Below, one piece after another: positions 1-64,000 of a stretch of DNA of 64,000 nucleotides. The number at the start of each line of letters is the position of its first letter. The stretch's first letter is position 1. The position numbers and the translations under genes were made by a program. The stretch covers positions 90,210,001-90,274,000 of the forward strand of contig NC_082712.1 of assembly GCF_030144855.1 (NCBI RefSeq). Direction: 5' to 3'. This stretch comes from Hypanus sabinus (lineage: Eukaryota). The notes under the pieces are model-generated. The model made no database searches and had not been told where the DNA came from. It was given only the letters and a program-made list of their open reading frames with translations.

Positions 1-471
1 ATTCAATGCAGTGGTCCTTAGGACCCAGCGGACCTCAGGAGCTGGCAGAACTCGGGACCGGCCTGCAGTGTTTCTGTTCCGTTGATGGGAAGTGATCACG
101 ATTGAAAATAAAGTGGAAATAATAAAGCAATTGGAAAGAGTTGAAACGTCATTGGTCATTGTTAGGCTACAGTCGGTCAAAGATCTGAACAATTTTAAAG
201 GATAAAGTGAGAATAATGGAGCATGTGAAAGGCCCTGCCCCTATGAAAGCTACAAATATTACTAAGCAATGCAGTGGTTTAATTATTGGAATAGATATGT
301 TTCTTAAGGGTTTTATATGCATAGAAAGGTAAAATATATCCTATATACTAAGACAAACGTTTGACTAACTGATGCTAAATAATACTGGATGTATTTGTTC
401 CAACTTACGTACAAATCCGACTTAAAGACGGACTCAGGAACGGAACTGGTACGTAACCCAGGGACTGCCTG
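1..471 (+). mobile_element. Tigger/pogo-like non-autonomous DNA transposon, 3' part
   Basis: Degenerate N-terminal HTH coding remnant (IENKVEIIK..ERVET...TILKDKVRIMEHVKG); ends ...gtaacccagggactgcctg followed by TA at 472-473. Confidence 0.7.
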
Positions 472-1664
472 TATTAAATCTTTAGTCTGGTTTGAATTGC
501 CAAAGTCTCTGTGACTCCTGCGCTTGAGTTTGCCACTGATCCTCACAGTATGGTTCACCTGCCCATGTTGCCATGTTATAAGTGTTACTGTTTTGAAAAG
601 CAGTTTCTGAAGCCAACTAAGGGATTAATTTGGACCTGGGGGAATAGTATCATGGTATCTTTGGGGCAGTCTCTCAGAAGTCTACATTCTGAATCCAACC
701 AGAAAGCTGGTTAATACTCAACTTGGATAGATTACTGATCTTAAACTGTACTGTTAGTGAAAACGTGTGATTGGTGGTCAACATGCACTCAGTGGGCTGA
801 AGGGCCTGTTTATTTATTTAGTTATAGAGAGCCCACCTTTCTTGCCCACTTTGTGGTTTGGTGTTGGCTTCTGGGCAGAGTCTTTACAAGACGGGTGACC
901 CCGGCCATTATCAACACTCTTCAGAGCCTGTCTGCCTGGTGTCAGTGGTCACATAACCAGGACTTGTGATCTGCACCGGCTGCCCGTACGACCATTCACC
1001 ACCTGCTCCCAGGGCTTCATGTGATCCTGATCGGGGTGGGCGGGGAGGTGAGGTTTGTTAAGCAGGTGCTACGCCTTGCTCAAGGTTGACCTGCAGGTAA
1101 ATGGAGGCTACACCTCCACCCAATTACACCCATACCAGCAGTTAACCCTCTAAATCTTTGGAATGTGGGAGGAAACCGGATTTCCAGGAAGATGATACAA
1201 ACTCCTTACAGACAGCAGCAGGAATTGAAATCAGCATGCTGGCACTGTAATAACATTACGCTAACAGGTGCACAAGCCACGTTCTGTGTCTCCAGCTGAT
1301 AATGAAGGGCACACCAAGGTAGGCATGCTTGTGATATCTTGGAAGTCAGGGAGAAAGAAAAATTGCACAAAGACTAGATTTTTTAAAATTAGAAGCAGTT
1401 TCACAAGTGTGAAAGTAGAGCAGTAAGAAATAAACTAACAAATTGGGTTAAGGAATCATGACTCAGTGGCAAACGTTTAAGGGGATCTTAAATTTCAGAA
1501 TTGAGAGATTAAACACATTCCAAGTAGAGGGAGCATTTCAGAGGAGGAGTCACCATCTGTCGTAACTAAGGAAAATTAAAGACAGTGTCCCAGACTTGGA
1601 GATGAAAAGGGTATGTCATTGTCCGAAGTAATGTAAAACAACTTGAGAATTAATGGTTCAATTC

Positions 1665-2075
1665 AATATCAGAGAAGTTTCTCCTTGGAGCAACGGAAGA
1701 TGAGAGGTGACCTGATAGAGGTGTATAAGATGATGAGAGGTATTGATAGTGTGGATAGTCAGAGGCTTTTTCCCAGGGCTGAAATGGTTGCCACAAGAGG
1801 ACACAGGTTTAAGGTGCTGGGGAGTAGGTACAGAGGAGATGTCAGGGGTAAGATTTTTACTCGAGAGAGAGGTGAGTGCATGGAATGGGCTGCCAGCAAC
1901 GGTGGTGGAGACGGATACGATAGGGTCTTTTAAGAAACTTTTGGATAGGTACATGGAGCTTAGAAAAATAGAGGGCTATAGGTAAGCCTAGTAATTTCTA
2001 AGGTAGGGACATGTTTGGCACAACTTTGTGGGCCAAAGGGCCTGTATTGTGCTGTAGGTTTTCTATGTTTCTGTG
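1665..2075 (+). mobile_element. CR1 LINE 3' fragment
   Basis: SLEQRKMRGDLIEVYKMMRGID C-terminal ORF2 motif; ends in a ttctatgtttct tail. Confidence 0.9.
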
Positions 2076-2399
2076 TTTTTCTAGAATGTAGACAGTAGCC
2101 AACCTGAAATTCATACTCTCCACAGACATCCATGAAATGGGGGTGGGAGGTGGTGGGGAAATACTGAAGTCTCCTTCCCCCTCCCATGCACACCAGGCCA
2201 CATTTTCTGAGTAATTAATGCAGAAAAGCAGGTATTGCAATTGTACTTAGCAAATCTGTAGGGCAGTGACTGCATACAGGATCAACGAGCAACAAACTGT
2301 GCAAATGCAAATAAAAATATCAATAAATAACGAGAGAAAATAAAACAAGATTAGACAGTTCTTAATGTGAGACCATCTGTTGTGGGAACACCAGAAATA

Positions 2400-3365
2400 G
2401 ACTGAGTGTAGATATCCCCTTTTGTTCAAGAGCCTGATGGTTGAGGGGTGTAACTGTTCCTGAACCTGATGGTGTGAGTCCTGAGGGTCCTATAGCTTCT
2501 ACGTGATGGCAGCAGCGAGAAGAGAGCACGGCCTGGGTGGTGAGGGTCTTTGATGATGGATGCTGCTTTTCTACGGCAACATTTCATGTAGATGTGCTCA
2601 GTAGTTGGGAGGACTTTGCCCATGATGTGCTGGGCCGAAACCATTACCTTCTGGAGGATTTTCTGCTCAAAAGCATTGGTATTTCCCTACCAGGGCTTAT
2701 CGCAGCTACTGAGTACACGTCCACTACACACATATAGAAGTTTTATCAAGTTTTTTGATGATATTCCACAGTATCCTGAGGAAGTAGAGGCACAGCCATG
2801 CTTTCTTTGCAATTACATTGAAATGATGGATCCAGGACAGGGTTTCTGACACCCAGGAATTTAAAGTTACTGACCCTCTCCACCTCTGAACTTCTGATGA
2901 TTACTGGCTCTTGGACCTCTGGTTTCCCTCTCCTGAAGTTTACAAGTAGTCCCTGCAGTTCCTTTGGCTGGTTGACATTGAGAGAGAGGTTGTTGCTCAG
3001 CCAAATTATGAAGCTCCCTTTTGTACGCTGACTCATCACCACCTTTGATACAGCCCACAACAGTGGTGTCATCAGCAAACTTGAATATGGCATTGGAGCT
3101 GTACTTGGCCACACAATCATAGATGTAAAACGAGTGGAGCAGGGGCTAAGTACACATTGGAGATTGTGGAGGAGATGCTTTTGCCAATCCAAACTGACTG
3201 GGTTCAGCAAGTGAGGAAATCCAGGATCCAGTTTCACACGGGGTATTGCAGACCAGGTCTTGTAGTTTATTGATTAGCTTAGAGGAGATGGTGTTGAGTA
3301 CTGAGCTATAATTAACAAGGAGCATTCTGATGTATGCATCTTTGCAGTCCAAGTGTTCCAGGATT
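2400..3365 (-). mobile_element. Rex1/Babar-like LINE RT fragment, interrupted by CR1 and continuing at about 4990-5215
   Basis: Minus-strand ORFs with AYIRMLLVNYSSVLNTI, FKFADDTTVVG and EVERVSNFKFLGV motifs. Confidence 0.75.
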
Positions 3366-3368
3366 ATA

Positions 3369-4990
3369 ACCATAAGACCATAAGATATAGGAACAGAAGT
3401 AGGCCATTCAGCCCATCGCATCTGCTCAGGCATTCAATCGTGGGCTGGTCCAATTCTTCCAGTCATCCCCACTCCCCTGCTTTCACCCCATAGCCTTTGA
3501 TGCCCTGGCTAATCAAGACCCTATCTATCTATGCCTTAAATACACCCAATGACTTGGCTTCCATAGCCACTTGTGGCAACAAATTCCACAGATTTACCAC
3601 CCTCTGACTAAAGTAACTTCTCCGTATCTCCATTCTAAAAGGACATCCCTCAATCCTGAAGTCGTGCCCTCTTGTTCTAGAATCCCCTACCGTGGGAAAT
3701 AACTTTGCCATATCTAATCTGTTCAGGCCTTTTAACATTCAGAATGTTTCTTTGAGATCCCCCCTCCTGCTCCTGAACTCCAGAGAATACAGCCCAAGAG
3801 CTGCCCGATGTTCCTCATACAGTAACCCTTTCATACCTGGAATCAGTTCCGTGAATCTTCTCTGAGCCCTCTTCAATGTCAGTATATCCTTTCTAAAATA
3901 AGGAGCCCAAAACTGCATCCAATATTCCAAGTGTGGTCTCACAAGAGCCTTATAGAACCTCAGCATCACATCCCTGCTCTTATATTCTATACCTCTAGAA
4001 ATGAATGCCAACATTGCATTCACCTTCTTCACCACCAACTCAACCTGGAGGTTAACCTTTAGGGTATCCTGCATGAGGACTCCCAAGTCCCTTTGCATCT
4101 CTGCATTTTGAAATCTCTTCCCATCTAAATAATAGTCTGCCTGTTTATTTCTTCCACTAAAGTGCATGACCATATAATTTCCCACGCTGTATTTCATTTG
4201 CCACTTTTTTGCCCATTCCCCTAAATTATCTAAGTCTCTCTGCAGGCTCTCTGTTTCCTCAACACTACCTGCTCCTCCACCTATCTATGTATCATTGGCA
4301 AATTTAACCACGAATCCATTAATACCATAGTCCCAGTCATTGACATACATTGTAAAAAGCAGTGGTCAACACCGACCCCTGTGGAACTCCACTGGTAACT
4401 GGCAGCCAGCCAGAATAGGATCCCTTTATTCCCACTCTCTGTTTTCTGCCAACCAGCTAATGCTCCACCCACACTAGTAACATCCCTGTAACTCTTATCT
4501 TGCTAAGCAGCCTCATGTGCGTCACCTTGTTGAAGGCCTTCTCAAAATCCAAGAGCACCTCATCTACTGCATCTCCTTTGTCTACCCTGCTTGTAATTTC
4601 CTCAAAGAGTTGCAGTAGGTTTGTCAGGCAGGATCTTCCTTTCAGGAAACCATGCTGGCTTTGGCCTATCGTGTCATGTGCCTCCAGGTTCTCCGTAATC
4701 TCATCCCTAGCAATCGATTCCAACAACTTCCCAACCACTGATGTCAGGCTAACAGGTCTATAGTTTCCTTTCTGCTGCCTCCCACCCTTCGTAAATAGTG
4801 GAGTAACATTTACAATTTTCCAGTCATCTGGTACAATGCCAGAATCTGTCGATTCTTGAAAGATCATCGTTAATGTCTCCTCAATCTTTCCAGCTACTTC
4901 CTTCAGAACCTGAGGGTGCATTCCATCAGGTCCAGGAGATTTATCCACCCTCAGACCGTTAAGCTTCCTGAGCACCTTCTTAGTCATAAC
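3369..4990 (-). mobile_element. CR1 LINE, 5'-truncated, degenerate ORF2
   Basis: KSPGPDGMHP, NYRPVSLTSVVGK, QHGFLKGRSCLTNL and LVRPHLEY motifs; accataagaccataag tail at 3369. Confidence 0.92.
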
Positions 4991-7699
4991 TGAGTGAAGA
5001 GACAATGAAGACAGCATGTGCTGTGGACCTGTTGCTTTGGTAGGCAAATTGGTGCAGATCCAAGTCTTCACTCAGACTGAAGCTGATATGTTTCAACACC
5101 AGCCTCTCAAAACACTCCATCACTGTGGATGTAAGGCCCATTGGATGATTGCCATTAAGGCAGGTTAAGATGGCAGCTGAGTACAATGCTCTCATGGTCA
5201 ACATCTTCTGATAGACCATGAAATTATTTATTTCACTTTCATGTCTTTTACGCTTGTTTTTCATCTTGAATGCGGTTCTGGAACTGTTGAAGCCTGTGAT
5301 TTGTAGTCTGACGATTGTTTGGGACATCCAGCACTCTGCCGTCTCCGAGAGGATTCCAGGACACAGAGGCAGCGAACGCAAGCCTCGTGGCGAGGAGGCT
5401 GTGAGCCAATGTTTGACTCCATTTTGCTGATTAAAGCTTCCCTGGTTCACTGATTAAAATGATGAGGGAGATTGGAATATCGAGACTTAATTTCGCTGAA
5501 TAAAGCTTCCATTGTTCGCCGATTAAAGCGGCAAGGGAGATTGAAACATCGAGGCAAATGCAGGTGGTGAGCGCTGACTGCCTGCTTTTTGATCGCTAGT
5601 GGGATCGGAGAGAGGAAACTGTGTGGCCTGCCACTGTGCCCAAAGTTTTCTGCATTTTGGATATGGATATGGACTTGGGCTATGGACTTTTTTTTAATCT
5701 TATAGTTATTTAAATCTTGTGTTTTTCACCCGATCTTTCTCATCTTATTTTCCTGCGGGAAAGGGGTATTTGGTGGTTGGCGTTTCTGTTTCATTTTCTT
5801 TTGTGCAAAGGAGGAGGGATTTGGGGGTTGACGATTTTCTTGGTTTCATGGCTATCTGGAGAAGAATTTCAGAGTTGTCTATGTTGATAATAAATGAACC
5901 TTTGAACCTTTAGCACAGACCATCAGTACTCCATCCAGACTGCATGCTTTCCTTGGATTCACTCTCCCAAAGGCAGTCCACACGTCACTTTCAGAACCTG
6001 AGACCAAAGGATCATCAGGAGACATGGGGGTGCGCAATGGTTACTCCCTGTTCTAGCGGTCAAAGCGAGCATAGGAGGCATTGAGCTCATCTGTTAGTGA
6101 AGCCCAGCTCTTCCCTATGTGGCCAGATTTAACTTTGGCGTTCAAACCCTACCACGCTTCTCGAGCATTCCTCTTTAATTCCAGTCTAGTCCGGAATCTC
6201 CACTTTGCCCATGAGGTGGCATTCCGGAGCTCATACCTGCACCTCTTGTAGGATTCTTGATTTCCATAGAGCTCCTCTCACTCTAAGGAGAAACGTTTAT
6301 GAGTATGAGATTAAACAAAGCAGAAATGTAAGAACGGATAACTAGTTTGAGTCATAGAATCCTACAGCATGCAAGTAGGCCTTCAGCCCAATTCATCCAT
6401 GCCAACTATGTTGGCCAGTGAGCTAGTCCCATCTGCCCACGTTTGGCTCCTAGCCTGCTGAAACTCCCATTTGTGTACTTATCCAGATGGCTTTTAAATG
6501 TCGTTAAAGTGCCACTACTTCTGGTGGCTCTTTCCGAATATGCACCACCCTCTGCGTGCTGAAGCAGCCCCTGATGTTCCTTCTAAATCTCCTGCTTCTG
6601 ATCTTAAACCTACTCCCTTTGAACAAAGTGACCTTTGGTCATTTTCAAAATGTGCCCCAGGAATTAGCAATAGGGAGCAAAATGGAGGCAGCTGGGGAAA
6701 TTTGCAATCACTAAGAAAGTGGTGTTGAGCAAACTGTCAGAGCTACATGCTGACTAGTCCAAGGATCCCAGTGAACTTCATCCTAGGGGGCTTGAAAGAA
6801 GTGGCTTAACATGATAGCTGATGTGTTAGTTCTGATTTTCTAGTATTCCCCAACTAATGGAAGACTCCATCAAGATTTGAAAAATCAGAATCAGGTTTAT
6901 TATCACCGACATGTGTTGTGAAATATGTTAACTTAGCAGTAGCAGCAGTTCAATGCAATACATAATATAGAAAGATTAAGTAATTATACAGTAAATATAT
7001 ATATATATGTGTGTATGTGTATATATAGAATAGATTAAAAATAATGCAAATGTGGAAATAATACATATTTTTAAGAAGTGAAGAAATGTTCATGGGTTCA
7101 ATGTCCATTTAGGAATTGGATGGCAGAGGGGAAGAAGCTGTCCCTGAATTGCTAAGTGTGTGCCTTCAGGCTTCTGTATCTCCTTCCTGATGGTAACAAC
7201 CAGAAGCAAATAGCAAAAGTAACCATTACTCAAAGAGAAGGAAACCAAATTCTAATTAGTTTAACATCACGGAAAATATTAGAAACTCTTATTAAACTGT
7301 CATAGCACGGTACTTTGAAAAATTGAAGGTAACCACACGGAGTAAACATGGATCAGTGAAACGGGATTCACATTAGAACACTTGACTGTTCTCTGAATAA
7401 ATAATACGCTGTGGATCAAGGGGGAACTGCCAGATGAGGGTGGATGTACTATTCTTAGATTTCCAGAAGGCATTTAGTTAGGGCCTGTCTCAAAGATTAC
7501 TGCAGAAAATAAAAACTTGTGTAGGAGGAAGCATATTAGAATGGATAAAAGATGATCTTTATCTTTGCTTTTTCTAAATGCTTCCACAAATATTAAAAAG
7601 AAAATTTGTTGAAGACAAGTGTAGGACCTGAATGAAATTGTTATTTTCCTTGTAGTTAAACTTTGCTATGCCTGTTTGTAATTTAAAAGTATCAGAATC

Positions 7700-8340
7700 A
7701 GGTTTCACATCAGCAGCATATGTCATGAAATTTGTTTTTTGTCAGCAGTACAATGCAATATATGATAATAAAAACGGAATTACAGTAATTATATATGTAT
7801 ATAACGTGCACACACACACAGTTATTAAGTAGTGAGATAGTGTTTATGTATTTAGTGTTTATGTATTCAATGTCCATTGAGAAATCAGATGGCAGAAGGG
7901 AAGAAGCCATTCCTAAAACATTGAGACTGTGTCTTCTTCTATACCTCCTCCCTGATGTTAGTCATGAGAAGAAGGCATGACCTGGGTGATGGGGGTCCTT
8001 AATGATGGACACTGCCTTTTTGAGGCATTGCTCCTTGAAGATGTCCTGGATGCTGGGGAGGCTAGTGCCCATGATAGAGTTGACTGATTTTACAACTTTC
8101 TGTAGCTTATTTCAGTCCTGTGCACTAGCAGCAACCGCACACACACACACACCAGTGATGCAACCAGTTAGAATGCTCTCCATAGTATATCTGTAGATAT
8201 TTGCGAGTGTCTTTGGTACCATACCAAATCTCCTCAATCTCTTAAAGAAGTATAGCTGCTGTCCTGCCATCTTGGTAACTGCATCGATATGTTGGACGTG
8301 GGAATTCCAGAAACTTGAAATTGTTCACTCTTTCCACTTC
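7700..8340 (-). mobile_element. Rex/Babar-like LINE 3' fragment
   Basis: Starts with the atcagaatcagg tail seen in other copies; body resembles the minus-strand LINE 3' ends at about 2400, 6880 and 54120. Confidence 0.6.
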
Positions 8341-8477
8341 TACCTATACATATACATGTTCAGTGAATTTGCCATTACTTATGGTAAAGTTGTTTCTGTA
8401 TTTTTTCTAGAAACTTTGTAATTTTCTGTAGCATGTGTCTTGCCTCTTGAACCTGGCAGTGTTATAGGTTAATAGTG

Positions 8478-8790
8478 TTGGCGCATAGCCAAGTGGTTAA
8501 GGCGTTTGTTTAGTGTTCTGAAGGTCGCTAGTTCGAGCCTTGGCTGAGGCTGCATGTGTGTCCTTGAGCAAGGCACTTAACCACACATTGCTCTGTGATG
8601 TCACCGGTGCCAAGCTGTATGGGTCCTAATGCCCTTGCCTTGGACAACATCGGTGGCGTGGAGAGGAGAGACTTGCAACTTGGGCAACTGCCTGTCATCC
8701 ATAAAAAGAAAACCTTGCCCAGGCTTGTGCCCTGGAAACTTTCCAAGACGCAAATCCATGGTCTATTGAGACTAACGGAGGCCTACCTAC
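8478..8790 (+). mobile_element. tRNA-derived SINE (V-SINE-like)
   Basis: A-box-like tggcgcatagccaagtgg, B-box-like agttcgagcc, core gtgtccttgagcaaggcacttaacc, and (ccta)n tail. Confidence 0.8.
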
Positions 8791-9395
8791 CTATAGGTTC
8801 ATTGTTAACACTGGAATTTTTGGTTATCTTTAGTCTGAGTATGAAATGACTGTGACTACATTTTCCTTTCCTTTTGTTCTCTCAGCTCCTGCGTCCAGCC
8901 CATATCCCTCCAAGTCCCACTCCTGCACCTAACTATCTACGTGCTTTTTAAATGATACTGGTGTACCTGCCTCAGCCATTCGTTCCATATACTGTCCACC
9001 CCGAGTGGAGAAGTTACCCCTCGGGTCCATTTTGAATCTTTTCCCCTCTCAAGCTAAATGTGTGTCCACTTACCCTGGAGAAAAGACTTTTACCACTGGC
9101 CTTATCTCTGCCTGTCATAATTTAAAACACTTCTATAAGTTTACCTCTCATTCTCCCACATTCCAAGGAATAAAGACCTAGCCTTCCAGCCTTTCCCTAT
9201 ATTGATTTCTTTTCAAAGTATTTTATGTACATTCTTCTCAAAGCATAATTCTGTCTCTTGTATCTTGAGCAAGAGGATAATATTACTGAAAGATTAGATG
9301 TTTCAATAAAGAGTAACAGGTCACGTTGAAGGCAGTATTGGACATAGCTAAAGTGCAGTGGTAAACCAGGTGAAACTCCTTGCAGGGTGCATATA

Positions 9396-9467
9396 CAGTA
9401 CTGTACAAAAGTCTTAGGCACATATATATACTGTAGCCAGGGTGCCCAAGACTTCTGCACAATACTG
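9396..9467. mobile_element. 72-bp Tc1/mariner-type MITE
   Basis: Imperfect TIRs cagtactgtacaaaagtcttaggcac / gtgcccaagacttctgcacaatactg with TA on both sides; related copies near 10415 and 56104. Confidence 0.8.
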
Positions 9468-11569
9468 TATTTGTCAACATGGAGCGGAGGGTGAGTTACA
9501 AAATCTGGCAGGAGCAAAGGATGTTGGGAATGCTGCGGGAGGGCTGTGGGATGGAGGAATACCAGAGGGTGGCACTTGTGCAGACACGCCCAGCCTTGAG
9601 ACACCGGCAAGGTCATCTGAATCCAAACAGTTGGTTTATTGATTGTTACAGAATGTCTGTCTGGTGCTTCCCCTCTTCCCAATCATGATTCCCCTCACAA
9701 TTGGGAGTGAGGTGGTAATTACCACCATTACCACCCATTGGGGGTGGTAATGGGGCCAAGATCACACTGCCTATTAAATGTTCCTATTTGTGTGCACCTC
9801 AAATAGGCTCTGTCAACCAAGTCCAGCTCCTGGCCTTCACATGTGACCTAGCTACTAAGCCCCGCGGACCAGTTTCTGACAGGAGAAGGGGCAAAGGCGG
9901 GTTACTGGCACCTTAAAACCTGTTACTTCGAGTAGATAGGGCTCGTCAGCCATGGTTGGCAGCTGTTCTAGGAGAAGAAAAACTCTAATCTCAAACCTCC
10001 ACTGCCCTGTGGCTAAATCCAGTCATGGGGAAGGATTCGGGAGAAAAACCCTGAGGGGAAAAATCCAGAGCTGGAGTCCCTAAGACGGTTCGACATTGAG
10101 TTCAATGCTGACTGGCAACTCCTGTGACGCTGCTGGTACCAAACTCTGCCATTCCTTTGGGTTCACCAAATGTGTGAGGAAGGTACGTTTGCTACATGGG
10201 CAACAACTTGCTCTCCCTATCATACTGCCCAGGTTTGCATATCTAGACAGCTAGGACGCAATATCCATGGTCAACTCTGGCTGACCAAGGCCTCAGAAGT
10301 AGGTGGGAGAATTGGGAGAAGCTGAAGGGTATATGAGAGACAGTCAGTTTGTTACAGAGGAGTAAGTCGGGAAATGGCATTGTTTTGAGAACTGGTATAG
10401 ATCCTAGCTATATATATGTGCCTAAGACTTTTGCACAGTACTGCATGTTAACCAGTATGAAGTAAACAAGTTACATGATTTCATAACTAAGGACAGATTA
10501 ATTAGAAGCCTTCAAAAGTCCATTAAGTCCATACTTAGAGACAATGACAAAACAGTGAGATTGGGGCAAATGGGAAGATTATTTGAAGGAGTCAATGTGT
10601 CTGCTGGCCTTCCTCAACCTCCCTACAATTAGTGGGGTAAAATATCATTGTTGATATGATGAACATGTGTAACAGCAATCTCTGTTGGAGGATGAGAGGT
10701 GTACAGCATGAACTTTGATCCCTCAAAGTTGCAATGGAAGTTGATAGGATTGTTGCGAAGGTGGAGGGTGTTTCTTCATTAGTTGGGGGATTGAGTTCAA
10801 GAGCTATGAGGTAATACTGCAGATCTATAAAGCCCTGATTAGACAGCATCTTGGAGTATTATGTTCAGTTATGGTTGCTTCATTTTAGGAGGGATGTGGA
10901 AGCTTTAGAGAGGGTGCAGAAATGATTTACTTTTATATTGCCTGGAGTACAGAGCAAGTCTTATGAGGATAGATTGAGTGATCTAGGACTTAAGAGGCAT
11001 GGATAGAATGGACACCCAGCAAGTCACAAATGGCTAAATCGAGATGGCATAATTTCAAGGTGATCAGCGGGAGGAACTGTATGTCAGTTCTCTGTTAAAA
11101 CTCTTGTTTTAACACTGAGTGTGTAGATTGCTCTGCCAGGAATAGTGGTACAGGCAGATACATCAGGGGCATATAAAAGACACTTAGGCACAAGAATGAT
11201 TGGAAAATTGGAGAATTATGTGGGAGGATTATTTGTCGGCCGGTGGCAAAGTGGCATCTGCACCAGATTTTGAGGTGAGTGGTCCTTTGTTCAAATCTGG
11301 CCAGCTCCTTGCACACTGTCCATCCGTGTTGGGTTGAGCATCAAGCTAGCAACTCGGCCTGGTAAAGAGAAACAGATAAAAAATGCTAAAGAACCAGCAA
11401 GGTCCCACCCAATGTGCCACAAAGCGTGGAAAGGAGCAAGGTCAACAACAGAACTTGGGCACATGGATGAAAGGAAAATGGAGGGTTACCTTGGAGGGAA
11501 GGAACTAAGGGTAGGTTGAAAGGTGAGCACAACTTGTTGCTTTATAGTTAAATGTTCTTTTCATCCTAG

Positions 11570-11896
11570 GTGAAAGAGATGTCTGGGCAAACTCCACAGA
11601 GGTCACAGTAAAAGCAGGGGAAAATCTAACCCTCCATTTTTCCCACAATCTGAAATGTTTTACATCTAATCTACACCTAACCTGGAAGCAAGACAGAAAC
11701 TTGGTTGCTTTCATGAGCGTTGGCCAGGAGCGACAAGTAAAACAGAACCTTGGTGTTTCGGCCAACTATATTAATGGAAATGCCACTCTGCTGCTACAAA
11801 ACATCACACCTTCCCAAGCAGGCAACTACACATGTTGCTTTAAAGATTACGCCTCCACTGAAGAACGTTGTGCGGTCATAAATGTTGTCATCACAG
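11570..11896 (+). CDS. Gene 1, IgV-domain exon (single-V IgSF protein)
   Basis: Acceptor ttcttttcatcctag|GT, donor ACAG|gtaact; 327 bp, phase 1-1, open: ERDVWANSTEVTVKAGENLTLHFSHNLKCFTSNLHLTWKQDRNLVAFMSV...NATLLLQNITPSQAGNYTCCFKDYASTEERCAVINVVIT. Shows C-strand Trp, E-strand LxLxNI and F-strand GxYxC. Confidence 0.9.
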
Positions 11897-11947
11897 GTAA
11901 CTTGGAATAGTCTTTGCTTCAGAATCGGGTTTATGATCACTGGCGTT

Positions 11948-12449
11948 CACTCAGTGGCCACGCTATTAGGTGCCTCTTGTTGCTACCTTATTAAGTTTGT
12001 GGTCTTCTGCTCCTGTAGCCCATTCACTTCAAGGTTCAATGTGTTAGATGCTCTTCTGCACAACACTGTTGTAACATTTGGCTACTTGAGTTACTGTCAC
12101 CTTCCTGTCAGCTTAAATCAGTCTGACCATTCTCCTCTGACCTCTCTCATTAACAAGGCGTGTTCACCCACAGAACTGCCGCTCACTGGCTGGTCTTTTA
12201 TGTGTTTTTCACACCATTCTCTGTAAACTCTAGGGACTGCTGTGTGTGAAAATCCCAGTAGGTCAGCAGTTTCTGAGATACTCAAACCACCCCATCTGGC
12301 ACCAACAGTCATTCCACGGTCAAAGTCACTTAGATCACATTTCTTCCCCATGTCTGTATGCTTTTGTGCTTAGAGTTGCTGCCCCATGATTGGCCAATTA
12401 GATATTTGCATTAACGAGCAGGTTTACCTAATAAAATGGCCACAGAATG
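11948..12449 (-). mobile_element. Tc1-like non-autonomous element
   Basis: TIR cactcagtggccac...tattaggt; HTH remnant MGKKCDLSDFDRGMTVGARWGGLSISETADLLGFSH; second copy at 55338-55890. Confidence 0.85.
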
Positions 12450-12989
12450 AATGTCAGAAAATATGTTGTTTTGCAGCAGCAGTATAGTGTAAGACAAAAA
12501 AAACTGTGTTCCAATAAAAAAAACTATAAATAAATAGATAAGTAGATAAATAACTAGTGCAGAATGAGGGATAGTCAGGAAGTGCTATGGGTTCAGCAAC
12601 CATTCAGAAATCTGCTGACAGGGAAGATGCCTCTCCTCAAAAGGGATGAGGAGCAATTTCTTTAGCCGGAAGCTGGTAAATCTGGAATTAATTGCCATGG
12701 ACAGCCGTGGAGGTCAAGTCATTGGGTATATTTAAAGAGGAGGTTGGTAGTTTCTTGATTAATCGGAGTGTCAAAGATTAGGAGGAGAAGGCAGAAGGTT
12801 TAGAGGGATAAAAAATCAGCCATGATCAAATGGCAGAGCAGACCATATTGGCTGAAAGGCCTAATTCTGTTTCCATGTGTAATGGAAGAAGCTGTTTCTA
12901 AAATGTTGCGTGTGAGTCTTCAGGCTCTTGTAACTCTTCCCCCCCCCCCCCCCCCCCCCGATGGTAGTACTGGCAATAGTAATCATTCT

Positions 12990-13460
12990 CCATAAGACAT
13001 AGGAGTAGAATTAGGCCATCTGGTCCATCAAGTCTGCTCTGCCGTTCAATCATGGCTGATCTTTTTTTTTTCCCTCTCCTCCTCAACCCCATTTCCTAGC
13101 CTTCTCCCCATAACCTTTGATGCCATGTCCAACCAAGAACCCATCAATCTCTGTCTTAAACAAACCCAACTTGGCCTCCACAGCTGCAAGTGTTAACAAA
13201 TTCCACAAATTTACCACCCTTTGGCTAAAGAAATTTCTCCGCATCTTTGTTTTGAAAGGGTACCCCTCTATCCTGAGGCTGTGCCCTCTTGTCCGAAACT
13301 CTCCCACCTCAGGAAACATCCTTTCCACATCTACTCTGTCAAGGCCTTTCAACATTTGAAAGGTTTCAATGAGATCCCACTCCCCCACCACCATCCTTCT
13401 GAATTCCAAAAATAACAGACCCAGAGCCATCAAACCCTTTCATTCCTGGAATCATCCTTA
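12990..13460 (-). mobile_element. CR1 LINE 3' fragment
   Basis: DLIETFQMLKGLDRV, RNFFSQRVVNLWN motifs; ccataagacatagg tail. Confidence 0.9.
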
Positions 13461-14176
13461 GATGCTGCCTGACTCACTGAGTTCCTCCAGTGCTTTATGT
13501 GCATTGCTCAAAACATCCATATCTGCAGTCTTTCTTGTGTCTATGAGATGCAGCCTGTCTTGCCTTATCAATAGATTCCTTATGGACAATACAAATCTTC
13601 ACAGACGCCCGTGTAAGTAGATCAGTCGATGCCCTTTCTTGATCGCCACATCAGCATAATATCATTGGCCATGAAGTTACAAGATGAGGAGAAACTTTTT
13701 CCCCAGAGAGTCATGTATCTGTGGAATTTCCTACCCAGGGAATCAGTAGAGGCTACCCCATTAAATATATTTAGGATGCAGTTAGATGGATCTTTGCCTA
13801 AATTAAGTTATGTCGAAGAGGAGGAGCCCATGACCAGATCAGACATGATCCTATGGAATAATAGAGCAGGCTCAACAGGCCAGGTGGCCAACTTGTGCTC
13901 CTATTTTTTTCTGCTCTTACAAAAATTGGTTGGACAGGTACACCAGCACTGGGGAGATGGCTACATGTTTGGGGAGTGGGGGGGGAGGGAATGGATAGCA
14001 GAGTGGGAGGGGTCAAAAGATTCCTGGTGTCTAATGGGGGGGGCACTGGGCTGCTCTCCAGGAGATAAAGCCATGCTTCTGCATCGTTTCTCTGCTAGTG
14101 GGTGGAGTGGAAATGGGAAGGGAACTCAGATCTTGAAGTGCCCGAATTTTCATCCAGTTTGTCTTCTCTCCAACAG

Positions 14177-14274
14177 AGAACTGGAGCGGCGCAGAATCAA
14201 CTCTGATTCACAATCACTCCATGTTAACCTTACTGCTGGTGGTTCTGTTCAGCTGTGTGATGACTCTGTGTTAA
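14177..14274 (+). CDS. Gene 1 terminal coding exon, putative GPI-anchor signal
   Basis: Acceptor ttgtcttctctccaacag|AG in phase 1 joins the V exon to give E-NWSGAESTLIHNHSMLTLLLVVLFSCVMTLC-TAA: small residues (SGA), a polar spacer, then a hydrophobic C-terminus with no cytoplasmic tail. The ORF track misses this frame. Confidence 0.8.
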
Positions 14275-14359
14275 AATGAAGATCTAGAGGAAGTCCGTGT
14301 AATTTTTCTCGAGCCTGTGAAGATGGAGTCTTGTACCTCATATTACTGATTACAGTGGA

Positions 14360-14380
14360 AATAAATCAACACAAAATAAA
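14360..14380 (+). terminator. Two AATAAA polyadenylation signals of gene 1
   Basis: AATAAA at 14360-14365 and 14375-14380, about 90-100 bp after the stop codon. Confidence 0.65.
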
Positions 14381-14395
14381 GTTGGTGAAACCAAG

Positions 14396-17180
14396 TGTAG
14401 CCCCCCCCCCCACCCTGGTAAGCCTCAGGCTCGCTCAGCTCACTTCCGTCTGGGGGGAGCAGTGATCAGTAGCTGCTGTTTGATTTTCTTCAGCCTCCTG
14501 CAATCGAGACATCAGCTTCTTCTCTGACTCCTCCAACTCTCGCCACAGTCTCAGCAGTTCTGACTCACGCTTCATGTTTATCTCCATCTGGAACACAGTT
14601 ACTCCACCAGCTTCTTGCACCCTGACCTGAAAAGCAGCCGTTAAAGATTGGTCAGCCTCCCGTTTAGTGTTCACTGAACTTATCTCCAGCTTTTTCTTCC
14701 TAATGACTTCTTCCAGGTCATCTTTCAGGTATCCCACTTCATTAATTGTTTGTCACCCGGGCTCCGGCACTCGCCTCGCATTATAGTTCCCCAAGGTGAA
14801 CGCAAACCGTAGACGATCGTCCACATACATCAAAACTCCAAACACCTCCACATCCCCCATGGTCTTCCACATGCCCTGCTGGAAGGTTGCAAGGACTCTG
14901 GATATGCCCTGTGGCATCTTTTTGGACCGGAAGAATCCTAGAGGACCTATAATGGCCGTCTTCTCCTTGTCGGCCTCACTCATCGGGATCTGGCAACATC
15001 CACTCCTCAGATCCAGCACCCTAAACCACTTTGCACCACTCAGACAGACCATCGCCTCTTCGGCCCTCAGGACAGTATTCTGGTCAATGACAGAGAGCCT
15101 GTTCAGAGTCCTATAATCCACACACACACTGCCTACATCTTCCATGGGGCCAGTTGCCACGACCTCTCTCTCACTGAGGTGTCTTCAGCAGTCAACTCCC
15201 CTCCCTCGTGGTATTTCAGAGCGTCCACTAAGAGGGACTCACCCTCAGGCACTCCCCCGAGGCTGTACCACCACCAGCTCTCGTTTAAATTTGGTACCGG
15301 CCCAATGCTGCTACACATGTCCTCACAAGCAGCTCGAAACACTGGGTGCACAGGCAATGCCTCCAAACAGCGCTCATCCGCCTCCTCCTGGCAGGCCCCC
15401 ATGTGCCTCCTTACCAGCGGGGTGTTGGTTCCCTCCAGAATCGAAACGCTGCCCATCTCGACAGTGTCCGGACACATCAGCATTAATGATTCACGAACCT
15501 CAGTCACCCCCAAATTGGCCTCCAAGAACTCCAGTTTCACTGACCAATAACCGTCATCTGGATAATCACCAGCACTGGTATCCTAAATCTCCAGTTGCCC
15601 TCAATGTTGACAGGGGTAAATGCTTCAAATACCGGTTGTAAAATGAACTGTACAGCAACTTGACCTGCGCCCCGGTGTCGAGGAGGGCTTTAGCGTAGCT
15701 ACCATCCATCCGTAACAACACCCGAGTGCATGGTCCCTCTAAGCCTTCAGGAAGAGGGTCTGTTCCTTTCAGGAGTTCCTTGGTACATTGCTGAGAACAT
15801 GCGACCCCAAGCCATTCCCCCACTAGGCCTCCTCTAAGTTTCCTGACACCGCTCAGATCAGCTGAACAACTGAGGGAGGGGCTGATCCCCCTGGCACCAC
15901 AAACAATTTATGCCCCCCCCCCCCAAGCCAAAGAAGATACCCTGAAAACTTTCCACCAATCTCCTGAAACAGATATGGTAAGTCCCCCAGCTGCGGCATT
16001 TTACTTCCAGTTGAACTAAACACATTTTCCCCCGCTTTCAGATAACTGGCTGTTGTCACTTTGAGGTAATTGGACCAGACAGATCTAACAACATCACCAG
16101 CCTGCCTACTCAAATTTCCAATCAATCCCTGTCGCTTTCCCTCAGCCAAGTACTGCCAAACACCTAACAACTGAGAGATCCGCTCTGCCCATGCCTACAC
16201 CCCTTTAGGGCTGGACATTATTCCAATAGCCGGTCTACCATAGCTGAAACATTCCGACCAGTATTTCCTCTCTATCCCAACAGTATGAACAGCCTATGGT
16301 CCCACCACCATTTCCTGCTGGTCTAAACTCGAACAACAACCCCCAGGGTACCAACCACCACCCCACCCAACATGCATGCAGTGATAACCAGCAATCGCAC
16401 ACCAGTTTTCCGTCCCCGCAGCATGCATAATTTAAAGAGGGCGATCACACAGCTTCCACAAAATCCAATCCCAGATGAGCCCCCACAATGTAGCCCCCTG
16501 GTAAGCCTCAGGCTCGCTCAGCATGCTGCCGTCTAGGGGGAGCAGCCTTTAGCCCCGCCAAACTGGGTAATCAGCTTGTGTAGATGCTGTGTGATGTCCT
16601 CACCACGCCAAATCACAGACAGTACACCGTATGCAATTAAATTATTACACTTTATAGATCGTACTGGAACAATGTAATTAATAGAGATACAAAAGTAAAG
16701 GAAAGTAAACGGAGCCAAACTTATCAAAGTCCAACCATTTCATGCATAACTGTTGGAGCTCAGTTAACGAAGTCTTCTTGCCACCATTCGATCCCCTCTG
16801 ACCTCGACCCGCCACCTCAGACCAACAACGGTTGTCGACCAGACACAATCCACATGAATCTGTCCTCATCTCCTCTCCTCGCCTAAACCCTGGGCTTCAG
16901 ACCCCCGCTCAGGATCCGTTCTGTCGCCCAGCTTACAGCATCACGTCTCCTCTCTCTATCCCCATTGTGCCTTCTCCCCAAAGCCCGCGAAACAATTGCT
17001 TACAGACCCACAAGAAAGAATAACATCTATCCCAATTGGTTAACAAATGGATACAATTCTCGTTATCAGTAATTATAACCCAAACAAGCTGTGAGAGAAA
17101 AGCACTTTCTCTGCAGTTACCATAACAAAGAAGCATTTTTATTAGCCTTAACAGTAACATAAAAGAAGAAATCCCTTTCA
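14396..17180 (-). mobile_element. Internally deleted Gypsy/Ty3 LTR retrotransposon (element B)
   Basis: Perfect 4-bp TSD CAAG (14392-14395, 17181-17184). 5' LTR 16489-17180; tRNA-Pro-like PBS at 16468-16485 (rc TGGGGGCTCATCTGGGAT); protease ALLDTGAQV (15566-15823); RT with [14 protein letters not shown] and YVDD (14753-15160); only about 67 bp of the 3' LTR remain (14396-14462). Confidence 0.9.
14463..14752 (-). pseudogene. Captured sarcomeric myosin heavy-chain rod fragments (MYH16-like) inside element B
   Basis: Open frame QTINEVGYLKDDLEEVIRKKKLEISSVNTKREADQSL..RVQEAGGVTVFQMEINMKRESELLRLWRELEESEKKLMSRLQEAEE. It matches three separate rod segments as recalled ([76 protein letters not shown]). 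Paralog identity needs BLAST. Confidence 0.75.
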
Positions 17181-17472
17181 CAAGATAATTGTTTGCCTTT
17201 ATAACACCATAAGACACAGGAGCAATATGAACCGCTTTGACTCATTGAGTCTCTTCCGCCATTCGATCATGGTTGATTTACTATCCCTCTCAACCCCATT
17301 CTCCTGCCTTCTCCCTGTAAACTTTGATGCCCTTGCTAATTAGGAACCTATTAAGCTCGACTTTAAATTTATCCAGTGACTTGACCTCCACTGCTGTCTG
17401 TGGCAATGAATTCCACAGATTCACCAAATCCTAGCTAAAGAAATTCCTCCTCATCTCTGTTCTAAAGGGACG

Positions 17473-19173
17473 TGCAACACTCGCTTCAGCTAGCGGCTTA
17501 ACCTTGGGGGTGATAACCACCTCACCATGCCTGACTAAACCTAATAAGTCTTGTTTGGGTGGATATTGCACGATGTGTCCCCTGTTTCAAATCAGTACCC
17601 AGAAATAACGAACAGTACATATTATGTGGTTAAACGATTAAGATGTCCCTCATGAGATTCATGCAGAAAGTCATGAGGCATGGGATAAGTGGAACCTTGG
17701 CTGTTTGGATAAAAAATTGGCTTAAAGGAAGAAAGCAGAGGGTATTTGTGGAAGGAAAGTATTCTGCCTGGAGGTCGGTGACTAGTGGAGTGCCGCAGAG
17801 ATCTGTCCTGGGACCCCTGCTATTTGTGATTTTTATAAATGACCTGGATGTAGAGGCAGAAGAATGGGTAAGTTTGCGGATGACACAAAGATTGGAGGAG
17901 TTGTGGTTGGAGCTGTAGGTGGTCGAAGGTTACAAGAGGATATAGACAGGCTGCAGAGTTGGGCAGAAAAATGGCAGATGGAGTTCAATCCGGACAAGTG
18001 TGAGGTGATGCATTTTGGAAGGACAAACCAGAAGACTGAGTACAGGATTAACGGTCAGTTACTTAAGAGTGTGGATGAACAAAGGGACCTTGGGGTTCAA
18101 ATCCATACATCCCTCAAGGTTGCTGCACAAGTTGATAGGGTAGTTAAGAAGGCCAAAGGGTTGCTAGGCTTCATTAACAGGGGGATTGAGTTCAAGAGTA
18201 GAGAGATCATGTTGCAACTCTACAAATCTGGTGAGATCACACTTAGACTATTGTGTTCAATTCTGGTCACCTCATTATAAGAAGGATGTGGAAGGAAGGG
18301 TGCAGAGGAGATTTATTAGGATGTTGCCTGGATTGGAGAACAAGTCATATGAATCAAGTTTAGCAGAGCTGGGACTTTTCTCTTTGGAGCGTAGAAGAAT
18401 AAGAGGGGACTTGATAGAGGTTTACAAGATTATGAGAGGCATAGATAGGGTGGATAGTCAGTACTTGTTTCCCAGGGCACCAAGAGCAAACACCGGAGGG
18501 CATAGGTACAAAATTAAGGGAGAGAAGTTTAGGGGAGACATCAGGGGTAAGTTTTTTACACAGAGGGTTGTGAGTGCCTGGAATGACTTGCCAGGGATGG
18601 TAGTGGAGGCTAAAACATTAGGAGTATTTAACAGCCTCTTGGACAGACACATGGATGAAAGAAAAATGGAAGCTTATGGGGTAGTGTGGGTTTAGTACTT
18701 TTTTTATTAAGGATTATATGGGTTGGCACAAGATGGAGGGCTGAAGGGCCTGTACTGTGCCGTAGTATTCTATGGCTCTATGTATAACTCTGACTGTGTG
18801 GTTAGTAGAGAACAAAATATGAAAGAAAAAGATGCCAATCTTATTAGAACAGTCTGCGCACAAATTGTTGGAGCTCACTCAGCAAGATCTTCTGTCCACC
18901 ATTCGATCTCCAATGGGTGTTGACGAACCCCGCGCTCCCGCCCGGAGTCCACCCGGTCGGGCAGCCCGCCGTCTCGCTCAAGTCGCGTCTCCTCACTTCA
19001 TTCCCCTCACACCTGCTGGCAAAAGCCCGCAAAGCCAACAGCTTTCTGACACACAAGGAAGAAAACCATTTCTCCCATTGGATAGCCAACCGTTATCTTT
19101 AGTTATAACCCAAACATTACCGCTACAGAGAAACCATTACCTCAGCAGTTAACATTACAGAGAAGCCCTTACA
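17473..19173 (-). mobile_element. Solo LTR related to the element B LTR, inserted in a minus-strand CR1 and itself interrupted by a CR1
   Basis: TG...CA termini (tgcaacac...cccttaca); 4-bp TSD GACG (17469-17472, 19174-19177); 18860-19173 resembles the other LTR copies. Confidence 0.75.
17645..18780 (+). mobile_element. CR1 LINE, 5'-truncated
   Basis: [41 protein letters not shown] and FFTQRVVSAWN motifs. Confidence 0.92.
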
Positions 19174-19489
19174 GACGCCTTTCCCCTCTGGCCCTAGACT
19201 CCCCCACAATACGTCCTCTTCGCATCCACTCTATCTAGGCCTTTCTGTATTCAATAAGTTTCTAAGAGATCCTTTTCATTCTTTTAAACTCCAGTGTGTA
19301 TATGCTGAGAGCCATCAAACCCTCCTCATATCTTAACCCTGAAATTCCCTGAAATCTTCTCATGAGCCTCCTCTGGGCCCTCTCCAAAGTCAACACATCC
19401 TTTCTTTTCCTTGCTCATGAGTCAGAGCTACTGAGGCGGAAGTTCTAGAAGTACCAAGTGGATGAACTGTCAAAAGTTTCCGCTTGTAG

Positions 19490-19760
19490 CATAGCAATTA
19501 ACATAATGCTTCTACAGTGCCAGCTGTAAAATCAGAGTTCAGTTCCTGCCACCATCTGTGAGGCGTTTGTCCGTTCTCCCTGTGACCCTATGTGTTTCCT
19601 CCGGGTGCCCTAGTTTCCTCCCACATTCCAAAGACGTATGGTTAGGGTTAATAGTTGTGAGCATGCTACATTGGTGCCAGAAGCATGATGACATTTGCAG
19701 GTTGCCCCAGCACTATCTTTGCTAATTTGATTTGATGCAAACAATGCATTTCATTATATG
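19490..19760 (+). mobile_element. HE1-like elasmobranch SINE
   Basis: Core ttctccctgtgacc..gtttcctccgggtgc..gtttcctcccacattccaaagacgt; further copies near 35670, 57010, and on the minus strand near 1090, 37460 and 58860. Confidence 0.7.
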
Positions 19761-19924
19761 TAAAGCTAGTTTTAATGTTGAGATTCTGGTCCTCACTAGC
19801 TATTATCTGCCTGAGACCACTGTCTACAGCAAAGGCTATGGAACCAGCACAATGCTGCATGAAGTTTTGTCAGAGCTGTACTTCGGAGCTTGCTGTTTCC
19901 TCAGTTAGATTCTCCAGTACAATC

Positions 19925-21380
19925 AAAACACCGTCAACATGGAAATTTTGTGTTGTTCACACAGAAAAGCAGAACAAATCAATTCCATGTGAGCAGTTCT
20001 TACTGCGCGACACAGAGCTTACGTTGCCAGTGACCAACAGAAGCTCAAGAAATGCAGCTATGATCTGCACAAAGTCATCAAGGCAGCAAAACGACAATAC
20101 AGGGACAATATCCACACTCAACTCTCCACCAGCAACACACGCATCTTATGGCAAGGTCTCCACACCATCGCAGACTTCAAAGCTAAACGCAGTGGAATTC
20201 CCAACATTGCTGCCCGTCTCCCAGATGAGCTAAATCTTTCTATGCGTGATTCAATGTTGCCAATACTGAGCCCTGAGGAGACATGCAGCTTGGTCCTCTG
20301 TGGGGCCGAAGTACGCAGGTTTCTCCAATGGGTGGACAGTTGTAAGGCTGCGGGACCAGACGACATCTCATGGTGAGTGCTCAGGATGTACACGGCACAA
20401 CTGGCAGGTGTGTTTACAGACATTTTTAATCTCTCCCTCTTCCAGTGTAGAGTGCCCTCCTGCTTCAAATCATCTACCACTGTCCCTGTAATGAAAAGTC
20501 CAAGGTAACATGTCTGAACAACTGCCGTCCTGTGGCACTCACCTCAATAATAAGCAAATGCTTTGAGAGGCTGGTCTGGGACTACATCTACAGCACACTA
20601 CCACCCATACGGGACTCCCTACTATTCACCCACTGACACAATTGATCGACAGATGATGTAATAGCCACAGCTCTTCACACCATCCTTATGCACCTGGATA
20701 AGAAGAATGCTTATGTGAGAATGCTGTTCTTGGACTACAGTTCAGCATTCAACACCATAATTCCATCATGGCTTGACAAGAAGCTCAGAAACCTCAGCCT
20801 TCACCCTGCCTTGTGCAGCTGGATCCTGGACTTCCTGTCAGATTGCCAGCAGTTGGTAAGAGTGGGCTCCCTCACCTCCACCCCTCTGACCCTCAACACA
20901 GGTGCCCCTCAGGGCTGTGTCCTAAGCCCCCTCCTTTACTCTCTGTATACTCATGACTGTGTCACACCCATAGCTCCAATCTGCTAATTAACATAGCTGA
21001 CGACATTACACTTTCCTAATCTCAAACAATAACGAGGCAGCCTACAGAGAAACCATCACCCTGACAGAGTGGTGTCAAGAAAACAACCTCTCCCTCAACA
21101 TCGCAAAACAAATGAGCTGGTTGTGGACTACAGGAGGAATGGAGACGGTCTAACCCCTATTGGCATCAATGGATCTGGGGCTGAGAGGGTGAACAGCTTT
21201 AAGTTCCCGGCATACACATCACCGAGGACCTCACGTTGTCTGTACTCACCAGCTGTGTGGTGAAAAAGGCACAATAGCACCTCTGTCACCTCAGACGGTT
21301 GAAGTTTGGAATGGGTTCCTAAATCCTAAGAACTTCCTACAGGGGCACAAATGAGAGCATCCTGACTGGCTGCATCATGG
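19925..21380 (+). mobile_element. Rex1/Babar-like LINE (5' part; continues at 27564-27985 after the Gypsy insertion)
   Basis: NAYVRMLFLDYSSAFNTIIP, TGAPQGCVLSPLLYSLYT; the sequence rejoins across the Gypsy element (ctggctgcatc-acgg-cctggtatggg). Confidence 0.85.
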
Positions 21381-24300
21381 TGTTATGAGTGATGAACAGA
21401 CCTGATGGACAATGGGGTAAAGAGTTAACCATCCCCCCCCCCCCAAGAACCATGAACTATTACTGTTGCTATGCTGACCATGAGAAAGAGAGACGAAAAA
21501 CAGGCAAGAACATCTGTGACAGATAAGAGAGAGGGGGAAATTGCTGAGTAACTGTATTGTGACTCCTTTTTGAATTATTTACTGTTTCGCTGCAAGGACA
21601 ATAGTTTGCTCAATAACATTCCTCAGTGGACTGCAGGAGTGGTCTAATTTGATGAACACAGTCATTCAGAATTGATGGATAGCTGAGACCCCGTGAGTAG
21701 GGATAAAAAGACAGGTCTGGAGAGACACCCTCCAGACACGCCAGTGGACACTGATTGAGTGTTGAAACCCACAAGAAAGGTGGGGGCTTCGGAGACCGAA
21801 TCAGGAGATCGGTCAGTAAATCTCACAGTGTAACAGCAGGGCCGGTGGGGACTTGTGTGTGTGTCCACTCATGCCAGAGTGACGAGTCCACCACAGAAGA
21901 ACGGTCTGGCTGAAGACCAGAGGGGTCATAACTGAATGAGCACAACAATACGACGGATTAAGAAAGCAAAGGAAAGTTTGGCTGCTGTAGCTGTTACATC
22001 TCGCTCTCTCTCTCTCTCCCGCTCCAACGATTACAGCTCAACAAGCATAACTACCTCAGCACGCATGAACTGAACTGAACTTTATATTCTATGACAATTC
22101 ATTTACCCCTAGACATTGATAGAGCTTGTTTATTAATGATTATTACTATTCCTACACTTTTAGGTTTATTACTGCTACCTTGTGTTATATGTATATTTGC
22201 ATTATTGATATGGTTTGGCTTATTTTTATTAATAAACACCTTTAAATATAGTACCACCAGACTCCAATGGATTCTTCTTTCTCTGCTGGTCAGACACCCA
22301 GTTACGGGGTACGTAACAAATTGGGGCCTCGTCTCGAGATTTGATTACCAAATTAACGGGCCAGTGAATCGGGATAAAAGTCCCTTATCTGATCTGGTTG
22401 TGAGATTAACCAGACGGGAAACCAGCAGAGATGGACATGGTCAAATTTTTAAAAGACCCGACTGCAGGGGCATTGGAGGTTGCCAGGAAGGCTGAATTGG
22501 TGAATGATGCAAAATGATTAGATCTCCCAGAGGTGAAATCGTCGGTGAGAAAGGTGGATATACAGAGAGAAATAGCTATGCATTATGTATCCAAGGGTGT
22601 GTTCACACCAGATGTATTGGACCTGTTCCCTGAGAGGAAATCAGCCAAGGGGGAGGTTCAGTTAGAGATAGTAAAATTAAGGTTGGCTGAGGAAGAGGCA
22701 GCATGAACTTTGGATAAGGCAGCTGGAAGCAGAGAGAGAAGCTGCAGGGTGAAGACAGGATGCTGAGAAGTGAAGGGAGGAAGCTGAGAGGGAGGTTGAA
22801 AGGAGGAGAGAGGAGGCTGAGAGGAAGAAGGAAGAAGCTGAAAGGCAGATGGAGGAAAGGGAGAAAGAGAGCCAGCATGCGCTGGAAATAGAGAGATTAA
22901 AGGTACAGCAGGGAAGAGACCGGGCGGCAGACCCAAATGAGGGGTTCAAGATTGGTCAGGAGATCCAGTTGGTACCTCCATTCGAGGAGATGGATGTTGA
23001 TAAGTTCTTCCTCCATTTTGAGAGAGTGGCTGTGAATCAGAACTGCCCAGAGGGGAAATGGGCTGTTCTGTTACAGAGCGTACTTCGGGGGAAGGCTCAG
23101 CAAGCGTATTCGGCATTGTCCATGGATGAGTCTAGGGACTATGAGGAAGTAAAAAGGGCTGCACTGAGGAGTTACGAGTTGGTGCCAGAGGCATACCGGC
23201 AGAAGTTCCGGATCTTGAGAAAGCCGTAGGACCACACGTATTTAGAGTTTGCCCGTGAGATGCAAATATATTGTGAGCGTTGGTGCACCTCAAAAGGGGT
23301 TGATGAAGATTATGATAAACTGTTACAGTTAAGACTGATGGAGCAATTTAAAAGTTGTATCCCTGAGAGTATGAAGACGTAATTGGACGAGAAGGATTCA
23401 GAGACTGTCTGCGACTGCCAAGTTAGCAGACAAGTATGCTTTAACCCACAAGTCAAAGTTTTCCTCAAATAACTACCAGAGAGGCAGTAGGGACAGAAAG
23501 CCTACCGACTAAGGCAGAGAATAAGCTGGGAGCTAGTGGAAAAGGGAAGGAGGAGGAAAAGCAGGCTGGCAGGAAGGTTCCTAGCTTTACCTGTTATAAT
23601 TGTGGGAAAGCTGGTCATATAGCCTCTAAATGCTTTGCTCCGAAAAATGAGACGGGAAAAGGGAAAACAGCAATCCCTACTGGTTGCATTGAGTCCGTCA
23701 ACAGATCGATGAGGAAGGCAAAGGTAGGTAGAGCACAAGAGGGCGTGAGGTTTATCTCGAAAGGGACGGTGTCTGTGAAGGAAGGAGAAACACCAGTTCC
23801 AGTGCGGAACTGGACAGATACTGGGGCTGGTCAGTCATTGATTTCAAAGAAGGTATTAGATTTTGGTTCTGAGATCCAGACTGGGGAGGCTGTGTGAAGA
23901 GGTATCGGAAAAGGGACCAAGGTCGTACCTTTGCACAGGATATTTTTGAAATGTGACCTGGTATCTGGACCAGTCGAAATAGGGGTGAGATCAAAACTAC
24001 CGATGGACAGCATGGACGTCCTACTTGGTAACGATCTGGCCGGTGGTGACGTGTATTCAGCAGTGAAACTGACAAGCCAGCCTGTAAATGCTGAGGACCC
24101 ACCCATAGATTCTAAGATTTATCCTGCATTCGCAATCACTCGCAGCATGTCTAGAAAGGCGGCTGAGAAAAGAGCCAGTTTAAATGAATCCAGTGTTGAT
24201 TTAGCGGAGACATTTTTGCTGACCTTGTATGAAAAGGGGTACCGGATGAGAAGGAAAAGGATAGTGGGGTGAAAGAGAGTAAAGGAGAGGAGGTAGATCC

Positions 24301-27300
24301 ACCTGTAACCCCCTGGGTCACCTCAGGCTCGCTCAGCTCGTTCCCGTCTAGGGGGAGCAGCCTTCGGCCCCGCCAAACTGGGTAATCAGCTGGTGTGGAT
24401 GCTGTGTGATGTCCCCACCTCGCCCAAAACCAGACAGTACACCATAAGCGATTAAATGAGTACAATTTATAAAGGTTACTATAACTAAGTGATTAATAAT
24501 GATACAGTATATATGAAGAGAAAAAAATAAAGAAAAGGCGCCAAACTTATCAAAGTCCAAACCACTTCGTGCACAACCGTTGGAGCTCAATTACTGAAGT
24601 CTTCTGGCCACCATTCGCTCCCCTCCGAACTCCTCGACTCGCAGCTCAGGACCCTCCGAGTGGTCAACCAAGCACATCTAGCTTCATCCCCCCTCCTCGG
24701 AGTACCTCCTGGCCTCGGACCCCCGCTTGGGGTCCGATCCTCACCCAGCTTACAGCATTGCGTCCTCTCTCTCACACCCCCTCGCGCCGATCTGCCCAAA
24801 AGCCCGTCAACAACCGCTTACAGACTCAGAAGAAAGAACAACATTAATCCCCATTTGGTTTACAAAGGAATACAATTCTCGTTATCAGTAAATTTTAACC
24901 CAAACAAGCTTCCAGCACTCTCTCGCAACAAAGGAGCATTCCTGCTTTTAACAAAACAAAGAAGCCCTTTCCCAACAAGCTTCCAGCACTCTCTCACAAC
25001 AAAGAAGCATTCCTGCTAGTTAACAAAACTAAGAAGCCCTTTTGATTACATACACAGTAACAAAGAAAAAAGAAGAAACCCCCTTTACGCACCCTTAGCC
25101 AGGAGGGACTTTATGGAGGCACAGGGTAAAGATGAGAAACAGATAAGGCAGTTAGAAGGTCCAGGGTTGGACACGGATGATCTGTCTGGCTTGACAGAGC
25201 AGTTTGCAGTTGAAGAATTTAAATGTGTTCCCGATAATGATGTATGGCTGTCCTAGATGAAAAGGATGCCGCTACCTTGAGGGAGTCTGCTGGGTTAGCA
25301 GACAAGGTTGTTTTAACCCGCAAGGTTGAGTTTACTCCAGATGGAAGGTGCCCAGAGAGTAACTGGGAGGATCAGAGGAATTTAGGATTTGAAAAGGGGA
25401 CTGGTATTGAAAGCCTGGAAGAGGTAGGTGTCCCGTTTGCGTGTGTTCAGGGTGTGAAGGGTGTGGATGCACAGGGTACTGAACCTAGTATTGAAACTCA
25501 GGAAAAGTCTGCGGTATCTGATTTAGTTGAAAAGGAATGCAGTCCTTTTGGGTCAGATGGACTTGGTTCAGTGAAGAAAGGGTTAACCTTGGTACCAGTG
25601 GAAAGTGACAATTCTCAGTTGTTTGTGTTAGAAGGTGTGTTAAAAATTAATGATGAGATAAAAGCTGGTGATGTGACTATTATTGAAGGAGAAGGGAAAG
25701 GTGTTGTTCCTGAATTGAATAAAGAAAATTTAAAGTCTGAATTGGTTTCAGAAGGATTGACAAAAGGGAAGGGACCATTAACTGAACAATGGCCTGTGAA
25801 CAAGGTGCCTGTGAATCAATTACAATTTGTTTGGAAATTTAAAGATAAACAACTTGCTGATGTTATTCAAGTATGTGATTTGGAGAGGCAGAACTTGAAA
25901 TGTTGTTTTGACCAAGAGGGATCATCTGCTGCTGTTAAACTGAAAACAAATAGAATGAAAGATCCTAAAGATAAAATTAATGACTTGCTTAAAATTAACA
26001 AATTATGTGGAAGTTCAACAAATGGGCTTAGTTTGGAAAACATTGGTGATAAGATAGCTCCTGTGAAAGGAGACTGTGAAGGCCTATTCCACACTGGTGA
26101 GCAAGCTAACCACGTGAGAGTTCAGTGGAAAAGGGACAAAGGTTGACCAAATGCCACTTTGAATAACAGGATCTGGTTTTGAGGGAATTTGACAAAGCAT
26201 GTGAAAGATAAAAACACCATGGAAGATTGACTGTTTGAATGTTAAGTTTAAAAGTAAAATAGAGATTAGTATTTGCACAAACTTTTGTAATGTGCTATAT
26301 TATAATCACGCATGTATTGGTTCACACTTTGTAATATACACCTAAGCTAAGAACACAACCCCTTTAGAATTTTTTTAACATGAAAAGTAAAAAGTAGGCG
26401 ATTATTAAATTGGAGTCTGTTGTTACAGGAATTCAATATTAAAATACAACATGTAAAGGGGAGTGATAATGTTATTGCTGATTATTTATCTAGATGTTAA
26501 TTTTAACGTGTATCTGTATTATTCATGTAGTTAAGACAACTTTTGTATTTTGTTAAACTCTGTAATTCAGTTATGTGCTTTATTAGTTAATTTTCCCCCT
26601 GGTGAAAATTCCCAGAAGGATGGGGGTGTTATGAGTGATGAACAGACCTGATGGACAATGAGGTAAAGAGTTAATCATTCCCCCCCTGAGAAACACGAAC
26701 TATTACTGTTGCTATGCTGACCATGAGAAAGAGACGAAAAACAGGCAAGAACATCCGCGACAGATAAGAGAGAGGGGGAAATTGCTGATTAACCATATTG
26801 TGATTCTTTTTTGAATTATTTACTGTTTCGCTGCAAGGCCAATAGTTTGCTCAATAACATTCCTCAGTGGACTGCAGGAGTGGTCTAATTTGATGAACAC
26901 AGTCATTCAGAATTGATGGATAGCTGAGACCCCGTGAGTAGGGATAAAAAGACAGGTCTGGAGAGACACCCTCCAGACACGCCAGTGGACACTGATTGAG
27001 TGTTGAAACCCACAAGAAAGGTGGGGGCTTCGGAGACCGAATCAGGAGATCGGTCAGTAAATCTCACAGTGTAACAGCAGGGCCGGTGGGGACTTGTGTG
27101 TGTGTCCACTCATGCCAGAATGACGAGTCCACCACAGAAGAACGGTATGGCTGAAGACCAGAGGGGTCATAACTGAATGACCGCAACAATACGACGGATT
27201 AAGAAAGCAAAGGAAAGTTTGGCTGCTGTAGCTGTTACATCTCGCTCTCTCTCTCTCTCTCTCCCGCTCCAACGATTACAACTCAACAAGCATAACTACC

Positions 27301-27563
27301 TCAGCACGCATGAACTGAACTGAACTTTATATTCTATGACAATTCATTTACCCATAGACATCGATAGAGCTTGTTTATTAATGATTATTACCATTCCTAC
27401 ACTTTTAGGTTTATTACTGCTACCTTGTGTTATATGTATATTTGCATTATTGATATGGTTTTGCTTATTTTTATTAATAAACACCTTTAAATATAGTACC
27501 ACCAGACTCCAATGGATTCTTCTTTCTCTGCTGGTCAGACACCCAGTTACTGGGTACATAACA
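21381..27563 (+). mobile_element. Gmr1-like Gypsy LTR retrotransposon, internally deleted (element A)
   Basis: Paired LTRs 21381-22318 and 26627-27563 (TG...CA); TSD ATGG/ACGG (one CpG-type change); degenerate tRNA-Pro PBS at 22322-22340; PPT at 26614-26626. Gag of the SCAN-related type (FERVA...LLQSVLRGKAQQAY), CCHC knuckle CYNCGKAGHIASKC, protease DTGAGQSL, and RNase H C-terminus WSLLLQEFNIKIQHVKGSDNVIADYLSR (26402-26500). No RT or integrase core seen. Confidence 0.92.
24304..25089 (-). mobile_element. Solo LTR (element B family) nested in element A
   Basis: Starts tgtaaccccctgg..cctcaggctcgctcagc like 16489; 4-bp TSD CACC (24300-24303, 25090-25093). Confidence 0.9.
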
Positions 27564-28130
27564 ACGGCCTGGTATGGGAACTGTACCTCCTTTAATCATA
27601 GGACTCTGCAGAGAGAGGTGCGGACAGCCCAGCACATCTGTAGATGTGAACTTCACATGATTCAGGACATTAACAAAGACAGATGTGAAAAAAGGGCCCA
27701 AAGGATCATTGGGGACCTGAGTCACCCCAACCACAATGTACTCCCCTGCTGTTATCTGGGAAACCGTACCACAGCATAAAAGCCAGGACCAACAGGCTCT
27801 GGAACAGCTTCTTCCACCAGGCCATTAGACTGATTAACTCATGTTGATACAATTGTATTCCTATGTTATATTGACTGTCCTGTTGTACATACTATTTATT
27901 ATAAATTACTGTAAATTGCACATTTAGACGGAAATGTGACATGAAGATTATTACTTCTTATGCATATGGTTTGTAAGAAATAAAGTCCATTCAATTCAAA
28001 GATTCAATGTACATTGATTGTCAAAGTGTGTGTGCGTGCGTGCGTGCAGTTTACCTCCTTGAGATTCATATTCCCCGCAGACAGCCACAAAACAAAGACA
28101 AACATCAAATCCATTTTAAAAAACATCAAT

Positions 28131-31100
28131 CTGGGGTTCACGTGATGTCATGCCATTGATCGGGCGCTTCCCTGAATAACTCCTACAAAATGTTCTTTAC
28201 AACCTGTTTATAAGGCTCTTACATAACTTTAACAAAAGCGATGGTTAAAAGGAAAAATCATGGAAATCCTACTGGCGCTAGTGCTGCTGGCCCCGCACTC
28301 CCGGGGGCATATGGAGTTCAGAGACACGAGAGCGATAATAAGGCCTGATCATCGGACGGTTCCTCCGAGCCTGCAGAAGACTGCAGCAGCACGACGCAGT
28401 GCTGGCTCAGGCAGTGACCTCGCGGCCATGATTCATGAGTTGACCGATGCAGTCCGGACTTTAACCAGTAGGATGGACAAGTTCGAGAGTCACTTAGACC
28501 TTATCATTCAAGAATCTAAGGAAATGAAGCAGACTTTGGAATCTTTAAATTTGCGAGCCCAGGATTTAGAAAATAATATGAATGATGTTCTGAATAGATT
28601 ACAAAGCCTGGAAAAAGAAAAAGATTCCTGGAGGATTGAGAAAGTAAAAATAATGGATAAACTGGGCTCTCTTGAAAACTATAGAAGAAGAAATAATATC
28701 AAAATAGTGGGTTTAAAAGAGTGACTGGAAGGAAGAGACGGAGAAACTTTCTTTCAAGAATGGATTCCCAAAGTTCTGGGGAAAAAGCATTTTGACAAAG
28801 AATTAATTATAGAAAGGGCACACAGGACTTTACAACCCCGACCACTTCCACAGCAAAGGCCGCGTCCTATACTTATACGCTTTTTGAAGTATCGAGATAA
28901 ACAAAAAGTATTACGAGCTGCAGCAACAGAGGCCAGAGAGAGAAATAGCCTATTAGAGTTTACAGGGGGAAAGATATTCTTCTTTCCAGATATTAGTGTG
29001 GCCTTGTTAAGAAAAGAGAAAGACTTTGGCTTAACAAGGAGCGTAGTAAAGAATAAAGGTCTTCAATATTCTTTATTATACCCAGCAAAGCTGAGAATTA
29101 CTCTGTCTAATGGAGGGAGGAAATTTTTTACTAACCCCCAGGAGGCGATAAACTTTTTTCAAAATATCTGAGACATCGTGATTCCGAAGATCTTCTGGAA
29201 CAAGCTTAGAAAGATGTATTTTGGACAAAATATATGAAGAAGATTATTTGATTTTCTTTATTAATATAGATTAACTTTAACAACATTATAGTCTTGAACT
29301 TTGAATCAATATGATTATGGATGAAGACTATTATGATTTAAAATATTGAACTTAAAATCCATGTGATTATGGATGGAAATCACTAGGACTATTAATTTCC
29401 TATTAAGTCTATATAGGTTTTTTTTCTTTCTGGATCCTTTTGAATTATACTACTTAGGAACTATGTAGTTTATCTAATTTTGTTATAACTAGTATGAATC
29501 ATTTTGATTATATAGATATCATTTTTGATATGTTTAATTTTTTGTATGCTGGATATGTATTAAATAATAATATTTAAGGTTATATTTAGAAGTTTCTTTG
29601 AATTCTCTTCTTTATTTGGATATACTGCTATATTAATGATATTTGCTTTCAATATTATAGATTAGTTAGATATTTAGTAATAATGGGTGTGGAATATAAT
29701 TTAGTTTTTTTACAGATGTTTAATTAAGGAGTTATTAGGGACTGGATCATCTTTTTTCACTTTTTTAAAAAAAAAGATTAATTATGTTACATGCTAAAGA
29801 ATGTCCATCTTTAGTGCAATGTTTATTGGACCCCACAGTAAGAGGGGTTAAGGCCCCGTGGACTTGGAGCGCCAGTTGGGAGGGTTTTTCTCCTTTTTTT
29901 TTTCTTTTTTTTTAATTTCTTTTTTTCTTTTATTTTCTTTCCTCTCTGGTTTCCTTTCTATTTTCTATACTCTATTGAGAAAGGCACCAAATATCTCAGA
30001 GGCACTCAAAGAAATGGGATTAATTTATATTTTTTTTGTAGACAGGATTTATCAACTAATAAAATCTGATAACTATGAATAGAGCAATTAAATTTTTAAG
30101 TCTTAATGTTAATGGGATAAATGGACCGATAAAAAGGAAAAAAGTCTTGGCATATCTCAAAAAATATCATATTAATATTAACTTTCTTCAAGGAACTCAT
30201 CTTACAGTGACAGAACAGAACAAGTTAAAGAGAGGATGGGTTGGTCAAGTAATAGTGTCCTCCTTTAATTCTAAAGCCAGAGGAATGGCAGTATTGATAG
30301 GGAAGAATTTGCCAGTGAAAGTGGAGGGTACTATCATAGATCCAGCCGGGAGATTTGTTATGGTCAATTGTCAAATATATTCAGAGTTCTGGACACTTTT
30401 GAATTTATATGCCCCCAATTATGATGACGAGAAATTTATTCAAAATATTTTTCTGAAACAAGGATATGAAAATATCTTAATTGGAGGGGATTTCAATGTT
30501 TGTCTGGATCCAATTTTAGACAGATCAGTTAAAAAAGTCATGAAGGTCATGGCAGCAAAAACCACCCTGGCCTTCATGAAAGACTTGAATATAATAGATG
30601 CTTGGAGTTGGCACCATCCAAGGGAAAGAGACTACTCTTTCTATTCAAAACAATATGATTCCTACTCTAGAATTGACTTATTCCTAATATCAGCTAAATT
30701 AGAAAGTAGGATCATTCAAACAGAATATGCTATTAGACTACTCTTGGATCATTCACCTTTAATTTTATCACTTGAAATGCCTGATAAACAAAAAACATTA
30801 TATAGGTGCCGTTTTAATCTTTTGCTGTTGAAAAGACAAGGAGCTTGCAGTTTTATTAGAGCTCAATTAGAACTGTTCTGTGAGATGAACTCTCCCTCTA
30901 CTGCCAATAATATTTTATTATGGGATACATTAAAAGCTTATTTAAGAGGACAAATAATTGAATATGTTAAGGGTATAAAAAATAAATATGTAACAGAATT
31001 AAATGTATTGGAGAAAGACTCATCGAAAATTGATGATTTCTTGTCTAATTTACAACTTCCCAAATTGGGTCAACAAGATCAGGAAGAATTAAATGCCCCT

Positions 31101-33814
31101 TTTTCTAGGGATGAAATTGAAAGAGCCCTGGGCTTGCTGCAGGCTAATAAATCGCCGGGAGATGATGGTTTTCCCCCTGAATTTTATAGAGAATTTAAGG
31201 ATCAATTAATGCCCCTTTTTATGAGGGTTGTGACTCTGGCTGAGGAGACCCATACTCTACCAGATTCCTTTTCAACAGCAACTATTACATTAATTCTTAA
31301 GAAGGATAAGGATCCGCTAAAACCAGCATCTTATAGGCCTATTTCACTTTTAAATGCGGACTATAAAACTATAGCAAAGGCATTGGTTAATAGATTAGCC
31401 CGATGTCTGTCAAAATTGATTAAATCCGATCAAACAGAATTTATTAAAAACAGACAATTGTCTGATAATATTGGCAGACTATTGACTATATTACATTTAG
31501 CTAAGACGAAGGTGGACCCAACTGTAGCAGCAGCTTTAGATGCTGAAAAGGCCTTTGATAGGCTTGAATGAGATTTTTTATTTAAAACAATGGAAAAATT
31601 TGGTCTAGGCCAAATATTCATAAATTGGATAAGAACACTTTACCACCAGTCTAAGGCCAAAATAATTACGAATGGGCGGATTTCACCAGTTTTCTCTCTA
31701 CATAGATCTAGTAGGCAAGGTTGCCCACCATCTCCAGTTCTATTTGTTTTGGCAATAGAGCCATTGGCGGAGGCTGATGGATGGGTTCCAGACATAAAGG
31801 GGTTTAAAGTGACCCAGGAAGAATATAAAATTAATTTATTTGCTGATGACATTTTAGTATATTTGGCTGACCCGGCCGGCTCTTTGGTAAGACTTAGGGC
31901 CTTGCTGGACAATTATGGTATAGTCTTGGGATACAAAATAAGTTGGAATAAAAATGAAATGTTACCTTTAGGTAAAGGAGACTATGCCCAATATCAATAT
32001 GGCACTCAGTTTAGATGGGTTAATTCCAACATGAAATATCTGGGAATTCAATTTAATCGTAATTTGGATGACCTTTATAAACTTAATTATCTCCCCTTGC
32101 TGCAGAATGTCGAGGAGGACCTATATCGGTGAATAAACCTGCCCATCACACTGACGGGCAGGGTAAGCTGTATAAAAATGAGGATAATGCCAAGACTTAG
32201 TATTTTTTTCAGTCTTTACCTATCCCATTACCTAATAATTTTTCTAAGATTCTCAATGGACATGTTCGATAATTTTTATGGTCAGGTAAAATATCTAGAA
32301 TCTCCATGGAAAAATTGACCTGGGACTATAAATTGGGAGGGTTAAAATTACCAGATTTTAAAAAATATTGTTTAGCTGCACAAGCACGTTTCATTGCTTC
32401 TTTTTTTTTGATGAGACGACTATTCCTTCTTGAGTTACAATTGGCTTTCATATGGTAGGAGAAGAGATGCCAGAAGAATTTATATATAATGGGACTCCAA
32501 ATTAATTAAAAAGAAAGCAATCAGTCCTCTACTGAGACATGTAATTTATGTCTGGGAAAAAAATTAAACAATTTATGGGTCTGAAAAAAGGAATATCCTC
32601 AAAGGCGCCTCTATCTCAGAACGGATTAATACCCATGACTCTGGGTAATAAATTTCTAGTCACCTGGTATCAACATGGTCTCAGGTGCATTGAAGATTGT
32701 TATAATCAGCAGAGGCAATCTATGCCTTTTGAGGGGCTTAAAAATAAATATAATTTATCTAATAATACATTCTTCCGCTATCTCCAATTACGATCTCTTT
32801 TGAGGGTCTGTTTGGGTCCATCACTGGCCATACCAAGTTGCTCAGACATGGAGATTCTAATTCAAAAGGAGAATATAACTAAATTTATCTCTAATGTGTA
32901 TTCTTTATTCTGGGACCAATGCCCAAAGTCTGGTATATATAGTTCGACGGAAAGATGGGAGTCGGATTTGGGCATTGTAATTGATCACCAATGCTGGTCA
33001 CATCTGTGTTTGGATAGTGTTACCACTCTTATGAACTCTAGATACAGAATGATACATTTTAATTTTTTATATCACTTATGTCTCACACCTGAAAAAATAC
33101 ATGAAATTTCTGACAAGTGTTTTGGGTGTGGCATAGATGTTGGTACCTTTGTGCATTCCACCTGGCTATGTATGAAACTCAGATCTTTTTGGATAGATTT
33201 GGGGGATGTACTGGGAAAGATTCTGGGGATGGATTTCCCCCTGGACCCAGAATTGTTTCCTCTGGGGAATTTGGCAGTTTTGAAAGCTAGCCTCTCTAGG
33301 AATAAATCCAAATTTATTAAAATTGCATTGTCAGTAGCCAGGAAATGCATAGTGGTAACATGGAAATCCAATTCCCTTGTACATATTGATTGTGGAATAA
33401 AGAAATGCAAAGTTGTATACCCCCTGAGAAGATTATTGATACCCTTAGGAATAGATACGCTATGTTCATTGAGATTTGACAACCATATTTGGATTACTTA
33501 AATGCCGGGATTGTTTAACTTACTTATTTTAATTCTTTTAAATTAATATATCCCTTATTATAAGCTAGTTTCTTAAATTTGTATTTTAAACTGACTCTGA
33601 GAGCTGGATGCCTACTCTTTTACTTTTTATTTCTCTTTTCTTTCTTCTTCTCTCCTTTCCTTTCTTTCCTCTGTCTCTTATGTTTTGGGATAGGTGTTCT
33701 TTTTCCTCTTGGATTTATTAATCTATTTGAATTAATTTTTTTCAATGTGTATCAAATGTTGTATTAATTGAGTCCTTATATTTCTTCTTTTAAAAAAAAT
33801 TGAATAAACTATGA
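28131..33814 (+). mobile_element. Full-length degenerate L1-clade LINE
   Basis: 13-bp TSD aaaaaacatcaat at a tttt/aaaaaa site. ORF1 remnant (RRNNIKIVGLKE, ERAHR, YSLLYPAKLRI); ORF2 endonuclease (SLNVNG, GDFN, SRIDLF, DHSP), RT (KSPGDDG, DAEKAFD, RQGCP, LFADD) and C-terminal CxxC..H..C; several stops and frameshifts. Confidence 0.93.
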
Positions 33815-34479
33815 AAAAAACATCAATTTCCCACTGTGCAAAAAATTAATATCAAGCAAATGGCAACATAAACAAAAAATATAAAACACAAAATCAAAAG
33901 AATCCAGGCATATTCAGTTCAGCTCAGTGTTCGTTATCTGCAGGCTGCCCCAATTTAAAGTCACCTAAAATAGCAACAGAAACCAGAAGCACCTCAAAAA
34001 GTGAACTACAATATCCACTCCCTAAACCACATCCATGAAAACTTGCCCAGAACCCCAGGACTCCAGCATCATTTTCCGACAGCATCCAGGGAGAGGGACC
34101 ATTTAAACGCAGAGACCTTTCTTTAGGAGCAGCAAGAGAGGGAGAGAGAATGTCATACAGATGCCTTCTTCCAGCAGCAGTGAGTGAGCACTGATTACCC
34201 ATTCCCCTTCCACAGGGTTTCCTCCTGCCTTATCTCCTTACCTACCCAACAGCTCCCTCTGATGCTTCTCCCCATTCCCTTTCTTATGTCCTTCTCTAGT
34301 TCCAATCAACTTCCCAGCTCTTCACCCTTCCCCCTCTCCCAGTTTCGCCTATCACCGCCCCCTTGTATTTTTTCCTCCCCTCCTGCCACCTTCTTACTGA
34401 ATCTTTCCCCCTTCCTTTCCAATTCTGGTGAGGGGTTTCAGCCCAAAGTGTTGACTGGTTACTCTTATCCATAAATGCT

Positions 34480-35230
34480 GCCTGAAAACCTACAGCGCAA
34501 TACAGGCCCTTCAGCCCACAAAGCTGTGCCAAACATGTCCTTACCTTAGAACTACCTAGGCCTACCCACAGCCCTCTATTCTTCTAAGCTCAATGTACCC
34601 ATCCAGGAGTCTCTTAAAAGACCCTATTGCTTCCACCGGCAGCCCATTCTACGCACTCACCACTCTGCGTAAAAAACTTACCTCTGACATCTCCTCCGTA
34701 CCTACTTCCAAGCACCTCAAAACTATGACCTCAATGCTAGCCATTTCAGCCCTGGGAAAAAGCCTTTGCCTATTCACATGATTAATGTCTTTCATTATCT
34801 TGTACACCTCTATCAGGTCACCTCTCATCCTCCTTCACTCCAAGGAGAAAAAACCGAGTTCATTCAACCTATTCTCATAAGGCATGCTTCCCAATTCAGG
34901 CAACGAACTTGTAAATCTCCTCTGCACCCTTTCTATGGTTTCCACGTCCTTCCTGCATTGAGGCAACCAGAAATGAGCACAGTACTCCAAATGCTGTAAA
35001 ACTCAGTCCCACGGTTGATGAAAGCCAATGTACCGTATGCCTTGTTTACCACAGAGTCAACCTGTGTAGCAGCTTTGAGTGTCCTATGGACTCAGACCCC
35101 AAGATCCCTCTGATCCTCCACACTACCATTAATGCTATATTCTGCCATCATATTTGGCCTACCAAAATGAACCACCTCACACTTATCTGGGTTGAACTCC
35201 ATCTGCCACTTCTTACTAACCCAGTTCCTC
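34480..35230 (-). mobile_element. CR1 LINE fragment
   Basis: KKWQMEFNPDKCEVVHFG and a 3' end like the other CR1 copies. Confidence 0.85.
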
Positions 35231-36039
35231 CAGCATTTTGTGTGTGTGTCTGTGTTGCTCTGGATTTCCAGCATCTGCGGATTTTCCCTTGTATGTGTAA
35301 TTTTCTGGGCTCAGTACCCCGACCAATCAAGGCAAACATGTCATACGCCTTCCTCACCCACCCCATCAATCTCTACAACTGCTTTCAGGTTTCTCCAGAT
35401 GCTGTCTAAAAATCAGTCATACAGTATATAAAAAGGCCCTTCAGCCCATCTCGCTTGTGTCAATCTGTTATATTGCATATTCTTATCGACCCATTCCCAG
35501 ACCATAGCCCTCCATATCCAGCCCATCCAAACTTTTTAAATGTTGCAATTGAGTCCACCATTTCTGCTGCCAGCTCATTCCACACTCTCTGTACCCTCTC
35601 AGTGAAGGATTTCTCCTTAAATATTTCACCTTCTACCCTGAATCTAGGACCTCTGGATTCACACTGGCATCATGGTTGGCACAATGCTGTGACCCAGGTT
35701 CAAATCCTGCCGCTGCCTAGGTTCCCACCTCCTGCCACGATTGTACTCTTCCCGTGACCACGTGGGTTTCCTCTGGGTGCTGCAGTTTCCTCCCACAGTC
35801 TGGTTGGTAGGTTTATTGGTTATTGTAAATTGTCCTATGATTCGGTTAGGGTTAAACTGGGGATTGCTAGGCAGTGTGGCTCAGAAGCCCTTTTCCGCAC
35901 TGTATCTCAATAAATAAACGAGGACCTCTAGGCAAGGATCCATTGACCAAGGGCTGGAATTCTGGGGATATTGGTGAGGAGGACTACCCTTGGGACTATT
36001 ATACTGTATCTATATTTTTTTAAGAATTGACAGTTCAGA

Positions 36040-36510
36040 GGAAATTTACGAGGATGTTGCCTAGATTGGGGATCGTGCCTTATGAGAACAGGTTGAGTGA
36101 ACTCGGCCTTTTCTCCTTGGAGCGACGGAGGATGAGGGTGACCTGATAGAGGTGTATAAGATGATGAGAGGCATTGATCGTGTGGATAGTCAGAGGCTTT
36201 TTCCCAGGGCTGAAATGGTTGCCACAAAAGGACACAGGTTTAAGATGCTGGGGAGAAGGTACAGAGGAGATGTCAGGGGTTAAGTTTTTTACAAGAAAGA
36301 GTGGTGAGTGAGTGGAATGGGCTGTCGGTAACAGTGGTGGAGGCGGATACGATAGGGTCTTTCAAGAGGCTTTTAGATAGGTACATAGAGCTTAGAAAAA
36401 TAGAGGGCTATGGGTAAGCCTAGTAATTTCTAAGGTAGGGAAATTTCCGACACAAATTTGTGGGCCAAAGGACCTGTATTGTGCTGTAGGTTTTCTATGT
36501 TTCTATATTC
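36040..36510 (+). mobile_element. CR1 LINE 3' fragment
   Basis: Closely similar to the 1665-2075 copy; ttctatgtttctat tail. Confidence 0.9.
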
Positions 36511-38289
36511 AGTGGAAGTATGGAAAATGGTTACCACAGACTTGTATTATTACTAAGGGTGCCTTAGTAAGAATGCAAGGAGCGGGGGCAGCACCAGTCC
36601 AGTGGGTTTAAAGGGGTTCTAAGAACCTTCACTTACAACATAACCATCTCTATCACTTGACTTCCTCCCACCATTGGTTCCTCACAGACTCTATGTGCTG
36701 CTGTGGTGTGATTTGCCAATCATGGGCGTCACTTGATGTGGGAGTTACTGGAAGGCTTGTTATCAGCTGCCGCATCATTTCTAAGACTTGTGTCCAGATA
36801 GACCGCATGCCCGAGCTGTTTTGACAAGTTGGTAAGGGGGTGTGTAGCAGCGTTTATATTTTAAAGGAAATATAACTGGTTAATGCAAAGTGCATTGCAG
36901 GCTGCTTGAGGAAATGTCAGAGCCACTTGCTGTAGTCAGTGAGCTCAGCTCATAAGGAGCAGAATTAGGCCATTCAGCCCATCTGATCACAGTTGATTGT
37001 TCTCCCTCTTAACTCTTCCCCCCACCCCATGCAGTTTCTTTATCATCCTGTCCACTTCTGCTGCCACTTTCAATCAGGATTAATACCACTGGGTCGTGCG
37101 AGTTGTTTTGTGGCAGCTGTACATTGTAATACATAATTTTAAAAGCGATAAATTACAATGAGATATATATACATTAAATAATGAGTGGAAAAAAGTAAAA
37201 AAAAAACTGAGGGAGTCTCAATGGGCTCACTATCCACTCAGAAATCTGATGGCGGGCGGGAAGAAGCTGTTCCTGAAATTGGGCGGGTGTGCGTGTGTCT
37301 CTCCCCCACTGCCGCCCGGATCATTCTGATTATGTTGCCCAGCTATTCGGAAATCCCGATTGTTCTGGATAGCATCCGGCTTACCAGGCAGTTTGCCGCA
37401 CAGCCCTTGAGCTCACAGAGACCCCGGTTCTCCCTTTCCCCCCAATTCCTGCCCTCTTTATCCAGAGATGCAGCGAGGTAACGAGCCCTTTGGGCAAGCG
37501 TCACCCAATTTTACCCATGCGGCCAAGAAACTTACTTTAAACGTCTTTGGAAAGTGGGAGGAAACGAGGTGACAGTGAGAACATAGCAACCCGAATCAGA
37601 CAATAGCAGGGCTGGAAGCCAGGTCGCTGGTACAGTGATAGAGTTAAACTAACTGTTACATAACTGTGGAAAGTACCTCATTGCTGTGTACCATCATGAG
37701 AGCTTAAAACTGTGCATCAAACACAAAATGCTGGGGTTGTGTGGGAAGAAAAACTGCATCATTTCAGGTCAAAGACCATTTGCCTTAAATGGGCATTAGG
37801 GAAGGCAAACTTAATAAGGACAGGAGGTGAAAGGGTGTAAGGGACTGCCTTCATCATACGCAAACTACGTGGGTGCATAGGAGATGTGGTAGTAAGTGTG
37901 CGGCACACATAAACCACACAAAATACAGAGCAAGTTACAAAGACTTCTGCAAAACACTAAGATTTGAGGGCTCGTGATTCTTAGTCACCACTTGATTATT
38001 GCTGTTGTCAGGGGAACTCCAAATTCTGACTCGCTCAAATTGTCAAGTTTATTGTCATTTAACTAAACACACTTATACCATCAAGCAAGACAATGTTTCT
38101 CCGAACCAGGGTGTAAAGCATTGCGGAATGCATAACGCACAAGACTCATAGCTCATGAAAATAAGGATGAAAGCTACAGGTGGATTATGCATAAATAAAC
38201 TGAAGGGCACAAATGAAATATTGTAAGGTACAGAACAGATTTACCACTGACACTTGATGTGGCAGGGAGATCAGAAGCCTAATGACCTG

Positions 38290-38810
38290 AGGGAAGAAAC
38301 TGTTTCCCATCCTGACCGTTCTTGTCTTGATGCATCGAGTCTCCTGCCTGATGGTAGAAAGTCAAACAGGATGCTGGACAGATGGGTGGGACCTTTAATA
38401 ATACTAAGGGCCCTGCGTAAGCTGCAGTTCTGATCAATGGTAGGGAGACCCCTATGATCTCACAGCCCTTTGTAGGGACTTCCGGTCCGATGCTCAGCTG
38501 CTCCTATACCAGATGGAGATGCAACTTGTCAAGACGGTCTTAATGGTGCTCCTGTAAAACGCAGTTCAGATGGCAGGAGGGGGCTTCATTTGCTTCAGTC
38601 TCCTTAGGACAGGGAGAGTCTGCTGTGCCTTCTTGTTCAGGGAGGTGACATTAAGGGACCAAGTGAGGTCATCTGTGATGGGGACTCCCAGGAACATGGT
38701 GTACTTAACTCTCTCTACGGAGGAGCCATGTATTCTCAGAGGGGCATGGTTCATCTGCACCTTCCTGAAGTCCACAATGATTTCCTTGCTCTTCTCCACG
38801 TTCAGACTCG
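38290..38810 (-). mobile_element. Rex/Babar-like LINE fragment
   Basis: LNVEKSKEIIVDFRK, VERVKYTMFLGVPIT motifs. Confidence 0.75.
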
Positions 38811-39949
38811 TGAAACCACTGAGATTTCCAGCTCTTGGTTGAACTCCAACAGAACTGGGAAAGGTAGCCCTACAAGGCAAAGAGAGCCAGAAACAAGGCA
38901 AATTCTTTGTTCGTACATTAACTCAGGCTGGTTTCTTTCATTTAAACAACAAAGCCCCATAAATCAGTCAGACACTTTAATAGTCTGTCCTTACCCATTA
39001 GTCCAGCAACCAATGGTTTGGACACAGCATTCCTCGGGGCTTTCAAATGTAATGTTTACATATAAGCAATAAGCCTGCATCCAAAAAATAATCCATCAAC
39101 CCAGCTCTCAAAATGACCAGCACGCTGGTGTAGTAGTTAGCACAACACCTTACAGCACAGGCGACTCAGGCTCATTTCCTGCTGCCGCCTGTGCTGTGAG
39201 GGGCCATTTTCCAAAAGACCGGTATTTGGGTTTCACAGTTGCAGCTCTCTGAGTTGTACAGAGCTTGGCTGAGATGAACACCGGAGACGTGAGGGCGAAA
39301 GGTTCAGTGGGGGATGGAGAGTGGGGGCAGGAAGTTCAAGAGGAGCAGAAGCTGGTGTTGATCACTGGCCCTCTGCCTGGACAATAGCAATACCTACGTC
39401 AGGCTGCTGATTACTGATTACAGCTCGGTGTTCAGCACCATCACCCATTCAGTACTAATCAACAAGCTTCATAACTTGGGCCTCTGCAACTGGATCTTAA
39501 ACCTCCTTGTCGGGCAACCACAGTCAGAGCAGATCAGTCATCTCCTCACTGATAGCCAACACAGGTGCACCTCAAGAAAGCGTGCTTAGCCCACGGCTCG
39601 ACACTGAATTCCTGAATGTATGGATAGGCACAGTTCAAATACCATCTATAAATTCGCCAATGCAACTAATGCTGGCAGAATCGCTGGTGATGAGGAGGTG
39701 TAGAGGAATGAGATAGATCTGCTGGCTGAGCGGTTCAAAGTATATTTTATTATCAAATGAGTTATATGTTACCCTGAGATGAATTTTCTTGTGGGCATAC
39801 TCAATAAATCTATAGAATAATAACCATGACATAATCAATGAAAGACCACCTAGCCAGGGAGTTCAACCAGAGTGCAGAAAGCAACAAATTGTGCAAATAC
39901 AAAAGAAGAAGAAATAACAATAACTAAATAAACAATTAATATCAAGGCA

Positions 39950-40945
39950 TAGAAACATAGAAACCCCACAGCACAAAACTGGCCTGTTGGCCCACAAAGC
40001 TGTGCTGAACATGTCCTTACCTTAGAAATTACCTAGGGTTACCCATAGCCCCCTATTTCTCTTAAGCTCAATATGTCTATCTAGGAATCTCTTAAAAGAC
40101 CCTATCATATCCACCTCAACCACTGTTGCCAGCAGCGCATTCCACGCACTCACCACTCTGCGTAAAAAAATAATTTACCGCTGACATCTCCTCTGTACCT
40201 ACTTTCAAGCACCTTAAAATCATGCCCTCTCATACTAGCCATTTCTGCCCTGGGAAAAAGCCTCTGACTATCCACACTGTCAATGCCTCTCATCATCTTA
40301 TACACCTCTATTAGCTCACCTCTCATCCTCCGTCGTTCCAAGGGAAAAAAGGCTGAGTTCACTCAACCTATTCTCATAAGGCATGCTCCCCAATCCAGGC
40401 AGCATCCTTGTAAATCTCCTCTGCACCCTTTCTATCATTTCCACATCCTTCCTGTAGTGAGGTGACCAGAACTGAGCACAGTACTCCAAGTGGGGTCTGA
40501 CCAGGGTCCTATATAGCTGCAACATTACCTCTCAGCTCCTAAACTCAATCCCACAGTAGATGAAGGCCAATGCACTGTATGCTTTCTTAACTACGAGTCA
40601 ACTCGTGCAGCAGCTTTGAGTGTCCTATGGACTCAGACCCCGATCCCTCTGATCCTCCCCACTACCAAGAGTCTTACCATTAATACTATATTCTGCTATC
40701 ATATTTGACCTACCAAAATGAACCACCTGGGCTGAGCTCCATCTGCCACTTCTCAGCCCAGTTTTGCATCCTATCAATGTCCCACTGTAACCTCTGACAG
40801 CCCTCCACACTATCCACAACACCTCCAACCTTTGTGTCATCAGCAAACTTGCTAACCCATCCCTCCATTTCCTCATTCAGGTCATTTATAAAAATCATGA
40901 AGAGTAAGGGTCCCAGAACAGATCCCTGAGGCACACCACTGGTCA
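39950..40945 (-). mobile_element. CR1 LINE, 5'-truncated
   Basis: [36 protein letters not shown] motifs. Confidence 0.9.
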
Positions 40946-42741
40946 CAGAAGACCATGAGATGAAGAGTCCTTCCAAGTGAGTCCATTGGTTGTGGAACTT
41001 CACTCAACTTCACTTCATCATTGAAATGTATGGACTCACTTTCAGTGTCTCTTCCTCTCATGTTCTCCATGTTTATTGTTTATTATTATTTCCTTATTTT
41101 TGTATTTGCACAGTTTGTCTTTTGCACAGTGATTGAACACCCAAGTTGGTGCAGTCTTTCATTAATTCTTATTCCCTCCAACTGCATTCATAAAGCTGTT
41201 TGGTTCATTAGAACTTGTTGTTAATTGACATTCATACTCCTTGCATATCACGGGATTGCAGTCCAGTGTTTAGCTTAATTTGCAAAGCTCCCATCCCTCT
41301 ACACATAGTCAGCTAAACTTTAGCTGATCTTGAGCATCATACACAATTGCTGGAGAAATTCAGTATGTCAGGTGACATCTATGGCAGTGGTCGTCAACCA
41401 CTGGACTGCAAAGCATGTGCTATCAGGCCACAAGGAAACGATGTGATTTGACGATATGAGTCAGCCGGACCTTTCCTCATTCAGCTATTTACAATATACA
41501 TTAATGATTTAGATGAAGGGATTAAAAGTAACATTAGCAAATTTGCTGATGACACAAAGCTGGGTGGCAGTGTGAAATATAAGGAGGATGTTAGGGGAAT
41601 GCAGGGAGACTTGGACTGGTTGGGTGAGTGGGCAGTAATTTAATGTGGATAAATGTGAGGTTATCCACTTTGGTGGCAAGAACAGGAAGGCAGTTTACTT
41701 GCCATAGAGGGAGTACAGAGAAGATTCACCAGATTGATTCCTGGGATGGCAGGACTTGCATATGAAGAAAGACTGGATCGACTCCAGGGGTCAGCAACCT
41801 TTACCACTGAAAGAGCCACTTGGACCCGTTTCCCACAGAAAAGAAAACACTGGGAGCCGCAAAACCCGTTTGACATTTAAAATGAAATAACACTGCATAC
41901 AACATTTTGTTTTGCCTTTATGCTATGTGTTGCATTTATGAAATTGATGAACTCCTGCAGAGAAAATGAAATTACATTTCTGCATGCAACAAAAACATTT
42001 TGAACTCCGAAAAAAAGACGTTGGATTGAAGGTTACTTTTAAGTAAAATACTCAACGTCTATTTGAGTCCTTCTTGTATTTATGAAAAACGCCAAACTTA
42101 AATTTGCCGCCAGGAGCAAACCAAAAATAACGTCAGCCAGCTGTCAACCTGAAAAATAAAAGGACTATTTCAGTGAACAATGAAAACATATGAATATACA
42201 AAATAATAGGCAATTAAAATATTTATCATACTTGTTCAGGTTGACTCACACCTGACAATGCAGTCGTATTCAGTAGGGATGGATCGATGCTTAGGGGAGT
42301 GACCGGGAAGGATAATGTGTTTTTTTTCCTCTCTGAACTCACAGAAGCGTTTCCCAAACGATGTTTGCATTGCGATGATTGCAGAATGTAAATACTCCGA
42401 ATTTATCATGTCGTGACATTGTTTGAACTCTCTCAAATTGGGGAAGTGAGACCATGTGCCTTTCTGTAAATCTCTGGCAAGCAACGTCAACTTGCGCTCG
42501 AATGCCAAAACATCCTCCAACATGTGCAGGGCTGTACGTCCTTACCCCGTTGAAGAGCTGTGTTCAGCGTGTTCAGGTGCGCTGTCATGTCTACCATGAA
42601 GTGTAGCTTTTCCAGCCACTCTGGCTGTTCCAGCTCAGGAAAGTTGAGCCCTTTGCTGCCCAGGAAAGTTTTCACTTCTTCCAGACACGCGACAAAGCGT
42701 TTCAGCACCTTCCCTCTGGACAGCCAGCGATAAAAACACGT

Positions 42742-42956
42742 TGTAGCGGTGTGCTACACGCAGTCAGTAAACTGCAGTCAAAGATAGCTTTATTCGAACT
42801 AAACAGCCTTGCTTTTAAGCCTCCCTCAACCCGCCCCCCATGGGCGCGGATGCTGCAAAAGACACGTACTCACAAGCCCCCGTAGGCTATCTCCCTTAGC
42901 CTGAACGCTGGCTAATTGTGAGCCGGTTCGGATGTGTCAGGAAATGGGTCGCCACA
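42742..42956. mobile_element. 215-bp solo-LTR-like insert 1
   Basis: tgtagcggtgtgctacacgc...gggtcgccaca; 4-bp TSD ACGT. Confidence 0.8.
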
Positions 42957-43060
42957 ACGTCTTATTTAGATTGTACAAGATCACAAAATCATCGAATTTA
43001 GATTTACATTTCAAAAACTAACAAACTAACATAAAATACATTTTAATTAAATACTGACCA

Positions 43061-43275
43061 TGTAGCGGTGTGCTACACGCAGCGCTAAAATTACGACACG
43101 GAGTCGGTAACTGCAGTCGAAGGAAAAAACTTTATTCGAAATCTTCAGCCTCACTTTTAAGCCTCTGTCAACCGGCCCCCCATGGCGCAGAGGCTCCAAA
43201 GCTCTGTGCTCGCAAACCCCCGTAGGCTATCTAATTGTGAGTCGGTTCGGATGTGCCAGGAAAAGGGTCGCCACA
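43061..43275. mobile_element. 215-bp solo-LTR-like insert 2
   Basis: Same termini as insert 1 with a diverged interior; 4-bp TSD ACCA. Confidence 0.8.
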
Positions 43276-45574
43276 ACCAATTATTTCCCAAAGCAACAGG
43301 GAGCCGCAGCACAGACGTAAAAGAGCCACATGTGGCTCCGGAGCCGCGGGTTGCCGACCCCCGGACTAGGCTAATACTCACTGGAATTTAGAAGATTGAG
43401 GGGGGATCTTATTGAAACATATTAAATTCTAAAGGGATTGGACAGGCTAGATGCAGGAAGATTGTTTCCAATGTTGGGGAAGTCCAGAACAAGGGGTCAC
43501 AGTTTAAGGATAAAGGGGAAGCCTTTAGGACTGAGATGAGGAAAAACTTCTTCACACAGAGAGTGGTGAATCTGTGGAATTCTCTGCCACAAGAAGCAGC
43601 TGAGGCCGGTTCATTGGCTATATTTAAGAGGAAGTTAGATATGGCCCTTGTGGCTAAAGGGATCGGGGCTATGGAGAGAAAGCCGGTACAGGGTTCTGAG
43701 TTGGATGATCAGCCATGATCATACTGAATGGCGGTGCGGGCTTGAAGGGCCGAATGGCCTACTCCTGCACCTATTTTCTATGTTTCTATGAATGGTGTCG
43801 TTAGGAAAAGGGGAAGTACAACGAGATCTAGGTGTTCTTGTATATCAGTCACTGAAAGTAAGCATGCAGGTACAGCAGGCAGTGAAGAAAGCTAATGGCG
43901 TGTTGGCCTTCATAACAGGGGGAGTTGAGTATAGGAGCAAAGAGGTCCTTCTGCAGCTGTACAGGGCCCTGGTGAGACCACACCTGGAGCATTGTGTTCA
44001 GTTTTGGTCTCCAATTTTGAGGAAGGACATTCTTGCTATTGAGGGAGTGCAGCATAGGTTCACAAGGTTAATTCCCGGAATGGCGGGACTGTCATATGTT
44101 GAAAGATTGGAGTGACCGGGCTTGTATACACTGGAACATAGAAGGATGAGAGGGGATCTGATTGAAACATATAAGATTATTAAGGGATTGGACATGTTAG
44201 AGGCAGGAAACATGCCCTGGATGTAGGGGGAATCCAGAACCAGAGGCGACAGTTTAAGAATAAGGAGTAGGCTATTCAGAACGGAGTTCAGGAAAAACTT
44301 TTTCGCTCAGAGAGTTGTGGATCTGTGGAATGTTCTGCCTCAGAAGGCAGTGGAGGTCAATTCTCTGGATGCTTTCAAGAAAGAGTCACCACCCAGGCGA
44401 GGCACCTAACCGCAGCGGCACCCTCGCGCCAGGATCACCGGTCGGCCTCGGGCAACCGGCGCCTCGCGCGGCCGGCGGGAAGCGCCGTTGGTACCGGCCC
44501 GGAGCGCGGACGGGTGGCGCCGCCTCCAAACCTCTTCACCACACCGAATGGTCGTGGGGAACCCGGTGCTAAAATATTCGCAGACGACCGAATTCGGGCT
44601 CAGGGTTTCGGAAGAAGCAGAGCAGCTACCTCGCTGCGATGGACTGAAAGTCACCCCTCGGCCGGTAGATCCTACAAGCGAGGCAGGCGGGCGGGCGGGC
44701 GGGCGCCCTGCCGCTCTCCCCGCTCGGTCGGTCACTCTCTCCGGACTGCGATCGCTGCGGCTCCGGCCCTGACCTCGTCCTCTCACCCCACCCACGGCCA
44801 GCCGCACCTGGCCAAGGCCTCGGGCGGCGGGCGGGAGGCTGTCGAATGAGGCAATGAAGCCTCAGAACTGCTTCGGTACCTTGAGTCCAAGCGCCCTGCA
44901 CTTAAAGACAAACCCGTTGAGTTTTTTGAGCGGAAAAAAACGTGAGCAAGCGGGACAGAAGCAAGTGTTGAGAGTCATGAAAACCAAATTGTGGAATAGA
45001 CATAAGGAACCTCCTTCGAGTATTGCTGTACTCCGGTCGTGTTTAACATCCCCCACCCCGCCCCCAGCCATCGGCCGGTCCGCAAGAATATTATCAATAT
45101 TAAACCGGTACACGGTGCAAAAAAGGTTGATGACCCCTGATCTATGGAGGGAAATAATTTTTGAAGTAAATAGTAAACACAGGGGAGCCTGCAGAATCCA
45201 GAGTAATACACACACAAAATGCTGGAGGAACTCATCTGGTCAGGCAGCATCTAACCAGAAGGGGTTGATTAAGCATTCTTGTTTGTTTAAATAATTCATT
45301 ATGGGTCATCCAGAGCAACAGACAAAATATTGGAGGAACTCAGCAGGTCAGACAGCATCTAAGCACAAGAGATTCTGCAGATGCTGCCTGACCTGCTGAG
45401 TCTGAAATCCAGACCAACACACACAATGCGTTGGAGGAACTCAACAGGTCAGGCAGAACCTAAACTCAAATTCTGCAGATGCTGCCTGACCTGCTGAGTT
45501 CCTCCAAAATTTTCTGTTAATCAAAGCAAATTTATTAGTCATTTTGAGTTACCTACCACCCCATTATCCTCACA

Positions 45575-46215
45575 ACTTCTGCCATCTTCAAAGGGATCCT
45601 ACCACCAAACCTACCTTTACTTACCCTCTCCCCCCCCCCCCCCACCGCCGTTCCACAGGGATCACTCCATCCATGATTCCCTTGTCCATTTGTCTCTCCC
45701 CCTAATTTTCCTCCTGGTACATCCCCATCAGGCCTAAATGCTACACCTAACTATCTCTGCACCTCCTCACATCCATTCAGGGCTTCAAACACTCCTTCCA
45801 GGTGAGGGAACACTTCACCTGTGAGTCTGCTGGGGTCGCCTATTATGTCCACTGTTCCTGATCTGGCCTCTAGTGAAACCTGTCGTGAATTGCAGGACTG
45901 CTTTGCCGAGCGCCTCGATGCCATCCGCCACAAGTAGGGCTTCCAAGCAGCCGAACGTTTTAATTCTGACATGCTGATCCTTGGTTTCTCTCGTGCCAAG
46001 ATTAGGCCACTCTCAGGTGGAGGAGCGACACCTTATATTCCATCTGGGTACCTTCCAGCCTGACAGCGTGAATATCCATTTCCCCTACCGGTGAACAAAT
46101 TTACACCCCCCCCCCTTCCTTTATTCCTCACTCTGACCTTTTACTTCCTCTCATCTGCCTATTACTTCCCTGGGTCCCTTCTCCTTCCCTCTCTCCTATT
46201 GCCCACTCTCTTCTC
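45575..46215 (+). mobile_element. Penelope-like element 3' fragment (continues at about 50660-50870 after the CR1)
   Basis: Degenerate GIY-YIG-region remnant FQVREHFTCESAGVAYYVHC; the 3' end resumes after the long CR1. Confidence 0.65.
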
Positions 46216-46218
46216 CTA

Positions 46219-49200
46219 AAGCGCAGCAAGAGGCGGAAAGGGAAGAGGTAAAAGAAGCTCGGAGAGAAGCTGTTTTTTTAAAACTGATCACGGCAAAGAG
46301 GCTAAACTGCACGGGCGCATGATGTAGCGTGCCAAAGGTTTAAAAAGAAAGACCGCCATATACAGCAGCCATCGTCGGAGTGGACCGGCTTTGGCTCAAT
46401 CAGGCAGAGGCGAGGTTGAACGGGGCACAACTGCGCAAGCGCGTGGAAGTCAGCCCGTGAAGTGGCGAGGGAATTTAAAAGGTGAGCAGAGGCTGAGTAT
46501 GAGCTTCACTCCAGGTGAGGTAAGACCGGGTAAGCTCCTTTAATTAATCTAGTTAGCTTAGGAGTAGGTAATGGAGGCAGCAGATGGGGCAGTTGAGTGC
46601 CCCGTATGTAGTATGTGGGAAATCAGGGCGAGCACAGCTGTCCCTACACCTGCGAAAGGTGCATCCAGCTGCAGCTCCTGACAAACCGTGTTAGGGCACT
46701 GGAGCTGGAGCTGGATGAACTTCAGATCCTTCGGGAGGCAGAGGCAGAAATAGACAGGAGTTTCAGGGAGGTAGTCACCCCTAGGAGTCAGGAGACAGGT
46801 AGTTGGGTGACTGTCAGGAGAGGGAAGGGGAATAGACAGGAAGAGCAGAGGACTCCTGTGGCCATTCCCATCAACAATAAGTATACCGTTTTGGGTACCG
46901 TTGGTGGGGACGGCCTACCAGGGACAAGTTGCAGTGGTTGTGTCTCTGGCACCAAGACTGGACCCTCAGCTCAGAAGGGCAGGAGGGAAAAGAGGAGAGC
47001 AGTAGTGATAGGGGATTCGATAGTTAGGGGGACAGATAGGAGGTTCTGCGGAAGAGATCAAGAATCCCAGATGGTCTGTTGCCTCCCTGGTGCCAGGGTC
47101 TACAATATCTCGGATCGAGTTCTCAGTATTCTCAAGAGGGAGGGTGAGCAGCTGGATGTTGTTGTCCGTATAGGGACCAATGACATGGGTAGGAAGAGTG
47201 AGGAGGTCCTGAAAGGTGAGTTTAGGGAGCTAGGCGCCAAGTTAAAGGACAGGACCTCCAGGATAGCAATCTCAGGATTGCTACCAGTGCCATGTGCAGG
47301 TGGGTTTAGAAATAATAAGATGGTGCAGATCAACACATGGCTGAAGACATGGTGCAGGAGGAAGGGCTTCAGATTTATAAATAATTGGGCAGTTTTCTAG
47401 GGAAGGTGGGACCTGTTCCGGCGGAACAGTTTATATCTGAACTGGAGGGGGACAAATATTCTTGCAGGTAGGTTTGCTAGAGAGGCTCCAGTGGATTTAA
47501 ACTAGATACAAGGGGGGAGGGGAACCAGAGTGTAGGAACAGATGTATGGGAGAAGGAAGAAAAAGAAGACAGAAGAGTTATTTGTATTGTTAGAGATAAA
47601 CAGAGAGGAAGAGGTGGAGAGTTTCTTAAATGCATTTATTATAATGCTAGGAGCATTGCAAGAAAGGTGGATGAGCTTAGAGCATGGATTGATACCTGGA
47701 AATATGATGTTGTAGCTATTAGTGAAACATGGTTGCAGGAGGGGTGTGAATGGCAACTAAATATTCCTGGATTTCGTTGCTTCAGGTGTGATAGAATCAG
47801 AGGGGCAAGAGGGGGAGGTGTTGCATTGCTTGTCAGAGAAAATATTACAGCGGAGCTCTGACAGGATAGAGGGCTCGTCTAGGGGGGCTATTTGGGTGGA
47901 ATTGAGGAATGGGAAAGGTGTAGTAACACTTATAGGGGTGTATTATAGACCACCTAATGGGGAGTGAGAATTGGAGGAGTAAATTTGCAAGGAGATAGCA
48001 GTTATTTATAGTAAGCACAGGGTTGTGATTGTGGGAGATTTTAATTTTCCACACATAGACTGGGAAGCCCATACTGTAAAAGGGCTGGATGGCTTGGAGT
48101 TCGTAAAATGTGTCCAGGATAGTTTTTTGCAGCAATACATAGAGGTACCAACTAGAGAAGGGGCAGTGTTGGACCTCCTGTGAGGGAATGAGATAGGTCA
48201 GGTGACGGAGATGTGGGTTGGGGAGCACTTCGTGTCCAGTGATCACAATGCCATTAGTTTCAATATAATTATGGAGAAGGATAGGACTGGACCCAGGGTT
48301 GAGATTTTTGATTGGAAAAAGGCTAACTTTGAGGAGATGCAAAAGGATTTAGAAGGAGTGGATTGGGACAAATTGTTTTATGGGAAGGATGTAATAGAGA
48401 AATGGAGGTCATTTAAAGGTGAAATCTTGAGGGTACAGAATGTTTATGTTCCTGTTAGGTTGAAAAGAAAGGTTAAAAGTTTGAGAGAGCCATGGTTTTC
48501 AAGGGATATTGGAAACTTGGTTAGGAAAAAGAGAGATATCTACAATAAATATAGGCAGCATGGAGTAAATGAGGTGCTCGAGGAATATAAAGAGTGTAAG
48601 AAGAATCTTAAGAAAGAAATTAGAAAAGCTAAAAGAAGATACGAGGTTGCTTTGGCAAGTAAGGTGAAAATAAATCTGAAGGGTTTCCACAGTTATATTA
48701 ATGACAAAAGGATAGTGAGAGATAAAATCGGTCCCTTAGAGAATCAGAGTGGACAGCTAAGTGTGGAGCCGAAAGAGGTGGGGGAGATTTTGAACAATTT
48801 CTTTTCTTCGGTGTTCACAAAGGAGAAGGATATTGAATTGTGTAAGGTAAGGGAAACAAGTAGGGAAGTTATGGAAACTATAACGATTAAAGGGGAGGAA
48901 ATACTGGCACTTTTAAGGGATATAAAAGTGGATAAATCTCCGGGTCCTGACAGGATATTCCCTAGGACCTTGAGGGAGGTTAGTGTAGAAATAGGAGGGA
49001 CTCTGACAGAAATATTTCAAACGTCATTAGAAATGGGGATGGTTCAATACTCTGATCTATAAAGGCCAGCAGACCAAAAGCTTTCTTCACCACCCTATCC
49101 ACATGAGGTTCCACTTTTGGGAACTATGCACCATTATTCCTAGATCACTCTGTTCTACTGCATTCCTCAATGCCCTACCATTTACCATGTATGTAGAGGA

Positions 49201-61273: not shown

Positions 61274-62877
61274 CAAACCCCATTTCCAGAAAAGTTGGGA
61301 TATTTTCCAAAATGCAACAAAAACAAAAATCTGTGATATGTTAATTCACGTGAATCTTTATTTAACTGACAAAAGTACAAAGAAAAGATTTTCAATAGTT
61401 TTACTGACCAACTTGATTGTATTTTGTAAATATACACAAATTTAGAATTTGATGGCTGCAACACACTCAACAAGGGTTGGGACAGAGGCATGTTTACCAT
61501 TGTGTTACATCACCTTTCCTTTTAATAACACTTTTTAATCGTTTTGGAACTGAGAATACTAATTGTAGTAGATTTGCAATTGGAAATTTTGTCCATTCTT
61601 GCTTGATATAAGACTTTAGCTGCTCAACAGTCCGTGGTCTCCGTTGTCTGATTCTCCTCTTCATGATGCGCCATACATTTTCAATAGGAGATAGATCTGG
61701 ACTGGCAGCAGGCCAGTCAAGCACACGCACTCTGTGTCTACAAAGCCACGCTGTTGTAGCCCGTGCAGAATGTGGTCTGGCATTGTCCTGCTGAAATAAG
61801 CATGGACGTCCCGGGAAGAGACATCGCCTTAATGGCAACATATGTCTCTATAAAATCCTTATATACGCCTCAGAGTCAATGGTACCTTCACCTGCATGCA
61901 ACTCACCCATGCCATGGGCACTGATGCACCCCCATACCATCACAGATGCTGGCTTTTGCACCTTTCGCTGATAACAAACAGGATGGTCGTTTTCATCTTT
62001 GGCACGGAGAACTCGACGCCCGTTTTTTCCGAAAACTAGCTGAAATGTGTAATCATCTGACCACAGCACACGTTTCCACAGTCTTTCGGTCCATCTGAGA
62101 TGAGCTCGGGCCCAGAGAACTCGCCAGCATTTCTTCATAGAGTTGATGTATGGCTTCCTCCTTGCGTAATACAGTTTCAAGTTGCATTTCTGGATGCAGC
62201 GACGGACTGTGTTAAGTGACAATGGTTTTCCGAAGTATTCCCAAGCCCAGGTGGTTATAATTGTCACGGTAGCATGACGGTTTCTTAGGCAGTGCCGCCT
62301 GAGGGCTCGAAGATTACGCGCATTCAACAGTGGTTTCCGATCTTGCCCTTTACGCACTGAGATGTCTCTGAATTCTCTGAATCTTTTCACAATATTATGT
62401 ACTGTCGATGTTGAAAGACCTAAATTCTCTGCAATCTTGTGTTGGGAAATGTTCCTTTTGAACTGACTAACAATTCTCTTACGAATTTTGGCACAAAGGG
62501 GTGAGCCATGACCCATCGTTGCTTGCAAAAACTGAGCCTTTGATGTACGCTACTTTTATATCCAGTGATGATACCTCACCTGCTACCAATTAGCCTGCTT
62601 AATGTGGAGTCTTCCAAACTGGTGTTATTTGAATATTCTGTGCACTTTTCAATCTTATTTTAACTCTGTCCCAACTTTTGCTGAGTGTGTTGCAGCCATC
62701 AAATTCTAAATTTGTGTATATTTACAAAATACAATTAAGTTGGTCAGTAAAACTATTGAAAATCTTTTCTTTGTACTTTTGTCAGTTAAATAAAGATTCA
62801 CATGAATTAACATATCACAGATTTTTGTTTTTGTTGCATTTTGGAAAATATCCCAACTTTTCTGGAAATGGGGTTTG
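61274..62877 (-). mobile_element. Full-length Tc1 (DD34E) transposon with 213-bp TIRs
   Basis: TA TSD on both sides; TIRs 61274-61486 and 62665-62877; transposase from ATG 62516 to 61494 (340 codons plus stop) with WSD, QDNA and PIE motifs; one in-frame TAG at 61848-61850. Confidence 0.95.
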
Positions 62878-62945
62878 TACAAAGGACTTTACTTCTTTCA
62901 CGGGTCCTTGTTCTCACCAGACCAGTCAAGTGCGGATCCGTGCAG

Positions 62946-63141
62946 TGAGGTCTGGGAGGAATTGTCAATGGTCAGTGCAGAGGATGTGGAGTGGTGAGGT
63001 CTGGGAGGAATTGTCAATGGTCAGTGCAGAGGATGCGGAGTGATGAGGTCTGGGAGGAGTTGTCAATGGTCAGTGCAGAGGATGTGGAGTGGTGAGGTCT
63101 GGGAGGAATTGTCAATGGTCAGTGCAGGGGATGTGGAGTGG
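62946..63141. repeat. Four 49-bp tandem copies within the Tx1 fragment
   Basis: Unit tgaggtctgggaggaattgtcaatggtcagtgcagaggatgtggagtgg starting at 62946, 62995, 63044 and 63093. Confidence 0.95.
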
Positions 63142-63489
63142 CTGGATGCTCCCATCCTTGAACTGGGTTGTCTACAGCCCTTCAGAAACTCCAGAGGGTC
63201 AAGTCCCCTGGCCTAAATGGCCTGACCATTGAGTTATTTCAGGTTCTGTGGCACATCCCGGGGGATGATTATAGTCTTGCTCAGCCAGAATTGCTCATTG
63301 GACCTAGGCCGTGGAATCTTACACATAAGCTAACCCTCAAACTCTGAGCGGTCTCTCATCGACAATCCAGTCCCTTTTGGAGATGCAGGTAGGACTACAC
63401 CTCCACACCATCCAGTTCCTAGCTCTTGTTCACCGTCCCGACCTGGCGTGGGGGTCGGCCTTGATGAGGATGGGGATATGTTAGTTCAG

Positions 63490-64000
63490 AGTCATAGAGT
63501 CACAGGAAAGTACAGCACAGAGACAGGCCCTTCAGCCCATCTAGTTCATGTGGAAACCATTTAAACTGCCTACTCCCATCAACCTGCACCGGGACCAGAG
63601 CCCTCCATATCCCTACTGTCCATGTACCCATCCAAAATTCTTGAAAAGGTTGAAATTGAACTCAGATGGACCACTTGTGCTGGCAGCTCATTTTGCACTC
63701 TCACAACCCTCTGATTGAAGACATTTTCCCTCATGTTCCCCTTCAACTTCTCACCTTTCACCCTTAACCCATGACCTCTGGTTGTAGTCCCACCAATCCG
63801 CTGTGGAAAAAGCCTGCTTGCATTTACCCTCTCTATATCCCTCATAGTTTTATCTCTATCAAATCTCCTCTTAGTCTTCTACATTCTAAAGAATACAGTC
63901 CTAACCTATTCAATCTGTCCATATAACTCAAGTCCTCCAGACCCGGCAACATCCTTGTGAATTTTCTCTGCACTCCTTAGACTTTGTTTACACACTTCCT
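63490..64000 (-). mobile_element. CR1 LINE 3' fragment
   Basis: MRDIERVN..TTRGHGLRV..FNQRVV; catagagtca tail. Confidence 0.88.

Follow-up and report, generated by a model that had tools for sequence, protein, structure and literature searches.

A 64,000-nt window of the genome of the Atlantic stingray, Hypanus sabinus (NCBI RefSeq assembly GCF_030144855.1, contig NC_082712.1, positions 90,210,001–90,274,000 of the forward strand), contains two exons that encode an immunoglobulin V-set domain running directly into a hydrophobic tail, and in this domain one of the two cysteines of the core disulfide is replaced by phenylalanine. The locus raises the question of what kind of protein these exons belong to and whether the missing cysteine is a genuine property of it. 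The first-pass annotation had proposed a single-IgV, GPI-anchored receptor resembling CD160. Our analysis leads to a different answer: the exons probably belong to a gene conserved among elasmobranchs, to which RefSeq has attached a misleading automatic name and whose product combines a V-V ectodomain of B7/butyrophilin-like domains with a GPI-type tail.

Structure and conservation of the gene

The 3′ part of the gene comprises the following features:

11570–11896, + strand: exon of Ig domain 2 (membrane-proximal V-set), 327 nt, phase 1-1
11897–14176, + strand: intron of 2,280 nt, full of transposon debris, with its first ~25 nt conserved with Pristis
14177–14274, + strand: terminal coding exon, with S-G-A as candidate omega site, a polar spacer of 9 aa, a 17-aa hydrophobic tail, and TAA at 14272–14274
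14275–14400, + strand: short 3′ UTR with a putative end, carrying AATAAA at 14360–14365 and 14375–14380

The exon at 11570–11896 translates without stops into a 108-aa domain. Its acceptor is pyrimidine-rich (ttcttttcatcctag, the exon opening with GT), its donor is the consensus CAG/gtaact, and the domain scored 28.9 bits against Pfam V-set (PF07686), above the cutoff of 26; the earlier identification of a real V-set exon was thus sound, and the five N-glycosylation sequons attributed to it (NST, NLT, NAT, NIT, and NYT) were all found. The terminal exon also has a good acceptor (tcttctctccaacag, the exon opening with AG). The two exons close the coding sequence of the RefSeq models XP_059831127-32, which bear the automatic name “coxsackievirus and adenovirus receptor homolog”; exon and tail match these models without a difference, and domain 2 is identical to residues 141–248 of XP_059831128. 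The gene was recovered by a full HMMER search, whereas a word-index protein search with the exon alone gave no match, an effect of sensitivity or of a length filter. The predicted junction 11896/14177 is used in exactly this form in three RefSeq isoform models, so that the splicing is supported by RefSeq models and by conservation.

The complete gene is 49 kb long, and a canonical N-terminal IgV domain (domain 1) is encoded upstream of the window, from which residues 1–139 are absent. A leader exon (ATG, hydrophobic core, and phase-1 donor) was sought in the window upstream of 11570 and no convincing candidate was found, because the gene's leader, like domain 1, is encoded outside the window. 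Two IgV domains are present in every isoform and in all five orthologs. The single-IgV, CD160-like architecture was therefore an artefact of the window edge.

Besides Hypanus, orthologs were found in Hemitrygon, Mobula, Pristis, and the shark Heptranchias, with 89%, 71%, 54%, and 38–40% identity, respectively; the family is known from these five species, which include no skate, galeomorph shark, or chimaera. Open reading frames, architecture, and tails are intact and alike in all five. At the Pristis and Heptranchias loci, exon length and phases are conserved along with the splice sites (in Pristis, the domain 2 exon has equal length and matching splice sites), the corresponding intron measures ~2.3 kb and ~1.5 kb, respectively, and domain 1 forms one tblastn block. 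When the window was compared with these two loci by tblastx, only transposon matches were found beyond the domain 2 exon. Domain 2 identities were 86, 73, 51, and 36%, against 90, 70, 65, and 45% for domain 1, so that domain 2 diverges at about the rate of domain 1 and not faster. The dN/dS of domain 2 for the Hypanus–Pristis pair was 0.59 (Fisher p 0.04), suggesting that the purifying selection acting on this domain is only modest. The tails of these two species differ by an indel of one codon. Our literature searches on CD160 or GPI in cartilaginous fish, and on cartilaginous-fish V-set domains without the canonical disulfide, returned nothing about the present gene family, and the gene is annotated but unstudied.

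Relationship of the domains to known families

An AF2 model of domain 2 alone had a pLDDT of 84 and a nine-strand V fold (strands A, A′, B, C, C′, C″, D, E, F, and G). Its top fold matches were the IgV domains of PD-L1 and BTN3A1 and TCR V domains; the matches to PD-L1 IgV and TCR V ranged over TM 0.74–0.81 and Z 15–17, with TM 0.74–0.78 for PD-L1 IgV and Z 15–17 for TCR V. Against the PDB, the domain 1 profile matched CD276 (3e−17) and BTN2A1 (2e−9), and the domain 2 profile matched CD276 (1e−7) and VTCN1 (2e−4). Overall, the best PDB sequence and fold matches were B7/butyrophilin proteins, pIgR, TCR V, and JAML. Both domains look most like B7/butyrophilin IgV domains: this group (CD276/B7-H3, VTCN1, PD-L1, BTN2A1/3A1, and MOG) provided the best matches to both, in full-length sequence as well as in fold, and shares with them the motif G-N-A-(S/T)-L-x-L ... 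G-x-Y-x-C and phase-1 single-exon V domains, so that the domains are of the B7 IgV type. The layout, however, is not that of a B7 protein, which has an IgV domain, then an IgC domain and a transmembrane anchor; the stingray protein has a V-set second domain and a GPI-type tail, and in its domain 2 the B-strand Cys is missing and there are three additional, invariant Cys. The two-domain model best matched JAML, CD226, and scFv structures. JAML and CD226 have the same V-V ectodomain layout, but they possess transmembrane and signalling tails of their own and canonical disulfides, and the sequence similarity to them is generic (~18–20% identity).

A specific kinship with CD160 or with CAR was not found in these sequence and fold comparisons. 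The GPI-type tail, the YxCC doublet, and the V-set fold would suit a CD160-like, GPI-anchored receptor with one IgV domain and a novel disulfide pattern, and CD160 itself has a CC doublet and a GPI anchor. However, this architecture is refuted by the second, N-terminal IgV domain in the public models and in four further orthologs (in Pristis and Heptranchias, the domain 1 exon lies 4–10 kb upstream of the domain 2 exon), and CD160 was absent from the best 60 PDB sequence matches with E up to 10 (whole protein, domain 2, and both domain profiles) and from the best 50 fold matches. We consider this reading barely credible; the CD160 analogy survives only as a functional parallel, consisting of the GPI anchor and the YxCC doublet. 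An equally slight chance is given to a true CAR (CXADR) ortholog or another member of the CTX/JAM family, which the RefSeq automatic name implies. CXADR and CLMP do occur among the fold matches of the two-domain model, and there are weak PDB matches to CAR (E of 5e−3 for the whole protein and 1e−7 for the domain 1 profile), but the B7-family matches are much stronger. Furthermore, CAR is laid out as V and C2 domains, a transmembrane segment, and a cytoplasmic tail with a PDZ-binding end, whereas domain 2 here is V-set rather than C2, and the hydrophobic run forms the C-terminus, there being no transmembrane segment or cytoplasmic tail. The V domains of the CTX family are split over two exons, whereas a single exon encodes each domain of the present protein (for domain 2, one 327-nt exon both here and in Pristis).

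Cysteine pattern of domain 2

The residues in question are encoded at the following positions:

11638–11640, + strand: TTT (Phe, residue 149 of the 266-aa isoform) at the canonical B-strand Cys position, seven residues past a conserved Gly
11656–11658, + strand: TGT, BC-loop Cys (C155 in the same numbering), invariant across the five orthologs, in an invariant C-F motif
11833–11838, + strand: TGT TGC, F-strand CC doublet (C214 and C215), the first being the canonical F Cys (Ser in Mobula) and the second invariant
11869–11871, + strand: TGT, Cys opening strand G (C226), invariant, aligned with an extra G-strand Cys/Tyr of domain 1

In profile alignments, codon 11638–11640 aligns with the B-strand Cys both in CD276 and in the protein's own domain 1, which bears out the earlier reading of TTT as Phe in place of that Cys; the four other Cys described at the time are likewise all present. 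The canonical B–F disulfide packed on the C-strand Trp is thus incomplete: the Trp and the F-strand Cys are present, and the B position is Phe. The non-canonical Cys that are invariant in domain 2 are those in the BC loop, in the second place of the doublet, and at the start of strand G; the foot of domain 1 carries a further invariant extra Cys. In Hypanus and Hemitrygon, the G-strand Cys of domain 1 is Tyr, and the Hypanus ectodomain contains seven Cys.

The first-pass annotation had offered two explanations for the Phe codon, an altered, fold-stabilising Cys arrangement and a recent allele or early pseudogenisation, and the former fits better. An assembly error, a recent allele, or a first step of pseudogenisation might be suspected from the single base that separates TTT from TGT, from the odd number of ectodomain Cys in Hypanus, and from the change of the domain 1 Cys to Tyr in Hypanus and Hemitrygon. 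However, Phe is common to Hypanus, Hemitrygon, and Mobula, myliobatiform rays of two families, and the position is Tyr (TAC) in Pristis, with a Cys one residue before it, and Cys (TGC) in Heptranchias. This distribution argues against error, recent allele, and early decay alike. The open reading frames, splice sites, and tails intact in all five species, the divergence of domain 2 at no more than the pace of domain 1, and the dN/dS given above also oppose these explanations, and we regard them as very improbable.

The ortholog sequences show that the loss of the B-strand Cys is real and old, though only moderately unusual. In an ancestor of rays, the B-strand Cys of domain 2 was probably exchanged for an aromatic residue, which is Tyr in the sawfish and Phe in the stingrays and the devil ray, the sevengill shark retaining Cys. 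V domains that fold without the canonical disulfide occur in the CD2 family and in CEACAM N-domains; those domains are N-terminal and mostly Cys-free, whereas the stingray domain is membrane-proximal and has other conserved Cys. Their invariance points to a rewired or interdomain disulfide network. The four invariant extra Cys may form replacement bridges, either between the BC loop and the F/G hairpin, like the CDR1–CDR3 bridges of IgNAR type II, or between domains 1 and 2; the register of the F/G hairpin is shifted by one residue between the two AF2 models. IgNAR type II has an extra CDR1–CDR3 disulfide, and camelid VHH also has extra disulfides. By analogy, the stingray domain 2 has Cys in the BC loop (CDR1) and in the FG loop/G strand (CDR3), but the IgNAR and VHH bridges supplement an intact canonical disulfide in rearranging receptors, whereas the stingray gene is germline-encoded and non-rearranging and lacks the B-strand Cys.

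Because seven ectodomain Cys is an odd number, one thiol may be left free, and a free thiol could yield covalent dimers, as supposed for Cys87 of CD160. Cys87 is the second Cys of the CC doublet of CD160 and has been reported to be free (PMC6355189), making it a possible model for the invariant second Cys of the stingray doublet. CD160, however, has one domain and keeps the canonical Cys18–Cys86 bridge, whereas the stingray protein has two domains and, in the rays, the doublet with its invariant second Cys is present and the canonical partner is missing. The loss of the domain 1 G-strand Cys means that the Cys network could be relaxing instead of being redesigned.

The C-terminal tail

The exon at 14177–14274 encodes E-NWSGAESTLIHNHS and then a 17-aa hydrophobic run up to TAA, the order in Hypanus being S-G-A, ESTLIHNHS, and 17 hydrophobic residues. 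In all five orthologs, a hydrophobic run of 17–23 aa lies at the extreme C-terminus, with no cytoplasmic or basic residues beyond it. Hypanus and Hemitrygon share the S-G-A triplet with the shark; Pristis (S-D-M or N-L-G) and Mobula (S-G-T) have weaker omega triplets. When the five tails were checked against the GPI rule (small omega and omega+2 residues, a polar spacer of 5–10 aa, a terminal hydrophobic run of 15–20 aa, and no cytoplasmic residues), all had a GPI-type signal, and the nearest language-model cluster was Thy-1 (score 0.96). Thy-1, CD48, and CD58 are likewise small GPI-anchored IgSF proteins. The description of the tail as GPI-type thus extends to the same tail design in every ortholog, and a lipid (GPI) anchor is probable on these sequence features.

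The gene and its domains would be the same if the hydrophobic run were a minimal transmembrane anchor without a cytoplasmic tail. Runs of 17–23 aa are long enough to span the membrane, and the omega triplet of Pristis and Mobula shows poor conservation. We nevertheless regard such an anchor as unlikely, considering that basic stop-transfer or cytoplasmic residues occur in none of the orthologs, that a small-residue triplet lies 7–10 residues upstream in three species, the distant shark among them, that the spacer and tail lengths agree with a textbook GPI signal, and that Thy-1 is the language-model neighbour.

On the favoured reading, the protein consists of a signal peptide, IgV domain 1 with a canonical Cys pair, IgV domain 2, and a short C-terminal signal of the GPI-attachment type. 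Its tandem V-V ectodomain is like that of JAML or CD226, but both a transmembrane segment and a cytoplasmic tail are lacking. The mature protein would be a heavily N-glycosylated, lipid-raft-anchored cell-surface ligand or co-receptor, and would probably signal only through partners.

Implications

These results correct two labels: the product is not a CD160-like receptor with a single domain, nor is it a homolog of CAR. The gene represents a so far unnamed family of sharks and rays whose B7-like V-V proteins end in a GPI-type tail. Nothing known about the Ig superfamily is overturned. In this family, the loss of the core cysteine bridge from a V domain can be followed and dated in nature: the position is Cys in the shark, Tyr in the sawfish, and Phe in the stingrays and the devil ray. 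The devil ray has in addition lost the F-strand Cys that was left without a partner, and the other cysteines are fixed throughout. It is therefore a usable case of how Ig domains tolerate or compensate for the loss of the canonical disulfide. The gene also adds a candidate ligand to the stingray cluster of CD28-like and B7-like genes. As a speculative proposal, to which we attach a low probability, this would be an elasmobranch-restricted, GPI-anchored, tandem-IgV B7-like family in which a conserved non-canonical network has taken over the function of the domain 2 disulfide in rays. This network might include a bridge between domains 1 and 2, or a free Cys through which covalent dimers form, and the protein may serve as the ligand of a neighbouring single-IgV receptor, such as the product of the CD28-family gene 38 kb downstream (at 52.7–59.3 kb).

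Identity and architecture of the gene

Two exons of the gene lie in the window:

11570–11896, + strand: domain 2 exon, 327 nt, open throughout, with a pyrimidine-rich acceptor and the donor CAG/GTAAC
14177–14274, + strand: tail exon, with a good acceptor and an in-phase join to the domain 2 exon

Translated in phase 1, the domain 2 exon encodes 108 residues scoring 28.9 bits against Pfam V-set (cutoff, 26 bits); this score, the splice sites, and a V fold in the structural model identify it as a real V-set exon. The tail exon encodes E-NWSGAESTLIHNHS and then a 17-residue hydrophobic run to the TAA at 14272–14274, with two AATAAA signals 86 and 101 nt 3′ of the stop.

A HMMER search with the domain 2 exon against 1.8 billion representative proteins matched a 280-aa protein, in which residues 141–248 correspond to this exon and the last 32 residues exactly equal the product of the predicted 11896/14177 splice, the junction used in the public gene model. 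This protein, XP_059831128 of Hypanus sabinus, is already annotated in RefSeq as “coxsackievirus and adenovirus receptor homolog isoform X2”, an automatically assigned and misleading name; X2 departs from isoforms X1 (290 aa) and X3 (266 aa) only at the 5′ end. No paper on the family of XP_059831128 was found. Residues 1–139, made up of a signal peptide followed by a canonical IgV domain (domain 1), had no match anywhere within the 64-kb window, and the gene spans 49 kb. Its first coding exons thus precede the window, and the single-IgV protein proposed in the first-pass annotation is therefore a window-edge artefact.

Orthologs and the residue at the canonical B-strand Cys position of domain 2
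Species; identity to Hypanus; architecture; B-strand residue
Hypanus sabinus; reference; reference; Phe
Hemitrygon akajei; 89%; same; Phe
Mobula hypostoma; 71%; same; Phe
Pristis pectinata (sawfish); 54%; same; Tyr (TAC), with Cys (TGT) one codon before
Heptranchias perlo (sevengill shark); 38–40%; same; Cys (TGC)

The search found no further relatives beyond these four. Pristis and Heptranchias share the exon order, with one exon apiece for domain 1, domain 2, and the tail, and the Pristis domain 2 exon is likewise 327 nt long, with splice sites equal to those of Hypanus. Upstream of the sawfish ortholog (locus L001, 383–2620, − strand) lies a SPRY and SOCS-box (SPSB-like) gene that could mark synteny. 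Past the domain 2 exon, 22 of the intron's first 25 nt are identical between stingray (11897–11925, gtaacttggaatagtctttgcttca) and sawfish (L001 30668–30692, gtaaattggaatagtctttcgttca), above the 70% identity of the adjoining exon; this stretch may represent a conserved splicing element.

Cysteine pattern of domain 2

Codon 11638–11640 is TTT (Phe). The conserved Gly precedes it by seven residues and the C-strand Trp follows fifteen later, which places it at the canonical position of the B-strand Cys; it aligned opposite the B-strand Cys of CD276 (HMMER) and of the gene's own domain 1 (hhalign). This Phe, the four other Cys, and the five N-glycosylation sequons described from the sequence were all borne out by the codons and profile alignments. 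From the invariant G-E to the invariant BC-loop C-F, all five species align without gaps, and none of the four batoids has Cys at the canonical position. The loss is therefore old, and the Phe can be neither an assembly error nor a recent allele. Hypanus, Hemitrygon, and Pristis still have Cys as the canonical F-strand partner; Mobula has Ser there, the expected fate of an orphaned partner. Other known V domains that lack the canonical disulfide include those of the CD2 family and CEACAM N-domains.

Early pseudogenisation, the other explanation offered for the Phe, is argued against by the ORFs and splice sites, which are intact in all five orthologs, and by the about equal divergence of domain 2 (86/73/51/36% identity) and domain 1 (90/70/65/45%). 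Between Hypanus and Pristis, domain 2 gave dN 0.34, dS 0.57, and omega 0.59 (synonymous excess, p 0.04). By these measures, the gene looks like a fast-evolving yet constrained immune-type gene rather than a pseudogene.

Numbered as in the 266-aa isoform, the BC-loop C155, the doublet's second Cys (C215), and C226 at the start of strand G are invariant in the five species, as is the extra domain 1 Cys directly before the conserved Gly (C29). The fourth domain 2 Cys varies: the two stingrays have C214, Mobula has C225, and Pristis has both. A G-strand Cys in domain 1 (residue 116 of protein P0152) is present in Mobula, Pristis, and Heptranchias and is Tyr in Hypanus and Hemitrygon; because its position aligns with C226 (hhalign), the two V exons appear to be old duplicates. 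Once the signal peptides, as we read them, are removed, the mature ectodomain is left with 10 Cys in Heptranchias and Pristis, 8 in Mobula and Hemitrygon, and 7 in Hypanus. In Hemitrygon, a new Cys on strand C of domain 2 (NLC-LTW) brings the count back to even; that of Hypanus is odd.

Judging from their invariance, C29, C155, C215, and C226 may take part in putative non-canonical bridges, between the BC loop and the F/G hairpin, between the two domains, or both, and Hypanus would then be left with one free thiol. The F/G hairpin register is unequal between the AF2 models of domain 2 and of both domains. Of the proposed non-canonical arrangement, the lost B-strand Cys holds in the four batoids and the invariant Cys set in all five species, and the bridge pairing is conjectural.

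C-terminal tail

A spacer, a terminal hydrophobic run, and a small-residue triplet make up a textbook GPI signal. All five orthologs have a 17–23 residue hydrophobic run at the extreme C-terminus after a polar spacer, and none has a basic or cytoplasmic residue past it; the triplet is S-G-A in Hypanus, Hemitrygon, and Heptranchias and S-G-T in Mobula, with weaker candidates only in Pristis. Because this design is kept across the shark–ray split and the nearest protein-language-model cluster is Thy-1 (score 0.96), we read the tail as a predicted GPI signal, in agreement with the first-pass annotation. The hydrophobic run could instead be a transmembrane anchor without a cytoplasmic tail, which we consider improbable. 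A shark isoform X1 (P0153; locus L002, Heptranchias perlo, segments 17234–17254, 25619–25705, and 30385–30489) has another C-terminus in place of the GPI-type tail, without the terminal hydrophobic run, and may reflect either a soluble form of the protein or an artefact of annotation.

Transposon debris

Two ORFs on the opposite strand adjoin or interrupt the gene:

12118–12351, − strand: 77-aa ORF within the intron, containing …DFDRGMTVGARW…SISETADLLGFSHT…
14753–15160, − strand: ORF with a reverse-transcriptase YVDD motif, directly 3′ of the poly(A) signals

The former looks like a Tc1/mariner transposase in its N-terminal, DNA-binding portion; the latter belongs to the Gypsy-like element that also occupies 14463–14752. 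At about 12941–12962, the intron between the domain 2 and tail exons contains a tract of 22 C. Window stretches at about 3460–4365, 18284–18671, 43806–44385, and 49592–50335 had tblastx matches (47–74% amino-acid identity) at many sites of the sawfish and sevengill loci and presumably derive from a retroelement family that is widespread among elasmobranchs.

Fold and family placement

The AF2 model of domain 2 (pLDDT 84, pTM 0.79) shows a complete V fold including the C′ and C″ strands; its top Foldseek matches were PD-L1 IgV, BTN3A1 IgV, TCR V, and MPZ (TM 0.74–0.81), and VIA-align gave Z 15–17 against TCR V domains. Confidence is lower for the two-domain model (pLDDT 72), which best matched the V-V pairs of JAML, CD226, and an scFv. 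In PDB profile searches, domain 1 matched CD276 first (3e−17), followed by pIgR and butyrophilins, and CD276 and VTCN1 were among the best full-length matches of domain 2.

CD160 is reported to have the bridges Cys18–Cys86 and Cys35–Cys42 and a CC doublet whose second residue, Cys87, is free (PMC6355189). C215 is likewise the second Cys of a doublet, and by analogy its role may resemble that of Cys87, whether it stays unpaired or bonds to another chain. The CD160-like receptor initially proposed fails on its single domain, and CD160 did not occur among the best 60 PDB sequence matches (E up to 10) of the whole protein, of domain 2, and of the two domain profiles, nor among the best 50 fold matches; the likeness is one of functional analogy and does not speak for kinship.

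CAR gave a weak, generic match in the PDB searches, and the stingray gene lacks three features that define the CAR/CTX family (a C2 second domain, a transmembrane segment with tail, and a split V exon). The B7 family has an IgV-IgC-TM architecture, unlike the stingray gene. Given these departures from CAR/CTX, from the B7 architecture, and from CD160, we assign the gene to a B7-like V-V family that has no name yet and whose members so far come from elasmobranchs only.

Follow-up and report, generated by a model that had tools for sequence, protein, structure and literature searches.

How a fragment of a muscle myosin came to lie inside a retrotransposon of a ray, and whether it has been anything there but a passenger, are the questions raised by a short locus in the genome of Hypanus sabinus. 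The window, by which we mean the whole 64,000-nt stretch of DNA that was analysed, contains an LTR element of 2,785 nt on the minus strand (17180-14396), in which the place between a truncated reverse transcriptase (RT) and the remnant of the 3' LTR is taken by a frame resembling myosin rod. We propose that this element is very probably one decayed member of a Gypsy family, non-autonomous and carrying captured pieces of MYH16, that is found in stingrays and devil rays. Its parts are given below in 5' to 3' order, in window coordinates, followed by a solo LTR of the same family; P0003 is a fish myosin-16-like protein that serves as the reference for rod positions.

17181-17184, unstranded: CAAG, target-site duplication on the 5' LTR side (flanking repeat)
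16489-17180, minus strand: 5' LTR, 692 nt, TG...CA, whole; 76.6% over 623 columns against the solo LTR at 24304-25089
16470-16488, minus strand: primer-binding-site-like (PBS-like) sequence adjoining the 5' LTR, recognised by sequence inspection
15856-16194, minus strand: PNMA-type gag fragment (Pfam PF14893, E 6.5e-7)
15569-15907, minus strand: protease region, in a frame that differs from that of the gag piece (Pfam RVP, E 0.084, a weak match below cut-off)
15136-15582, minus strand: protease-RT linker region, 70% to Hypanus P0043 (aa 1-128) and 69% to Mobula P0175 (aa 6-79)
14756-15184, minus strand: 5' part of a Gypsy RT, ending about 19 codons past YVDD (Pfam RVT_1, E 1.2e-7; 57-78% identity to the RT of 7 relatives)
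14753-14755, minus strand: TGA stop separating RT and myosin, which lie in the same frame (frame reading)
14735-14746, minus strand: INEV, a junction microsimilarity, like both the RT continuation of relative P0029 and the myosin of P0001, at the protein level only
14627-14746, minus strand: myosin rod piece A (P0003 aa ~1058-1096), running intron-free across a putative exon boundary near 14696
14528-14626, minus strand: myosin rod piece B (P0003 aa ~1139-1171), past a 42-codon deletion, by alignment to P0003
14486-14527, minus strand: myosin rod piece C (P0003 aa ~1380-1392, or ~1376-1392 in the gapped alignment), past a 208-codon deletion between two ELEE repeats, by alignment
14396-14491, minus strand: 3' LTR remnant, about 96 nt, the LTR 3' end only, with internal gaps; 45/50 nt to the 5' LTR at 14413-14462 and 17/21 nt at 14468-14491
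14392-14395, unstranded: CAAG, target-site duplication on the 3' side (flanking repeat)
24304-25089, minus strand: solo LTR belonging to this LTR family, flanked on each side by CACC and contained in another LTR element (LTR comparison)

The TG...CA ends, the short target duplication and the gag-protease-RT order, its RVP match being below cut-off, place the element in the Ty3/Gypsy group; the RT of a relative, P0174, matches Ty3 Gag-Pol in the PDB (7q5b, E 4.9e-8). The Gypsy anatomy described in the initial annotation is thus borne out by the LTR ends, the PNMA gag, the RVT_1 match and the duplication found on both sides, and so is the sense orientation of the myosin frame within that duplication. 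The gag, protease and RT pieces are decayed and sit in differing frames. The PBS-like site may correspond to tRNA-Pro; ARAGORN found no tRNA genes in the window, and an Rfam scan gave no match. Neither a polypurine tract (PPT) nor a poly(A) precedes the 3' LTR remnant, the longest A run being 5. Between RT and myosin there is no RNase H or integrase frame and no room for one before the LTR remnant, and the element is therefore non-autonomous.

Further mobile sequences lie elsewhere in the window. A second LTR element, of another family, occupies 21381-27563, with LTRs of 938 and 937 nt (907/933 identical) and a zinc-knuckle gag, and had no RT or integrase Pfam match in the four frames scanned; the solo LTR of the myosin-carrying family is nested in it. 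An AT-rich LINE at 30063-33501 encodes an endonuclease and an RT in extended frames of 502, 186 and 318 aa, and another LINE, at 46612-49831, has a GDSL-esterase-like ORF upstream of its RT. A Tc1/mariner transposon lies at 61272-62879, with 216-nt inverted repeats that are 98% complementary and with HTH_Tnp_Tc3_2 and DDE_3 in two consecutive ORFs, and tandem arrays of 52-nt and 49-nt units are found at 59361-60904 and 62946-63189. Two V-set Ig exons are present on the plus strand (11571-11897 and 56508-56921), the first with AG/GT splice signals; the myosin element lies antisense to it, 2.5 kb downstream.

The frame of interest runs from stop to stop on the minus strand (14752-14435), encodes 105 aa and extends into the 3' LTR remnant. 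What had been annotated as one stretch of myosin rod at 14463-14752 is indeed rod, yet it proves to be three separate pieces within about 14746-14486, collinear and non-contiguous, joined by two in-frame deletions and without an intron-sized gap relative to myosin inside any of them. Against P0003, with long gaps allowed, the insert has a gapped score of 198.6, as compared with a mean of 65.0 and a maximum of 89.1 for 300 shuffles and with 69.6 for the reversed query. Piece A is identical at 26/39 residues to P0179, a MYH16-like protein of the batoid Narcine, at 17/36 to the fish myosin-16-like protein, and at 16/33 to a fish fast myosin. Because the insert is split into three pieces, its single-sequence matches to myosin are weak: the top 11 of 16 PDB matches of the ORF are myosin II or an MYH7 chimera, with a best E of only 0.0038, and Pfam Myosin_tail gave no match for the ORF, nor was any myosin family matched by the relatives P0001 and P0002. 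The score and the identity to the batoid protein uphold the proposed origin in a myosin II rod. BLASTN found no second copy of the myosin part within the window.

The lower end of the insert can be placed more narrowly than in the initial annotation. The resemblance of 14468-14491 to the LTR (17/21 nt) was equalled by 1 of 5000 shuffles and by 5 of 4966 random 24-mers from the window; the last eight or so codons of the interval first described are thus probably LTR remnant, although the relative P0001 aligns through those codons ungapped, and the myosin part therefore spans about 14746-14486. Together the three pieces make up about 87 rod codons and include no motor domain; they do not constitute a myosin gene. 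The frame is free of introns and stops, as had been reported, but its length is unremarkable, since the window contains 6294 stop-to-stop segments, of which 73 are at least 105 aa long, and the element itself has four decayed gag-pol pieces of 113-149 aa; on these counts the open frame was ruled out as a sign of selection.

Relatives of the element in rays are known from predicted proteins alone. With the window ORF as query, two proteins were found among 234 candidates, one from Mobula hypostoma (77% identical) and one from M. birostris (63%), both of them carrying the two internal junctions of the window copy and having longer ends. A profile of the window and these two proteins matched 247 proteins at E 0.001, 13 of which were retrieved for inspection; a second profile gave 76 matches, with the 19 myliobatiform models named here filling 19 of the top 22 rows, 7 of the 19 having already been in that profile's query alignment. 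Seven of the models belong to M. hypostoma, five to M. birostris, six to Hypanus sabinus and one to Hemitrygon akajei, and two more proteins come from Narcine. Lying as they do on 17 contigs of 54-256 Mb in four species and two ray families, the 19 predicted proteins support the suggestion that the element may have been amplified as a family.

An RT 57-78% identical to that of the window is present in 7/19 models, the other 12 and the Narcine proteins being at background. Junction B-C is found in 12/19 models and junction A-B in 9/19, each in both Mobula and dasyatids; a common acidic tail, entered where the myosin is left near aa 1412, is shared by 12/19, and a non-myosin flank motif by 18/19. 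Elsewhere in the family the rod jumps, in P0003 residues, from ~991 to ~1135, from 1080 to 1373 and from 1084 to 1389, so that at least six deletion types exist among the copies, which jointly cover about aa 903-1412, with a median identity of 65% over 96 pairs. The copies, as predicted proteins, form a nested deletion series. Since each of the two window junctions is present in Mobula as well as in dasyatids, we infer that the capture and both deletions are older than the Mobula-dasyatid split, barring horizontal movement of the element. The adjacency of RT and myosin could be a product of splicing or frameshift correction within the gene models.

Some relatives have short motifs between RT and myosin that we take to be the RT thumb and RNase H; on that reading the first junction would fall within RNase H. 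A search of this linker for RNase H gave 0 Pfam matches, a best value of 0.77 in the ESM Atlas and no such match in the PDB, and a search of the acidic tail for a pol tail gave only myosin-labelled and unnamed clusters in the ESM Atlas; a plasmid tblastn search returned no match. P0030 of M. hypostoma and P0177 of M. birostris, both on contigs of ~255 Mb, differ at 3 of 169 residues and are probably one orthologous insertion. P0025 and P0175, both of M. birostris and on different contigs, are identical at 188/191 residues, which reflects either recent mobility or duplication. One Hypanus sabinus model, P0031, is named SDHAF3 isoform X1 and has an LYR domain joined to pieces B-C and the family tail, a fusion that is either exonisation or an annotation artefact.

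The affinity with MYH16 was examined in a tree of 28 rows that comprised the window, 14/19 named relatives (P0031, P0043, P0049, P0175 and P0178 being left out as short or redundant) and other myosins, without MYH7B, MYH15 or full-length shark myosins. The 15 family rows form one clade (support 97.4/100), which is sister to the Narcine host-type protein P0179 (99.7/100), and both join with fish MYH16 (98.8/100). The grouping is unchanged when the tree is anchored on fast myosin, and placement with the fast and cardiac myosins is rejected (AU p=0.003), in agreement with the initial preference for MYH16 over MYH7-type sequence. Monophyly of the Mobula copies could not be rejected (p=0.18), and most of the amplification may accordingly post-date the split of the two ray families and be lineage-specific. 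A word-index search, which is weak evidence on this point, found no full-length elasmobranch MYH16 among 22 long matches, all of them teleost or arthropod myosins. MYH16 is the masticatory or jaw myosin and is reported in shark jaw muscle (PMC6402096). The ray insert groups with myosin-16-like proteins, and differs from MYH16 in its small size, its three pieces and its want of a motor domain.

Whether the source was a spliced transcript can be approached through exon boundaries. The two Narcine bancroftii proteins, P0179 and P0037, are short isoform models, without RT and without the A-B deletion, and the isoforms separate at the counterpart of MYH7 codon 1113, where the variant c.3337-3dup places the start of an exon (PMC3546296). 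Three bird or alligator partial models likewise start or stop at the MYH7 c.3337 boundary, and because these models and the Narcine isoforms break there, the host gene would have conventional introns. A manakin partial myosin model, P0187, ends exactly at the residue matching the IRK of piece A, where the window copy runs on without an intron. This is the one intron-less exon junction of the window copy with sequence support, by way of the end of a bird paralogue model; a second is presumably crossed in piece C. The manakin model end thus supports, indirectly, the earlier proposal that a spliced host mRNA, here of MYH16, was the source. The exon boundaries obtained from the literature searched were limited to c.3337, c.2923 and c.3853. 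Exon skipping was considered as the cause of the A-B junction and rejected, the junction lying 7 residues before the host exon end.

We propose that the RT of an ancestral PNMA-gag Gypsy element left its own template for a spliced MYH16 transcript and later returned, so that an in-frame segment covering at least P0003 aa ~903-1412 would have taken the place of the 3' end of pol together with the integrase. The likely route is a template switch to a co-packaged mRNA; read-through from an element located within MYH16 itself, a possible though less likely route, would explain germline access. Having retained its LTRs and PBS, the chimera could have been copied in trans by intact elements, and repeated short-homology jumps in the repetitive rod would have produced the nested deletions. 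Once inserted at CAAG, the window copy would have been shortened further, in the RT by a loss at the INEV similarity and at its other end by removal of the tail, the PPT and the greater part of the 3' LTR, and it would have gathered frame breaks. Under standard LTR replication, the intact 5' LTR makes it probable that the 3' end was lost when the copy was already in place.

In this scheme the myosin is most likely a passenger without function. All three junctions of the window copy (RT-myosin and the two internal ones) keep the frame, which is weakly suggestive only, since jumps between similar codons are expected to do so and the annotated relatives were pre-selected for frame. It is improbable, though worth considering, that the rod was no passive passenger, in that an open Gag-Pol-myosin frame was favoured while the family was mobile and some copies, such as P0030/P0177 or P0031, were later kept by the host; the advantage of the fusion may have been a dimerising coiled coil that aided packaging into helper particles, or escape from nonsense-mediated decay.

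An origin through LINEs or through repair of a break is unlikely. A LINE-made processed pseudogene, or a cDNA used to patch a break, would have landed in a resident Gypsy element, its hallmarks being deleted later and the composite then mobilised. LINEs are abundant in the window, as judged from RVT_1 matches, and the window junctions are secondary, so that original hallmarks could have vanished; the initial annotation had itself raised the case of a separate insertion with its own target duplication or poly(A). None of these was seen around the insert, where secondary deletions may have hidden them. The insert comes from the middle of the rod, shares the orientation and reading frame of pol, and lacks the mRNA 3' end. 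Moreover, pol was replaced rather than interrupted, and the shared exit near aa 1412 into one acidic tail in 12/19 models is at odds with such an origin.

We consider it most improbable that a single chimeric locus was multiplied by segmental duplication and not by retrotransposition. The near-identity of P0025 and P0175 on two contigs would fit, as would the fact that the relatives are known as proteins alone; against this stand the spread over 17 contigs in four species, the six or more deletion types, the median identity of 65% and the clean target duplication of the window copy. Equally remote is the view, built on the initial annotation, that the myosin forms an accessory coiled-coil ORF of its own, under selection and occupying the position of env. 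Both internal deletions and the RT junction preserve the frame in the window copy, and P0030 and P0177 are only 3/169 residues apart across two Mobula species. The myosin nevertheless lies in the RT frame behind a TGA stop, with its first Met at codon 56 and no integrase upstream, and RT and myosin are fused in relatives; the frame is of ordinary length, different copies delete different pieces, gene prediction favours relatives that are in frame, and a jump from one codon to a similar one usually preserves the frame. Finally, generic coiled-coil similarity, to which the missing Myosin_tail match and the poor PDB E value might point, and an assembly chimera can be set aside, given the shuffle test, the 26/39 identity to the batoid protein and the occurrence of the same junctions in records of four species.

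The capture of host sequence by retroelements has precedents. Acutely transforming retroviruses carry gag-onc fusions in which host coding sequence replaces replication genes in frame, making them helper-dependent. The comparison with oncogenic retroviruses made in the initial annotation holds to the extent that host sequence replaces part of the ray element and makes it dependent on helpers, and extends no further, neither env nor infectivity having been seen, nor anything to indicate selection on the captured piece or a function for it. The maize element Bs1 reportedly carries fragments of three plant genes, and in human HERV-K/FAM8A1 the FAM8A1_r sequence is said to sit in an ERV (both as cited in PMC5131818); these too are LTR elements with cellular gene fragments, whereas the ray element holds a single muscle gene within a PNMA-gag Gypsy.

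The closest parallel is with the LTR-mediated retrocopies of Tan et al. 2016, which, in the sections drawn on here, derive from a partial mRNA truncated at both ends that replaces an internal part of the ORF, lack a poly(A), show short similarities at their junctions, and in some cases were re-mobilised as non-autonomous elements, with zebrafish and chicken among the examples (PMC5131818). The ray insert is likewise flanked by LTR-element sequence, replaces internal ORF and has no poly(A), and microsimilarity is seen at the junctions of the ray copy, which are secondary. The re-mobilised cases in those sections are young fly polymorphisms (18 sites for nine retrocopies), and cartilaginous fishes are not among the species listed there (PMC5131818). 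The ray element, by contrast, is represented by 19 or more models, spread over 17 contigs and two families of rays, with a median identity of 65% and nested deletions. No description of a myosin-carrying LTR family in rays was found in the literature searched, which excluded most subscription papers, and myosin or MYH occurs 0 times in the main text of two stingray genome papers (PMC10787021, PMC12946260). The process is thus already known, and the ray family is apparently undescribed.

The family provides an example from vertebrates in which a Gypsy element, after capturing host gene sequence, endured and proliferated in two families of rays. It raises the question of how a transcript of jaw muscle could have encountered retrotransposon particles in the germline, and of whether these rays keep an intact MYH16; it is improbable, though conceivable, that the copies are the only remaining record of a MYH16 lost in them. 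NCBI names 7/19 of the models MYH16 or myosin heavy chain, and such names would inflate counts of myosin genes in rays. The nested deletions, for their part, provide a natural series for measuring the shrinkage of non-autonomous elements and selection on their reading frame.
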